A DNA stretch of 64,000 bases from Pseudomonadota bacterium (GCA_043809315.1 JAZDDX010000016.1:64001-128000), one strand, 5' to 3'; shown: positions 1 through 64,000, counted from the first letter of the stretch. Notes: generated by a model from the sequence alone, not told the origin. Made by a program: numbers and translations.

Positions 1-101
1 GAATAGATGCCGGCGATCACGACGGTCGAGATGAGGAGCGTGATCATCATCTCGATGAGAGAGAACGCCAGAAGGCGGATTCTATGGGGTCTTGAGTTCA
101 A
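1..101 (-). CDS. Prepilin-type N-terminal cleavage/methylation protein (minor pilin), 3' end runs off the window
   Basis: Manual translation from TTG at 101: MNSRPHRIRLLAFSLIEMMITLLISTVVIAGIY, with a type IV pilin-like (A)FSLIE motif followed by a hydrophobic helix. Confidence 0.75.
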   Translation of the reverse strand, partial: MNSRPHRIRLLAFSLIEMMITLLISTVVIAGIY

Positions 102-561
102 TGGCCCCCCCAGGAAAAATATAGATCGATTTGGTTCTCGCGGCCCCCAATCCCGTGATGGTCACGAAAGCGGAGGAGGAACCCAGTGCATTTAGGAACA
201 TGCCCCGGGGAGTGGCGGTGATGACAATGGAAGGAAGGGCTGCAAGGTAGGTATCCGAAGGCATGTTCCGGATATCCCCGATGTCGGTCCAAGTCGCCGT
301 ATCCGTATCGTACTGTTGGATCTTCCAGGAGGTCACGTTCTGGAACGTCATCCGGTGATCGGCATTCGTTGAAAGAGCCCGGCTGCGGATCAGGATCAGA
401 TCGTCGTAAATCTGCTGGGTTCCGCGACTGATATAGTCCCCGGATTCGGTGCCCCGCAACGTCGCGATGAAGACGGTAAGGAGAACCGCCACGATCGTCA
501 GAACGACGACCACTTCGACCAGGGTAACCCCCCGCAATCGGTTTCTTACAATCGTGCGCAT
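82..561 (-). CDS. Prepilin-type minor pilin/pseudopilin, FimT/GspH-like
   Basis: RGVTLVEVVVVLTIVAVLL pilin motif, 159 aa; GAAGGGG RBS upstream. Confidence 0.8.
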   Translation of the reverse strand: MRTIVRNRLRGVTLVEVVVVLTIVAVLLTVFIATLRGTESGDYISRGTQQIYDDLILIRSRALSTNADHRMTFQNVTSWKIQQYDTDTATWTDIGDIRNMPSDTYLAALPSIVITATPRGMFLNALGSSSAFVTITGLGAARTKSIYIFPGGAIELKTP

Positions 562-659
562 CCCCTTCGAAACGAAAGTCCAAATATCTATCGTAGCACG
601 AAGATCTTACCAAAAACATCGACGAGAGCCGGAAGAAAAGTTTACGCTTTTCGAAAGAA

Positions 660-2360
660 ATGCCCAAGACGAGAGCATCGCTCCTCCTTCTCCTCCTGCC
701 CGCAGCTGGCCTCCTCGTTCACGGCATCTCTCTGCCGAACCCGTTCTACTTCGACGATCTCTTCGTCCTCCGAGACAACGGGTGGATCTTCGGGAAAACC
801 CCCTGGATCTGGCTGACGAACTACTTCATCGACCAGAATCATCTGTTCACCGGCTTCCGTCCCGGCCTGATGATCACCTTCTGGCTGAATCAGCTCCTCG
901 TCGGCCCGTCCCCCGAATCGTTTCGTACCGTCAATCTAGCAATCCATATCGGCAACAGCTTCCTCCTCTTTCTCTGGCTGCGCCGCGTCCTCTCCCCGAC
1001 GGGCCGCCTGATTCCGATCGCCGCCGCCCTCCTCTTCCTCGTCCATCCGATCCAGACTTTTCCGATCAATTTCATCTGGAAGCGGAGCACCCTGCTCGAA
1101 ACGACGCTCCTGCTCTCGTCCTTGATTCTCCAAGCGCGAGAACGGGGGAGACCGACCTATCGGATCCGAGTCGTTTTGCTACAGACGGCAATTTTTCTGG
1201 CGGCTCTCTCGATCAAGGAATCGGCGCTCCTTTTCCCCGCGATTCTCGCGGCCGCCGATCTTTTCGTACATCGAAAACGATCGACTCTCCTCTATCTTCC
1301 CCTTCTCCTGATCGCCGTCGGTTTCTATTGGTTTCGTTTCATCGAGATCAATCGCTGGCTCGGGGAACATCGCCGGATCATCCCGAGTCCCCATTCTCTT
1401 TCCCGGGCGGAGTATATCTGGACTTCCCTCCAGACCCTCCCACGCTACTTCCTTCAATGGCCTCTCCCCGACCCGCGAATTCTCGACGACCCCTCCCCGC
1501 TCCGGGCGATCCCTTGGAACGCGGTGACGATCGATGTTTTCTTGCTCGCGCTCTCCGTTCTGGTCTCGATCCGCTGGAGGAAGATCGGTCTCGTTCCGTT
1601 TTCGATCGCTCTGTTCTGGATCCAGATCGTTCCGACGATGGTGTTTCCTCTCTATCTCGTGATGGACACGATCCGCCTTTACGTCCCGCTTCTGGGTCTC
1701 TCCTTTCTGATGACGTTCTTTCTCCTGCGGCTGGTCGATTGGATCCGGACGAGGAGAAAATTTATCCCGAGCTGGGCCGGAGCTGCGATTCTGGGGGGGC
1801 TATTTCTTTCCTACGCAGCGCACTCGGTCCTTCAGAACCTCCGATACCGCGACCCGATTTCGATCTGGCAGGACGTGGCGATCGAATATCCGGAAAGCGA
1901 TCTCGCCTGGGGGGAGCTGGGGATCGCCCTGTCCGACGCCGGAGAGCATGGGAAGGCGGCGGTGGCGTTCGGTATGGCGACGCGGATCAACCCGTCGAAT
2001 CTCGGGTACACGATCCTCACGCTCCACAACGCTCTAAGAAGCGGCACCTCCCCGGAGGTTGTTAAGACGTGGCTCCGCAACTTCTCGACCGTCGACGTCT
2101 CGATCCCCGACATCGTGAACCTCGGGAATCTGGCCCGGCAGTTGGGGGAACCTGCGCTGGCGAAAGAAATCTATCTGGAGGCGCTCCGGAAGAATGGGAA
2201 CTACGGGCCGGCTTACCTCTATCTGGCCTCGCTGTTCGAAGTGACGGGAGAAACCGAAAAGGCGAAGCGGGCGCACGAAAACGCCGCCAGATTCATGCCG
2301 TACAGCCGGGAGGCGAAGGAAGGGGCACGCCGCAATCTTTTCCGACCTGACGCGCCATAG
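660..2360 (+). CDS. Multi-pass membrane protein with C-terminal TPRs, TMTC-like GT-C glycosyltransferase
   Basis: FYFDD loop, FRP, NLAIH, LFLVHPIQT, KES and R-LY-P motifs, many TM helices, TPR-like C-terminus. Confidence 0.75.
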   Translation: MPKTRASLLLLLLPAAGLLVHGISLPNPFYFDDLFVLRDNGWIFGKTPWIWLTNYFIDQNHLFTGFRPGLMITFWLNQLLVGPSPESFRTVNLAIHIGNSFLLFLWLRRVLSPTGRLIPIAAALLFLVHPIQTFPINFIWKRSTLLETTLLLSSLILQARERGRPTYRIRVVLLQTAIFLAALSIKESALLFPAILAAADLFVHRKRSTLLYLPLLLIAVGFYWFRFIEINRWLGEHRRIIPSPHSLSRAEYIWTSLQTLPRYFLQWPLPDPRILDDPSPLRAIPWNAVTIDVFLLALSVLVSIRWRKIGLVPFSIALFWIQIVPTMVFPLYLVMDTIRLYVPLLGLSFLMTFFLLRLVDWIRTRRKFIPSWAGAAILGGLFLSYAAHSVLQNLRYRDPISIWQDVAIEYPESDLAWGELGIALSDAGEHGKAAVAFGMATRINPSNLGYTILTLHNALRSGTSPEVVKTWLRNFSTVDVSIPDIVNLGNLARQLGEPALAKEIYLEALRKNGNYGPAYLYLASLFEVTGETEKAKRAHENAARFMPYSREAKEGARRNLFRPDAP

Positions 2361-2367
2361 GAAAATT

Positions 2368-2411
2368 CAACACATTGATATTGTTGTTGTTTTTATGGCC
2401 TCCTTCTTGCT
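2368..2411 (+). promoter_or_regulatory. IHF site plus sigma54 (-24/-12) promoter
   Basis: CAACACATTGATA (reverse complement matches WATCAANNNNTTR) at 2368-2380; TGGC-CTCCTTC-TTGCT at 2396-2411. Confidence 0.8.
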
Positions 2412-2423
2412 AAACCATAAGGG

Positions 2424-3128
2424 GTGATGAGCCGGAACGGTCTGCCGCTTCTTCTGGCGCTCGCGTTCCTCTGCGCAAACGGGGAGCTGTTCGCGCGAGC
2501 GAAAAGAATGAAGGGGGTTCCAAAGAGCCTGAACCGGTTGAGCATCGCCGACTCGGAACAGCGCCAGGCCAAAGAGACGATCAAGAAGTGGGCGAAAGAC
2601 GAAATCTACAGGGTCAAGATCAAGGCAGAAGGTCCCGATTCTGAGGCGAGTTACAAAATCACCGCGCGCGCGAGCATTTTTTGCGACACCGGCGTGCCGG
2701 AGAAGAAGCCGGAGGAAGTGAAGAGCGAGGAGACCCGCTCGATCACCAAATTGGCGAGTCTTTCGATGGGGCAAAAGGACAAGTCGGCCATGATCGCCTT
2801 CACCGGGAAGGAGCTGATCGACGGGGTCAGCGGAGGAAAGGGATCGTTTCTCCTCGACGAAGTCGAGGGGGATTGCAGGTCGTCGAGGAACGCTGATTTC
2901 GGGATGGAGATCACGATCCGGCGAAAGGATGGGACAAAGGTCGGCTCGGGGTACTTTCTGGAAACCCACCTCGGGGAACCGGGATGGAAGAGTTTCACGA
3001 AAACCGATCCCGCCAACCGCGTCCAGTTCAAGGTCATGGCGAGAGAAGCCCGAAACGACGATAACCGCCCCCCCGCCCCTCCTCGCCGAAATTCCAAACC
3101 GCGGCGATCCGCCCGCGGAACGGGTTGA
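2424..3128 (+). CDS. Secreted hypothetical protein, paralog family A copy 1
   Basis: Signal peptide; shares FTGK..ID.V.GK, AD.G..ITI and W.SF...D.A...QFK blocks with 3287-3907. Confidence 0.75.
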   Translation: MMSRNGLPLLLALAFLCANGELFARAKRMKGVPKSLNRLSIADSEQRQAKETIKKWAKDEIYRVKIKAEGPDSEASYKITARASIFCDTGVPEKKPEEVKSEETRSITKLASLSMGQKDKSAMIAFTGKELIDGVSGGKGSFLLDEVEGDCRSSRNADFGMEITIRRKDGTKVGSGYFLETHLGEPGWKSFTKTDPANRVQFKVMAREARNDDNRPPAPPRRNSKPRRSARGTG

Positions 3129-3215
3129 CAATACAAGGCGTACGTACGAGAACGCCGCCGGCTTTCCGCCCCACAGGGGTCGCAATTGGCGATTTTTCTG
3201 CAAGGGGTTGGTTGG

Positions 3216-3259
3216 TAACGTATTGATATCGCAACAAAAGTTATGGCCCCTTTCTTGCT
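3216..3259 (+). promoter_or_regulatory. IHF site plus sigma54 promoter
   Basis: TAACGTATTGATA at 3216-3228; TGGC-CCCTTTC-TTGCT at 3244-3259. Confidence 0.8.
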
Positions 3260-3286
3260 AAAATAGGGGACGTAAGGAGATCTCCG

Positions 3287-3907
3287 ATGAACCGAAACGT
3301 ACTCTCAATTCTTGTTGGCGTGGCGTTCCTGCTCCCAGGTAGCCCGGCCTGGGCTCAAAGAACCATGGAACAGGTTCAGAGAGAGCAGGATCAAGAGAGG
3401 CTCAGGAAGTTCAACGAGAAAGAGGCGCGCGAGGCGCCCGCGAAGAAGAAGAAGAAATGGGAGAACGAGCCGGCTTATAAGTTTACGGTGACCGCCAAGA
3501 GTTCGAATTCGAAGGCACGATTTCAGATCACGGCACACGCCGGCATGTACTGCTACCTGCGGTATCCGGGAAAGCCGACCGAGATCACCGGGCAAGGGAT
3601 CACCCCTCAGGAGAAGAAAGGGAGTCTCTTTTCCAACGGCAAGGTTGAGATCTTGTTCACAGGCAAGCAGATGATCGATGACGTCGGAGGTAAGGATTAC
3701 TATTACGATCCAGGACCCACCTGTAAGGAATTGATGGCGGACCATGGCGTCGTGATTACGATCGCCAACATGAACGATCTCGACAAGCCGGTCGCGTCGG
3801 CCTTCGTCAATTTAGGTGAATTGAATCAGCCCGAGTGGCAATCATTCAGCCGGAAAGATAAGGCCACCGGAACCCAGTTCAAGATCCGCGCATTCGATCT
3901 GAGGTAG
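3287..3907 (+). CDS. Secreted hypothetical protein, paralog family A copy 2
   Basis: AAGGAG RBS, signal peptide ending AWA, clear similarity to 2424-3128. Confidence 0.8.
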   Translation: MNRNVLSILVGVAFLLPGSPAWAQRTMEQVQREQDQERLRKFNEKEAREAPAKKKKKWENEPAYKFTVTAKSSNSKARFQITAHAGMYCYLRYPGKPTEITGQGITPQEKKGSLFSNGKVEILFTGKQMIDDVGGKDYYYDPGPTCKELMADHGVVITIANMNDLDKPVASAFVNLGELNQPEWQSFSRKDKATGTQFKIRAFDLR

Positions 3908-3970
3908 GCAACGTCTCCCTCGCCCCATTCAAGCCCCACCCAGCGGCAATCAGCCCCCAGACCGGGTTGA

Positions 3971-4014
3971 CAACGTATTGATTCTATGGGAATCCGCCTG
4001 GCCCTGATTTTGCT
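3971..4014 (+). promoter_or_regulatory. IHF site plus sigma54 promoter
   Basis: CAACGTATTGATT at 3971-3983; TGGC-CCTGATT-TTGCT at 3999-4014. Confidence 0.8.
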
Positions 4015-4029
4015 TTGATGAGGATGATT

Positions 4030-4806
4030 ATGACGAAACGGTTTCCATGGCTTGTGATCGTACTGTTGAGCTTGACGTTCCCCGCGCTCGGCCAGAATTT
4101 CTCGGAGGCTCAGCGGGATTCGATCAAAAAGGCAAAGCGGGCTGACTTCGAAAAGATGCTGGCCGAGCAAAAGAAGATCGAAGAAAAATTCAGTAAGAAG
4201 GCTCACAAGTACTACGACGACCGTTACACCGTGCGCGTGACTGCCTCCGTTGTAAGAAACATCCCGCGGGACGACCAGCCGTTCTACAACATTTATGTCG
4301 ATACGGGTGTCGTCTGCTCGACTGAAGTGCCGCCGGCCGCACGTCCGAAGAAAGATCTGGTGAGGCTCACGCCGCACAAGATGGTTCCCACCGCCGACAC
4401 ACCCGGAGTGAAGACGGAAGGGGATGCCAGATTCGGCTTCGCGGATCTGGACCTGAGTTTGGATCACCAGATCGAAATCAAGCTTTCGGAAGGGGATGTC
4501 CGGAACAGCACAGGAACCGACATCATGTACCCCCCGAACTACGCGCAACAACTCATTAAGAAGTTTTATCCAAAGTGCGTCAAAAAATTTACCGGCGCCA
4601 AGGGACTGGTTCCCAAGTTCGCGATTTTCGTGCGGGTGGAACGCCTCGATTCCAAGTGGAGCAACATCACTTACTTTCTGAAAGCGGTTCCCAACGCCAC
4701 GGAGTGGAACCATTACACTTCCGACTTCATTCAACTGGATGAGGACGAGCCTCCCGTCGAGGTGAAATTCTCCATCGAATACCTGGGCGAAAATCTCAAG
4801 AACTAA
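4030..4806 (+). CDS. Secreted hypothetical protein, probable divergent family A copy 3 (start may be 4024)
   Basis: Signal peptide, Lys/Glu-rich N-terminal helix, YTVRVTA / YNIYVDTGVVC / W..YT / VKF pattern colinear with copies 1 and 2. Confidence 0.7.
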   Translation: MTKRFPWLVIVLLSLTFPALGQNFSEAQRDSIKKAKRADFEKMLAEQKKIEEKFSKKAHKYYDDRYTVRVTASVVRNIPRDDQPFYNIYVDTGVVCSTEVPPAARPKKDLVRLTPHKMVPTADTPGVKTEGDARFGFADLDLSLDHQIEIKLSEGDVRNSTGTDIMYPPNYAQQLIKKFYPKCVKKFTGAKGLVPKFAIFVRVERLDSKWSNITYFLKAVPNATEWNHYTSDFIQLDEDEPPVEVKFSIEYLGENLKN

Positions 4807-4871
4807 TCGGGTGACACCACACCTATTTCCGGTCCCTGCCCGGGGCGGAAATTCGTATTGTGTCCCCGGAT
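4806..4871. repeat. Imperfect palindromic intergenic element (GGGGACAC/GTGTCCCC family)
   Basis: Right arm GAAATTCGTATTGTGTCCCC is 19/20 identical to the arm at 30942-30961. Confidence 0.65.
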
Positions 4872-4907
4872 AGACATCCGCCTCGTTCTCTCATATGAAC
4901 GAGGTTC

Positions 4908-6203
4908 GTGACGACTCCATCCAAAGACCTCCGCGCGCGTCTGATTGACGACGAACGCGGACTCTCCAGTTACCTGACCCTCTTCCCCGAACTCGAGGAA
5001 TTGCTCCGGAAGGATAACGCCCTCGGGGTCCTCTATATCAAGGGGAACCGACTGCGGAACATCGAGGAGAGATTCGGAAGCCAGCTCTTCGACCAGATCA
5101 TGACGCGGATCTCGAAGGTCCTGCTCAACATGCGCGGTGTCACGGTCCGGCAGGACGACCTGATCGCGCTGACCGAAGTCGCCGGGTACTCGTTCGTCAT
5201 CTTCCTCTCCGAAAGCCGCAAAGAACGGACCGGCCACATCCTCTCGAAAGACGACGTCGAGATGGTCAGCGAGCGGGTGCAGAGCTACCTCCACTCCACC
5301 CTCTTCTTCGAGCTGTACAACTACATCAAGGGACTGCCGAAGATTAACGTCGGGTACTCGTTCGTCGTCCGGAACCCGATGATCCACACCTGGCGGTCGA
5401 TCTACAACCTGATCGACGAGGCCAAGGACATCGCCGATCTCCAGATGTCGCAGCTCGAGCTTAAGAACCGCGGGCGGCTCCAGAAGATCCTCCTCGAGGA
5501 GCAGGTCACGACCGTCTATCAGCCGATCGTGCGACTCAAGGACGGGGAGGTGACTGGGTACGAAGCGCTCAGCCGGGGCCCCAAAAACTCCGAGATCGAA
5601 GCTCCCATCATCCTCTTCACGCTCGCGGAGGAAACCGGGTTGGTCTTCGAACTCGACCGGCTCTGCCGTAAACGCGCGATCGTGAATGCGAAAGGGAAGG
5701 AACGCGGAAAAAAGCTGTTCGTGAATACGTTGCCGAATCTGATCTACGACCCCGACTTCGAGGCGAGCCAGTTCGCCCGGTTCCTCGAATCGAACGACAT
5801 GCCGATCGACGACATCGTCTTCGAGATCACGGAGCGAAACGCGATCGACCAGTACTCGCACTTCAAGCAGGCGATCAGCTACTACACGAACGTCGGGATC
5901 GCGATCGCGATCGACGACGTCGGCGCCGGTTACTCGAGCCTCGAGGCGATCATGGAGATCAAGCCGCGGTACGTGAAGATCGACGCTTCAATCATCCGCG
6001 GGGCGAGCGCATCGACCGGAAAACGGGAGATGATCAAGGCGTTGTGCGCCCTGTCCCAGTCGATCCACGCCGAGACGATCGCCGAAGGGGTCGAGACCAA
6101 GGAAGACCTGCGGGTCATCAAAGAGCTCGGGATCAACTACGCGCAGGGGTACTACCTCGCCAAGCCGGGCCCGCCGTTCCCGAAGGTCACCGTCAAGGTC
6201 TGA
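4908..6203 (+). CDS. EAL-domain c-di-GMP phosphodiesterase with a degenerate GGDEF-like N-terminal domain
   Basis: YQPIV, EAL, FEITE, IDDVGAGYSSL, VKID, AEGVE and QGY motifs. Confidence 0.9.
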   Translation: MTTPSKDLRARLIDDERGLSSYLTLFPELEELLRKDNALGVLYIKGNRLRNIEERFGSQLFDQIMTRISKVLLNMRGVTVRQDDLIALTEVAGYSFVIFLSESRKERTGHILSKDDVEMVSERVQSYLHSTLFFELYNYIKGLPKINVGYSFVVRNPMIHTWRSIYNLIDEAKDIADLQMSQLELKNRGRLQKILLEEQVTTVYQPIVRLKDGEVTGYEALSRGPKNSEIEAPIILFTLAEETGLVFELDRLCRKRAIVNAKGKERGKKLFVNTLPNLIYDPDFEASQFARFLESNDMPIDDIVFEITERNAIDQYSHFKQAISYYTNVGIAIAIDDVGAGYSSLEAIMEIKPRYVKIDASIIRGASASTGKREMIKALCALSQSIHAETIAEGVETKEDLRVIKELGINYAQGYYLAKPGPPFPKVTVKV

Positions 6204-6933
6204 CGAGCGAGAGCGCCCGCGCGACCTGATCGCTGAAGATCCCGTCCACGCCCCAGTTCGCCATCCGCCGGATGTCGTCCTCTTCGTTCACCGTGTAGAC
6301 ACGGAGGGGGATTTTTCGCTCTTGGATTCTGCGAACCATTGCCTCATCCAAAGCCCGGATCGACAAATGGACTGCGTCCGCCCTTGCGCGCGTGATGAAT
6401 TTCCCTGGGTCTTGGTTCAGGGGTCCTGCATGGAGGATGGCGGTTTCGAGTTCGGGGGCGAGTTTCTTCACACGTCGGACGGTGCGGGGTGAAAACGACG
6501 AGACAATCACACCGGCTTGAAGGTTGCGTTTCCGAACCTCCTCCACGACAATCGCTTCGATCCCGCGAATAGGGAATAAACTCACGGCATCGCGCTTGAT
6601 TTCAATGTTCATCTGAACCCGTCCTCCGAGGCGGTCGAGGAGGTCGGTGAAGAGAGGAATTCGTTCGGCGCTGAACTTCGGGGAGAACCAACTGCCGGCA
6701 TCGAGATCGCGAATTTCGGCAAGAGTCTTTCTCGGGATTGCACCTTTCCCGTTCGTCGTCCGGTCGAGGGTGTGATCGTGAAAGACGACGGGAACCTTAT
6801 CTCGCGTGAGGGTCACGTCGAACTCGACCATCCGAGCCCCGGCAGCGATCGCCGCTTCGAACGAAGCGAAGGTGTTTTCGGGGGCGACAACCGGAAACCC
6901 GCGGTGTCCCACGACCCATGGACGATCTGCCAT
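6193..6933 (-). CDS. Glycerophosphodiester phosphodiesterase (UgpQ/GlpQ family)
   Basis: HRG, PENT, EFDV, HD.TLDRTT, NIEIK and YTVN motifs. Confidence 0.92.
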   Translation of the reverse strand: MADRPWVVGHRGFPVVAPENTFASFEAAIAAGARMVEFDVTLTRDKVPVVFHDHTLDRTTNGKGAIPRKTLAEIRDLDAGSWFSPKFSAERIPLFTDLLDRLGGRVQMNIEIKRDAVSLFPIRGIEAIVVEEVRKRNLQAGVIVSSFSPRTVRRVKKLAPELETAILHAGPLNQDPGKFITRARADAVHLSIRALDEAMVRRIQERKIPLRVYTVNEEDDIRRMANWGVDGIFSDQVARALSLVRP

Positions 6934-6957
6934 CGACGTTCAGTGTAGCCCGACCAT

Positions 6958-7043
6958 CCTGACAGTCCACCTGACAGTTCCGGTGTCAGGATCGCGCGAC
7001 CTGACACCATTTTCCGCACGAAACGATTGGCACGGGGGGTGCA
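6958..7043 (+). promoter_or_regulatory. Sigma54 promoter with upstream CCTGACA repeats
   Basis: TGGCACGGGGGGTGCA at 7028-7043; CCTGACA at 6958, 6970 and 7000; perfect inverted repeat GGTGTCAGG-N9-CCTGACACC at 6982-7008. Confidence 0.65.
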
Positions 7044-7067
7044 ATTAGACATTCCGAGAAGAAAATC

Positions 7068-7550
7068 ATGAAACAAGCCTACGCAATAACCGTTCTAAGT
7101 TTGGTTCTGCTGGCATCGGCCCACCAGGGGATGGCCGGGGAAGCCGGGATAATTCCAGTTTTTAAATCAGAGGGGGTCGCATGGGCATTGGCTCTTGATC
7201 CGATTCCGGGGGATGCACTCTTCTACGCAGGGAAACCGATCCAGGGAACGATCAACTTATTGCTCGGGCTTCCCGGTGGGGCCGCGTTTTTTGCTGGCCT
7301 CGCAATGATGGCGAGCATGCCCGACCACTGCGATGACGAAGGTGACTGCCGGGGAATTCCGGCAGCATTCGTCGCTCTCGGCGGGCTTCTCTATTTCCCG
7401 ATGCTGATCTGGGACGCCGCGGGTGGAATTTCGGGGGTTCAGGAACACAACCAGCAGATCCGCCGACAGAGTTCGTTCTTCGAGCGCTTCCAACCTGCGA
7501 TTGCAGTTACAAACAATGGGGTGTTCGCCGGTGCGAAGATCCATTTCTAG
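7068..7550 (+). CDS. Secreted/membrane hypothetical protein, paralog family B copy 1
   Basis: Signal peptide, LALDPIPGDALFYAG motif, two Gly-rich hydrophobic helices, C-terminus GVFAGAKIHF. Confidence 0.8.
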   Translation: MKQAYAITVLSLVLLASAHQGMAGEAGIIPVFKSEGVAWALALDPIPGDALFYAGKPIQGTINLLLGLPGGAAFFAGLAMMASMPDHCDDEGDCRGIPAAFVALGGLLYFPMLIWDAAGGISGVQEHNQQIRRQSSFFERFQPAIAVTNNGVFAGAKIHF

Positions 7551-7560
7551 AGAGGTGTTC

Positions 7561-8040
7561 GTGAGGATGATCGTGATCATCGGACTCATCGCTGGGATTC
7601 TCACTCTGACGGAAACCGTCAGGGCCCAAGAATGGGATGACGGCCTAACACTGAAATCGGTCACGTTCGCCAGAGTATTGGGGTTGGACCCGATCCCGGG
7701 GGACGCGCTTCTTTACTCGGGCCATCCGGGACAGGCCGCTGGTAGTCTTCTCATGGCCGGTGCGGGCGCCGGGTTGTTCCTCCTTGGAACTCGGTCGCAC
7801 TGCAGTATCGACTACGAGGTAAAAGCAGGTTGCGGTGGTCTCGGAGCGTTCGGAGGGATGGGTCTCGGAGTTCTGATGTACCTGGGATCGCTCATCTGGG
7901 ACTACGTCGGCGGCGTCGATGGAACCGAAGAATACAATGAGAAGGCGATCGCAAGACCGGTCTCTTTCTGGAGCAACGTCGAACCGACGGTGGCCGTCAC
8001 AAATGATGGTGCGGTTGCGGGCGTAAGAATAAGATTCTGA
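7561..8040 (+). CDS. Paralog family B copy 2
   Basis: GTG at 7561 (or ATG at 7567) after GAGGTG; LGLDPIPGDALLYSG; C-terminus GAVAGVRIRF. Confidence 0.8.
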   Translation: MRMIVIIGLIAGILTLTETVRAQEWDDGLTLKSVTFARVLGLDPIPGDALLYSGHPGQAAGSLLMAGAGAGLFLLGTRSHCSIDYEVKAGCGGLGAFGGMGLGVLMYLGSLIWDYVGGVDGTEEYNEKAIARPVSFWSNVEPTVAVTNDGAVAGVRIRF

Positions 8041-8050
8041 GGAGAGCGCC

Positions 8051-8530
8051 ATGAAGACAAAACTGATCGCGTTGACTCTGTTCGCAAGTCTCGTACTCGT
8101 AAACGGAACGAGTTGGGCAGGTGAGGACAATCCCCAACTTAAGTCGATGGGCGTGGCCACGGTCCTGGCCCTCGATCCAATCCCAGCGGACGCGCTCTTC
8201 TATGCCGGAAAGTCGGGTCAGGGAGTGGCAAATTTCCTAATCGGCACTCTCGGAGGCTTTCTGTTTTGGGCCGGCATGTACGACAATCTGACGATGTCCC
8301 CCGCCGAGAAGCACGACCTTAGCAGCATCGGCACCGGCGTCATGATCTCCTTCGGTGCCATATTGTACTTCCCAGCATTGCTGTGGGATGCCCTCGGAGG
8401 ACTTGCCGGCACAGCTGCGCACAACCGGCGCGTTCAAGAAAGAACGCATCACTCGATTCTGGAGCGTGTTCGACCGACCCTGGCCGTAACCCAAAACGGC
8501 GCGTTTGCGGGGGCACAGATCACCTTCTAA
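8051..8530 (+). CDS. Paralog family B copy 3
   Basis: GAGGAG RBS; LALDPIPADALFYAG; C-terminus GAFAGAQITF. Confidence 0.8.
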   Translation: MKTKLIALTLFASLVLVNGTSWAGEDNPQLKSMGVATVLALDPIPADALFYAGKSGQGVANFLIGTLGGFLFWAGMYDNLTMSPAEKHDLSSIGTGVMISFGAILYFPALLWDALGGLAGTAAHNRRVQERTHHSILERVRPTLAVTQNGAFAGAQITF

Positions 8531-8535
8531 CCCCC

Positions 8536-10191
8536 ATGATCAACTCAGCCAAAACAAGAACGGTTCTCGGCTTGATCTATCTCCTGGCCGGCGCTTTATT
8601 GGCCGCGGTCGTGACGCTCCATGCCTTCGGGACGGTTAACCAATCGTTCCACGGCATCCTGCCGTTCGAAAACGGCTACGTCGGCGCCTTCACACAGCCG
8701 AGTTGGGAAGGGGGCAAACTCGGTCTCAAATATCACGATCGGATCGACGCTCTGAAGTTGGCGCTCTCCACGCTCTCATCGGCCGACGTCTTCTCGATCT
8801 TCGTGCCCCTGGCCGCGACCGGCATCTGCTTTCTCCTGATCGGCGCCTTCGCCTTCTTCATCTACCCCGCCCCTCCCGGGATCCTGCCGTTTCTCTCGTA
8901 TTGCGGTGCCGCCGGCGTTTACTTTCTGACCGCCTACGACTTTCACACGACTTATCGCTTCGTTCCGCTTCTCTTGATCACGTTCACCTTCATCCCGGCG
9001 ACCGTCATCCACTTAGCTGTCGCCTTCCCCAAACCGATTGTGCAGAAAAAGGTGCAGAGACTCGCCACCCTCCTCGCCTACCTCATCTCCGTCGTCATCG
9101 GGATTCCCTATCTGTCTCTATTCCACTCCCAACCCACCCTATGGGTCCGAGCCGAATACAGCGTCGTCGCCTACCTCTCGGCCGCCTACCTCCTCTGGAC
9201 CGGCGTCATGATCTACCGCGCGACGCGCGACCCGGACCAAGCAACCCGAGACCTATGCCGCCTCCTCCTGGTCCCCCTCTTGACCGCCTTCGGTCTTGTT
9301 TTCGTGGCCGGCTGGCTCGTTTTCGTCTTCAACCGCGCCATCCCCTTGAACTGGATCGCGCCGGTCTGCCTCATCTTTCCCGGCGCCATCGCCTACGCCA
9401 TGCTCCGGAGGAACCTCTTCTTCGTCGACTACCTCGAAACCCAGATCCAGAAGCGGACGCAGGAACTGAACGAAGCGACCAAGCTCGCGGCGGTCGGCCT
9501 TCTCGCAGCGGGAACGGCGCACGAGATCGGAAACGCGATGAACTTGGTCTCCAGCAACGTGCCGGTCTTGCGAAAGTATGCCGATCGTCTTCTCGCTCTC
9601 GGATCACGGGCATCGGTCGAAGAAAAAGAAAAGGCCGACTTCCAGTTCGTTCAATCCGATCTCCCCGATCTTCTTTCGAATCTGGACCGCGGAGCTCAGC
9701 GCGCCATGGGGATCGCGACCGACTTGAAAACGTTCGCCCGTCCCCAGGCTAGCGAAAGGGGAGAGATCGACCTTGCCGAAGCGATCGAAGCGACCCTCCG
9801 CCTTCTGCGCACCGAACTCGGCACACGCATCGCGGTGAAGAAACAGTTTTCGCCGTCTCTTCCCAAGCCGGTCGGATTTCCGGGACAGATCCACCAGGTC
9901 GTCTTGAACCTCCTCCTGAACGCCATCCAAGCGATCGATGGAGAGGGAACGATCGAGATCGGCGTCCGCGCCGAGGGGAGACAACTGATCGCCACGATCC
10001 GCGACAGCGGCAGAGGGATCCCCCCCGAGGAGTTGAACCGGATCTTCGAGCCGTTCTTTACGACCAAGGAGAAAGGGACCGGGTTGGGGCTCTCCGTCAG
10101 CTACGGGATCATCGCCGCCCACGGCGGGAAATTATCGGTTGCGAGCGCACCGGGGCAGGGTACCATCGTGACGATGGTCCTGCCGATATGA
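8536..10191 (+). CDS. Multi-pass membrane sensor histidine kinase (NtrB-like)
   Basis: Multiple TM helices, AHEIGN H-box, NLLLNA, DSGRG, FEPFFTTK and GTGLGL boxes. Confidence 0.92.
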   Translation: MINSAKTRTVLGLIYLLAGALLAAVVTLHAFGTVNQSFHGILPFENGYVGAFTQPSWEGGKLGLKYHDRIDALKLALSTLSSADVFSIFVPLAATGICFLLIGAFAFFIYPAPPGILPFLSYCGAAGVYFLTAYDFHTTYRFVPLLLITFTFIPATVIHLAVAFPKPIVQKKVQRLATLLAYLISVVIGIPYLSLFHSQPTLWVRAEYSVVAYLSAAYLLWTGVMIYRATRDPDQATRDLCRLLLVPLLTAFGLVFVAGWLVFVFNRAIPLNWIAPVCLIFPGAIAYAMLRRNLFFVDYLETQIQKRTQELNEATKLAAVGLLAAGTAHEIGNAMNLVSSNVPVLRKYADRLLALGSRASVEEKEKADFQFVQSDLPDLLSNLDRGAQRAMGIATDLKTFARPQASERGEIDLAEAIEATLRLLRTELGTRIAVKKQFSPSLPKPVGFPGQIHQVVLNLLLNAIQAIDGEGTIEIGVRAEGRQLIATIRDSGRGIPPEELNRIFEPFFTTKEKGTGLGLSVSYGIIAAHGGKLSVASAPGQGTIVTMVLPI

Positions 10192-11552
10192 CGACACGAA
10201 AGATCCTCTACGTAGACGACGATAAAGAAAACCTCTCGACGCTCCGAAGGGTCCTCCGCGGGGAGTACGACGTCGAGACGGCAGAGAACGCCGAGCAGGG
10301 GCTTGCGACCCTCAAAAGGCTCCCATTTGCGGTCGTCGTTGCAGATCAACGAATGCCGGGGAAAACCGGCGTCGAGTTCCTCAAGGAGGCGATCGCTCTC
10401 GACCCGAACCGCGTCGGGATCCTTTTGACCGCCTACGCCGACCTGAAGCCGTTGGTGGAAGGGGTCAACTCCGGATCGATCTACCGATATCTGACAAAAC
10501 CATGGCAGGAAGCAGACCTTCGAGCTGCTCTTCGCCAAGCGTTCGAGAAGTTCGATCTCGTTCAACAAAGAGACCGCCTTCTCGAAGAGTTGAAACGGAC
10601 CAATCGATACTTGCGCGACGAGATCGACGGTCAGTTCGACTACTCGGCTCTTGCCGGGGCGGAGAAGGGGCTCAAGGGGGTCGTCGGAATGATCACGAAA
10701 GTCGGTCCGACGAACTCGACCGTCTTGGTCCGCGGTGAAAGCGGTTCCGGGAAAGAGCTGGTGGCGCGCGCGATCCATGCGGCGAGCTCTCGAAAAGAGA
10801 AGCCGTTCGTGCGGGTCAACTGCGGGTCGCTCGCGGAGGGGCTCCTCGAGAGCGAACTTTTCGGTCACGAAAAAGGGGCGTTCACCGGTGCGGCGGCACG
10901 TCGAATCGGCCGGTTCGAGTCTGCCGACGGCGGAACGATCTTCCTGGACGAAGTAGGGGACATCTCCCCGAAGCTTCAGGTGAGCCTCTTGCGCGTCATC
11001 CAGGAGAGAGAGTTCGAGCGGGTCGGCGGAAACGAGACGATCCGCGTCGACGTCCGGCTGATCGCGGCGACGCACCAGGATCTCGAAGGGATGGTCAAGG
11101 AGGGGAAGTTCCGCGAGGACCTCTACTACCGTCTGAACGTCTTCCCAATCACGATCCCACCTCTCCGGGATCGGCTGGAGGATCTCCCCACGCTCTGTTC
11201 GCGTCTCCTTGAGCGGGCGGCGAAGAACACCGGCGTCGCGCTCAAGAAAATCTCGCCGGAGGCGATGGCAAAGCTTGACGCGTACGACTGGCCCGGGAAC
11301 GTCCGGGAACTCGAGAACGTACTGGAGCGGTCACTGATTCTCGCCGCAGGGGATACGATCGTACCTGACGATTTGGTCCTCGGCCCCGGGATCGACGAAT
11401 CGATCGCGCTAACCGATGCCTCGACCTTGAGCAAGGAACAGATCTTAGAAACGATTCAGGCGTGCGGCGGGAACAAGGTGGAGGCGGCGCGAAAGCTTGG
11501 GATCAAGCGCCCGACGCTCTACTACCACCTGAAGCGACTCGGGATCTCCTAA
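10188..11552 (+). CDS. Sigma54-dependent response regulator (REC-AAA+-Fis HTH, NtrC family)
   Basis: VDDD, DQRMP, GESGSGKE, GAFTGA and WPGNVREL motifs, C-terminal HTH; ATGA overlap with the kinase gene. Confidence 0.95.
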   Translation: MTTRKILYVDDDKENLSTLRRVLRGEYDVETAENAEQGLATLKRLPFAVVVADQRMPGKTGVEFLKEAIALDPNRVGILLTAYADLKPLVEGVNSGSIYRYLTKPWQEADLRAALRQAFEKFDLVQQRDRLLEELKRTNRYLRDEIDGQFDYSALAGAEKGLKGVVGMITKVGPTNSTVLVRGESGSGKELVARAIHAASSRKEKPFVRVNCGSLAEGLLESELFGHEKGAFTGAAARRIGRFESADGGTIFLDEVGDISPKLQVSLLRVIQEREFERVGGNETIRVDVRLIAATHQDLEGMVKEGKFREDLYYRLNVFPITIPPLRDRLEDLPTLCSRLLERAAKNTGVALKKISPEAMAKLDAYDWPGNVRELENVLERSLILAAGDTIVPDDLVLGPGIDESIALTDASTLSKEQILETIQACGGNKVEAARKLGIKRPTLYYHLKRLGIS

Positions 11553-12469
11553 GCGCTGCGCTCTTCGAGATAGCGAGCCGCCTCGATCGCGGCCATGCAT
11601 CCCGATCCGGCCGCGGTGATCGCCTGGCGGTAGACGTGATCCTGGACATCCCCCGCCGCGAAAACCCCTTCGATGCTGGTCCCTGTTCCGCCGTTCTTTG
11701 TGACAATGTAGCCGGTCGGAGAAAGTTCGAGGTGCCCTTCAAATAGTTTCGTATTTGGCTGGTGACCGATCGCGACGAAAAGGCCGGTCGCATCGAGCTG
11801 CCGCGTCTTTCCGCTCTTCACATCCTTGAGGCGCAAGCCGGTCACGTCTTTTTCCCCCGAGATTTCGTCCACCACGGCGTTCAGGACGAGCTCGATCTTC
11901 GGGTTCTTCTTGACCCGCTCCAGCATGATGTTCGAGGCCCGGAACTGGTCTCGCCGATGGATCAGGTAGAGCTTCGACGCGAACCTCGTAAGGAAGAGCA
12001 CTTCCTCCATCGCCGTATCCCCGCCGCCGACCACCGCGACGACCTGGTTCCGGAAGAACGCCCCGTCACAGGTGGCACAGACGGAAACCCCGCGCCCCAT
12101 CAACCGTTGCTCCTCCGGTCGCCCCAACAGCTTCGCGGTAGCGCCGGTCGCGACGATCACCGTCTCGGTCTCGATCTTCTCGCTCCCCACCTCGATTGCG
12201 AACGGCCGTTTCTTGAAGTTCACCTTCGTAACGTCCTTGCCGACGATCCTCGTTCCGAAACGCTCCGCCTGCTTCCGGAAGAGCCCCATCAAATCGGGAC
12301 CGACCACCCCATCCGGAAACCCGGGGAAGTTCTCGACCTCCGTCGTCGTCATCAGCTGCCCCCCCGCCGCAAACCCCTCGAAAAGGAGCGGGTTCAAGAG
12401 TGCTCGGGAGGTGTAAATCGCGGCGGTCAGACCGGCCGGGCCGGACCCGATAATCGTCACTTTTTCCAT
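11549..12469 (-). CDS. trxB: Thioredoxin reductase
   Basis: GSGPAG, CATCDG, GGGDTA and AAGDV motifs; start set at MEKVTII. Confidence 0.96.
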   Translation of the reverse strand: MEKVTIIGSGPAGLTAAIYTSRALLNPLLFEGFAAGGQLMTTTEVENFPGFPDGVVGPDLMGLFRKQAERFGTRIVGKDVTKVNFKKRPFAIEVGSEKIETETVIVATGATAKLLGRPEEQRLMGRGVSVCATCDGAFFRNQVVAVVGGGDTAMEEVLFLTRFASKLYLIHRRDQFRASNIMLERVKKNPKIELVLNAVVDEISGEKDVTGLRLKDVKSGKTRQLDATGLFVAIGHQPNTKLFEGHLELSPTGYIVTKNGGTGTSIEGVFAAGDVQDHVYRQAITAAGSGCMAAIEAARYLEERSA

Positions 12470-12548
12470 AGGCGGAGATAATCTAGTCACCTTGGGAGTC
12501 GTCGACAAGGGTTTCGCGAAACCGGGGCCCCATGGTATGTTGCAGTCG

Positions 12549-12911
12549 GTGCCGAAGGAGCAGGAAAAACGAAGAGTAGGGCCGCGGGCTCGGGTCGAGG
12601 TCGATATCGACCTCTCAGCGTTCGGCCACTACGATTTGAGCAAGCTCACCAACGTCTCGATCGGCGGCGCGTTCATCCGAACCACGGCCGTCCAGCCGAT
12701 CGGAACCCGGATCGGGATGACGTTTCACCTGCCGGGAGACAGCGAGGCGATCCGGGCGGAAGGGGAAGTGGTCTGGGTCTACAACCAACCGGGAAAAGGG
12801 CGGATGAACATGACCGGGATGGGGCTCCGGTTCGTCGAGATCGACTCGAACCATCGGGAAAAGATCCGAAAGTTCGTCGAAGACGCTACGATCGACGAGC
12901 TAATCTCGTAA
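12549..12911 (+). CDS. PilZ-domain protein (start 12549 GTG or 12537 ATG)
   Basis: RRVGPR and NVSIGG c-di-GMP-binding motifs, GMGLRF. Confidence 0.85.
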   Translation: MPKEQEKRRVGPRARVEVDIDLSAFGHYDLSKLTNVSIGGAFIRTTAVQPIGTRIGMTFHLPGDSEAIRAEGEVVWVYNQPGKGRMNMTGMGLRFVEIDSNHREKIRKFVEDATIDELIS

Positions 12912-13287
12912 GCACCGGTCGATCCGCCTCCAAAAAATCATATCGATCAAATTCATCCCGAGCGACCCAGGCCAACGCTTTGTGTTCGTTGGATCGAGTG
13001 ATCGCCCCACGGATCCACGAGCAATGATAAAGACACAGACGGATCGAAAGGGTCGGATAATCGTGTTCGGTTTCGCTCTCGAGTTCCCCCACGGTAATGT
13101 CAATCCCCAGCTCTTCCCGGATCTCACGTCGGAGCGCCTCTTGATCCCCCTCCCCCTCCCGGACCTTCCCGCCGGCGAACTCCCACTTTCCCGCGAACGG
13201 CCCCGTTCCGGCCCGCTGCGTGGCCAGAAACTTCCCGTCTTTTTCAATGAGCGCCCCCACGACCCGGATTTTTCTTCGCGGCTCCAT
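12886..13287 (-). CDS. NUDIX hydrolase, MutT/NudG-like
   Basis: WEFAGGKVREGE...ALRREIREELG Nudix box. Confidence 0.88.
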   Translation of the reverse strand: MEPRRKIRVVGALIEKDGKFLATQRAGTGPFAGKWEFAGGKVREGEGDQEALRREIREELGIDITVGELESETEHDYPTLSIRLCLYHCSWIRGAITRSNEHKALAWVARDEFDRYDFLEADRPVLTRLARRS

Positions 13288-13317
13288 TCCGTCGCCGTTT
13301 GAGATACCATCTTCTCG

Positions 13318-13989
13318 ATGAAGCGGCCATGGATTGGAATCGCCCCGTATCTTCGGACCAAGGAAAACGGAGTTGAAACGATCGGCGCCGATCGATCGTA
13401 CGTCGACGCCGTGGAGAAAGTTGGGGGGCTGGTCCTGATCCTGACACTCGACACCAAACGGATCTCCGAATACCTCCGCCTCTTGGACGGCCTTCTTCTG
13501 ACCGGCGGCAAAGACATCCACCCGAAGTTCTACGGGGAGCGATTGCCCGCCGGGCCAGCCGACCTATCTCCGGATGCAAGAACTGAGTTCGAGCTTGCGA
13601 TCACGAAAGAGTTCATCAACGGTCGAAAGCCGATCTTGGGAATTTGTCTCGGTTGCCAAACTCTGAATGTGGCGGCCGGAGGCACGTTGATCTTCGACCT
13701 ACCCAGCCATCAGAGGACGGAACACCCGATCACAATTGCCGAGAAAAGCCTGCTCGCCGGCATCATCGGCTCCCGTCGCCCGATCGTGAACTCCCGCCAT
13801 CATCAAGCGGTGAAAAAGCTGGGGCGAAAATTTATCCTCTCCGCGAAAGCGGACGACGGCGTGATCGAGGGGATCGAACTCCCCAGCCATCCGTTCGCCC
13901 TGGGGGTTCAGTGGCATCCCGAAGACGAGATGGATAAGAGTTCGAGTAAGAAACTGTTCCGGGCGTTTCTCCAAGCTTGCGGCGGTTAG
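13318..13989 (+). CDS. Peptidase C26 / gamma-glutamyl-GABA hydrolase family glutamine amidotransferase
   Basis: LLTGGKD, GICLG, VNSRHHQA and GVQWHPE motifs. Confidence 0.9.
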   Translation: MKRPWIGIAPYLRTKENGVETIGADRSYVDAVEKVGGLVLILTLDTKRISEYLRLLDGLLLTGGKDIHPKFYGERLPAGPADLSPDARTEFELAITKEFINGRKPILGICLGCQTLNVAAGGTLIFDLPSHQRTEHPITIAEKSLLAGIIGSRRPIVNSRHHQAVKKLGRKFILSAKADDGVIEGIELPSHPFALGVQWHPEDEMDKSSSKKLFRAFLQACGG

Positions 13990-15134
13990 ACCTTCCGGGC
14001 GGACGTAAGATTCTCTGCCTTGGTTTCCAAGGCGTACGCCGACCCGCGCTTCGGCTCTTCCGCGAACTTGAGCTCCAGGAGATCCCCCCGTCGCGTCGAA
14101 TTGAGCACCCCCCGTTCCCCGTCTTTTTTCCGATCGAACCGAATCGCGATCTTCCGATCGGGGGCGCAGACAATGAGGAGGTTCCCGTTCTTCGTCTCGA
14201 GCGGGTCGCTTAAGACACGGTACCGATCGGCCCGTGGAGGACCGTTCCCCTTCTGAACGACCAGGTACGAATACTTCAAAAGCCCCGAGTGATGGCCGAG
14301 CGTTCTCTCGAGCCGTCGGCGGATCGGAGGGGGGGACCATTTGACATCGAAATGGCACCAATCGCGCGGCTCCGCGTTCAACGGACAAACCCCGCCGTGG
14401 TCACAAGGGATCGGAGTCCGGATCGATCCTTTCTTCATCCACTGATCGCGGAACGCGGTCAGATCCCGGGCCGTCTTTTGTAACGCCGGGTCGATGAAGA
14501 TGATCATCCCTTCGGGGGCGACGTTTTCACGAAGGATGCGATCGAAGAACTCGACCCTTTGTTCGTCCCCGATCTTGAGCGACATCTCGTTCAAGACGTT
14601 GGAAGCAAAGACGAGGTCGAAAGCCCCCTGTCGTTGGAGCGTCCCCGGCGTACGCGGGTCGAGAAAATAGGCGTGAACGGTCCGGAGCTTGGGGCTCCAC
14701 TGCCAGATCTTCGCCGCGACCGGGAGGATCCTTTTCTCGCCGTCGAGAGCGGCCGCCTCGGTGATGCTGCCGCCGAACCGCTGTTGGGCCAGGGCAAGAG
14801 CCCAAAGAGAGGGAGCGGTCCCGCACCCCAAATCCAGAACGCGGACCGGTCGGTTCATCCAGAGTCCGCGGCGCTGGCACTCTTCCAGAACCGCCAGGGT
14901 CCGGGCGACGCTCGCGAGGTGGAAGTAGAGGAGGTACGCCGCCCTCCCCTCCTTCGTCGTGAAGTAATTGAGGTCGATCTCCTTGCGGTCGAGCGTGAAC
15001 CCGTCGGAGATCCGGCGGGAATGGGCCGCAAACGACTTGTATAACTGGGGAGGGATACTCTCCCCTTTCCAGGTCTGTCCCCAGCTGTCCCGATAGATGA
15101 ACGAGATCAGCGCGCGTTCGAGTTCTTCCCACAT
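13986..15134 (-). CDS. Rsm22-like SAM-dependent methyltransferase
   Basis: AAYLLYF, LDLGCG, PCDH...CPL...DWCHF and KYSYL motifs. Confidence 0.8.
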   Translation of the reverse strand: MWEELERALISFIYRDSWGQTWKGESIPPQLYKSFAAHSRRISDGFTLDRKEIDLNYFTTKEGRAAYLLYFHLASVARTLAVLEECQRRGLWMNRPVRVLDLGCGTAPSLWALALAQQRFGGSITEAAALDGEKRILPVAAKIWQWSPKLRTVHAYFLDPRTPGTLQRQGAFDLVFASNVLNEMSLKIGDEQRVEFFDRILRENVAPEGMIIFIDPALQKTARDLTAFRDQWMKKGSIRTPIPCDHGGVCPLNAEPRDWCHFDVKWSPPPIRRRLERTLGHHSGLLKYSYLVVQKGNGPPRADRYRVLSDPLETKNGNLLIVCAPDRKIAIRFDRKKDGERGVLNSTRRGDLLELKFAEEPKRGSAYALETKAENLTSARKV

Positions 15135-15180
15135 CCTCGCCGTGTACTACCTGAAGAAGTCGTGATAGTCATTCGCCGCT

Positions 15181-17862
15181 ATTCGGCTCTTCCTGATAGA
15201 CGGCTCGGCACTCGCATACCGGAGCCACTTCGCTTTCATCTCGAACCCGCTGACCAACAGCCGGGGGATGGCCACCGGCGCCGTCTTCGGCTTCACGACA
15301 ACGCTCTTACGGCTCTTGGAAAAGGAGAAACCGGACCACATCGCGGTGGTCTTCGACTCTCCGGAACCGACCTTCCGGCACCAGGAGTTCCCGGCGTACA
15401 AAGCGACACGGGAGAAGATGCCGGACGAGATGGCGGACCAGCTCCCGTACATCCGCCGTGTCGTGGAGGCGATGCGGATTCCGTTCCTCGCGATGCCGAC
15501 TTTCGAAGCGGATGACATCATCGGAACGCTGGCAAAGCAGGCCGCCCGCAAAGAGATCGAAGTCTTCATGGTCACGGGGGACAAAGACTTTCTGCAGCTC
15601 CTAGGTCCCGGCATCCGGATGTATCAGATGAAAAAAGGGGGGGAGATCGAGATTCTCCAGGAGGACGCCCCTATGAAGCGATGGGGGGTCCCCGCGAAAC
15701 ATGTCACCGACATTCTCGCATTGATGGGGGACTCCTCCGACAACGTCCCGGGGGTTCCGGGGATCGGCGAGAAGACCGCGATGAAGCTGATCCAGCAGTT
15801 CGGATCGGTCGAGGATCTCTACGCATCTCTCGATAAGGTCACTCCCGACAAGGTCCGCGAAAAACTCGCGGCAAACCGCGAACAGGCCGAACTCTGCAAG
15901 AGGCTTGTCACGATCCACGAGAATGTCCCGGTCCCGATCGACGTCGACGACCTCGAACTTAGGTCCCCTGACCTTCCGAGGCTGCGGGAGCTTTATCAGG
16001 AGCTCGATTTTCATTCTTTGATCGATTCCCTCGCCTCAGTCGGAGGGAAGACGACCGAAGAGAATTCGTACGTTCGAGTGGAGACGGAGAAAGATCTCGA
16101 AAAGCTGAGCCGGACTCTTCGCGGATCAAAAGAGTTCGCGTTCGACACTGAAACGACGAGCCTGAACGAACTCGACGCAAAACCTGTCGGCCTCTCCTTT
16201 TCGGCGGCCGAGGGAAAAGCGTTTTTCGTTCCGCTTCATATCTCCGGCCTCTCCCCCGCCACCGTCTGGGAACATCTGAAGCCGATCTTGGAAGATCCGA
16301 AACGGCCGAAGGGGGGACAGAACACGAAGTACGATTGCGCGGTCCTCAAGAACGTCGGAATTAACGTTCAGGGGGTATCGTTCGACACGATGGTCGAATC
16401 GTACCTCCTCGATCCGGAGGCGCGCCAGCACGGCCTCGACGCCTTGGCGCTGAGGTACCTCGGGATCCAGAAGATCCCGACCGCCGAGCTGATCGGAAAG
16501 GGGGAGAGCCAGATCTCGATGCTCGACGTCGATGTCGACCGCCTTACGCGATACGCCTGCGAGGATGCCGACGTCACCTACCGTCTCCACACCCTCTTCA
16601 CGCCGCAGATCGAGCACCAAGAGTTGAAACATCTCTACCAAGAGGTCGAGCTGCCGCTCATTGAAGTACTCGGCGACATGGAAAGGACCGGGATCGCCGT
16701 CGATACCGCCAAATTGAAGGAACTCTCCATCCGATTGACCCAGCGCCTGGAAGAGCTGACACGGGAGATCCACAAGCTCGCGGGGGAGGAGTTCAACATC
16801 GCCTCTCCGAAGCAGCTCGGACCGATCCTGTTTGAAAAGCTCAAGATCCAGGAGAACTCGGGCGTACGGCGGGTGAAGAAGACGAAGACCGGATATGCGA
16901 CCGACCAGGAGACGCTCGAAGCGTACATCTCCCACCCGGTCGTCGCGAAGTTGATCGAACATCGAAACCTTTCGAAGTTGCTTTCGACTTACATCGAATC
17001 GCTCCCGACGCTGATCCATCCGAAGACGGGCCGGATCCACACTTCCTTCAACCAGACGGTGACGGCGACGGGGCGTCTCTCCAGCTCCGACCCGAACCTA
17101 CAAAACATCCCGATCCGGACCGACTTGGGGCGTGAAATTCGGAGGGCCTTCATCCCGGGGGAAAAGGGGTGGAAGCTTTTCTCCGCCGACTACTCGCAGA
17201 TCGAGCTTCGACTCCTGGCCCATCTGGCGAAAGACAAGACGCTGATCGAGACGTTCCAGCGCGGGGACGACGTCCACCGGACGACGGCGTCGCTGATCTT
17301 CGACGTTCCGTTGAACAAAGTGACATCGGAACTGCGCAGCCGAGCGAAGGCGATCAACTTCGGCGTGATCTATGGGATGGGTCCGCAGCGCCTGGCCCGT
17401 GAGACGGGGATTTCGATGGAGGAGGCGAAGGCGTTTATCGAGGCATATTTCGAGAAGTACGCGAACGTCCGCGCCTATCTCGACAGTCAGATCGAGAAAG
17501 CTAAGGAGCGGGGGTTCGTCACGACGTTACTAGGCCGGAGGCGCGAAATCGCCGACATCCGGAGTTCGAATCCGCGCTTCGCTTCGAACGCGGAGCGGAT
17601 CGCCGTCAACACGCCGATCCAGGGGAGCGCCGCCGATCTGATCAAGGTAGCAATGGTGCGGATTCACCGGAGTTTGAAAGAAAAGCCACTCCGCGCCCGG
17701 ATGCTAATTCAGGTGCACGACGAGTTGGTCTTTGAGGTTCATCCAGACGACGTCTCTTCGCTGACCGCCCTGGTCCGCAAGGAGATGGAGAACGCAATCG
17801 AGCTAATCGTGCCGATCGTCGTCGACGTCGGCGTCGGCGACAACTGGGCCGATGCGCACTGA
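15181..17862 (+). CDS. polA: DNA polymerase I (start uncertain; ATT at 15181 precedes the conserved N-terminus)
   Basis: LFLIDGSALAYRSHFA, 5'-3' exonuclease motifs, DTETT, ADYSQIELR and QVHDE. Confidence 0.95.
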   Translation: MRLFLIDGSALAYRSHFAFISNPLTNSRGMATGAVFGFTTTLLRLLEKEKPDHIAVVFDSPEPTFRHQEFPAYKATREKMPDEMADQLPYIRRVVEAMRIPFLAMPTFEADDIIGTLAKQAARKEIEVFMVTGDKDFLQLLGPGIRMYQMKKGGEIEILQEDAPMKRWGVPAKHVTDILALMGDSSDNVPGVPGIGEKTAMKLIQQFGSVEDLYASLDKVTPDKVREKLAANREQAELCKRLVTIHENVPVPIDVDDLELRSPDLPRLRELYQELDFHSLIDSLASVGGKTTEENSYVRVETEKDLEKLSRTLRGSKEFAFDTETTSLNELDAKPVGLSFSAAEGKAFFVPLHISGLSPATVWEHLKPILEDPKRPKGGQNTKYDCAVLKNVGINVQGVSFDTMVESYLLDPEARQHGLDALALRYLGIQKIPTAELIGKGESQISMLDVDVDRLTRYACEDADVTYRLHTLFTPQIEHQELKHLYQEVELPLIEVLGDMERTGIAVDTAKLKELSIRLTQRLEELTREIHKLAGEEFNIASPKQLGPILFEKLKIQENSGVRRVKKTKTGYATDQETLEAYISHPVVAKLIEHRNLSKLLSTYIESLPTLIHPKTGRIHTSFNQTVTATGRLSSSDPNLQNIPIRTDLGREIRRAFIPGEKGWKLFSADYSQIELRLLAHLAKDKTLIETFQRGDDVHRTTASLIFDVPLNKVTSELRSRAKAINFGVIYGMGPQRLARETGISMEEAKAFIEAYFEKYANVRAYLDSQIEKAKERGFVTTLLGRRREIADIRSSNPRFASNAERIAVNTPIQGSAADLIKVAMVRIHRSLKEKPLRARMLIQVHDELVFEVHPDDVSSLTALVRKEMENAIELIVPIVVDVGVGDNWADAH

Positions 17863-17889
17863 GAACCGATTCAATCCAGTCTTGTACTC

Positions 17890-18465
17890 TTACTGCTGAA
17901 TGATGCCGCAACCGTTTTGCGCCTGAGAGCAATCCAGCGTTAACGTTGCCGGGGGCCCGGCCAAGGCTCCGCAAGAAGCAGTCTCGTTCAGCACGACGCG
18001 AACGACTTGGCCACCGCCAAATATGTTGTACGTGTAGCGCACCTGAATCGAATACCCGAGGTTGCTGTACGGACCCCCCGATAGAAGTACGCCATCTATC
18101 GTGTCGACGTGTTGGAATAAGATCGCCGCGCCACACGGATTATAGGTCGGAAGAGACCAGTGGATCATGATTTGGCAGGTACAAGAGAAACTCGCGCACT
18201 GCTGAACGCAATTATTGAAACCGAGACCTACCGGTGCGCTCGGCGCACCTGGTGTTGCGGTCGGTGTTGCAGTCGCTGTCGGGGTTACGGTCGCGGTTGC
18301 CGTCGGGGTAACCGTCGGCGTCGCCGTCGCCGTGGCGTTCGCCGTCGGAGTTGCGGTCGGTTCGGTCACGTTACTCAGCTTCTTTCCGGCGACGGGCTCC
18401 GCCCCACCGCAGGCGGTTGCTAGGAGAGCGACACAGAGTCCAAATTTCAGCCTTTTTCCAGCCAT
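17890..18465 (-). CDS. Lipoprotein with Thr/Pro/Ala-rich linker and Cys-rich C-terminal domain
   Basis: Lipobox ATAC, TPTAT-type repeats, six Cys after the linker, GAGGGG RBS. Confidence 0.75.
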   Translation of the reverse strand: MAGKRLKFGLCVALLATACGGAEPVAGKKLSNVTEPTATPTANATATATPTVTPTATATVTPTATATPTATPGAPSAPVGLGFNNCVQQCASFSCTCQIMIHWSLPTYNPCGAAILFQHVDTIDGVLLSGGPYSNLGYSIQVRYTYNIFGGGQVVRVVLNETASCGALAGPPATLTLDCSQAQNGCGIIQQ

Positions 18466-18479
18466 CCCCTCATTAGAGG

Positions 18480-18495
18480 AGCAATGGCTGTGCCA
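18480..18495 (-). promoter_or_regulatory. Sigma54 promoter of the lipoprotein gene
   Basis: Minus strand TGGCAC-AGCCA-TTGCT, a full consensus match; degenerate IHF-like site at 18512-18524. Confidence 0.8.
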
Positions 18496-18575
18496 GGTTT
18501 GAATCTAATCAAAACAGTGGGTTAGCAGTCGCTCCCGTACCGATTTCAGCCAACGATGAAAAAGGTGCGTAGCTC

Positions 18576-19094
18576 CTAGAAGTTCCAGCTCAAGCCGACG
18601 CGGATCAGCTCCAGGCTCAGGAGGTTTGGCGTGCCGCTCCAGACGATCTGAGAGATCCCGATCTCACCGATGAGCGCCAGGTTATCCATCCCGGTCAGCG
18701 CGCGAAGATTCCACTCGGCGCCGGCGGCGAAGTTCCAGCCAAACTCGTTGCGGGGGCTCAAGTGGTAGAGAAACCGCGGAATAAAATACGGGTTCAATGT
18801 CGCTTCCGGAAAGATGAAGAGCTTCGGCCCGACCCCCAACCCCATCCGTTGGGACCCGGTGAGCCCGATGTTGAAGTTGAGGAGCATCGCCCACTGCTCC
18901 TCCATGAAGTACGAAAGATCGATCCCGACCAATGCGTCCCCGCGACCGACCGTCGGCTTCAGGCGGACCGGATCCGCGAACGAAAGACCGATCGCCCCTG
19001 CCCTCTCGATCGCCCGGGCAGAAAGAGGCTGCAACAATGTCCAACAGAGAAAAAGGCCGAGAATCCAGCGGTTTGACACCCTCACCCCCCTCAC
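18576..19094 (-). CDS. Small outer-membrane beta-barrel protein
   Basis: Signal peptide, alternating amphipathic strands, C-terminus VGLSWNF. Confidence 0.7.
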   Translation of the reverse strand: MRGVRVSNRWILGLFLCWTLLQPLSARAIERAGAIGLSFADPVRLKPTVGRGDALVGIDLSYFMEEQWAMLLNFNIGLTGSQRMGLGVGPKLFIFPEATLNPYFIPRFLYHLSPRNEFGWNFAAGAEWNLRALTGMDNLALIGEIGISQIVWSGTPNLLSLELIRVGLSWNF

Positions 19095-19111
19095 GTAATC
19101 ACCTCAGGATC

Positions 19112-20308
19112 ATGCGTGCAAGAGTTCTCGTTGCCGCCATCGTACTTCTCGGATCGCTTGCGGCCCGTGCCGGCGAAACGATCCCGAACATTCAAACCGG
19201 GTATGAGAACGGCTTCTTCCTAAAGACCGACGATGACCGATTCCGCTTCAAGTTCGGAAGCCGCGTCGTTTTTGGCTTCAGCGAGGGGATCCTTTCCACC
19301 GCGCTGAACTACGGGAAGTTCGACGCTCTCTATGCGAAGTTCTTCGCCGGGGGAAATGCCTTCGGTGCGGACCTCCAGTACTACTTCGAGGCCGCCGCCG
19401 CTTCCAACCCGCGCCCGATCGGCCCGGTCCCGAACCCAGCTTCCAACGCCGGGACGTTCGTCCTCGACGATTATTTCGTCCGGTACCTTCACGGCGACAT
19501 GATCTTGAAGCTCGGCCGGTTCAAGGTTCCGTTCGGCCGGGGATGGACCGTTTTGGATTCGAGCCTCGAGTTCGTAAACCGCTCGGGAGCGGTTCAGGCG
19601 TTCACGTTCGGCCGCGACCTCGGCGTCGCCTTCACCTGGGAACGCCCGGCGTTCGCGGCCACCGCAGGGATCTTCAACGGCGGGAGAGACACGAAACTGG
19701 GAGTCGGATACGACGTATTTGCCTTCACGCCGGCCACTCCCCCCGCTGCGACGGTGGGCGGAAACGGTTTTCTCTACGTCGCCCGCGTCGTCGCCATGCC
19801 GTTCGGCCCGGCCGGTAATACGGAAGGGGATGTTGAGGATAGCGAAGGATCGCGACTGGATCTCGGAGCCGGAGCGGTTCTCGACCACCGGAGGGATGCC
19901 GACTTCAACTGGGATGGTGTTCTCGACGATACGAAGGTGAGCGTTCTGACTGCCGCGACCGACATCACCTGGAAGCGGGAGGGGAAATCGGTTCAAGGAG
20001 AATTTTTCTATCGGAAGATCTACGCGGCCGCGACCCCGGAAACGACGGGGATGGGATTCTATCTGCAGCCGGGGTATTTCCTGGTCCCTAGGAAACTGGA
20101 GCTGGCCGGAAGGCTCGGTTGGCTCGATCCCGACCTCGACAAACCGGGAGACCGGATCTGGGAGGCAGCCGGCGCGTTGAACCTTCACTTTTCGGGCGAT
20201 CACCGGTACAAGACTCAGCTCCAGTACGCCTGGAAGCGATTTGACGACAGGGTGGCGGGCCCGAAGGACGACCACTTCATTGATTTGGTATTTCAACTCA
20301 CGATCTAG
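19112..20308 (+). CDS. Porin, OprO/OprP-like
   Basis: GFFLKT.D, GRFKVPFG, GRDLG, GFYLQPGYF and C-terminal FQLTI. Confidence 0.75.
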   Translation: MRARVLVAAIVLLGSLAARAGETIPNIQTGYENGFFLKTDDDRFRFKFGSRVVFGFSEGILSTALNYGKFDALYAKFFAGGNAFGADLQYYFEAAAASNPRPIGPVPNPASNAGTFVLDDYFVRYLHGDMILKLGRFKVPFGRGWTVLDSSLEFVNRSGAVQAFTFGRDLGVAFTWERPAFAATAGIFNGGRDTKLGVGYDVFAFTPATPPAATVGGNGFLYVARVVAMPFGPAGNTEGDVEDSEGSRLDLGAGAVLDHRRDADFNWDGVLDDTKVSVLTAATDITWKREGKSVQGEFFYRKIYAAATPETTGMGFYLQPGYFLVPRKLELAGRLGWLDPDLDKPGDRIWEAAGALNLHFSGDHRYKTQLQYAWKRFDDRVAGPKDDHFIDLVFQLTI

Positions 20309-20317
20309 GGGGCGGAA

Positions 20318-21058
20318 ATGGCGATGTTGAACGGAAAGGTCGGGGTCATCACGGGGGGTGCTCGCGGAATCGGGCGCTCGATCGCTGAGGCATTCGTCCG
20401 AGAGAAGGCGAAGGTGGCGCTCATCGACATGAACGAGAAGGATCTCGCCGACGCAGCCGCCCTGCTGCGCGAACAGGGGGGCGAGGTCATGACCGTCGTC
20501 GCCAACGTCACGAAGGCGGACGACGTCGACCGCTTCGTCGACGAGGTGACGAAAAAGTTCGGGACGATCGACATCCTCGTCAACAACGCCGGAATCACAC
20601 GGGACGGGCTTCTGTTCCGGATGTCGGAGGAGAACTTCGATTCCGTCATCGCCGTAAATCTGAAAGGGGTATTCCTCTGCGGGCGCGCTTGCGCCAAGGT
20701 GATGTTCAAGAAGAAGTACGGGAAGATCGTGAATATCTCTTCGATCGCACGGCACGGGAATTTCGGCCAGTCGAACTACAGCGCGACGAAGGCCGGGGTG
20801 GTCGGGATGACGAAGACTTGGGCGCAGGAGCTTTCACGCTACAATATCAACGTCAACGCCGTCGCCCCGGGGTTCATCGCCACCGAAATGACGGCGGCGA
20901 TCCCCGCCGACGTTCGCGAGACGATGGTCAAACAGATCCCGCTCGGACGGCCGGGGGAAGCGAAAGAGGTGGCGGAGTTGGTCACCTTCCTGTCGTCGGA
21001 TGCGGCGGCATACATTCAAGGGGAGGTCGTCGGGATCAACGGCGGCCTTCATATGTAA
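20318..21058 (+). CDS. fabG: 3-oxoacyl-ACP reductase
   Basis: TGGARGIG, NNAGITRD, YSATK and APGFI motifs. Confidence 0.88.
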   Translation: MAMLNGKVGVITGGARGIGRSIAEAFVREKAKVALIDMNEKDLADAAALLREQGGEVMTVVANVTKADDVDRFVDEVTKKFGTIDILVNNAGITRDGLLFRMSEENFDSVIAVNLKGVFLCGRACAKVMFKKKYGKIVNISSIARHGNFGQSNYSATKAGVVGMTKTWAQELSRYNINVNAVAPGFIATEMTAAIPADVRETMVKQIPLGRPGEAKEVAELVTFLSSDAAAYIQGEVVGINGGLHM

Positions 21059-21079
21059 GAACGGAAAAGGAGAAATCGC

Positions 21080-22333
21080 GTGAACTATAAAGTGAAAGAG
21101 ATCAACCTGGCGCCGCAGGGGCTGAACAAGATCGCTTGGGCGGAGAGCCGGATGCCGGTCCTGATGGCGCTTCGGAAAAAGTACAAGACCTCGAAACCGT
21201 TCAAAGGAATCAAGATCGCGGGATGCCTCCATGTTACGAAAGAGACGGCCGTGCTGGTCGAAACACTCGTGGCCGCCGGCGCGGAAGTGGCCTGGAGCGG
21301 CTGCAACCCGCTCTCGACCCAGGATGACGTCGCCGCAGCCCTCGCGTCGAAAGGGATTTCGATTTACGCCTGGTACGGAATGTCGACCGAGGAGTTCTAT
21401 CAGTCGATCGATGACGTGCTCCGCTTTCAGCCTCACCTGACGCTGGATGACGGAGCGGATCTCATCTTCTCGGTCCACAAGCGGCATCCGGAGCTAGCTG
21501 CAACTGTAATCGGAGGTACTGAAGAGACCACGACCGGCGTCCACCGCCTGCGGGCGATGGCGGCCGACAACGCCCTCAAGTACCCGGTCTTCGCGGTGAA
21601 CGATTCCGAGACCAAGTGCGAATTCGATAACGTCTACGGCACCGGCCAGTCTTCGCTCGACGGGATCTTGCGAGCAACCAGCATCCTTCTCGCGGGACGG
21701 AACTTCGTCGTGGCCGGTTACGGCCACTGCGGCCGTGGCGTGGCGATGCGCGCCAAGGGGATGGGAGCGAATACGATCGCGACCGAGATCGACGCCGTGG
21801 CGTCGCTCCGGGCTACCCTCGAGGGGCACCGGGTCATGACGATGGATGAGGCGGCGTCGCTGGGCGACATCTTCATCACCGCAACGGGAATGATCGACGT
21901 CATCACGAAGAAGCATTTCGAGAAGATGAAGGACGGCGCGGTCGTCTGCAACACCGGCCACTACGACTGTGAGATCAACATCAAGGATCTCGAGAGCCTC
22001 GCGGCCGAGGTGAAAGAGATCCGGCCCCACAACCAGGAGTACCGCCTCAAAAACGGAAAACGGATCTACCTTCTGGCGCAGGGACGGCTGGTCAACCTCG
22101 TAGCGGCGGAAGGGCATCCGTCCGAAGTCATGGACATGTCGTTCGCGAACCAGTTCCTGGCTCTCCTCCACCTGGCGCGCGAGGGGAAGAAAATGGAACG
22201 AAAGGTTTACGTCCTACCGAAGGAATTGGACCAGGAGATCGCGGGACTCAAGCTGGAGACCCTGGGGATCCGAATCGACAAGCTGACCCCCGAGCAGGAG
22301 AAGTACAGCTCGAACTACGCGGCCGGAACCTGA
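21080..22333 (+). CDS. ahcY: Adenosylhomocysteinase
   Basis: GCNPLSTQD, EETTTG, FDN.YGTG and GRLVNL..AEGHP motifs. Confidence 0.96.
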   Translation: MNYKVKEINLAPQGLNKIAWAESRMPVLMALRKKYKTSKPFKGIKIAGCLHVTKETAVLVETLVAAGAEVAWSGCNPLSTQDDVAAALASKGISIYAWYGMSTEEFYQSIDDVLRFQPHLTLDDGADLIFSVHKRHPELAATVIGGTEETTTGVHRLRAMAADNALKYPVFAVNDSETKCEFDNVYGTGQSSLDGILRATSILLAGRNFVVAGYGHCGRGVAMRAKGMGANTIATEIDAVASLRATLEGHRVMTMDEAASLGDIFITATGMIDVITKKHFEKMKDGAVVCNTGHYDCEINIKDLESLAAEVKEIRPHNQEYRLKNGKRIYLLAQGRLVNLVAAEGHPSEVMDMSFANQFLALLHLAREGKKMERKVYVLPKELDQEIAGLKLETLGIRIDKLTPEQEKYSSNYAAGT

Positions 22334-23256
22334 TCGCGGTACCACTCGAAACAGAAACGGAGACCATCCGCGAGTGTCGTCGTCGGTTTCCATCCGAGCT
22401 GCTTGGCCGCCAGGCCAACATCCGCCAGGGAGTGCCGGATATCCCCCGCCCGGGCTGGTTCGTGTTTCGAACCGGTCTTCGCCCCCGTGAGTTTCTGGAT
22501 GACCGCGGCCAGCTCGTTGATGGTAATCTTCTTCCCTCCGGCGATGTTGAACACTTCTCCCGCCGCATTCTCCAGAACGGATGCTTTGAGATTCGCGCTC
22601 ACCACATCGGTCACGAACGTGAAATCGCGGGTCTGCTCCCCGTCGCCGTAGATCACCGGGGCTCTCCCCCGTAGAAACGCATCGAAGAATTTGGGGACGA
22701 CCGCCGCGTACTGGGATTCCGGGTCCTGCCTCGGCCCATAGACGTTGAAGTACCGGAGCGAAACCGTCCGCATTCCGTACGAGACAGCGAACGATCGGCA
22801 GTACGATTCCTGCCCCATCTTCGTCGCCGCATAGGGGGAAAACGGGTTCGGCGGCATATTTTCCCGCTTCGGAAGCTCGGGGGTATCGCCGTAGGCCGAT
22901 GAAGAAGCTGCGTTCACGAAGCTCTTTACCTTCGCGTCGCGCGCCGCGATCAACATTTGAAGCGTGCCGGTTGCATTCGCATGGTGAGAAGCCATCGGGT
23001 GCTCGACCGACCGGGGGACCGACCCGATCGCCGCCTGATGAAAGACGAAATCGACGTCGCGGACCGCTTCCGCCGCCGCCTTGGGATCGGCGACATCCCC
23101 CTCGATGAAGCGGACCCTCGCTACATCATCCCCCAGGTTCTCCATTTTGCCGCTGGAAAGATCGTCCAGGATCACCACCTCGTCCCCGCGCATCAACAAG
23201 GCCTCGACGATATGGGATCCAATGAATCCCGCTCCTCCGGTAACCAAACATTTCAT
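22315..23256 (-). CDS. NAD-dependent nucleotide-sugar epimerase/dehydratase (SDR)
   Basis: MKCLVTGGAGFIGSH, SVPRS, YAATK and RYFNVYGPRQ motifs. Confidence 0.92.
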   Translation of the reverse strand: MKCLVTGGAGFIGSHIVEALLMRGDEVVILDDLSSGKMENLGDDVARVRFIEGDVADPKAAAEAVRDVDFVFHQAAIGSVPRSVEHPMASHHANATGTLQMLIAARDAKVKSFVNAASSSAYGDTPELPKRENMPPNPFSPYAATKMGQESYCRSFAVSYGMRTVSLRYFNVYGPRQDPESQYAAVVPKFFDAFLRGRAPVIYGDGEQTRDFTFVTDVVSANLKASVLENAAGEVFNIAGGKKITINELAAVIQKLTGAKTGSKHEPARAGDIRHSLADVGLAAKQLGWKPTTTLADGLRFCFEWYRDQVPAA

Positions 23257-23278
23257 CGGGTGCCACCATATCACCAGA

Positions 23279-23306
23279 TTGACAGACCGAAAACGGTGGG
23301 TATGAT
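23279..23306 (+). promoter_or_regulatory. Sigma70-type promoter of efp
   Basis: TTGACA-16 nt-TATGAT. Confidence 0.7.
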
Positions 23307-23316
23307 CCGCGCCCCA

Positions 23317-23877
23317 ATGCCCTCTGCGAAACAGATCAAGGTCGGGATGACCATTATGTTCGAAGGGGAGCTCTGGCGCGTTCTCACCAAGGACATCATC
23401 GCCCCCGGAAACTGGCGGGCATTCGTCCAGGCAAAGCTCCGGAATGTCCTTCGCGGCACCCAGAAGGAGCACCGTTTCTCGGCCGACGAGGAGATCGAGC
23501 GCGCGATCCTCGACAAGCGCCCGATGGACTACCTCTACCACGACGGAAGCGTTTATCATTTCATGGATCCGACCACCTTCGAGCAGATCCAGCTTTCCGA
23601 CGACATGATCGGCGATGCGGCGAAATATCTGATCCCCAACAGCCAGATCTTTGTCGAGTCGTACGATGACAAACCGATCGGGGTCGAACTCCCCCCGACG
23701 ATCAAGCTGAAGGTTAAAGAGACGGAGCAGCGTCTCAAGACCGCGACGGTCACGAATACCTACAAGCAGGCGACGCTCGAGAGCGGCCTGATCGTCCAGG
23801 TCCCCCCGTTTATCACAGAAGGGGAGCTGGTCGAGATCGATACCGTCACCGGCGAGTACCTCGGGCGAGCGAAGTAA
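23317..23877 (+). CDS. efp: Elongation factor P (PGNW loop type)
   Basis: APGNWRAFV, YLY.DG, FMDP..FEQ, VELP and KQATLESG..VQVPPFI motifs. Confidence 0.95.
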   Translation: MPSAKQIKVGMTIMFEGELWRVLTKDIIAPGNWRAFVQAKLRNVLRGTQKEHRFSADEEIERAILDKRPMDYLYHDGSVYHFMDPTTFEQIQLSDDMIGDAAKYLIPNSQIFVESYDDKPIGVELPPTIKLKVKETEQRLKTATVTNTYKQATLESGLIVQVPPFITEGELVEIDTVTGEYLGRAK

Positions 23878-23927
23878 CACCCAAGTCTTTTCTTGAGCGA
23901 ACTTGTTCACGTGCTACCCTTACGCTC

Positions 23928-24311
23928 GTGATGAATTTCTCCTGTCCCTTGATTTCGACGGTAATTGCCGTTGTCCTGACCTCCTCCGCCTTTGCCCAGG
24001 GTGGAGATGTCTGTTGCGTCCTCGGGAAAAAGATCGGCGAAAGCGCATCGACGACGGCCGTCCCCCGTTCCCCCTCTCAATGCGTTGCCGGAACCGTCGA
24101 GGACGGACAGACGGTCTGTCTCGCCAAGAGTGACCCGAACAATGACTGTCCGATGCTCGGAGAAAAAGAGCGTTGTTCGATCTGCGGTTTCTTCTGGGCC
24201 GGCAAAGACTGTCTCTCCTCGGACCCGGTCAAGAAGGCGAAAGAAGAGTTGAAGAAGGAAGAGGAAAAGAAGAAAAAAGGGACTCCCAAGCCCGAAGTGA
24301 ACCTCCCCTAG
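23928..24311 (+). CDS. Small secreted Cys-rich hypothetical protein
   Basis: Signal peptide ending AFA, eight Cys in the mature part, Lys/Glu-rich tail. Confidence 0.65.
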   Translation: MMNFSCPLISTVIAVVLTSSAFAQGGDVCCVLGKKIGESASTTAVPRSPSQCVAGTVEDGQTVCLAKSDPNNDCPMLGEKERCSICGFFWAGKDCLSSDPVKKAKEELKKEEEKKKKGTPKPEVNLP

Positions 24312-24335
24312 ACCCTCGAAACCTGAAAAATTAAT

Positions 24336-24726
24336 GCGAGCAGGTCTGTAAGCCGAGTCCTGTCCCCGGCTTGCGCCGGGTGACGATCATTCCTCTAGGC
24401 GGCCGGTTACCCGGCCGCTCCAGCAGCCTACCCGGGGACGTAACGAGAAAGGGCTTGCTCTAGTCCCCCTATTTGGCCTTGCTCCGGAAGGGGTTTACCG
24501 CACGGCCGCTCTCACGGCTCTCGTGGGGGAGCTCTTACCTCCCCGTTTCACCCTTGCCTGATCCCTATGAATCTCCGGAGAAATTCAGAGGGCCATCGGC
24601 GGTCTGCTCTCTGTTGCACTTTCCGACGCTCGCGCGCCCTGGACGTTATCCAGCTTCCTGCCCTTTGGGAGCTCGGACTTTCCTCCCCGGGGTTTGCACC
24701 CCGCGGCGACCGCCCGACCTGCTCGC
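24336..24726 (-). ncRNA. rnpB: RNase P RNA, bacterial type A
   Basis: Minus strand GAGGAAAGTCCGAGC near the 5' end and CTCGGCTTA near the 3' end; terminal helix GCGAGCAGGTC/GACCTGCTCGC. Confidence 0.95.
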
Positions 24727-24809
24727 GTGAGGGTACGTACCACATGCGCTTCCCCGCCACCAGAGTCCGGGAACCTGACTTCTACCCCTCAATTTGTTAA
24801 TGAAAGGCC

Positions 24810-25727
24810 ATGGACGGGACCCGGAACCGTTGGCTTGCCTCCTTCCTTTCGCTCGTCTTCCTTGGCTTAGGACAGATTTACTGCGGCCGGCTTCGACGCG
24901 GTTTGATCTTCGTGCTGATCGAAACACTTGCACTCTTGATTTGTCGGGTTTCCGTGCGCGCCGTCTCCACGGCAGCTTTCCTAAACCTGTTCTATTTGGC
25001 AGTCGTCTTGGGTATTGCCACACGGCTGGTCTGTGCCCTGGATGGATTTCTCCTCGCCCGGCAGACTGGATCCGGTTTTCAACCTCAATGGTTTAATCGA
25101 ATTCGGTATTACTTTCTCTTTATTGTGTTGTTACTGGTTGCCAACCAACTCCTAGTTGTTTACCCAGCACTGAAAACGTACTGGATACCGACAACCACCA
25201 TGGCGCCCGCGATTCTCCCCGGCGACTGGATTCTCGCGGATGCCCGGCACGACATCAGAGACGTGCCAGGGTCCATTCACAGAGGAGATGTCGTGACGTT
25301 TCCACGGGGAGCTGACAATCCCAAAATATTTGTCAAGCGCGTCGTGGGTCTTCCGGGAGATAATATTACGATCGACGGGACTTCGGTGAGGGTGAACGGA
25401 CGCGAACTCCAGCACCCCATTGAGAAGAGGGGAAAACAATCATTCATGATTGACTCCCTTGCGCCGTATCAATTCTTTCGAGAGCGGGGGGACAGAGTAA
25501 CTTACGAGGTCGTATGGTCCACAAAGCTCCGTGCGGAAAGGAAGGAGTTTACCGTTAAGCCACAAGCCGTTTTTCTCATGGGAGACGATCGCAGCAACTC
25601 GGTGGACTCTCGAATCTTCGGCGATGTTCCGATCGCCGATCTCCTCGCACGTGTGCGGGTGATCTTTTTTTCCTGGAGTGACGGCGGTATTCGCTGGAAT
25701 CGGATCGGGACACCCCTCGATGAGTAG
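24810..25727 (+). CDS. Signal peptidase I-like protein (S26) with extra N-terminal TM region; Thr at the catalytic Ser position
   Basis: IPTTTMAP, RGDVV.F, FVKRVVGLPGD and MGDDRSNSVDSR motifs. Confidence 0.85.
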   Translation: MDGTRNRWLASFLSLVFLGLGQIYCGRLRRGLIFVLIETLALLICRVSVRAVSTAAFLNLFYLAVVLGIATRLVCALDGFLLARQTGSGFQPQWFNRIRYYFLFIVLLLVANQLLVVYPALKTYWIPTTTMAPAILPGDWILADARHDIRDVPGSIHRGDVVTFPRGADNPKIFVKRVVGLPGDNITIDGTSVRVNGRELQHPIEKRGKQSFMIDSLAPYQFFRERGDRVTYEVVWSTKLRAERKEFTVKPQAVFLMGDDRSNSVDSRIFGDVPIADLLARVRVIFFSWSDGGIRWNRIGTPLDE

Positions 25728-25740
25728 TGCTTAGCAGCTA

Positions 25741-25788
25741 GGATACACGACTGGACCCGAACTAATTCCGATACAGTCGTGTGTCCCC
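25741..25788. repeat. Palindromic intergenic element between convergent genes
   Basis: GGATACACGACTG...CAGTCGTGTGTCCCC; ends in GTGTCCCC like the 4806 and 30919 elements. Confidence 0.6.
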
Positions 25789-25791
25789 AAT

Positions 25792-26196
25792 TTAGACCGG
25801 CTGATCCAGCGCCTGGTTGGCCAGCTCGTCGGCGCGGTCGTTCTCGTCGCGGGGGATGTGGTTGATCGTGAACGCCTGGAACTGTTTCGACAGCTCCTGC
25901 GCCTCCGCCCAGAGGTTCTTCAGAAACGCGTCGCGGATCTGGTACTGCCCGGTCATCTGCCGGACCATCAGCTGCGAGTCGGCGCGGATCTCCACCCCCT
26001 CGAACTGCTTCTCTTTGGCGAGTTTGAGCGCCTCCACCATCGCGGTGTACTCTGCCCGATTGTTGGTCGTCCGTCCGAGCGGCCGGGAGATCGTCGCCAA
26101 CTCAGCTCCGGCCGGGTCCTGCAACGAAACGCCGATCCCCGCCGCCCCCGGATTTCCCCGGGAAGCCCCATCCACATAGATCACGCAAGTTCTCAT
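25792..26196 (-). CDS. rnhA: Ribonuclease HI family protein
   Basis: DGASRGNPG, TNNRAEY, DSQL and N.RADELAN motifs. Confidence 0.88.
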   Translation of the reverse strand: MRTCVIYVDGASRGNPGAAGIGVSLQDPAGAELATISRPLGRTTNNRAEYTAMVEALKLAKEKQFEGVEIRADSQLMVRQMTGQYQIRDAFLKNLWAEAQELSKQFQAFTINHIPRDENDRADELANQALDQPV

Positions 26197-26207
26197 AAAT
26201 CTCCCTC

Positions 26208-26927
26208 TTAAGCCGTCTTGGTCCCGGTCGCGTACAACAGCCGCTGACAGTTCGGACATTGATATATTCCTGCCCCGCGGCGGAGGATTTCGTTCTCCAT
26301 CTGCGGCGGAACGTTCATGAAACACCCCTGACATGCCCCGGCGATCACCGCGACGAGAGCGTCCTTGTATTTGCGCTCCCGGATCATCCGGTACTTCGAG
26401 AGAAGACCGCGGTCGATCCCCCCCTCCAACGTCTTCCGTTCCTGCTCCTTGGCGTGCAGCAGGCTATCGAACTCCACCTTCTTCGTCGCCGCATCCGACA
26501 TCGTGCCGTCCAACGTCGCCCGGAGTGCCGCCAGATCCGCCTCCAGCTGCGTGGACAAGGTCACCAACCGGTCGATCTCGGCGTTCCGCTGCGCGATCTG
26601 CTCCTGCAGCTCCGTATTCGATCGTTCCGTGGTCTCGATCTCCCGTCGCATCGCCTGATACTCGTAGTTCGTCTTGATCTCGTTGATCCGCATCTTGCTC
26701 TTCTTGAGGCGGATCTCCTCCAAACGGAGCGTCTCCTGGAAATCGGACCGCTCTTTTTCGAACGCCGCAAGCTGCGTTTTCGCCGTATCGAGCTGTTTTT
26801 TCTTCTCGTCGTACTCCCCCTGCGCCCTCGCCTGGCGCTGCGGGGCCTCCAGCGCCCCGGTACGGAGACCGTCCACCTCTCCATCCAATCTCTGCAACGT
26901 CAACAACTGTTCGATCATGTCTGCCAC
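26208..26927 (-). CDS. Coiled-coil protein with C4-type zinc ribbon (DUF164-like)
   Basis: LQRLD start, long coiled coil, CQGC...CPNC.RLLY. Confidence 0.9.
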   Translation of the reverse strand: MADMIEQLLTLQRLDGEVDGLRTGALEAPQRQARAQGEYDEKKKQLDTAKTQLAAFEKERSDFQETLRLEEIRLKKSKMRINEIKTNYEYQAMRREIETTERSNTELQEQIAQRNAEIDRLVTLSTQLEADLAALRATLDGTMSDAATKKVEFDSLLHAKEQERKTLEGGIDRGLLSKYRMIRERKYKDALVAVIAGACQGCFMNVPPQMENEILRRGAGIYQCPNCQRLLYATGTKTA

Positions 26928-26946
26928 ATCATTTCCCCACTTCTAG

Positions 26947-27019
26947 TGGGCCCTCCTGGATTCGAACCAGGGACCTGCCGGTTATGAGCCGGTGGCTCTT
27001 ACCGCTGAGCTAAGGGCCC
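26947..27019 (-). tRNA. tRNA with CAT anticodon, most likely tRNA-Ile2 (CCA not fully encoded)
   Basis: GGGCCCTTAGCTCAG...CTCATAA...GGTTCGAATCC...GGGCCCA cloverleaf; lies directly downstream of rpoD. Confidence 0.9.
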
Positions 27020-27023
27020 GTTA

Positions 27024-28774
<1,751 letters not shown>

Positions 28775-28778
<4 letters not shown>

Positions 28779-30553
28779 GCTCGTCTCCCCTGCTCCCGCA
28801 AATCTTTCCGCTTCAATTCCTGCACCCGCACCGACAACGCCCGAACCCCTTCCAGGTCCCCCGCCGTCTCCGCCGATGCCACAGCCTTGGTAAGTCTCGA
28901 AATCTCTCGTCCCCGCAATTTCTTGAGGCAATCGTCCCAGATCTGCTCCCATGCACCTGCGTAGTCGGTCACCGGGTCCATGAACACTTTCGTCAAAAGC
29001 GGGCGCGAGCCTTCGTCGTACCAGGCGTCGACAAACGACGACGCCGACGAATCCTCGCTGCTCAAAACCTCGATCTTCTCGAGCCAACCTTTTGCCGCCG
29101 TCGCAGTCTGCTCGGATGAGAAGAGCGACAACACTTCGCCGTTCGCGAGGCGTTCGCGAATCTGCGGAACCTCGGCTGCCAATCGGAGAAGCGCCAGCTC
29201 CTCCGGCGGAATCTTATCGGCGGCACGGGCCGGGGGGCCGGCCGCGGGAACCGAGCGAAGTGAAACAAATGCGCGCGCCGGTTTTTCCCCACGCAGGACT
29301 GTCTTTTCGAGCCCCGTCAGCTTGGACGCCTCCTCGAGAATCGCTTCGCGCAGGTAGAGGTTCGAAGTCCCCTTCACCAGCTCAACGAGCTCCTCGATCG
29401 TGACCGCCTTCTTCGTGACGTCCGATTCGTTCCGATAGAACTCGCGAACGACGAACGGAAGAATCGCCTCCGCTTCGGTGACCAGCTTCACGAACGCCTC
29501 TTTCCCCTTCTGCTGGACGAACGTGTCGGGATCGAACCCGTCGGGAAGAAGTGCCGCCCTCGCCCGCAACCCCTCCGAAAGAAGCGGGCGCATCGAGCGT
29601 CGGGAAGCGGTCCGGCCGGCGGTGTCGCCGTCGAAGATCACCACGACCTCGTCGGCATATTTCTTGAGCAGCTTTGCATGTGTTTCCGTGAGGGCCGTTC
29701 CGGAAGTCGCGACCGTATTCCGGATCCCCGCTTCAAACAACGTCACTTGATCGAGATACCCTTCGACGACGAGAATCGTCTTCTCCCGCCGGATCGTCTC
29801 GTCCGCTTCGTGAAGTCCGAAGAGCAGACGTCCCTTGTCGAAAACCGGCGTCTGAGGCGTGTTGAGATATTTCGGACTCCCGTCCCCCAGAATCCGCCCG
29901 CCGAACCCGACGGTCTCCCCATCGGGATCTTGGATGGGGAAAAGAAGGCGCGAACGGAACAGATCGTAATGCCCGCCATCCCGCTTGCGGCCGATCAGCC
30001 CCGCGCGGACCGCGTCGGCAAGGGGCTGGCCGTCCCGTTCGATCGCACGAACGAGTGTGTCCCACCCTTCGGGGGCGTACCCAATCTTGAGACGCTTGGC
30101 GCATTCCATGGAAAGGCCACGCTTTTCCGCATAAGCCCGAGCCCCTTTTGCAACATCAGATTCCATGAACGCCTGGTGATACCGATCGCGGGCGTAGGCG
30201 AGAATCTTGAAGATCTTCTTCTTCTCTTCCTTCCGTGCCTCGATCTCCTTCGCTTCCTTCTGATATTGGGCGAGATCGACCCCGGCCAATGCGGCCAGAC
30301 GCTCCAACGCTTCGGGAAACGTCAGGCGATGGTATTTCATGATGAAATTGAAAACCGTTCCCCCTTCGCCGCACCCGAAGCAGTGGAACAATTGTTTGGT
30401 TTCGCTGACGGTGAACGACGGGGATTTTTCGTGATGGAACGGGCAGAGCCCCGCGAAGTTCCGGCCCGACTTTTTCAGCGGAACGACCTCGCCGATGATA
30501 CGGACCAGATCGACTCGGCTGCGGATCTCGTCAATGACTTCGCTCGGTACCAA
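28775..30553 (-). CDS. dnaG: DNA primase
   Basis: CPFH...CFGC zinc finger, KYLNT, VEGYLD and FDGD motifs. Confidence 0.96.
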
Positions 30554-30601
30554 ACAACCACCTTCGTACCTGCGAGTCGGAAGGATGATGAAACCGCCGA
30601 C

Positions 30602-30802
30602 TCAGTACTGTTCGCGGCTTGAGGCTCTCTTCACAGATCGTTTTCTCGCCAGGAGGGACTTCTTTTTTCGACGCACACTCGGCTTCTCGTAATGCTCCCG
30701 CCGGCGAACCTCGGCCAAGATTCCGGACCGTTCGCACAGCTTTTTGAACCGCCGTAACGCGTTCTCGAAAGACTCACCCTCTCTGACTCGGACAACCGCC
30801 AT
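30602..30802 (-). CDS. rpsU: 30S ribosomal protein S21
   Basis: ALRRFKK...HYEKPS motif. Confidence 0.96.
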
Positions 30803-30918
30803 CTTTCCTTCACTCTCGCGGTAAAAGTTTAATCTTCTCGGTTACTTAACCACTCCCCGAAAAGCGGCGTAATTAACACCAGTTTTGGGGTTTCGTCAAG
30901 CGTTCAAGTATCTTTTCT

Positions 30919-30961
30919 GGGGACACAATACGGATTTCGAAGAAATCCGTATTGTGTCCCC
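30919..30961. repeat. Perfect 20-bp palindrome with 3-nt loop, immediately downstream of metK
   Basis: GGGGACACAATACGGATTTC-GAA-GAAATCCGTATTGTGTCCCC. Confidence 0.85.
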
Positions 30962-30964
30962 CGA

Positions 30965-32128
30965 TTAAACGGACTTGCGAAGAGCGTCGACCATATCGTC
31001 ACGCTCCCAGCTAAAGCCGTCCTTGCCACGCCCGAAATGCCCGTAGGACGCGGTCTTCCGGTAGATCGGCCGGAGAAGGTTCAGCTTGTCGATGAGCCCC
31101 TTCGGCTTGAGCGGGAAGACCTCATGTACGGCCGCAACGAGCTTCTCGTCCGACACCTTCGAGGTCCCGAACGAATCGACCATGAGCGACACCGGCTCGG
31201 CGACACCGATCGCGTAGGCGATCTGGACTTCACACCGCTCGGCCAAGCCAGCCGCAACGATGTTCCGCGCAATGTATCGGGCCATGTACGAAGCGCTCCG
31301 GTCGACCTTGGACGGATCCTTGCCGGAAAACGCCCCGCCGCCGTGCCGCCCCCACCCGCCGTACGTGTCAACGATGATCTTCCGCCCCGTCAGGCCGCAA
31401 TCCCCCATCGGCCCGCCGACCGCGAACCGCCCGGTCGGGTTGACAAGATACTTGGTCTTCGAATCGAGCATCTCTTTCGGGAGCGACTTGCGGATAACCT
31501 CTTCCGTCAGTCCTTCCTTGATCTGCTCGTACGTCACTTCCGGCATGTGCTGCGCGGAGAGAACGACCGTGTCGATCCGGACCGGTTTGTTGTCGACGTA
31601 GTCGACCGTCACCTGCCCTTTGCCATCGGGGCGAAGCCACTTGAGCTTCCCGTTCCGGCGGACCTCCGCCAACTTCCGCATCATCGCGTGCGCGTAGTAA
31701 ATCGGAGAGGGCATGTATTCGTCGTTCTCGTTGCAGGCGTACCCGAACATCATCCCCTGGTCGCCGGCCCCCTGCTCCTTGAAGAGCCCCTGCCCCTCGG
31801 TCACCCCTTGCGAAATGTCGGGGCTCTGACGACCGATCGAGACCTCGATCGTCGATCGTTTCGCGTCGAAGCCGATCGACGGATCGGTGTACCCGATCTC
31901 GGAGATCGTGTTACGGGCCACTTCCTCGTAGTTGACCGACGCATTCGTGGTCACCTCGCCGGCCATGTGAACGAACCCGGGGCCGACCATCACTTCACAC
32001 GCGACCCGCCCCTTCGGATCTTTCGTCAGGATGGCGTCCAGAACGGCATCGGAGATCTGATCGCAGACCTTGTCCGGATGCCCTTCGGCGACCGACTCGG
32101 ACGTGAACGAATATTTTCCTTTTCCCAT
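30965..32128 (-). CDS. metK: S-adenosylmethionine synthetase
   Basis: FTSESV.EGHPDK, GAGDQG and GGGAFSGKD motifs. Confidence 0.97.
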
Positions 32129-32208
32129 CGAATTCTCCTTGGAACGGTTTCGGTTCTGCTTCTTGGGTCTCAAAGGTCGAAAGCTCTACCACCCCCCCTT
32201 TTCGGGCG

Positions 32209-33966
32209 TCAAGCCCAAAGGCCGGGGAGGTGCTTCCGGTAGCAGGCGGTCAGATAGGCCCGGATCTCCTCGGTGTCGTCCATCCGGCAGACGTCGTTCA
32301 CCCATTTCTTCGCGTCCGCCATCGTCGTCTCGCGGATGATCTGTTTCACCTTCGGGATGGACGCCGCGTTGACCGAGAGAAAGTTGAACTCCATCCCGAC
32401 CAGGAGCGGGATGAAGAACGGCTCGCTCGCCATCTCGCCGCAGACCCCGACCTCGATCGCCGACTTGTGCCCCAGATCGGCCACCCGCCGGAGCAACTGA
32501 ATGAACGCCCCGTGAAGCGGCGTGTACAGATCGGCCACCAGCTCGTTCCCGCGATCAACCGCCATCGTGTACTGGATCAGGTCATTCGTCCCGATCGAGA
32601 GGAAGTCGACCTCCGCCGCGAACTGGTTCGCGCTGAGCGCTGCCGACGGGATCTCGATCATCGTCCCGGTCCGGATCTCCCGATCAAACGGGATCTTCTG
32701 AGCTTCGAGTTCCCCTTTGAGATCCCGGAGGATCTGATTCGCCTTCCGGACCTCCTCGACGGTCGAAACCATCGGATAGAGAATCGCGGCCTTGCCAAAG
32801 GCGCTGGCGCGGAGGATGGCGCGAAGCTGGGTCCGGAGAACCTCCTCGGCTTGAAGCAGGAAACGGATCCCGCGAAGCCCGAGAGCCGGGTTCCGGTCCG
32901 AACGGAACCCCGTCGGGGGACCGACCAGCGAGTCCCCGGCAACGTCGAGAACCCGGATGACGGTCTCCCGGGGCTTTAATGCCGAGACGATCTCCTTGTA
33001 ACTCTCGAACTGTTCCTCCTCCGTCACCGGAAGGGTCTTTCCGAGGAATGCGTATTCGGTCCGCAGGAGTCCCACCCCTTCGGCTCCGTTTTCGAGAACC
33101 GCCTCCACCTCTTCCGCAAGATCGATGTTCGCCAGCAGGTGGACCTCGTACAGATCTTTCGTCTCCGCCTTGTGGTGGCGGTTCTTGAGAAGCTCTTTCC
33201 GGGCGGAGAGGTACTGCTTCTGCTTCGCTTCGTACGCGGTCCACACCTCCGGCTCGGGCCGGACGATCACGACCCCGTCAGTGCCATCGACGATGATCCG
33301 TTCGCCGTTCTGCACCTCGAACGAGACCATCCCGCTTCCGACCACCATCGGAATCCCGAAGGAGCGGGCGATGATCGAAATATGGGAAGTCCTCCCTCCC
33401 CCGTCCATCGTGACACCGGAAAGACTCTCCCGGTTGATCTTCAGGAGATCGGCCGGGGATATTTCGTGGGCCACCAGAACGGTTTTCCGGTGGATCGAGA
33501 CAAAACCCTGCTCCTTCGTACCGACCAAAAGACGGAGGAGGCGCTCTTCCGCGTATTCGATGTCGCTCCGCCGGTCGCGGAAATATTCGTCGTCGATCCG
33601 GTCGAACAGCTTCTTGAACTGCTCGATCGATTTTTGCACCGCCCACTCGGCATTGATCCCCTCCGCTTGGATCATCTCCCGCGTATCGTCGGTCAGACTC
33701 CGATCCTCGAGCATCAAAATCTGCGCATCGATCAGGTAGACATGATCCTCTCCCTGTTCGTCGCTCACTTTCTTCCGGAGCTGCTTCAGCTGATCGCGGG
33801 CGCTTTGGAGAGCCGAATTGAACCGCGCGATTTCGAACGCCACCTCGTCGCGGTCGACCGACCGCCGAGCGATCACGACCTTCCCGCGATCGAGTTGGTG
33901 CGCGTACCCCAGCGCCACACCGGGGGAAGCTGCCAATCCGCGGAAGGTGAGGCTCTTCCCCTTCAT
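32209..33966 (-). CDS. ptsI: PTS enzyme I (PEP-protein phosphotransferase, no GAF domain)
   Basis: GGRTSH, GLLRTE, NPALGLRG, SIGTNDL and CGE motifs. Confidence 0.9.
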   Translation of the reverse strand: MKGKSLTFRGLAASPGVALGYAHQLDRGKVVIARRSVDRDEVAFEIARFNSALQSARDQLKQLRKKVSDEQGEDHVYLIDAQILMLEDRSLTDDTREMIQAEGINAEWAVQKSIEQFKKLFDRIDDEYFRDRRSDIEYAEERLLRLLVGTKEQGFVSIHRKTVLVAHEISPADLLKINRESLSGVTMDGGGRTSHISIIARSFGIPMVVGSGMVSFEVQNGERIIVDGTDGVVIVRPEPEVWTAYEAKQKQYLSARKELLKNRHHKAETKDLYEVHLLANIDLAEEVEAVLENGAEGVGLLRTEYAFLGKTLPVTEEEQFESYKEIVSALKPRETVIRVLDVAGDSLVGPPTGFRSDRNPALGLRGIRFLLQAEEVLRTQLRAILRASAFGKAAILYPMVSTVEEVRKANQILRDLKGELEAQKIPFDREIRTGTMIEIPSAALSANQFAAEVDFLSIGTNDLIQYTMAVDRGNELVADLYTPLHGAFIQLLRRVADLGHKSAIEVGVCGEMASEPFFIPLLVGMEFNFLSVNAASIPKVKQIIRETTMADAKKWVNDVCRMDDTEEIRAYLTACYRKHLPGLWA

Positions 33967-34247
33967 GTCGCTTCCTCGCGGAAACCGCTGGAGATCAGTT
34001 GCACAATCGCCGCCGCGGCCGCTTCCTGATCGACCCCCGCAGCTTCGATCCGGATCAGGGTCCCTTTTCTCGCCCCCAGCGCGAGCAATCCCATGATGCT
34101 CTTCGCGTTGGCGGAAAGACCGTCCGCCGACAGAATGATTTCGGAGGAAAAACTCCCGGCCATTTTGACCAGGGCGGTCGCCGAACGGGTGTGCAAGCCG
34201 AGATCGTTCACGATCACGGCTTCGGCGTAGTGAGGTTTTCCGCTCAT
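33963..34247 (-). CDS. ptsH: HPr phosphocarrier
   Basis: GLHTRSA (His15) and NAKSIMG (Ser46) motifs. Confidence 0.9.
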   Translation of the reverse strand: MSGKPHYAEAVIVNDLGLHTRSATALVKMAGSFSSEIILSADGLSANAKSIMGLLALGARKGTLIRIEAAGVDQEAAAAAIVQLISSGFREEAT

Positions 34248-34636
34248 CCAAGGCCCCGCTGAATATGGTCCCGCCCGTATTTCTCGAGTAACGCCGCCAG
34301 CTCCGGGAGCGGATGCTCGGCGGCGATCTGGACCGCTTTCATCACCAGCGGCAAGTTGATCCCGCCGATCACCTCGACGTTCCGTTCCCTGCGGAGCGAA
34401 CACGCGACATTGAACGGGGTTCCCCCCGGAATTTCGGTCAAGATCAGGACCCCCCCCCCTTGATCGATCGCATCCACCGCCTTCCGGACTTTGGCGGACG
34501 CCTCCTCCCAATGATCCTCCCGCCGGATCGCCAGCGACTTGAACGTCGCCGGTTTCCCGAGGAGTTCCGTGATCAGCGTCGAAACGCTCGTTGCAAGCCC
34601 ACCCGTCGAGACCAGAAGGATTCCGACCGGTTTCAT
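34244..34636 (-). CDS. PTS EIIA, mannose family, lacking the canonical His
   Basis: GVLILTE.PGGTPFN and GINLPL motifs; VSTG where the family has (T/S)HG. Confidence 0.85.
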   Translation of the reverse strand: MKPVGILLVSTGGLATSVSTLITELLGKPATFKSLAIRREDHWEEASAKVRKAVDAIDQGGGVLILTEIPGGTPFNVACSLRRERNVEVIGGINLPLVMKAVQIAAEHPLPELAALLEKYGRDHIQRGLG

Positions 34637-35490
34637 CCCCGCTCCAGATCCCGATGAATGATTCGGGGGGAGTATCCGAGCCCCTTTAACTCCTTCGCGA
34701 GCTGCGTCGCCATCACCACCGACCGATGGCGCCCCCCGGTGCAACCGACCGCCACGTGCAGATAGCTCTTCCCTTCCCGTTCATAGCGGGGAATCACGAA
34801 CTCCAGCATCCGCTTCATCTCCCCGACCATCTCGCCCGCATCGGGCTGGGAAAGAACGAAATCGATCACGTCGGGATCGGTGCCGCTCTTGGTCTTGAGA
34901 TCGGCCTTGAAAAACGGGTTCGCGAGGAACCGGACATCGAAGACGAGGTCGGACTGCGTCGGTAACCCGTGTTTGTATCCAAAGGATGTCAACGTGATCG
35001 TCATCGTCTTTTCGGTCGGAGCAGCGCCATATCGCTCGGTCAGAGTCCGTCGAAGATCGGCCGACGAAAACTCGCTCGTATCGAGAACGGCGTCGGCACT
35101 CTTCCGGACGACAGCAAGCAACTTCCGCTCCTCGGCGATCCCGTCCGTCGGCGATCCCGAAGGAGAGAGCGGATGCCGGTGGCGGGTCTCGCTGAAACGA
35201 CGGACCAGAACCTCGTCCGACGCCTCCAGGAAAAGCAACTCGACGTGGAATCCATCTTTGACCGCCTTCTTGAAGATCTGCGGAAGATCCCCGATGTTGC
35301 GACGGTCCCGCGCGTCGATCACGAGCGCCAGCTTTGTGATTTCGCTGCCGAACTGCCCCGTCAACGCGAGAAGTTGAGGCAGGATCGAGACGGGAAGGTT
35401 GTCGATGCAGTAGTACCCGAGATCCTCGAGCGTCTTGACCGCGGAGGATTTCCCGGAACCGGAATACCCGGAGATTACGAGGGCCCGCAA
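34633..35490 (-). CDS. rapZ: RNase adapter RapZ
   Basis: SGYSGSGKS, DNLP, SFGYKHG, DVRFL.NP and GCTGGRHRSV motifs; TTG start after GGGAG. Confidence 0.93.
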   Translation of the reverse strand: MRALVISGYSGSGKSSAVKTLEDLGYYCIDNLPVSILPQLLALTGQFGSEITKLALVIDARDRRNIGDLPQIFKKAVKDGFHVELLFLEASDEVLVRRFSETRHRHPLSPSGSPTDGIAEERKLLAVVRKSADAVLDTSEFSSADLRRTLTERYGAAPTEKTMTITLTSFGYKHGLPTQSDLVFDVRFLANPFFKADLKTKSGTDPDVIDFVLSQPDAGEMVGEMKRMLEFVIPRYEREGKSYLHVAVGCTGGRHRSVVMATQLAKELKGLGYSPRIIHRDLERG

Positions 35491-36038
35491 AGTTTCTCCC
35501 GGTGTTTCCGCTCGAACTCGAGGGCCGAATCTTTTCCGCCCCAGCGCAGGATCTGATTCCGCGCCGCAACCTCGACGATCGTGGTCAGGTTTCTCCCCTT
35601 CCAAGACGGAACCCGGATATGCGGAACATCCCTCCCTTGGATCTGCTTCTCACGGATTTCGATCCCGAGCCGATCGATGTTGTTCTTCACCTCCAGGGGA
35701 ACCAGTTCGAGGATCATGTCGACCTTCTTGAAGTCGCGAACCGCCGCCGCCCCGTACAGATCCTGGACGTTTAAAATCCCCAGCCCCCGCACTTCAATAA
35801 AGTAACGCGAGATCTCCGGCGCGAACCCGATCAGGTCCCCCGCCGCGTCTTTCCGAATGACGACCAGATCATCCGCCACCAGACGATGATTCCGCGCGAT
35901 CAGGTCAAGCGCACACTCGCTCTTCCCCACCCCGCTCGGTCCCATAATGAGCACGCCGACACCGTAGACGTCCATCAGGACGCCGTGAACGGACACGGTC
36001 CCTTTAGTACTGGGCGTCTTTCTCGGCGATCGCTTCAT
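35475..36038 (-). CDS. hprK: HPr kinase/phosphorylase, C-terminal catalytic domain only
   Basis: HGVL, GPSGVGKSE, LVADD, EVRGLGI and GRNL motifs; 187 aa. Confidence 0.88.
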   Translation of the reverse strand: MKRSPRKTPSTKGTVSVHGVLMDVYGVGVLIMGPSGVGKSECALDLIARNHRLVADDLVVIRKDAAGDLIGFAPEISRYFIEVRGLGILNVQDLYGAAAVRDFKKVDMILELVPLEVKNNIDRLGIEIREKQIQGRDVPHIRVPSWKGRNLTTIVEVAARNQILRWGGKDSALEFERKHREKLCGPS

Positions 36039-36465
36039 AAACCCGTCGGCCAGATTCCGCAGTAAAGAGATGTTCGCGAAAGGTGGTGTCGTGGAGAAAC
36101 TTCGAGATGCGGGCCAAAACTTTGAGGTGGACCTCGTTCGCTCCGACCGGACCGATGATGAGAAAGATTAGGTGAACCGGCTTTCCGTCGATCGCATCGA
36201 ACGAGATGCCGGTCTTGCTGCGGCCGAAGACGGCGATCTGTTGGATGGCTTTCGGGTGTTTGGCGTGTGGGATCGCGATCCCGCTCCCGATCCCGGTCGA
36301 ACTCAACCGCTCCCGCTCCATTACGAGCGAAAAAAGATCCTCCTCGCCGAGATCCGGGTAGATTTTCGAAATCCCCGCGATCATCTCCCGCAGGGCCTCT
36401 TCCTTGGTCCCGGCGTTGAGGTCGGGGAAGATCAGCGGCTCCCGCATGATCTCCTTGAGCTTCAC
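36004..36465 (-). CDS. ptsN: PTS EIIA, Ntr/Fru family
   Basis: RE..SSTGIG.GIAIPH and HLKVLARIS motifs. Confidence 0.88.
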   Translation of the reverse strand: MKLKEIMREPLIFPDLNAGTKEEALREMIAGISKIYPDLGEEDLFSLVMERERLSSTGIGSGIAIPHAKHPKAIQQIAVFGRSKTGISFDAIDGKPVHLIFLIIGPVGANEVHLKVLARISKFLHDTTFREHLFTAESGRRVYEAIAEKDAQY

Positions 36466-36491
36466 GGCTGAGTAATTACACGAAATGCGGA

Positions 36492-36536
36492 TGGGACACC
36501 ATGAGAATGGTGTCCCAGAACCCTATGGTGTCACCC
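36492..36536. repeat. GACACC-core palindrome plus a third half-site
   Basis: TGGGACACCAT-GAGA-ATGGTGTCCCA followed by ATGGTGTCACCC. Confidence 0.65.
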
Positions 36537-36848
36537 ACCTACTTCAGTGCGGATACCGTTCCGGGGCTTGATGATCTTGTCGTGGTGCCGCTTGAGTACC
36601 TTCTCCACCTTGTCGGCCGCCCCTGTGATCGACTTGTACATGTCCTCGCTGGAAACCTTGCCGGTGGCCCGGACCCCTTTCGCGGTGAAAACGACCTCGG
36701 CGATTTGCATGTATTTTTCCACGGTCAGGATGACGTGAGCTTCTTTGGCCGATTCAAAGTACCGGTCGAGCCGTTCCAGATGCTCGTTGACGAAGTCTTT
36801 GAGGGCCGAGCTGCTGTCCATGTGCCGAAACGTGATCGTGGTCTTCAT
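36531..36848 (-). CDS. hpf: Ribosome hibernation promoting factor (short HPF/RaiA)
   Basis: ITFRHMDSS.AL and DMY.SI motifs; downstream of rpoN. Confidence 0.9.
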   Translation of the reverse strand: MKTTITFRHMDSSSALKDFVNEHLERLDRYFESAKEAHVILTVEKYMQIAEVVFTAKGVRATGKVSSEDMYKSITGAADKVEKVLKRHHDKIIKPRNGIRTEVGG

Positions 36849-36862
36849 GCGCTGCCTCCCGA

Positions 36863-38308
36863 TTAAAAGAGTCGCTTCCGTTTGGAAGACGACAGGATTC
36901 CAAGCATTTCGCGGTATTTCGCGACGGTCCGTCGCGCGATATCGATGTTGTTCTGTCGAAGTAGTTCCACCACCTCCTGGTCGCTGTATGGCTTCCGGCC
37001 ATCCTCCCCCGTGATGATCTCCCGGATCCGCTCCTTGACCGCTTCCGACGCCACGTCCGCCCCCTCGACCCTCCGGATGCTCGAGTTGAAAAAGAATTTC
37101 AACTCAAAGATCCCCTGCGGGGTATGGACGTATTTGTTCGACGTGACCCGGCTGACTGTCGACTCGTGCATCCCGATGTCCTCAGCGACGTCCCGCAAGA
37201 CCATGGGATGGAGATACGTGATCCCACGGTCGAGAAAGTCCTTCTGCATCTTCACGATCGACTCGGTCACTTTGTAGATCGTCCTCTGCCGCTGATGGAT
37301 CGAACGAATCAGCCAGACCGCGGAGCGGAGCCGGTCGTTGATGTACTCCTTCGTAAGTCCCGTCGATTTGTTTCCACGCAGAACGCTTTGGTAGAGGTTC
37401 GAGATCCGGAGTTTCGGGAGTCCGTCCTCGTTCTGAACGATCATGTACTCGTCTTTGACCTTATAGACGTAAATGTCGGGGGTGATGTACTGGGCGCTCT
37501 CATCGTAGAACTGGCGCCCCGGTTTCGGTTCCAGCGCGGAGACCGCTTTGACTGCAACGATCACGGTCTCCATATCCGAATCGGTCGCTTTGGCGATCGC
37601 CGGATAGTTCTTCCGTTCCAGATCGCTCAAATGATCTTGGATGATCCTTCGCACGAGAGAGTCATTGGGGAGCTGCTTCGTCTGGATCAGGAGACATTCC
37701 CGCAGGTCGCGGGCGCCGACGCCGATCGGGTCGAGTTCCTGGATCCGCGCCAGAACATGCTCCACCTCGTCTTCGGTACAACGAAGCTTAGAGGCCAGCT
37801 CCTCCGCCGTCGCCCGGAGATACCCGTCCTCATCGAGGTTCCCGAGGATCACCTCGGCGACTTTCTGTTCCCGTTCGTCGAAGCGGGAGAGCTTGACCTG
37901 CCAGAGGAGGTGTTCGGTCAGCGTGTCGGAACGGGTGAGAGATGATTCGAAGCTCGGAAGGTCCGGGTCAACGTCACGGTAGGTGTTGTCCCCGACCGCG
38001 CGGTACGGCTGGCTGTTGAGGTAGTTCTCCCAATTGATGTCGTCCGTCCCCTCCCCTTTGGCCGGATTCACCTCCTGAGTCTTCTCCTCTTTCGCCTTGG
38101 CCTTCTTCTGCTCGTCTTCCTCCTCCTTCTCGACCTCCTCGCTTCCATCCAGCCCTTCCTCGAGAACCGGGTTCTCGAGCATCTCCGTCATGCAGTGCTC
38201 GGCCAATTCGAGACGATTCAGTTGCAGCAGCTTGATCGCTTGCTGCAACTGCGGCGTCATTACGAGTTGTTGGCTTAGGCGGAGACTCTGTTTGAGTTCA
38301 AGAGCCAT
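36863..38308 (-). CDS. rpoN: RNA polymerase sigma54 factor
   Basis: MTPQLQQAIKLLQL, HESTVSR and ARRTVAKYRE (RpoN box). Confidence 0.97.
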   Translation of the reverse strand: MALELKQSLRLSQQLVMTPQLQQAIKLLQLNRLELAEHCMTEMLENPVLEEGLDGSEEVEKEEEDEQKKAKAKEEKTQEVNPAKGEGTDDINWENYLNSQPYRAVGDNTYRDVDPDLPSFESSLTRSDTLTEHLLWQVKLSRFDEREQKVAEVILGNLDEDGYLRATAEELASKLRCTEDEVEHVLARIQELDPIGVGARDLRECLLIQTKQLPNDSLVRRIIQDHLSDLERKNYPAIAKATDSDMETVIVAVKAVSALEPKPGRQFYDESAQYITPDIYVYKVKDEYMIVQNEDGLPKLRISNLYQSVLRGNKSTGLTKEYINDRLRSAVWLIRSIHQRQRTIYKVTESIVKMQKDFLDRGITYLHPMVLRDVAEDIGMHESTVSRVTSNKYVHTPQGIFELKFFFNSSIRRVEGADVASEAVKERIREIITGEDGRKPYSDQEVVELLRQNNIDIARRTVAKYREMLGILSSSKRKRLF

Positions 38309-38425
38309 CGAGGGAGAGGACAAGAATACCATCCCCACTCTGGCCCTGTCTATGCATGCGGCGTACCGAGCGCGAATTACTCTTTAATTTCAACGCGCTA
38401 CGTTGGCACGGATCTGGAATACAAA

Positions 38426-39442
38426 TCACGCAAGGGCGGAACGCAACGATCTCAAACCATTCGCCAACGTCCGGGTCGAGTCTTCGACGGCGCTCGGTTC
38501 GTACCCGCAATGGGCCATGCAATCGACACATTTCGGGTTCCCACTCGCCCGGTCGTATTTCGTCCAATCGGTCTTCTCCAGAAGCTCTTTGAACGTCGGA
38601 AGATGACCGTCGGCGAACAGATAACAGGGCTGTTGCCATCCGAAGATCGAATAGTTCGGATTTCCCCACGGCGTGCATTCGTACTCGATCTTCCCTTGCA
38701 GAAAATCCAGATAGAACGGCGAGTGGTTCATCTTCCAGCGGCTCTTCCGCTCGCGGCCGATTTCGAAAATCCGCTGGAAAAGCCCGGTCGTTTTTGCCCG
38801 TTTCAAGAAGTGGTCCTGATCCGGGGCTTTCTCGTACGAAAAACCTGGGGCGACCGTCATCCCGTCGACGTTGAGAGAGGTGACGGTATCGAAGAAATCG
38901 GCGATCTCGGTCGACTCCTCACCGTCGAAGATCGTCGTGTTCGTCGTCACGCGGAATCCCTTGCCCTTGGCTAGCTTGATGGCAGCGACCGCTTTTTCGA
39001 AAACTCCTTCGCGACAGACCAGTTCGTCGTGTCGTTTTTTGAGTCCGTCGAGATGGACGTTGAACGTGAGGTATACCGACGGCGTGAATCTCGGGAGGTT
39101 CCTCTCGAGAAGGATCGCGTTGGTGCAGAGGTAGACGAACTTTTTCCGAAAAACCAGCCCGTTCACGATCTCGGCGATCTGCGGATGGATCAGAGGCTCC
39201 CCCCCGGCGACGGAAACGACCGGGGCACCGCATTCTTCCGCCGCTCGGAAACATTCCTCCGGCGAGAGCGTCTTCTTCAGAATCTCTTCGGGGAATTGGA
39301 TCTTCCCGCACCCGACGCACTCCAGGTTGCAGCGATAGAGAGGCTCCAGCATCAGGACGAGCGGAAACTGTTTTCGCCCCAGAAGCTTCTGCTTCATGAC
39401 GTAGCCGCCGACGCGCGCGACCTGTTTGAGCGGGACACCCAT
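38426..39442 (-). CDS. hpnH: Adenosyl-hopene transferase HpnH (radical SAM)
   Basis: PLVLMLEPLYRCNL.C.GCGK, CTPWGNP and C..CMAHCGYE motifs. Confidence 0.9.
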   Translation of the reverse strand: MGVPLKQVARVGGYVMKQKLLGRKQFPLVLMLEPLYRCNLECVGCGKIQFPEEILKKTLSPEECFRAAEECGAPVVSVAGGEPLIHPQIAEIVNGLVFRKKFVYLCTNAILLERNLPRFTPSVYLTFNVHLDGLKKRHDELVCREGVFEKAVAAIKLAKGKGFRVTTNTTIFDGEESTEIADFFDTVTSLNVDGMTVAPGFSYEKAPDQDHFLKRAKTTGLFQRIFEIGRERKSRWKMNHSPFYLDFLQGKIEYECTPWGNPNYSIFGWQQPCYLFADGHLPTFKELLEKTDWTKYDRASGNPKCVDCMAHCGYEPSAVEDSTRTLANGLRSLRSALA

Positions 39443-39527
39443 GGGGCGCCTTCGTAGCACGGGGGGGCTGGAATCTCAATGGGTTAGCTTCTTCTTGGCC
39501 GGCATTCTTTTTGCTATTTACTCCCCC

Positions 39528-40208
39528 ATGAGGCGTTTTCTGTTCCTTTTGCTCCTGGCGCTCCCCCTCCCTCTGCAGGCCCAGTTCTTGGCCGTAGAGG
39601 TTTCTGGCCCGCCGCTCAAATACACGAAAGGGGAGATCCGCCGTCTCGTGGCCCAAGCGGTTCGGGAGATCGAGCCAGAGATGCCCTGGGAACTGGCGGA
39701 TACTCAGGAGTGGTCCGACTATATGAACTTTTCGCACTTCGTGCCGCTTTCATGTGACGGGGAAGATGCGAAGCTCGACTTCGCCTGGGTTGCCGACGAA
39801 AATCCGCGCCGCGCTCTCCCCATGGGGGAGGTGATCGAAACCGGGAAGTTCCGTTTTTGGTGGCAGTATTGCAACTACTACGCCGACAATCCGGGCTTCA
39901 GCTGTTTGGATGAGATCCACGCCACCGTCTTCCACGAGGCGATCCATTACCGGCAGAAGAAGCGGTTGGGACTGAATGCGATCCAGCTTTGGGGGAGTTG
40001 TAGCCACTACCAGTGCCGGGAGGTGGAGGCGTATCTGACCGAGATCCGCGCGGGGACGATCCCGGAGGAAGCTCTTCCGTACGGCGCTCCGAGACTGAAG
40101 TTCTACGTCAGTGGGTGCGAGAATTCTTATTTCAAGGTCGGATTCAAGAAGCAGTTAACCGCTCTGAAAGAGATCCTCCGATCCCTCCCGCCCATACCGA
40201 CCGAATAA
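39528..40208 (+). CDS. Secreted hypothetical protein with a zincin-like HEXXH motif
   Basis: Signal peptide, FHEAIH, downstream EVEAY. Confidence 0.65.
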   Translation: MRRFLFLLLLALPLPLQAQFLAVEVSGPPLKYTKGEIRRLVAQAVREIEPEMPWELADTQEWSDYMNFSHFVPLSCDGEDAKLDFAWVADENPRRALPMGEVIETGKFRFWWQYCNYYADNPGFSCLDEIHATVFHEAIHYRQKKRLGLNAIQLWGSCSHYQCREVEAYLTEIRAGTIPEEALPYGAPRLKFYVSGCENSYFKVGFKKQLTALKEILRSLPPIPTE

Positions 40209-40281
40209 CACTCCTTAGGCATATCAGCGGGTTGCCGGCTGGCATTGACTAAAAAATCTTTTTCATGAAAAATCATTGATT

Positions 40282-40494
40282 ATGAAGACGACGTCTCTCT
40301 CCACGGTGATCGGAGCCCCGGTCAAAAGCGCGGTGGTCGAATTCTGCCGCCGGAAGGGACTGAAGTTGCGACATTTCATCGAGGAGGCCCTTCTGGAGCG
40401 GTTGGAAGACGAACTTGATTTAGAGACTTTTCGGGCACGGAAGAACGAGGAGACGGTCTCGTTCGAAGAGGTCCTCCGAAGCCGAAAGAAGTAG
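40282..40494 (+). CDS. Type II TA antitoxin (RHH/RelB-like)
   Basis: Small; FIEEALLERLEDELDL...VSFEEV; directly upstream of the RelE gene; palindrome TTTTTCATGAAAAA at 40259-40272. Confidence 0.75.
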   Translation: MKTTSLSTVIGAPVKSAVVEFCRRKGLKLRHFIEEALLERLEDELDLETFRARKNEETVSFEEVLRSRKK

Positions 40495-40506
40495 CCTCTC
40501 CCCGCC

Positions 40507-42364
<1,858 letters not shown>

Positions 42365-42391
42365 TCACCCCTCCTGGCTGATTTTGGGCAG

Positions 42392-42415
42392 AAAAAAAGG
42401 GGCAGAAGCCCCTTT
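42392..42415 (-). terminator. Rho-independent terminator after rpsI
   Basis: Minus strand AAAGGGGC-TTCT-GCCCC followed by T7. Confidence 0.75.
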
Positions 42416-42442
42416 CTTCCCGAAACAATTCGGAAGTTTCGT

Positions 42443-42841
42443 TTAGCGCTTCGAGTACTGGAAACGCTTTCTGGCTCCCGGCTGTCCATACTTCTTGCGT
42501 TCTTTTTTCCTCGCGTCTCTCGTCAAAAGCCCGGCCGCCTTCAGTTTCCCGCGGCATTCCGGATCGGCCTTGCAGAGCGCGCGGGCCACGCCGTGGCGGA
42601 CCGCATCGGCCTGCCCGTTGATCCCGCCGCCGGCCACCCGGGCGAACACATCGTATTTTCCCGTCGTCCCGGACGCCTCGAACGCCGTCGCGACGACCGC
42701 CTGCAAATTCCGGGTCGGGAAGTACTCCTCGACCGCTCTCTCGTTGATCGACATCGTGCCGGTCCCCGGGTTCATGTAGATCCGGGCGACGGCGGTTTTC
42801 CGTTTTCCTGTCGAAGTGAATTTATAAAAAGCTTTTGGCAT
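42443..42841 (-). CDS. rpsI: 30S ribosomal protein S9
   Basis: TGKRKTAVAR and ARKRFQYSKR motifs. Confidence 0.97.
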   Translation of the reverse strand: MPKAFYKFTSTGKRKTAVARIYMNPGTGTMSINERAVEEYFPTRNLQAVVATAFEASGTTGKYDVFARVAGGGINGQADAVRHGVARALCKADPECRGKLKAAGLLTRDARKKERKKYGQPGARKRFQYSKR

Positions 42842-42846
42842 TTCGT

Positions 42847-43287
42847 TTACGCGCTCACGTTCATCGGTTTGGGCTGCTGCGCCTCATGCGGGTGGGACGG
42901 GCCCCGGTAGACCTTCAGTTTCCCGATCACATCCCGGCCGAGTGGCCCTTTGGGGAGCATTCCCCAGACCGCCAGGCGAAACATCTCTTCCACATCGGTG
43001 TCGATCATCTGTTTTGCCGTCTTGGTCACGACGCCGCCGCGGTATCCGGTGTGATGACGGTACAGTTTCTTGTTCAGCTTGTCTCCCGTCAGGGCGACTT
43101 TCTCCGCGTTGACGACAATCACGAAATCACCGCCATCGACATGGGGGGTGAACGTCGGTTTGTCTTTCCCGCGCAGCACGATCGCGATCTGGGAGCACAG
43201 CCGGCCCAGAACCTGGCCGGTAGCGTCCACAACGCGCCAATTTCGTTGCGCTTCTTCCTTCTTTTGCATGTACGTCTTCGTCGGCAT
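42847..43287 (-). CDS. rplM: 50S ribosomal protein L13
   Basis: [17 protein letters not shown] and HPHEAQ motifs. Confidence 0.97.
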
Positions 43288-43324
43288 TTGATCCTCGAAA
43301 AAACGGGCTCTTCTAATAGGTTAG

Positions 43325-44563
43325 CTACCCTATGTCAAGCACCGTCTTGCCGCACTTGATCACGCTCTTGGGGAGGCTCGCACCATAGTGATACGGGATC
43401 TCTTCAGGGGTCTCTGCATCCCAGATCGCAAGATCGGCCAACATCCCGGGACGGATCGCCCCGCGGTCGGTCAAGCCGAGCGCCTGGGCAGCATTTACAG
43501 TCACCCCCCTCCAAATCTCGTCGATCGTCATCTTCATTTCGGAAGCCGCAAACGACATCATGAGCGGAAGATTCTCGGAATACGACGTCCCCGGATTGCA
43601 ATCGGTCGAAAGGGCCACCTTCACTCCGGCATCGAGCAGCTTCCGTGCCGGCGGGTAGTTGTTCTTTCCGAGTGAAAAGACCGCGCCGGGAAGCAATACA
43701 GCCACCGTCCCGCTCTTCGCGAGTGCCCGGATCCCTTTCGTGCTCACGTTCTCGAGATGATCGGCCGAAAGAGCCTCGAACTCTGCCGCCAGCTCCGCCC
43801 CGCCCCCCGCGGAAAGTTGGTCGGCATGGAGTTTCACCTGGAGCCCGAGCTTCTTCGCAGCCTTGAAGATCGTCCGGGTCTCCTCGACCGTGAACGCCCC
43901 TTTGTCACAGAAGACATCGCAGATCCCCGAGAGCTTCTGCATCGAAACCTGCGGCAACATCTCTTCACAAACCAGCTTCACGTAAGCATCCCGCCGCTTC
44001 CGGTACTCCCGCGGAACGGCATGTGCCCCCAGGAACGTCGGGATGACGTCGATCGTGTGCCGGATCTCCTGGATCAGGCAAAGCATCCGCATCTCCCCCA
44101 ACGCCGAAAGACCGTACCCGCTCTTCACCTCGATCGTCGTCACGCCGAACTTCAGGAATCGATCCAGACGGCGGCGCGTCTCGTCCAGCACCTGACCGTC
44201 AGCCGCCTCGTCGGTCGCCTCCGTCGTCCGCTGGATCCCGCCCCCCCGCTTCGCGATTTCCTCGTATGACTCGCCGGATAGGCGCGCGAAGAACTCGTCG
44301 GCGCGCTGGCCCGCGAACAGGGCGTGTGTGTGACAGTCGATCAATCCCGGGGTGAGAAGCTTCCCCCCCGCATCGACCTCTGTCCCCTCGGAATGCTGCG
44401 ACCGGTGTTTCTTTCGGTGCCCGACCCAGAGGATCTCCCGCCCGGCGATCGCCACGACGGCGTCGGAGACGATCCCCATCGCCCCCCCCCCTTTCTTGGG
44501 GTCGAACGTGAGGCAGTTCCCGATGTTCGTGATGAGAAGAGTCGGCTGTTTCGGATCGGTCAT
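43325..44563 (-). CDS. hutI: Imidazolonepropionase
   Basis: [18 protein letters not shown] and STDCNPG motifs. Confidence 0.95.
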
Positions 44564-46203
44564 CGCGCGAGATCCACATTCTTCGTTTTCGCCGTCGACA
44601 ACGCCTCTTCGTACCCGGCGTCGGCGTGACGGATGACCCCGAGAGCGGGGTCGGTCGTCAGAACCCGCTCAAGACGTTTCGCCATCGACGGAGTTCCGTC
44701 CGCCACCGCGACCATACCCGCATGGATCGAGTATCCGATCCCGACCCCGCCCCCGTGATGGACCGAAACCCACGAAGCACCGCTCGCAACGTTCGCCATT
44801 GCATTCAGGATCGGCCAGTCGGCGATCGCATCACTCCCGTCCTTCATCCCTTCCGTCTCCCGGTTGGGCGAAGCGACCGAACCGCAGTCGAGGTGATCTC
44901 GGCCAATCACGATCGGTGCCGCAACCTCTTTCTTCGCCACCAGTTCGTTGAAGCAAGCTCCCGCCTTGGCCCGATCGCCGTACCCGAGCCAGCAGATCCG
45001 GGCCGGAAGCCCCTGGAACTTCACCCGTTCCGTCGCAAGGCGGATCCAGCGGGCCAACCCCTCGTCCTCCGGGAAGAGATCCAGAATCGCACGGTCGGTT
45101 CGCGCGAGATCGGCCGGATCCCCCGAGAGAACCGCCCAGCGAAACGGCCCCTTCCCCTCGCAGAAGAGCGGGCGGATATAGGCCGGGACAAAGCCGGGGA
45201 AGTCGAACGCGTTTTCGACGCCGGCGATCTGCGCCTGCGCACGGATGTTGTTCCCGTAATCGAAAACGTGCGAACCCTTTTTCTTCATCTCCAGCATCGC
45301 CCGGACCTGGACCGCCATCGATTCCTGGGCACGACGCACATATTCTTTCGGACTCTTCCGACGAAGTTCCGCCGCTTCCGCAAGCGTCAGTTTCTGCGGG
45401 ATATATCCGTCGAGAGGGTCGTGGGCCGACGTTTGATCGGTCACGAGGTCGGGGGTGATCCCGCGTCGAACCAGCTCCGCGTACAGATCGGCGGCATTCG
45501 CTTCCACCGCGATCGAAAGAGGGCGTTTCTCCTTCCGGGCTTTCTCCGCACGAGCAAGAGCATCCTCGAGGGAGTCGGCTCGCTCGTCGAGGTAGCCCGT
45601 CTTGAGCCTTCGTTCGATCCGAATCGGATCGATCTCGACGCCGAGAAAGACGCCGCCGTTCATCGTGACGGCGAGAGGCTGGGCTCCCCCCATCCCTCCC
45701 AGTCCTCCGGAGAGGATAAGTTTCCCCGAAAGATCGGAACGAAAATGTTTTTTGGCCGCAGCGGCAAACGTCTCGTACGTCCCCTGGAGGATCCCTTGTG
45801 TCCCGATGTAGATCCAGCTCCCCGCCGTCATCTGGCCGTACATCGTGAGTCCCATCGCCTCGAGCTTCCAGAACTCCTCCCAGGTCGCCCATTTCGGAAC
45901 GAGCATCGAGTTCGAGATCAGAACGCGAGGAGACTCCGGCGTCGTCCGGACGATCCCGACGGCGCGCCCCGATTGGACCAGAAGGGTCTCGTCGTTTTCG
46001 AGCCTTCGGAGAGCGGCGACGATCCGATCGAAATCAGGCCAGCTCCGAGCAGCCTTCCCGGTCCCGCCGTAGACGATCAACTCCTCCGGCTTCTCCGCCA
46101 CCTCGGGATCGAGGTTGTTTTGGAGCATCCGAAGCGCCGCCTCTTGGTGCCACCCCTTGCAGCTCAGTGACGTACCTCGGGGTGCTCGAACTGTACGTGC
46201 CAT
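44560..46203 (-). CDS. hutU: Urocanate hydratase
   Basis: [23 protein letters not shown] and HHGGGVG motifs. Confidence 0.97.
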
Positions 46204-46216
46204 CTCCGTTTCCTTT

Positions 46217-46651
46217 CTACGAACCGTTGCACGAGAGCGAACCGATAAAGTCGGTCACCGCTCCGCCCCTTCCGGTTCCGATCGCGACGACGGTCCCCGC
46301 CGCCGGGAGCTTCACCCCTTTCGATCCGAGGTCGAAGCTTAAGGACCCTGAAACCGTCCCGTTCGCCGGGATCGTGAGAGATCCGAACTGCGCCTCCAGT
46401 TGGATCGAATCGAGCGCGAAATCGGTTTTCGCCCCATCCGCTCCGGTGAAGAAGACCTCCAGCGACACGAGAGACATGGAGTGCCCCGAGATCTCCGCGA
46501 TCGTCGCCGTACTGGTGCAGATACCCGACGCGACCGTCGCGGGGTTCGGGGAGAACGTGACCGACGAGATCCCCGAAGCCGAAGTTCCTTTTCCACAGGA
46601 GGCTGCGCCGGAAGCGGCAAGAAGAATCCAAATGGCGCCACGGCCTCGCAT
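46217..46651 (-). CDS. Hypothetical lipoprotein, beta-rich
   Basis: Signal peptide with AASC lipobox; fills the gap upstream of hutU. Confidence 0.6.
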
Positions 46652-46739
46652 GCAAACGGCCTTATACCATTACGCTTGACACCTCCAAAGCGTGCCTCCT
46701 AACATGCGCCCCGGCTTCAGCACTGGGGCGAATCAGGAA

Positions 46740-47021
46740 ATGACGAAAGCGGAGTTCATTGAGCGGGTATTCAGGGACAATCGTCCGCGGAGGATTCCAC
46801 GTGTGGCGATCGCCGAGATGGTGGAAGCCGCGTTCGAACTGATCGCCAAGGGGGTCAAGCGGGACGGGAAGTTCACTTATCCGGGATTCGGGGCCTTCCT
46901 GCTTAGGAAGCGGAACGCCCGGGCCGGGCGGAACCCGAAGACCGGTGAACCTCTCACGATTCCGGCCAACCAGACCGCTTCGTTCCGTGCGGCTCCGAAA
47001 TTGAGACAGTCCCTTCGTTGA
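46740..47021 (+). CDS. HU/IHF-family DNA-binding protein
   Basis: MTKAE, PGFGAF and GRNPKTGE motifs. Confidence 0.9.
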   Translation: MTKAEFIERVFRDNRPRRIPRVAIAEMVEAAFELIAKGVKRDGKFTYPGFGAFLLRKRNARAGRNPKTGEPLTIPANQTASFRAAPKLRQSLR

Positions 47022-47058
47022 GCCGCTTCTCCCGGTGTGCTAGCCTCACCGGGACCCG

Positions 47059-48723
47059 ATGATCGAGCTTTCCCTCTTCAAAATGGACGAGGAAGTCATG
47101 AAGTACTTCCTCAACAAAGAGACCACCACGATCGGGCGCGCCAGCACCAACGACATCTGCCTGCCCGACCCCGCGATCTCCCGGACCCACTTCGTGATCC
47201 TGCGCGCGGAAGAACGGTACGTCGCCACCGACCAGTCGACGAACGGGACGTTCGTGAACGAACAACGGATCTCCAGCCACGAACTCAAGATCAACGACGT
47301 GATCCGCGTTGGGACCTGGACGATCCGGTTCGGATCGGCCAAGTCCGAGGAGGCGGAAGCTACCGACGTGGGGTTCCGCGATCCGACCCGCGTCCTCTCC
47401 TACCGCCCGGACCGGAGCGAGTTGGTCTGCGAGCGGGGGATGATCGAACTCCAGACCACCCCCAAGAAGACGATCGCGATCACGAGATCGATGACGACGA
47501 TCGGAAAAGCGAAATCGAACCACATCGTCCTCGGCGATGACTTCGCTTCGAACTACCATTGCCGGATCGACAACCGGAAGGGGACCTATTTCCTGAAAGA
47601 TCTCCAGAGCACGAACGGAACCAAATTGAACGGACAGAAGATCATCGAAGCCGCGCTGGCGTTCAATTCGGTGATCGAGATCGGGCGAACGCGCCTCCGC
47701 TTCTTCTCCGCCGAAGAGGTCCAAACACTGGAACCGGCCCGGGAGGCTGATTTCGAAGGGATGCATTCCGATCATCCGAGAATGCGCGAGATCTTCGCCC
47801 TGATCCGGCGGATCGCCCCGTCGGACGCCACGGCTTTGATCCAGGGGGAGTCCGGAACCGGGAAAGAACTTGTAGCGCGGGCGATCCACAACGCAAGCGG
47901 CCGAGACAAGAGAAAGTTCGTCGCCATCAACTGCAGCGCCATCTCGAAAGATCTGATCGAGAGCGAGCTGTTCGGGCACGAGAAGGGGGCGTTCACCTCG
48001 GCCCACCAGCAACGCCACGGGGTCTTCGAACAGGCGAACGGCGGTACCCTCCTACTGGACGAGATCGGCGAGATGCCGCTCGATCTCCAGCCGAAACTGC
48101 TGCGCACACTCGAAACCGGAGAGATCAAGCGGGTCGGCGGCACGACGCTGATCCATGTCGATGTCCGGATCGTGGCCGCAACCAACAAAGACCTCTCCGC
48201 GGAGGTCCGGAAGGGGCGGTTCCGGGAGGATCTCTTCTTCCGCCTGTTCGTGGTACCGATCCAGGTGCCGCCGCTTCGCGAGCGGCCACGGGACATCCCT
48301 CTCCTGGTCGAGTCATTCCTCGAACAGGAGTTGGCGAAGCAAAAAGGGAAGCAGGTCCGGAAGATCGACCCGCAGGCGATGGATCTCCTGATGGATTACA
48401 CCTGGCCGGGGAACGTGCGCGAACTCAAGAACGTGATCAGCCGCGCGGTCCTCGACTGCCGCACCGAAACGATCGGTGCGGGGGACCTGCAGTTCGCCCC
48501 GGCGGGAACGCGGGAACGGACCGCGTACGAATACGACGGCACGCAGAACGAGCCTCAGACCTTCACGAAGACGCTCCGGGACGTCGAGAAGGATCGGATT
48601 CTCCAGGAACTCGAACGACAGAACTGGAACAAAAAAGCGACCGCCCGGACCTTAGGGATCGCGAAGTCGACCCTACACGAGAAGCTCAAGCGCTACGGGA
48701 TCACGGACAAAGAAGAAGACTAG
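47059..48723 (+). CDS. FHA-FHA-AAA+-HTH sigma54 enhancer-binding protein
   Basis: Two FHA domains (IGR...SR.H...STNGT; IGK...S..H...STNGT), GESGTGKE, GAFTSA, WPGNVREL and C-terminal HTH. Confidence 0.92.
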   Translation: MIELSLFKMDEEVMKYFLNKETTTIGRASTNDICLPDPAISRTHFVILRAEERYVATDQSTNGTFVNEQRISSHELKINDVIRVGTWTIRFGSAKSEEAEATDVGFRDPTRVLSYRPDRSELVCERGMIELQTTPKKTIAITRSMTTIGKAKSNHIVLGDDFASNYHCRIDNRKGTYFLKDLQSTNGTKLNGQKIIEAALAFNSVIEIGRTRLRFFSAEEVQTLEPAREADFEGMHSDHPRMREIFALIRRIAPSDATALIQGESGTGKELVARAIHNASGRDKRKFVAINCSAISKDLIESELFGHEKGAFTSAHQQRHGVFEQANGGTLLLDEIGEMPLDLQPKLLRTLETGEIKRVGGTTLIHVDVRIVAATNKDLSAEVRKGRFREDLFFRLFVVPIQVPPLRERPRDIPLLVESFLEQELAKQKGKQVRKIDPQAMDLLMDYTWPGNVRELKNVISRAVLDCRTETIGAGDLQFAPAGTRERTAYEYDGTQNEPQTFTKTLRDVEKDRILQELERQNWNKKATARTLGIAKSTLHEKLKRYGITDKEED

Positions 48724-48728
48724 CTTCG

Positions 48729-49013
48729 CTATTTGTTCAACGATTGTTTGAGCGCCGCCGAGGGACGGAACAGGACACTCTTCGACGCCGCGAAGACGGT
48801 CTCCTGACCGGTCTGCGGGTTCCGCCCTTTCCGCTCTTTTCTCTTGCGGACGAGGAACGTGCCGAATCCGGGATAGGAGAAACGTCGGCCACGGCGGATC
48901 GCCAGCGCGAGGTTGTCGAACATGCTTTCCACCAGGTCGGAGGCGGCGGCCTTCGAAAGATTCCTGCGTTTGCAGCTCACCACCAGTTTCTCGACCAAAT
49001 CCTGTTTCGTCAT
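48729..49013 (-). CDS. HU/IHF-family DNA-binding protein
   Basis: MTKQDL, PGFGTF and GRNPQTG motifs. Confidence 0.9.
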   Translation of the reverse strand: MTKQDLVEKLVVSCKRRNLSKAAASDLVESMFDNLALAIRRGRRFSYPGFGTFLVRKRKERKGRNPQTGQETVFAASKSVLFRPSAALKQSLNK

Positions 49014-49094
49014 GACCCTCGCGCCGTATATCGGAGGGTCGCCGGGGGTGTCAAGGCGTTGGACCGGGACTCGGCCTGGTGTATGATACCGGCG

Positions 49095-49613
49095 ATGCGA
49101 ATCGACCGCCGCTCCATCGCCCTGGTTCTTTCCCTTTCCCTCCTCCCCGCCTGCGCCTCCAAGAACTTCCGCGAACCGGAAGCGAGCGGAGATACGGAAA
49201 CCTCCGTCGCCCGTACGTTCCAGCGCAGCTACACCGACGTCTGGAACGCCGCCATCGGCGCCTTGGGGGAGAAGAAATACGCGATCGCCACCTCGAAGCG
49301 TGAAGGGGGCGTTCTCATCACCGACTGGATTTCCGGGAAATCAGACCGACTCTTCTCCGGGTATGGCGACACGCGGATTCCCTATTCGGTCCGCTTCCGG
49401 ATGACGCTCAAACTGACCCCGACCCGGGACGGCGTCCGCGTCGCGGTCCGGAACGAGGAGCAGTACCTTTCGGACGTGATTACGGCGGGAACCGACTTCA
49501 CCGGATCGCTCTACCAGTGGATCGGCACACAGAGTTCGGGCGCGAAGGAGAGTTCGCTCCTCGCGAGCCTGGCGGAATCGATTTCAGCGTCCAGCCCGAG
49601 GGAAAAGAAATAA
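49095..49613 (+). CDS. Lipoprotein (BamC-like fold possible)
   Basis: LPAC lipobox; VWNAA...L...GVLITDW pattern. Confidence 0.7.
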   Translation: MRIDRRSIALVLSLSLLPACASKNFREPEASGDTETSVARTFQRSYTDVWNAAIGALGEKKYAIATSKREGGVLITDWISGKSDRLFSGYGDTRIPYSVRFRMTLKLTPTRDGVRVAVRNEEQYLSDVITAGTDFTGSLYQWIGTQSSGAKESSLLASLAESISASSPREKK

Positions 49614-51097
49614 CGGCCCCGGCGACGGAAAACCCGCGGTTCGGGAAGTACTCGCTCCTCGCGAAGCTCGGCTCCGGCGGGATGGCTGAAGTCTTCAAGG
49701 CCTCCCTCATCAACAAGCCCGACTACATCATCGCGATCAAACGGATTCTCCCCCAGTTCTCCCGGCACCGGGAGCTGGTGAACATGCTGGTGGCGGAAGC
49801 GGGGCTCACGACCGGCCTCGCTCACCCCAACATCGTCCCGATTCTCGATTTCGGAGCGGTCGGCGACATCTACTTCATCGCCATGGAGTACATCCACGGC
49901 AAGGACTTGAAGTCGATCATCATCCGCCTCAAAACGAGAAAGGCGGAGTTCCCGATCCCGCTCGCGATCCACGTGATGACCCAAGTCCTGCGGGGCCTCG
50001 ATTACGCCCATCACAAGTGCGACAAGTACGGAAAGGCGCTGCAACTCGTTCACCGCGACATCTCGCCGCAAAACGTGATGATCTCGTTCACCGGAACGAT
50101 CAAGATCCTCGACTTCGGGATCGCGAAGGCGGGCACCCGCTCCCGTGACACCGAGAGCGGGATCCTGAAGGGGAAGTTCTCCTACATGTCCCCCGAGCAG
50201 GCGTACGGGGAGAACGTCGACCCGCGCACCGACGTCTTCGCGGCCGGGATCGTCCTCTGGGAGCTCCTGACCCTCAAGTACTGCTTCGACGGGGAAACCG
50301 ATCTCGATTTACTCCGGAACGTGCGGGCCGCGCGCGTACGCAATCCATCCTCGGTCAACAAGAAGGTGCCGCCCGAGCTTTCGGAGATCGTCTTGAAGGC
50401 GCTCGAGCGGAAGCCGAGAAAACGGTATTCCAGCGCCGGCGAATTCGCCGACGCTCTCGAGACCTATCAGAAGGATCGCTTCGGAGTTCTGACCGAGGCC
50501 GACACCGCGGCCTTTCTTCGGAGCCTGTACGACGTATCCCTTCATGAGGTCGAGACCCCCGCAGTCGCTTACCGCGTTCCCGATCCTCCTTCGGGAGAGC
50601 AGGCGATCTCGGCCTCCTTCCGGGCCCCATGGGTCCGTAGGGCCCCGGAGTGGCTCGCACAGATCCCGAAATCGGTTTTCGTCATTCTGGCCGTCATCTT
50701 GTTGTTCCGGATCGTTTCGCCGGGGAAGATCTTTCTCCGGTACGACCGGACCGTGGTGAACATGGCCGCCCGCTTCCACGCCTGGCGCCGATCGAACACC
50801 GCCGCCCCTCCCGAAGCCCCCCCCTCGTCGGGGGCTTCCGGTAGCCAGCCTTTCTACACGGTCCAGATCGCCCCCGGCGCCCAGCGGATCCTGGACGACC
50901 TCCCGTTCGAAACGTTCGAACGGCTGCGGGATTTCATCACCGACCTCTCGGCCGACCCGAGGCCGCGCGGAGTACGGGCGATTCCGGAACGCCCCTCCTC
51001 GTTCGGCGTACCGATTTCAGGATTCCGGATTGTTTATCAGATGAACGATCTTCCGCGGACCATCACGGTCGAGCAGGTTCAAAAAACGGCCCCGTGA
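49517..51097 (+). CDS. Hanks-type Ser/Thr protein kinase with a hydrophobic segment and C-terminal RelE/ParE-like domain (start uncertain: GTG 49517 or ATA 49610)
   Basis: GSGGMAEV, AIK, HRDISPQN, DFG, GKFSYMSPEQ and DVFAAG motifs; the last ~80 aa align by eye with the RelE at 40507. Confidence 0.9.
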   Translation: MDRHTEFGREGEFAPREPGGIDFSVQPEGKEITAPATENPRFGKYSLLAKLGSGGMAEVFKASLINKPDYIIAIKRILPQFSRHRELVNMLVAEAGLTTGLAHPNIVPILDFGAVGDIYFIAMEYIHGKDLKSIIIRLKTRKAEFPIPLAIHVMTQVLRGLDYAHHKCDKYGKALQLVHRDISPQNVMISFTGTIKILDFGIAKAGTRSRDTESGILKGKFSYMSPEQAYGENVDPRTDVFAAGIVLWELLTLKYCFDGETDLDLLRNVRAARVRNPSSVNKKVPPELSEIVLKALERKPRKRYSSAGEFADALETYQKDRFGVLTEADTAAFLRSLYDVSLHEVETPAVAYRVPDPPSGEQAISASFRAPWVRRAPEWLAQIPKSVFVILAVILLFRIVSPGKIFLRYDRTVVNMAARFHAWRRSNTAAPPEAPPSSGASGSQPFYTVQIAPGAQRILDDLPFETFERLRDFITDLSADPRPRGVRAIPERPSSFGVPISGFRIVYQMNDLPRTITVEQVQKTAP

Positions 51098-51100
51098 AGA

Positions 51101-51952
51101 TCAGTGGAGGGGGTGCGCCTCTCCCCATTTCGACCAGTGCTCGACACATTTCTCGCTCTGCGCGTCCGGACCGGCGAGAGCCGCGTCCGGTGAGAGCTTG
51201 GTGAGCGCACCGCAAGCGCGGAGTCGTATTTCGAGTTCACTTTCACGAAGAACGGCCAACAACGCGGAAACCGCCTTCTTGTCGCCGATCGAGCCAAGCG
51301 CATCGACGATCCGGCCGCGGATCCAGAGGCTCCGCCCCCGGTAGAAGTTTCGAGGGGCACCGAGCTCTTTGACGAGATCCGGGATCGAATCCCCGTCTTT
51401 CAACGCTTCGAGGGAATCAACTGCCTTGCATCGGACGACCATCGCCCGGTCGGAAAGAGCCGGCCGGAGCAGTGCGGCCACCGAGGAGTCCCCCCGCGAC
51501 GTCAGCGCCTGAATCGCCGCCATTCGGATCAGGAATAGAGAGTCGGTCATCCCTTTCTCGAGTGCTTCCCGCGCCGTTTTGGTCCCGAGGCGGCCGAGCG
51601 CGATCCCGACGATCCATCTCGCCTGCCAGGAAGCGGAGGCGTCCTGGAACAGGGAGACGAGCGGGGGGACGGCGGGGGTCCCAAGATCGACGATCTCGGA
51701 CAGCTGTTCCGGGTAGTCACTTCCGGACGGAACGGTGGCGAGGATCGCGCGGATCTTTCCCGCGAGGTCGACTGCCGGAGCCGGTTTTTCCGTGCGCTCC
51801 GGTTCCGCGGTACTCGGAACCGCCGTCGGCGTCCCGGCATCGATCATCGTCTCGGGATCGCCGAAGCGGAGCGGCGCCTCTTCGACCGCGAGCGCCGAAA
51901 AAGAAACGAGGAGGGCCACTTGAAAAACCGCTCTCTTCCCTCTAAGGTCCAT
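51101..51952 (-). CDS. HEAT/PBS-lyase repeat protein, probably exported (start uncertain)
   Basis: Repeated R..A..ALG.LG helical units; hydrophobic N-terminal segment. Confidence 0.75.
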   Translation of the reverse strand: MDLRGKRAVFQVALLVSFSALAVEEAPLRFGDPETMIDAGTPTAVPSTAEPERTEKPAPAVDLAGKIRAILATVPSGSDYPEQLSEIVDLGTPAVPPLVSLFQDASASWQARWIVGIALGRLGTKTAREALEKGMTDSLFLIRMAAIQALTSRGDSSVAALLRPALSDRAMVVRCKAVDSLEALKDGDSIPDLVKELGAPRNFYRGRSLWIRGRIVDALGSIGDKKAVSALLAVLRESELEIRLRACGALTKLSPDAALAGPDAQSEKCVEHWSKWGEAHPLH

Positions 51953-51956
51953 CGCC

Positions 51957-52901
51957 ATGATCAAGCTCCTTCTGGCACGGCCGCGCGGGTTCTGCGCCGG
52001 CGTCGTGCGCGCCATCGACACCGTCGAGCTGGCGCTCAAACATTTCGGGACGCCATTGTACGTCCGGAAGGAGATCGTGCACAACCAGGCTGTGGTGCAG
52101 GAGTTTCGCAAACGGGGGGTGCAGTTCATCGACGAGCTGAACGAGGCTCCCAAGGGGAGCCGCGTGATCTTCAGCGCCCACGGGGTATCTCCCGCGGTCC
52201 GGGAGGAGGCGGAGCTGCGCAACCTGAACGTCATCGACGCCACCTGCCCTCTCGTGACCAAAGTCCATGCGGAGGTTCATCGCTTCCGCAAGAACGGGTA
52301 CTCCATCATCCTGGTCGGACACGAGGAGCACGAAGAGGTCCAAGGAACGATGGGGGAAGCCCCCGAGGCGATTCGAGTGGTCGGTTCCGTCGAGGATGTC
52401 GAAAAGGTGACGGTTCCCAATCCGTCGAGAGTGGTCGCACTGACACAGACCACGCTCTCGGTCGACGAGACCCGCGACATCATCGACGCCCTCCGGAAGA
52501 AGTTCCCGAAGCTCGAATGTCCGGCCAAAGAGGATATCTGTTATGCGACCCAGAACCGGCAGGACGCAGTCAAGATCCTGGTCGGGAAAGGGATCGATCT
52601 TCTCCTCGTCGTCGGATCGAAAAACAGCTCGAACTCGAAGCGACTCTGCGAGGTGGCGCGCGCCTTGGGGGTCGAAGCGCACCTGATCGACCGTGCGTCC
52701 GAGATCGAAAAGAAGTGGCTCGCCGGAAAAACGAAACTGGGTTTGACGGCGGGGGCCTCGGCCCCGGAATACCTGGTTGCCGATGTCGTTCGATACCTGG
52801 AATCGGCCGGCGCGGTGACGGAAGAGCTGGATCTGGTCGAGGAGCACGTGAGCTTCGCGCTTCCGGTCGAGATGAGCGAGATGCTCAACATCCCGCGATA
52901 G
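51957..52901 (+). CDS. ispH: 4-hydroxy-3-methylbut-2-enyl diphosphate reductase
   Basis: PRGFCAGV, DATCPLV, DICYATQNRQ and SSNS motifs. Confidence 0.96.
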   Translation: MIKLLLARPRGFCAGVVRAIDTVELALKHFGTPLYVRKEIVHNQAVVQEFRKRGVQFIDELNEAPKGSRVIFSAHGVSPAVREEAELRNLNVIDATCPLVTKVHAEVHRFRKNGYSIILVGHEEHEEVQGTMGEAPEAIRVVGSVEDVEKVTVPNPSRVVALTQTTLSVDETRDIIDALRKKFPKLECPAKEDICYATQNRQDAVKILVGKGIDLLLVVGSKNSSNSKRLCEVARALGVEAHLIDRASEIEKKWLAGKTKLGLTAGASAPEYLVADVVRYLESAGAVTEELDLVEEHVSFALPVEMSEMLNIPR

Positions 52902-52916
52902 ATTTCGAAACAGCAC

Positions 52917-52953
52917 AAAAGAAAAGAGGCCTCTTCAAGAAGGCCCCTTTTCT
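52917..52953. terminator. Bidirectional Rho-independent terminator
   Basis: AGAAAAGAGGCCT-N8-AGGCCCCTTTTCT hairpin with T-rich tails on both strands. Confidence 0.8.
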
Positions 52954-53081
52954 CTCAGCTTCTGCCTAGCAATAATCTTTAGCTTCAGCCCAGGACTGCC
53001 CTTCCCCCCGGAGGCAGTTTCTGCTGGGGGCTCCTGAAAGTCTCTCTCCCGTCCAAGAGCCCCCTGCTTCCCCGTTATGCG
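52917..53081 (-). ncRNA. Candidate sigma54-dependent small RNA, ~165 nt, three hairpins
   Basis: Bounded by a sigma54 promoter and a terminator; hairpins at 53026-53064, 52995-53018 and 52920-52953; no ATG-initiated ORF on this strand. Confidence 0.65.
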
Positions 53082-53091
53082 CGATTTAAAC

Positions 53092-53236
53092 AGCAGGGTT
53101 CGTGCCAAATATTGCGAAAATCAGATCCGAATCATATCAAGCACTTTCGACGCAGGTTCCCAAACCCTGGTGATCTTTAGACACCAAAATAGGAAAAAAC
53201 TGGAGTCAAAATGGCTTGTTCGAGGTCAAAATGACC
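53092..53236 (-). promoter_or_regulatory. Sigma54 promoter, IHF site and tandem enhancer-like palindromes
   Basis: TGGCACGAACCCTGCT (minus, 53092-53107); TATCAAGCACTTT at 53135-53147; AGTCAAAATGGCT at 53204 and GGTCAAAATGACC at 53224. Confidence 0.75.
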
Positions 53237-53309
53237 CCACTTTTCGGAGGACACAATCCGCATTTCTCCCTACTGGACAGGAGGACCCAGAATGTTACAT
53301 TGCGTCATC

Positions 53310-53990
53310 GTGCCCCACAAAGCCATTCGTCTCGCGGCCATCTTCGGATGCATCTTGCTTTTGACGACCTCTTCCTTCGCCCAACGAAAGGGGAAGAAGT
53401 CGTCGGACAAGCCTTTGGAATTTTCCTCCTGCGATCTCGTCGTCGATCGGTCGGTATACGCGGAATGGGGAGTCAATGCGGTTCATGGCGGCGCCTTCTA
53501 CAGCGACACGAAACTTCTCAGTTACGCCAAAGTGGACAAACCGGGTGGAGAATTTCAGATCGTGCCCCGCATGCCGACCTTGGAAGAAGTTGAGATCGGC
53601 ACCATCGTTCTCGGCTCCACATCCCCTCTGGCTTCTAGGAACCCGAAGCAGGGTTGCTGGACAAAGGTCACCGGGAAAGCTCCGCTCAACATCTCGGACA
53701 TTTCGGTTGTCCACCTTCAATACGCTTTGCCGAAGGTCCCCGCTCTTCTCGAGCTCTACACGACCCCCAAACAACTCTTCTTCGTCGAGCACGGAGGAAC
53801 GTTTTCGTTCGAGTCGGCAGAGAACCTTCAATCCACGAGAGATCGGCTGTTCGGTCCGAAGGAATTGTTGGAGCTTAAGAAGACAGACCAGGTGTCCGCC
53901 GCGCCCGCCCGCCTCTGGGCCTTGTATACCGAGATCGGGAACTATTACGTCAGCGCCTCGGGCAACGGATTCGTTCTTGTGAAAGACTGA
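53310..53990 (+). CDS. Secreted protein with a degenerate Hint domain (start GTG 53310 or ATG 53292)
   Basis: Signal peptide ending SFA; colinear with the neighbouring Hint protein (AF.SDTK, VLGST, CWT.VT, TE.GNY) but lacking Cys1, the TxxH His and terminal HN. Confidence 0.7.
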   Translation: MPHKAIRLAAIFGCILLLTTSSFAQRKGKKSSDKPLEFSSCDLVVDRSVYAEWGVNAVHGGAFYSDTKLLSYAKVDKPGGEFQIVPRMPTLEEVEIGTIVLGSTSPLASRNPKQGCWTKVTGKAPLNISDISVVHLQYALPKVPALLELYTTPKQLFFVEHGGTFSFESAENLQSTRDRLFGPKELLELKKTDQVSAAPARLWALYTEIGNYYVSASGNGFVLVKD

Positions 53991-54124
53991 TTGCTTCGAC
54001 CGTCGGGCCCTTGATCCGGCCGAGCGAACCGCGATCGTCGCCAGCGTCCGCGCGGCAACGGGCCTCCCCTCTATTGGTTAAAAGCTGGACAACCGGACCG
54101 AGAATACTACGATGCGTCATATCT

Positions 54125-54994
54125 ATGACGTCCAAACGACGCTGTCTCGTCCTCTTCGCCCTTTTCTTCCTTTCCTCGGTTCCGACCGTCTCGGCCGAAT
54201 CGTGGAAAGCGGTGACCCAAAAGATCCAACACGCGGGGATCCAGGCAATTGAGGAGCAGTACGCGTCGATGCCGCCGTTCTACAAGTACTTCGATTACCC
54301 CGTCTGTAAGGAGATCCTCGACCGCCGCGCCGCCGAGGATGCCGACCGCCGTGCCTACGGCGCCGAGTACGGCCTGAAGCCGCTCAAGAGGATCTCGGGA
54401 GGAAAAGCGGAAGAGGAGTTCGAGATCCACCATCGGGTCAAGAAGGAGTGCTCTCCGGCGGGCGACGTTCCTTGTTTCGCGAGCAACACGAAAATCGTGA
54501 AGCTCGACCGCACGCCGACCGGTGACCGCGTGATCGAAACCGAGATCGCCGCGCTTCGAAAAGGGGACTACGTCCTCGGTTCCACCGCCGATCAAGCTCG
54601 CGAGGAGCGGTACCAGGTCCGCGCCTGCTGGACGCAGGTCACCGAAGCGCCGTACGAAGGGGAAATGAAGGAGGGGGATTCGTACTTGACGATCATGTAT
54701 CGAAGAGAGGGAGAACTCCTGGCCGACAAACAGACGTTGGACGTCACGACCCACCATCGCGTGCGGGCCACCTATTGGGGGGGACGGATGCTCTGGATCG
54801 ACGCCATCCGCTTGGTCCGCGGCTACCGCATCTACGGAGCCGACGGGACGTTCGTTCTCGAGGCCAAGCCGAAATTACACAAGGTCGGGGGAGAGAAACA
54901 GACCGTCACGAACCTCCAGACCGAAACCGGGAACTACTTCATCGGGCCGAAGGGGAGCGCCATCCTCGCCCACAATGAAGGAGTCTGCACGTAG
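54125..54994 (+). CDS. Secreted Hint/intein-like (BIL/PT-HINT-like) domain protein
   Basis: Signal peptide ending VSA; CFASNT (54473), L..GD.V, TTHH, W..A..L..G, V.NL, NYF and AHN (ends 54976), then only EGVCT. Confidence 0.82.
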   Translation: MTSKRRCLVLFALFFLSSVPTVSAESWKAVTQKIQHAGIQAIEEQYASMPPFYKYFDYPVCKEILDRRAAEDADRRAYGAEYGLKPLKRISGGKAEEEFEIHHRVKKECSPAGDVPCFASNTKIVKLDRTPTGDRVIETEIAALRKGDYVLGSTADQAREERYQVRACWTQVTEAPYEGEMKEGDSYLTIMYRREGELLADKQTLDVTTHHRVRATYWGGRMLWIDAIRLVRGYRIYGADGTFVLEAKPKLHKVGGEKQTVTNLQTETGNYFIGPKGSAILAHNEGVCT

Positions 54995-54996
54995 CT

Positions 54997-56151
54997 TTAC
55001 AGTCCTCTGAACGCCGCACCGAGATCGGCCACGAGATCCTCGTGGTGTTCGATCCCGACCGACAGGCGGATAAAGCCGTCGGTAATCCCGAGCTTCGTTC
55101 GCACATCGGCCGGCAGGCTCGCGTGCGTCATGATCGCCGGGTGCTCGATCAGGGACTCCACGCCACCCAAACTCTCCGCGAGCGTGAAGACTTGGAGCGC
55201 CGACAGGAAACGCTTCGTTTCGGCCAGCGACGCCTTGAGATAGACGCTCACCATCCCGCCGAAGTCGCGCATCTGTTTCTTCGCGAGCGCGTGCTGCGGA
55301 TGGGACGGATCGCCGGGATAGATCACGCGATCCACTTTCGGCTGCTTTTGCAGGAACTCCACCACCTTCTTGGCGTTCGCGCAGTGCCGGTCCATCCGGA
55401 CCGCGAGCGTCTTTAAGCCCCGCAACGTCAGCCACGAATCGATCGGTCCCGGCGTCGCCCCGATCGATTTCTGCAGGAACTTCACCTGGTCGAACAGCTC
55501 TTTCGTTTTGAGGATCACCGCCCCGCCGACCACGTCCGAGTGCCCGCCGATATACTTCGTCGTCGAGTGCACGACGACGTCGGCGCCGAGCGCCAGCGGG
55601 TTCTGCAAGTACGGCGTCGCGAACGTGTTGTCGACCACCGTCAGGATCTTTCGTTTCGAAGCCTTCGCCGCGATCGCCTCGATGTCGATCAGCTTGAGTA
55701 ACGGGTTCGTCGGCGTCTCGATCCAGACCATTTTCGTAGCCGGTGTCATCGCCTCGTCCAGGGCGGACGGGTCCGTGAGGTCGACGAACGTGAACGAAAA
55801 ACCGCGCGACGCGAGAACCTGCGAAAACAGACGATACGTTCCGCCATAAACATCGTCGCAACAGACGACATGGCTCCCCTCGGGCAGAACGTGCGCCAAC
55901 GTCGCCATCCCACCGAGACCGGAGGAGAAGGCCAGGCCGTACTCCGACCCCTCCAGCGAAGCGAGACAATCCTCCAAGGCCTTGCGCGTCGGGTTGTCGG
56001 CACGGGAGTAGTCGTACCCCTTATGTACCCCGGGCTCGGGCTGCGCGTACGTGCTGGTCTGGTAGATCGGCGTGATCACGGCGCCGGTCGCCGGGTCGGG
56101 CGCCTGCCCGACATGGATCGCCTTCGTCTCAAAGCGGGATTTCTCGTTCAT
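54997..56151 (-). CDS. Cystathionine gamma-lyase/synthase (PLP-dependent)
   Basis: YSR.DNPT, ETPTNP, DNTF, STTKYIGGHSD and AESLGG motifs. Confidence 0.93.
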   Translation of the reverse strand: MNEKSRFETKAIHVGQAPDPATGAVITPIYQTSTYAQPEPGVHKGYDYSRADNPTRKALEDCLASLEGSEYGLAFSSGLGGMATLAHVLPEGSHVVCCDDVYGGTYRLFSQVLASRGFSFTFVDLTDPSALDEAMTPATKMVWIETPTNPLLKLIDIEAIAAKASKRKILTVVDNTFATPYLQNPLALGADVVVHSTTKYIGGHSDVVGGAVILKTKELFDQVKFLQKSIGATPGPIDSWLTLRGLKTLAVRMDRHCANAKKVVEFLQKQPKVDRVIYPGDPSHPQHALAKKQMRDFGGMVSVYLKASLAETKRFLSALQVFTLAESLGGVESLIEHPAIMTHASLPADVRTKLGITDGFIRLSVGIEHHEDLVADLGAAFRGL

Positions 56152-57137
56152 TTCCCCTCCACCTCAAAGCCGTTCGTCCGCATCCATTCGTCGTTGTACA
56201 TCTTCGAGAGGTATTTGGACCCGCCGTCGGGCAAGAGAATCAGGAACGTCTTCGGTTCTTTCAAGGTTTTCGCGAACTTGAGCGCCCCCGCCACGGCGCC
56301 GCCACAGGAACCGCCGGCAAAGATCCCCTCCTCCTTCGTAAGTCTCCGCCCGTAGGTGAAACACTCCTGATCGGTCACCTGGACCATCTCGTCGATGATC
56401 TTGAAATCGAGGCATTTGGGCAGGAAGTCCTCACCGAACCCCTCGACCTTGTAGCTGGTCAGGAGTTTCGGCGCTTTCCCGGTTTTGAAATACTCGTAGA
56501 AGATCGAACCGACCGGATCGATGCCGAGCGTCTTGAGCTTCGGGTTCTTTTCCTTCAGGAATTTCGAGATCCCGCTGATCGTCCCGCCGGTCCCGGCCGC
56601 GATGACCAGCCAATCGAACTCGGAGCCCATCTGCTCCCAGATCTCCGGCCCGGTCGAAAGATAGTGCGCCTTCGGGTTGGACGGGTTGTCGTACTGGTTG
56701 ATGTGGAACGAGTTCGGAGTCTCCTTCTCCAGGCGTTTCGCCACGGAATAATAGCTGCGGGGATCGTCCGGTTCGACCGCCGTCGGCGTCGAGATCACCT
56801 TCGCCCCGAACGCCTCGAGCGCCCGCACCTTCTCATCGGAGATCTTGTCCGGCATGACGAAGATGCACGTAAAACCCCGCACCGCAGCCACCATGGCGAG
56901 CCCCATTCCGGTGTTCCCGGACGTCGTCTCGATGATCGTCCCGCCGGGTTTGAGTTTCCCGGAAGCAACCGCATCGTCCACCAACTGGATCCCGATCCGG
57001 TCTTTCACCGACCCACCCGGGTTCATGAACTCGAGCTTGACGTAGAACTTATGCGGAAGATCTTTTCCGATCGAGTTCAAACGCACGATCGGCGTCCTCC
57101 CGACACATTCGAGGATATTCCCGTAGACGTTTTTCAT
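56148..57137 (-). CDS. Cystathionine beta-synthase / cysteine synthase family
   Basis: NPGGSVKDR, TSGNTG, QYDNPSNP.AHY and GTGGT motifs. Confidence 0.92.
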   Translation of the reverse strand: MKNVYGNILECVGRTPIVRLNSIGKDLPHKFYVKLEFMNPGGSVKDRIGIQLVDDAVASGKLKPGGTIIETTSGNTGMGLAMVAAVRGFTCIFVMPDKISDEKVRALEAFGAKVISTPTAVEPDDPRSYYSVAKRLEKETPNSFHINQYDNPSNPKAHYLSTGPEIWEQMGSEFDWLVIAAGTGGTISGISKFLKEKNPKLKTLGIDPVGSIFYEYFKTGKAPKLLTSYKVEGFGEDFLPKCLDFKIIDEMVQVTDQECFTYGRRLTKEEGIFAGGSCGGAVAGALKFAKTLKEPKTFLILLPDGGSKYLSKMYNDEWMRTNGFEVEGK

Positions 57138-58732
57138 GGCGCGAGGCTTATATCCGAAAACGGATGGAGGTCCCAGAGATTGGGGGTGTATCCGGTGACT
57201 GCGGGGGAGATGAGAATCGGAATCGTCGCATAGAAGAGCGGAACGATTCCACCGTCCCGAAGGATCGTCGACTCGGCCCTGCGGATGAACCCGCGCGCCG
57301 TATTCCATTCGACCGATTGTTCGACTTCTTTGAGCAATTGGTCGAACTCCCGACTGGAAAAGCCGCCCGCGGTACTGCGCCCGGTCCGGAACGCTTCCAG
57401 AAAGCCGAACGGCCGGTCGGGGGTCACCGCCAAGTCGTCCAGCGCCATCGTGTACTCCCCGGCGGAAACGAGTCGCACGAATTCGTCCGGGGATTTCTGC
57501 GTGACAACGATCCCCTCGATCCCTAAATTCCGTTTGAGCATCGTCTCGACCGTGAGAGCGATCTTCCGCTTCTGCTCGCTCTCAGGATGAATGAGTGTCA
57601 GAAGCGGGAACGGCTTGCACGCACCCTCCGTCTTTTTCTTCCCGCAGTACCCGAGGTCACGGATCATCTTCTGCGCCGAAAGCACGCTCAAGAGATAGCC
57701 GCGCGGCGGCTCGTACCCGCGGATTCCGGAAGGGATAAGGGAGAAGGCGGGGGATTCCCCCGAAAGGCCAATGGAGCTCAAGAGAAGCGGCCGATCGATC
57801 GCCATCGCCATCGCTTGCCTTAAGCCCACCTGGGAGAGCGGGGCCTTCGCGGCGTTGAGGCGCAAGAAGACGGTCCGCAGGTCCGGTTCGTAGAGAAGGT
57901 CGCTCCGCCCTGCCAGTCGCGGAACCTTGTTCGACGGGACACCGAAATCCCTAAGCCCAAACTGATCGACCGATCCGTTCGTGTACAGCTCCACACCGGA
58001 GGAGCCGTTCTCCACCCACGTGACGCGGACTTCGTCGATCCGGATCGAGGCGGCCAGGCGGTGGTGCGGATTCTTCGCGAGAACCATCCCGCGCTCGTCC
58101 ATCGACACCGGCACGAACGGGCCGTTCCCGACCCAGTTCTCCGGTTTCGCCCAACCGTTCTTGTTCCGCTCGATCGCCCGCCGGTCGACCGGGCCGGTTC
58201 CCGGCTCGGAGAAAAGATCGAGGAAGAGAGAGGACGGGCGCTTGAGCTCCAAAACAAGCGTCGTTTCGTCCTTCGCGTCGATCCCGACCTGGGAGGGAGC
58301 CAGCAGCATCCCCTCCCGCATCTCCTCCCCCCCTTTGACGAGGGTCAAACGATCGCTCAGCCAACCGTGCTGGCTCGGCTGCAGGAGGCGACGGAGGGAG
58401 TAGGCGTAATCCTCGGCGGTCACCTTCTTTCCGTTCGACCAGAAGAGATCGTTCCGAAGGTAGAACGTGATCTTGTGGCCGTCCGGAGAGAACGTGGTCC
58501 TCTCGGCCGCAGCCGGCTCCAGAGTTCCGTTCTCCGGATTCCGCTTGAGCAACGGCTCAACGAGGCTCGAAGCGATGGCCAGCTCCGATGTGGAATCGGC
58601 AGTCGCCGGGTCGAGGGTGTCGATCGGACCGGCCAGAGCGATCCGGAAGACCCGCTTCGGCGGCTCGCCGTTCGCAACGGAAGCAAGGCAAAGAAAGGCC
58701 GCTAGGAGGCCAGATAGTTCTGAGCGAGCGAT
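57134..58732 (-). CDS. Oligopeptide ABC transporter substrate-binding protein, OppA-like (start uncertain)
   Basis: TLDPA, WSNG..VTAEDY.YS, NGPF and RQAMAMAIDR motifs; signal-like segment begins near ATC 58732. Confidence 0.85.
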   Translation of the reverse strand: MARSELSGLLAAFLCLASVANGEPPKRVFRIALAGPIDTLDPATADSTSELAIASSLVEPLLKRNPENGTLEPAAAERTTFSPDGHKITFYLRNDLFWSNGKKVTAEDYAYSLRRLLQPSQHGWLSDRLTLVKGGEEMREGMLLAPSQVGIDAKDETTLVLELKRPSSLFLDLFSEPGTGPVDRRAIERNKNGWAKPENWVGNGPFVPVSMDERGMVLAKNPHHRLAASIRIDEVRVTWVENGSSGVELYTNGSVDQFGLRDFGVPSNKVPRLAGRSDLLYEPDLRTVFLRLNAAKAPLSQVGLRQAMAMAIDRPLLLSSIGLSGESPAFSLIPSGIRGYEPPRGYLLSVLSAQKMIRDLGYCGKKKTEGACKPFPLLTLIHPESEQKRKIALTVETMLKRNLGIEGIVVTQKSPDEFVRLVSAGEYTMALDDLAVTPDRPFGFLEAFRTGRSTAGGFSSREFDQLLKEVEQSVEWNTARGFIRRAESTILRDGGIVPLFYATIPILISPAVTGYTPNLWDLHPFSDISLAP

Positions 58733-59088
58733 TCGACCGCCTTTCTCGCCCGCAGGACCCTCGGTGCGTCCTGTTCGAGGATCGCGAGCAGGTATTCGTA
58801 ATGCTGATCCGAGATCTTGTTGAACTGCGCCTCGGGGGTCTCGGACGTCAATACCAACGCGTGCCAGTAGACTTCCTGATCGATCGAGATCTCCTGCCCC
58901 GGCAGCTCCAACGCCGCACGGTAGAGGAACTCGATCCCCTCGAACGGGCAGGGTTGGACCACCAGCTTCACGTGGGACGCTTCCCCCAGCCGCTCGATCT
59001 CGCGGCGCTTCCGTTCCAGGTCTCCCGATTGGATGAAGAGAACGATGCTGTATCGGTTGGTCGTATCCGCGAATGCGTCGAAGTTCAC
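58702..59088 (-). CDS. Hypothetical protein
   Basis: 128 aa, GTGA-coupled to the upstream peptidase. Confidence 0.6.
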   Translation of the reverse strand: MNFDAFADTTNRYSIVLFIQSGDLERKRREIERLGEASHVKLVVQPCPFEGIEFLYRAALELPGQEISIDQEVYWHALVLTSETPEAQFNKISDQHYEYLLAILEQDAPRVLRARKAVESLAQNYLAS

Positions 59089-61700
59089 GATCTCCCCCGC
59101 ACGATCCCCGAAGCATACTGCTCCGGATTGAGGATGTCGCGCGCCGTTTGACAGACGCTGTCGGCTGTCACGCTCTCGATCCGACTTTCGTATTCCGCGA
59201 TCCCTTCCGGTCCCCTCCCCGCGATGATGTGATGGAGGTAAGCATACGCCACCGGCAAATTCCCCTGGAGCGACATGGCGTGGCTGCCGATGCAGTACGC
59301 CTTGGCGGCCTTCAGCTCGTCCTCCGGCACCCGTCGCTCGCGAACGTTCATCAGCTCCGACAGGAGCCGCGCCCGCGCCTCGTTCTCCTTCTCGCGGGAG
59401 GTGGCGATGTAGGTGAAGAATGCCCCGCCTCGAAGGAGTGAGATGTTGAACGCCGTCGCCGTGTAGACCAACGGGGCCTCCTCTCGCAGTGCCCGGAAGA
59501 AGCGCCCTCCCATTCCGGCCAGGACGTTCCGGAGCACCTCGAGAGCGAAATACCGGTCGTCGCGAATCGGGACGCCGGCGAACCCGAGTGCTACGCCGGT
59601 CTGTTGCCGTTCCCTCTCTTCCACCGCCTCGCGGACTCCACGGGCCGGCACCACCGGATAGAGCTGCGCCTTCGGCTCGTCGTCCCGATCCCCCGAAACG
59701 CCGAACTTTTCCCGAACAACCGAGACCGCTCGATTCCGATCAATGTCCCCCGCGACCGTCACCACCATCTTCCGCCACTGGAACGCCTCGGAATACCAGT
59801 CGGTCAAGTCGGATCGGGTGATCCGGCCGATCGACTCCTCGGTCCCGTTCCGAGGGAGGCCGTACGGGTGGAGGCCGAACATCGAGCGATAAAACAGTTC
59901 GATCGGGTACCGGAACATGTCGTCCCGGCTCCGGCGGACCGCGGCCGTGATGGTCTGCCGTTCCTTCTCGACCTCGGTATCGGGGAACGCGGGACGAGTG
60001 ACGACGTCGCTTAGGAGGTCGAGTCCTTTGTCGAAGTCGCGGGAGAGGAGGCTCATCGAATAGCCGAACAGGTCGGCCGTCGACTCGACCGCAATCGAGC
60101 TTCCGAGCGATTCCATCTCGAAGGCAATTTCGTCGGCCGAACGATGTTCCGTCCCTTTGAGCGTCGAGCGGAGCATGAACTGCGTGACGCCGCAGTTCCC
60201 CTCCGTCTCGTCCAGACGCCCTCCCGGGAAGTAAACCGCGGCGGAGACGAGCGGAAGCGCCGGATTGTGGAGATGAAGAAGCGTGGCCCCCCCGAGATCG
60301 ATCGTCTCGAGGCTCTGCGTGAGCGGCCGGGTGTCGAACGAAGAGAAGACGAACGGAGGAACGGCCGGGATCTCCGGAGCGGGGGCGGCTGTCTCTTTCT
60401 CCCATCGCCTCCCGACCCTCTTTTCGAGACTCTCCAGACGCGCCTCGATCGGCGCCCCCTCCCCGAGGCGGTTCGGGACGTACTCGATCAGGCTCATGTT
60501 CGGGAAGGTGAAATACTTCTCGAGAACCCGGAGAATGTCGGACGAGGTCACGCTCCGCATCCGGTTCACGTATTCGAGAACCTGCTCGTACCCGCCGAGA
60601 TCCTCGAAGAAGGCGAGGCCGTACGCCTGCCCCATCACGTCCTCTTTCTCGGAGAAGAAGTTCACCTCGACGACGCTCCGGATCTTCGCGATTTCCTCCG
60701 CCGTCGGGGGATCTTTCCGGATCCGGTCCAACTCGACCCAGATCTCCTCCTCGCAGAGTGGGAGGTTCTCCGGTTTCAGATCGGCCTCGATCGCCAGGAA
60801 CCCGACATCGCGCGATGTGTAGAGCGAAACACCGACCGCGTCGACGATCCCCTTCTCCTCTTTGATGGAACGGTAGAGACGGGAACTCCGTCCCCGTCCG
60901 AGAAGGATCGAGAGAGCGATCGTCGCGTAGTAGTCCGGATGATTCGTCGGAGGGACGTGAAACCCCATCTTGAGAAGGGGCTGGACGATATCCCCGTTCA
61001 GACGGACCATCTTAGGAGCGGCCTGCAAAGGCTCCTCCGGGGAACGGTTCCGTTCGACCTCACGGGCCGGCATCTCCCCGTACCGCCGTTCGATCTCGGG
61101 GAAAAGCGCACCGGGTTCGAAATCCCCCGCCACGACGAGGATGATGTTCCCGGGGGCGTAGTACCGTTCGTAGTACCCGACGACGTCGTCCCGCGTGAGC
61201 TTTCGGATGTTCTCCTCTTTCCCCATCCGCCAGCGCCGGATCCTGTGTTTCTCGAACGCCAGCTCCAGGAGCTTTTCCCAGGCGAACGGGTTCGGGCTGT
61301 CGTACTTCCGCTTCAGCTCCTCGATGACGACCTCTTTCTCCTTGTCGAGTTCGCCGGCATCGAACAACGGATGCATGAGAGCGTCGGCCTGGATGTCGAT
61401 CGCAGGGACGAGGTTCTTGGAGGGAAGAACCGTATAGTAATAGGTGTGGTCGTAGATCGTGGCGGCGTTCAGATACCCGCCGAGGAGCTTCGTCTGGCGT
61501 GCGATCTCGCTCCCCGCGCGCGTCGGCGTCCCCTTGAAGAACATATGCTCGATCACGTGGGAGATCCCGACGTTCTCGTCCGGCTCGTCGAAGTACCCCG
61601 CCCGGACCCAGGTCAGGGCGCAGGCGAGAGGGAGCCGGTGGTCGGGACACAGCAGGACCGTCAATCCGTTCGAAAGCTTTCTTCGCTCGACCCCTTTCAA
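59085..61700 (-). CDS. M16 family zinc peptidase (pitrilysin-like, two-module fusion)
   Basis: HVIEHMFFKGT (HXXEH), NAAT..D.TYY; second module lacks the motif. Confidence 0.93.
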   Translation of the reverse strand: MKGVERRKLSNGLTVLLCPDHRLPLACALTWVRAGYFDEPDENVGISHVIEHMFFKGTPTRAGSEIARQTKLLGGYLNAATIYDHTYYYTVLPSKNLVPAIDIQADALMHPLFDAGELDKEKEVVIEELKRKYDSPNPFAWEKLLELAFEKHRIRRWRMGKEENIRKLTRDDVVGYYERYYAPGNIILVVAGDFEPGALFPEIERRYGEMPAREVERNRSPEEPLQAAPKMVRLNGDIVQPLLKMGFHVPPTNHPDYYATIALSILLGRGRSSRLYRSIKEEKGIVDAVGVSLYTSRDVGFLAIEADLKPENLPLCEEEIWVELDRIRKDPPTAEEIAKIRSVVEVNFFSEKEDVMGQAYGLAFFEDLGGYEQVLEYVNRMRSVTSSDILRVLEKYFTFPNMSLIEYVPNRLGEGAPIEARLESLEKRVGRRWEKETAAPAPEIPAVPPFVFSSFDTRPLTQSLETIDLGGATLLHLHNPALPLVSAAVYFPGGRLDETEGNCGVTQFMLRSTLKGTEHRSADEIAFEMESLGSSIAVESTADLFGYSMSLLSRDFDKGLDLLSDVVTRPAFPDTEVEKERQTITAAVRRSRDDMFRYPIELFYRSMFGLHPYGLPRNGTEESIGRITRSDLTDWYSEAFQWRKMVVTVAGDIDRNRAVSVVREKFGVSGDRDDEPKAQLYPVVPARGVREAVEERERQQTGVALGFAGVPIRDDRYFALEVLRNVLAGMGGRFFRALREEAPLVYTATAFNISLLRGGAFFTYIATSREKENEARARLLSELMNVRERRVPEDELKAAKAYCIGSHAMSLQGNLPVAYAYLHHIIAGRGPEGIAEYESRIESVTADSVCQTARDILNPEQYASGIVRGRS

Positions 61701-61707
61701 ACGGATG

Positions 61708-62592
61708 TCATCCTATCTTGTCTTTCGACGAAGAGAAGCCGAAATCGCGGAGATGCTCGCTCCACTCGTCTTCCGTCGCACGAACGCGAGGGTCGGACCA
61801 TCGAAAAATCAGAAGAGTGATCGGCAGGAGGTAGAGAAAGATCCCGGCGATCAGGAGCCCGCGTTCCCCGATCCAGCCGGTCATGAAAAGGTTGAACGCG
61901 AGAACGCCGAAGTAGAGTCCCAAACCGTAGAGTCCTTGGAACGGGAGGATTCGGATTCCGGAATCGCGAAACCCCGCTCCCAACCAGTTCCCTTCGATCC
62001 GTTGGTAGATCCAGGTTGCGACGAAGCCGACCAACCCCCAGCCGAGAGCGTTCGAAAGAGGGACGCCGAAGTAGGCCCCCGGTTTGTCATAGAAATAGAT
62101 CCTCCCCAGGAACCACCGATCTCCGCGCAGTGCCACGGGGTCGATCACGAAGTCGATCAGCATCATGAAGAGCGCGGTCAGAACGAGCGTCTTCCAACTC
62201 CTTCGGATCGCGAACGTGTCGGCGATCTGAACGTCGCGGCGGCTGACCTTGAGCGGGGAGAGAAAAAACAGAGCGGTCGAAAACGAAGCGAAGAGAAGGA
62301 ACGTGAACGAGAGGGAATCCATGAACGGGACATTCGAGAGGAACAGCTCCTCTCCCCGCGTGCTCTCGGTGTAATGATAGAGGCCGTACGGAAATCCGGT
62401 CCGGGTCGAACAGATCTCCGACAGGAAGGCGACGACCCAAGTACCGAACATGAATACGAGCGTCCGGCGGAGTCCAATCGAAACGATGGCGGCGAAAAGA
62501 AACGCTCCCATGAAGACGAAGACGTACGGCCGCAAGGCGACCGTCTTGAGGAAAAGGACGGGGATTTCCATCTCGGTCTTCATGTTAGACAC
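61708..62592 (-). CDS. Carotenoid biosynthesis membrane protein (CruF/DUF422-like)
   Basis: SE....TGFPYG.YHY, D.VIDP and YFGVPLSN..GW motifs. Confidence 0.78.
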   Translation of the reverse strand: MSNMKTEMEIPVLFLKTVALRPYVFVFMGAFLFAAIVSIGLRRTLVFMFGTWVVAFLSEICSTRTGFPYGLYHYTESTRGEELFLSNVPFMDSLSFTFLLFASFSTALFFLSPLKVSRRDVQIADTFAIRRSWKTLVLTALFMMLIDFVIDPVALRGDRWFLGRIYFYDKPGAYFGVPLSNALGWGLVGFVATWIYQRIEGNWLGAGFRDSGIRILPFQGLYGLGLYFGVLAFNLFMTGWIGERGLLIAGIFLYLLPITLLIFRWSDPRVRATEDEWSEHLRDFGFSSSKDKIG

Positions 62593-62621
62593 CTTCGTCG
62601 GAATCCGCTACATCGCCGGAC

Positions 62622-62837
62622 ATGCAAGGGCTTCACCAGGCGTTGGGGGTCAAGGACGTCATCTACGCCCTGACGCTGGAGATCGTCTTCCTCGGGGCCT
62701 GCGCGGTTTTCATCGGCCTGGGATGGTCCGAACTCAAGAAAGGGAAGGACCGGACCCGATGCTGGTTCCTGATCGGCATGGGAGGTATGTTGGCCCTCGT
62801 CAGTCTCTATGTTACCCGACTTCTGATTCGAGGTTGA
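62622..62837 (+). CDS. Small two-TM membrane protein
   Basis: 71 aa with two hydrophobic helices, 4 nt before xseB. Confidence 0.5.
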   Translation: MQGLHQALGVKDVIYALTLEIVFLGACAVFIGLGWSELKKGKDRTRCWFLIGMGGMLALVSLYVTRLLIRG

Positions 62838-62841
62838 CTCC

Positions 62842-63069
62842 ATGGCACGCGCGAAAACCGACATGAAGTTCGAAACCGCGATGAAAGAGCTCGGGGAGAT
62901 CGTTGCGAAGCTCGAATCCCCCGAACTCCCTCTCGAGGAGTCGATCTCTCTTTTCGAACAAGGAACCGTCCTTTCCAAGATCTGCGCCCGGAAGCTCTCG
63001 GAAGCGGAGAAAAAGATCGAGCAGCTCCTCAAGGAGCTCTCGAAGGAGACCTCTGATGCCGACGCTTGA
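62842..63069 (+). CDS. xseB: Exodeoxyribonuclease VII small subunit
   Basis: FE.AM.EL..IV.KLE...LPLEES..LFE.G motif. Confidence 0.93.
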   Translation: MARAKTDMKFETAMKELGEIVAKLESPELPLEESISLFEQGTVLSKICARKLSEAEKKIEQLLKELSKETSDADA

Positions 63070-63938
63070 GGATCTCGATCGTTTCCGCGTGACGGTCGAA
63101 AAGGCTCTCGAAGATTATTTCGCCAAGAGCCTCCCCGCCCCGCGTCTGTCCGAATCAATGAAATACAGCCTGAATGCCGGGGGGAAACGGATCCGCCCGG
63201 CCCTGGTATTTGCCGCCTGCACGGCCGCCGGAGGAAAGACCGAGGATGCCGTACCGGCCGCCTGCGCGCTCGAAATGATTCACACCTATTCCCTCATTCA
63301 CGACGATCTCCCGGCGATGGACGACGACGACCTGAGGAGAGGGAAGCCGACGAACCACAAGATTTTCGGCGACGCCCTCGCGATCCTGGCCGGAGACGGG
63401 CTCCTCACCGAAGCGTTCTCCTGCCTTTCCGACCCGAACTGGAAGATCCCCGCCGATCGGAAGATCGAGATCGTCCGGATCATCGCCGACGGTGCGGGCG
63501 CGAACGGCATGGTAGCGGGTCAGGTGCTCGACCTCGAAGCCGAGGGGAAGGGCTGCGACGAACGGACGATCGAGAAGATCCACAAGCACAAGACCGGGAA
63601 ACTCCTGATCGCGTCGGTCCTAGCCGGCGGCAAGGCGGGGGGGGGCCGCCGGGGAGAGGTTCGAGCAACTGCGGAAATATGCCGAGGCGATCGGCCTCGC
63701 GTTTCAGATCGCGGACGACATCCTCGATCTGACGGCGACGACCGAACAGCTCGGAAAAGATTCGAAGAGCGATCTGAAGAAAGGAAAAGCGACCTACCCT
63801 TCCCTCCTCGGGCTCGAAGCTTCGAAAGCGCGCGCAAAAGGGCTTCTGGACGAAGCTCTTCGCGCGATCGCTCCGTTCGGGCCCAAAGGGGAGATGCTCT
63901 CCTTCATTGCCCGGTACATCGTCGAACGGCGGGCGTGA
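63056..63938 (+). pseudogene. ispA: Farnesyl-diphosphate synthase with a +1 frameshift in a G9 run (likely assembly error)
   Basis: GGKRIRP, HDDLPAMDDDDLRRG and KTG in one frame; GLAFQIADDILD in the next frame after 63637-63645. Confidence 0.85.
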
Positions 63939-64000
63939 CCAAGAAACGTCTGGACCAACTCGTTCTCGAGGCGGGGCTCGCCGACACCCGATCCAAAGCC
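63935..64000 (+). CDS. tlyA: TlyA family rRNA methyltransferase, 5' end only
   Basis: GTG start; MTKKRLDQLVLEAGLADTRSKA S4-like N-terminus; usual position after ispA. Confidence 0.75.
   Translation, partial: MTKKRLDQLVLEAGLADTRSKA

Follow-up and report, generated by a model that had tools for sequence, protein, structure and literature searches.

A putative sigma-54-dependent non-coding RNA gene beside ispH in four genera of an uncultured bacterial family

The gap downstream of ispH in the DNA analysed here probably contains a real sigma-54-dependent gene for a non-coding RNA with a regulatory role, judging by the sequence of the locus and of its counterparts in related genomes. A sigma-54-type promoter, a candidate enhancer, a 5' motif and a hairpin are all kept at this locus in four genera, which supports the proposal of a sigma-54-dependent structured regulatory RNA made in a preliminary description of the same DNA. 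The RNA would be new, but by analogy it joins a known type of circuit, the one represented by Qrr, GlmY, CrcZ and Pxr. Throughout, the window means the whole stretch of 64,000 nucleotides that was analysed; it belongs to genome G000, a 96%-complete MAG of 2.42 Mb.

The ispH-adjacent locus and its predicted transcript

The elements of the locus and the sigma-54 gene of the window are listed below, with positions counted along the window; the transcript, its fold and the enhancer are predictions.

36872-37348, minus strand: rpoN (sigma-54), stretch encoding the DNA-binding domain within a 506-aa frame (PF04552, E 4e-63)
51957-52901, plus strand: ispH (LytB; PF02401, E 1e-96), the convergent neighbour and the marker of the locus in the genomes compared
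52916-52957, minus strand: intrinsic terminator of 18 pairs with a U tail, with terminator-like sites on both strands
53081-52917, minus strand: predicted primary transcript of 165-166 nt, its presumed start 12 nt downstream of the C of the -12 box and its end at the U tail
52995-53018, minus strand: hairpin 2 of the predicted fold, ACUGCC...GGCAGU around a GGGGGG run
53026-53064, minus strand: hairpin 1 of the predicted fold, a 13-bp GC-rich stem GGGGGCUCUUGGA / UUUCAGGAGCCCCC with the loop CGGGAGAGAGAC
53066-53073, minus strand: 5' motif GGGGAAGC, predicted to be mostly single-stranded, identical in G000, G001, G002 and G004 and 18-21 nt after the promoter
53107-53092, minus strand: sigma-54 (-24/-12) promoter TGGCACGAACCCTGCT, with one mismatch to TGGCACG-N4-TTGCW
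53169-53185, minus strand: candidate enhancer (UAS) GGTGTCTAAAGATCACC, a 17-bp palindrome GGTG-N9-CACC, 61 nt upstream of the -24 box
from 53292, plus strand: next ORF after the gap, with a signal-peptide-like N-terminus and without a Pfam or NCBIfam match

The sigma-54 promoter consensus is TGGCACG-N4-TTGCW, and the site at 53107-53092 departs from it at a single position. It lies within a gap of 390 nt between ispH and the next plus-strand ORF, in agreement with the preliminary description of a near-consensus minus-strand promoter directed into a gene-free gap. Sites with at most one mismatch number three in the 64-kb window against 0.16 expected (three were reached in none of 100 shuffles) and 61 in the whole 2.42-Mb genome. 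CTGCW stands at the -12 position in seven of the 61, that is, in six TGGCACG-N4-CTGCW sites besides the promoter of the RNA, and most of these six are followed, 15-60 nt further on, by a Shine-Dalgarno sequence with its start codon; a C at the first -12 position thus appears to be normal for this organism. Further near-consensus promoter matches occur in the window at 7028-7043 (plus) and 18480-18495 (minus), and the genome carries 13 strong sigma-54 activator genes. On the far side of the promoter, two plus-strand ORFs of 232 aa (the signal-peptide-like one) and 327 aa occupy 53292-54994, between the promoter of the RNA and a Cys/Met gene; they have no match in Pfam or NCBIfam and no tblastn match in the seven relative loci compared. 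The Cys/Met gene is located directly upstream of the RNA in G001 and G002.

The region 53085-52910 (176 nt) folds with a predicted energy of -78.9 kcal/mol and a z-score of -3.3, a value equalled by none of 200 shuffles. All three structures previously described, i.e. the 13-bp hairpin, the ACUGCC/GGCAGU hairpin and the U-tailed terminator, are present in the computed fold, and the transcript, described earlier as about 165 nt long and devoid of an ATG ORF, is indeed predicted at 165-166 nt with no ATG. The terminator at 52916-52957 is, by its sequence, bidirectional and would also close ispH. Terminal hairpins with U runs equivalent to it are present in G002 and G004, and a strong terminal hairpin with a U run ends each of the four RNAs described below, that of G001 lying inside the end of the ispH frame. 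All four are rich in purines (58-61%) and contain repeated GA motifs; several GGA triplets occur in the G000 RNA. The sequence of hairpin 2 is not kept in the relatives, and each has a run of at least five G in the equivalent part. A G-quadruplex reading of these G runs was rejected, as their spacing is not conserved.

Conservation among relatives

A scan against Rfam 15 at gathering scores returned no match in the region; in the window it found only RNase P and tRNA, both elsewhere (a class A RNase P RNA at 24333-24725, minus, 271 bits, and a tRNA at 26947-27019, minus). At E <=10 the best match of the region was to 6C on the plus strand, with 28.3 bits against a gathering score of 47 (E 0.12), and the CsrC-type model reached 12.5 bits against a gathering score of 279. 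The preliminary description had claimed no known family pending such a scan, and on the evidence of the sequence the RNA matches no described RNA family. Searching the literature on sigma-54 and small RNAs returned nothing on this lineage, a word search being a tool that cannot detect an RNA by its sequence.

The family of the window comprises five genera (G000-G004) in our collection, which holds 17 species-level genomes of the phylum and 15 of the order; ispH was found in 14 of the latter 15. Searching 61 genomes (G000 included) with the DNA of the locus yielded, besides G000's own copy, one chance match of 28 nt. Since DNA searches thus revealed no close relative, relatives were sought by synteny. 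This approach uncovered the locus in four of the five genera of the family (G000, G001, G002 and G004), each with a sigma-54-type promoter past ispH on the opposite strand, 117-221 nt beyond the ispH stop in G001, G002 and G004 (117 nt in G001). In all four the promoter is followed 18-21 nt on by the invariant GGGGAAGC and then by a GC-rich hairpin of 11-13 bp with a GAGAGA-type loop. TGGCAC and TGC of the promoter are invariant, and the six bases between them differ. The loop core reads GAGAGA or GAGAAA in the four genera; the loops of G001 and G004 contain no GGA. The conserved part of the RNAs is the 5' 55 nt, and past the hairpin their sequences diverge.

A covariance model of the RNA core built from two sequences and devoid of the promoter (R1) found one significant copy each in G000, G001, G002 and G004 (E 5e-7 to 5e-18). 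The 13 remaining genomes of the phylum gave no significant match, and weak R1 hits in G003 and G002 were dismissed, as they read as coding sequence and have no promoter linked to them. The model rebuilt from the four sequences, again without the promoter (R2), scored these members at 69-75 bits, and the next best score among 151 genomes (the other 147) was 23.4 bits; in none of the eight best weak R2 hits is there a sigma-54-like site within 80 nt upstream. Relatives with the promoter, GGGGAAGC and the hairpin downstream of ispH, sought at the suggestion of the preliminary description, are therefore found in three of the four other genera of the family.

The preliminary description had also proposed a covariation test, and here hairpin 1 behaves as a conserved structure. 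With 11 modelled pairs in four sequences, all 44 of 44 cells hold standard pairs, these counts coming from four sequences of one family in an alignment that was fitted to the model and so leans towards the structure. Five pairs never vary and four of the 11 change on both sides in a compensatory manner (e.g. C-G, U-A and A-U at one pair). The covariation score of 0.576, compared with a shuffle mean of 0.272, was reached by none of 500 shuffles, and registers slid along the alignment all scored far lower. Given the model-leaning alignment and the small number of sequences, we regard this covariation as supportive rather than as proof. Five cells of hairpin 1 are G-U or U-G pairs. Read from the plus strand these would be C-A mismatches, which assigns the structure to the promoter strand.

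The remaining genus of the family, G003, has no RNA at this place: ispH and the gene for the Cys/Met PLP enzyme are about 40 nt apart there on one intact contig. A possible relative comes from outside the family, namely from G005, a 74%-complete genome of another family. In that genome TGGCATAGCTTGTGCT occupies the same place, together with a pair of enhancer-like sites and a putative GA-rich RNA that ends in a terminator. This candidate RNA, scored by neither R1 nor R2, contains GAGGGAGCGAGAGAG and GUGAGAGAGAGG as well as a short hairpin whose loop reads AGAGA. Its presence suggests that the RNA locus may be older than the family and that an exposed GAGAGA may be its lasting feature. The RNA gene is flanked by ispH on one side and by the gene for the Cys/Met PLP enzyme or for a secreted protein on the other, and the block from hutU to the gene for an M16 peptidase is conserved across the order.

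Pattern scans of larger collections brought no further members. The promoter followed by GGGGAAGC was found in four stretches from unrelated taxa in a collection of genome contigs (the best with 18 bits to R1), a scan that missed the known members in G001, G002 and G004, which the collection may not contain. Among metagenome contigs the same pattern occurs in 38 stretches, at none of whose 38 sites does R1 fit; the sole R1 match at E <=1 in these stretches lies elsewhere in L037 (14.9 bits). On inspection, most of the metagenome matches look like mRNA leaders, those of flagellar rod genes among them. One sigma-54 promoter and one GGGGAAGC-containing leader are common to about 18 of the 38 loci (L037, L047, L049 and others), and behind this leader lies a gene for a flagellar-rod-like product that starts with MENAQLISLS. 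This appears to be a conserved leader of other bacteria that is unrelated to the ispH-adjacent RNA.

A candidate enhancer and a candidate activator

Upstream of the promoter the four genomes have in common a 17-bp palindrome, GGTGTC-NN-AA-NNN-CACC. With up to two mismatches allowed, it is found 61 nt (G000), 62 nt (G002), 59 nt (G004) and 64 nt (G001) upstream of the -24 box, and it is the fixed distance that counts here, because the four regions served both to derive the motif and to measure it, which makes the comparison partly circular. At the same stringency the site turns up anywhere in 33 of 2000 shuffled 300-nt regions. A second exact site is present in G001 at 96 nt, the enhancer-like site of G005 is 51 nt upstream of the promoter, and the 2.42-Mb genome of G000 matches the motif exactly at one place only, the site upstream of the RNA promoter. 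The combination of a half-site and a promoter at the fixed distance occurs once each in G000, G002 and G004, always at the RNA locus. In G001 it is encountered at the RNA locus in reverse orientation and once in the forward orientation, before a lipoprotein-like gene, and in G003 there is none. With the pattern nearly confined to the RNA locus, the RNA seems to be the main, or even the sole, target of the activator that uses the site. Elsewhere in the genome, at G000:C38:33526-33720, an enhancer-like site with two mismatches stands 65 nt upstream of the promoter TGGCACGCGTCCTGCT, which is followed by a strong Shine-Dalgarno sequence and an ORF of about 21 codons; this could be a sigma-54-driven gene for a micro-protein.

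On the comparative evidence taken together, it is likely that sigma-54 RNA polymerase would initiate at 53107-53092 when activated by an enhancer-binding protein seated some 60 nt upstream of the -24 box, on the GGTG-N9-CACC palindrome, and that transcription would end at the bidirectional terminator shared with ispH.

As to the identity of the activator, we collected the sigma-54 activator genes from the five genomes of the family and obtained reciprocal best hits for 12 of the 13 genes of G000. The thirteenth (FHA-type, near ispH), which lacks the motif used to pick frames, was followed by synteny instead and occurs in every one of the five. Of the 12, ten are matched by a reciprocal orthologue in each of the four relatives. 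The G000:C9 gene has them in G002 and G003 only, a distribution that does not match that of the RNA, and it was set aside. The gene at G000:C17:105455-106915 has orthologues in G001, G002 and G004, with identities of 66-71% in this comparison; its best match in G003, at 40% identity, is a paralogue that pairs reciprocally with another gene of G000. A direct search with the protein agrees, giving 67-73% in G001, G002 and G004 and 43% in G003. The encoded protein consists of REC, sigma-54 AAA and HTH_8 domains, and no kinase gene is adjacent. In G000, G001, G002 and G004 its gene immediately precedes ftsY and a Na/Pi-PhoU gene. G003 carries an intact ftsY-Na/Pi pair on a contig of 280 kb, and the 1500 nt upstream of the pair contain no gene of this kind.

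The RNA and the G000:C17-type regulator are thus both missing from G003, at two unlinked and otherwise intact loci, and this co-loss, which concerns a single genome that is 95% complete, makes the REC-AAA-HTH protein the probable activator. We therefore lean, if not strongly, towards this REC-AAA-HTH_8 response regulator as the protein that controls the RNA. Proteins 56% and 62% identical to it are encoded by two genomes outside the family, G011 and G015, in which there was neither a match to the RNA model nor the enhancer-plus-promoter pattern; in G005 an RNA-like locus is present, yet the best match to the regulator there reaches only 44% (this genome being 74% complete). Against NCBIfam the regulator falls below every equivalog cut-off, the best being AtoC with 450 bits against 714. 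A second, weaker candidate by the same co-loss is the G000:C24 activator (G000:C24:112684), which is 59% identical over 65% of the query to its counterpart in G003; the activator frame of this counterpart, G003:C4:58239-58736, is interrupted by a TAA stop, and the gene may be a pseudogene in G003, which lacks the RNA.

The cluster upstream of ispH offers another activator. At 47059-51097 (plus) the window encodes a sigma-54 activator that carries a pair of FHA domains; a lipoprotein-like gene and then a gene for a Ser/Thr kinase come after it, and at 51101-52261 (minus) a HEAT-repeat gene occupies the other strand. The four genes retain the same order in the four relatives of the family; G008 and G014, which belong to a different family of the same taxonomic order, have the activator, lipoprotein and HEAT genes as well, with no kinase match listed. 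The cluster looks like a kinase-to-FHA-activator signalling module. As the cognate regulator of the RNA it was rejected, for it is present in all five genomes of the family, including the RNA-less G003, and in G008 and G014, and so gives no co-occurrence signal. On the strand opposite ispH, the HEAT-repeat ORF extends over the first 300 nt of that gene (51957-52261), and the first 100 residues of the ORF are conserved in the relatives by tblastn. This conservation is most likely a shadow of that of ispH, and the true start of the HEAT gene is probably near 51950, which, if true, leaves almost no intergenic space for two divergent promoters.

Should the co-loss have singled out the right gene, and we put this slightly above even, the orphan NtrC-family response regulator encoded at G000:C17:105455-106915 would convert a phosphorylation signal into a level of the RNA, with a logic resembling that of LuxO-Qrr, GlrR-GlmY and CbrB-CrcZ.

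Possible modes of action and comparison with known RNAs

What the RNA would do once made is a matter for more tentative proposals. The preliminary description suggested that its GGA/GGGAG-rich segments might sequester a CsrA-type protein or pair with C/U-rich targets. The first of these ideas fails, as CsrA (PF02599) was found in none of the five family genomes by a search that gave matches in control genomes; moreover, the conserved loop is GAGAGA, and two of the four loops lack GGA. Hfq was likewise found in none of the five, the control genomes again giving matches. The second idea may hold, and the scans gave nothing above shuffled controls: duplex folding of the RNA against 2388 5' regions, delimited by crude gene calls, produced no match above shuffled RNAs, and complements of the motifs are not enriched near start codons (e.g. 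GCTTCCCC occurs 15 times against 12.6 expected).

Three modes of action are considered here, in descending order of favour: pairing that is independent of Hfq, titration of a protein, and an effect in cis on ispH. The first, which we put forward tentatively as the leading one, holds that the RNA may act in trans without Hfq, the exposed purine-rich GGGGAAGC and the GAGAGA loop pairing with pyrimidine-rich sites in mRNAs. A broader picture, more speculative still, is that of a one-regulator, one-RNA circuit in an uncultured lineage with neither Hfq nor CsrA. The orphan NtrC-family response regulator would there have the RNA as its sole sigma-54 target, and the RNA might work by an undescribed chaperone-independent mode through GGGGAAGC and GAGAGA, possibly tying a signal to isoprenoid (ispH) or sulfur amino-acid metabolism, whose genes always adjoin the RNA.

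RNAs that act as decoys of proteins are exemplified by GlmY, which binds RapZ, and CrcZ, which binds Hfq/Crc. By analogy, the RNA studied here might titrate a protein other than CsrA or Hfq through GGGGAAGC and the GAGAGA-loop hairpin, a reading that we consider unlikely. An invariant 8-mer beside a structurally conserved hairpin with a semi-conserved loop does resemble a protein site, the RNAs are 58-61% purine with repeated GA motifs, and no pairing target stands out in the scans. However, neither CsrA nor Hfq was found in the five family genomes and there is no candidate protein, and the conserved unit is present once per RNA, whereas known sponges carry many sites.

Convergent sigma-54 transcription might also lower the expression of ispH in cis, through collision of polymerases or through pairing of read-through antisense RNA. 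We rate this somewhat below the decoy, although several features of the locus are in keeping with it: the RNA gene stays at the 3' end of ispH in the four genomes and G005 while the gene on its other side changes, the terminator is bidirectional, and in G001, where the promoter is 117 nt from the ispH stop, the predicted RNA would enter the 3' end of ispH. On the other hand, it is the 5' 55 nt of the RNA that are conserved, with compensatory changes, and not the part facing ispH; strong terminators would stop the RNA before ispH in G000, G002 and G004; and synteny alone could account for the linkage, given that the entire hutU-M16 peptidase block is kept throughout the order. Hfq-independent pairing in trans stays our preferred, if tentative, reading.

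It is far less probable that the transcript is a small mRNA for the 23-codon TTG frame, the sole ORF of at least eight codons in G000, or for another micro-protein. Some ORF of at least eight codons can be found in each of the four RNAs (23, 16, 34-43 and 9 codons, with the starts TTG, ATG, GTG or TTG, and TTG), and three of the four read the CCCC arm in the same frame. Still, their lengths, start codons and positions differ, the starts being scattered over the hairpin, and no alignment of the peptides extends past a single proline, which the CCCC arm forces; the G000 RNA has no ATG at all, and the substitutions are compensatory across the stem, not third-position. Unlike ORFs that share only a forced proline make the coding alternative weak, and with no ORF conserved among the four RNAs, the codon-pattern conservation of the TTG frame that the preliminary description had named as speaking against a non-coding RNA is not seen. 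The least credible alternative is that the promoter is a chance match and the structures are those of the plus strand, formed by the terminator region or 3' end of ispH or by a 6C-like RNA with C-rich loops, for which one may cite the shared terminator and the weak 6C match (28.3 bits against 47, E 0.12) but which is at odds with the position of promoter and candidate enhancer being kept in four genera, with the five G-U/U-G cells that pair on the minus strand only, and with a 6C score far under the threshold.

We know of almost no small RNAs outside cultured model phyla. The RNA proposed here can be defined from sequence together with a promoter class, an enhancer site and a candidate activator, and so would constitute a complete circuit that is open to testing. 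With Qrr, GlmY/Z, CrcZ and Pxr counted as the first four, it would be the fifth independent example of control by sigma-54 activators via an RNA, and one set in a lineage in which neither Hfq nor CsrA was found, with a reach limited to four genera of one uncultured family.

The Qrr RNAs of Vibrio are Hfq-dependent and exist in several copies. The likeness proposed to the LuxO-Qrr system lies in an NtrC-family response regulator and sigma-54 driving a small RNA as the main or only output. The ispH-adjacent RNA differs in occurring as one copy per genome, in belonging to a family in which Hfq was found in none of five genomes, and in giving no Rfam match to Qrr, and its candidate regulator scores 343 bits against a LuxO cut-off of 800. 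GlmY/GlmZ under GlrR (QseF) and CrcZ under CbrB are likewise RNAs driven by sigma-54 and a response regulator, some of them being protein decoys. They have no Rfam match to the RNA in question either, which lacks the A-rich repeats of the CrcZ type, and the candidate regulator attains 359 bits against a GlrR cut-off of 763. With the CsrB/RsmZ sponges the RNA shares its richness in purines and, in G000, several GGA triplets; it is unlike them in having one conserved hairpin, two of four loops without GGA, no CsrA found in the five family genomes and only 12.5 bits against the CsrC-type threshold of 279.

The closest setting, by analogy, is that of Pxr of Myxococcus xanthus and related myxobacteria. 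Pxr is described as 108 nt long, with three stem-loops and, by prediction, both a sigma-54 promoter and an enhancer site; the genomes that carry it have no Hfq homologue (PMC5568312). The resemblance extends to an RNA of about 100-170 nt with multiple stem-loops and a predicted sigma-54 start and enhancer site, to a GC-rich lineage in which no Hfq was detected, and to confinement to a single clade at a fixed genomic position (PMC5568312). The Rfam scan at E <=10 listed no match to Pxr. Pxr is encoded directly downstream of the response regulator gene nla19 (PMC5568312), whereas the RNA described here adjoins ispH and its candidate regulator is encoded on another contig.
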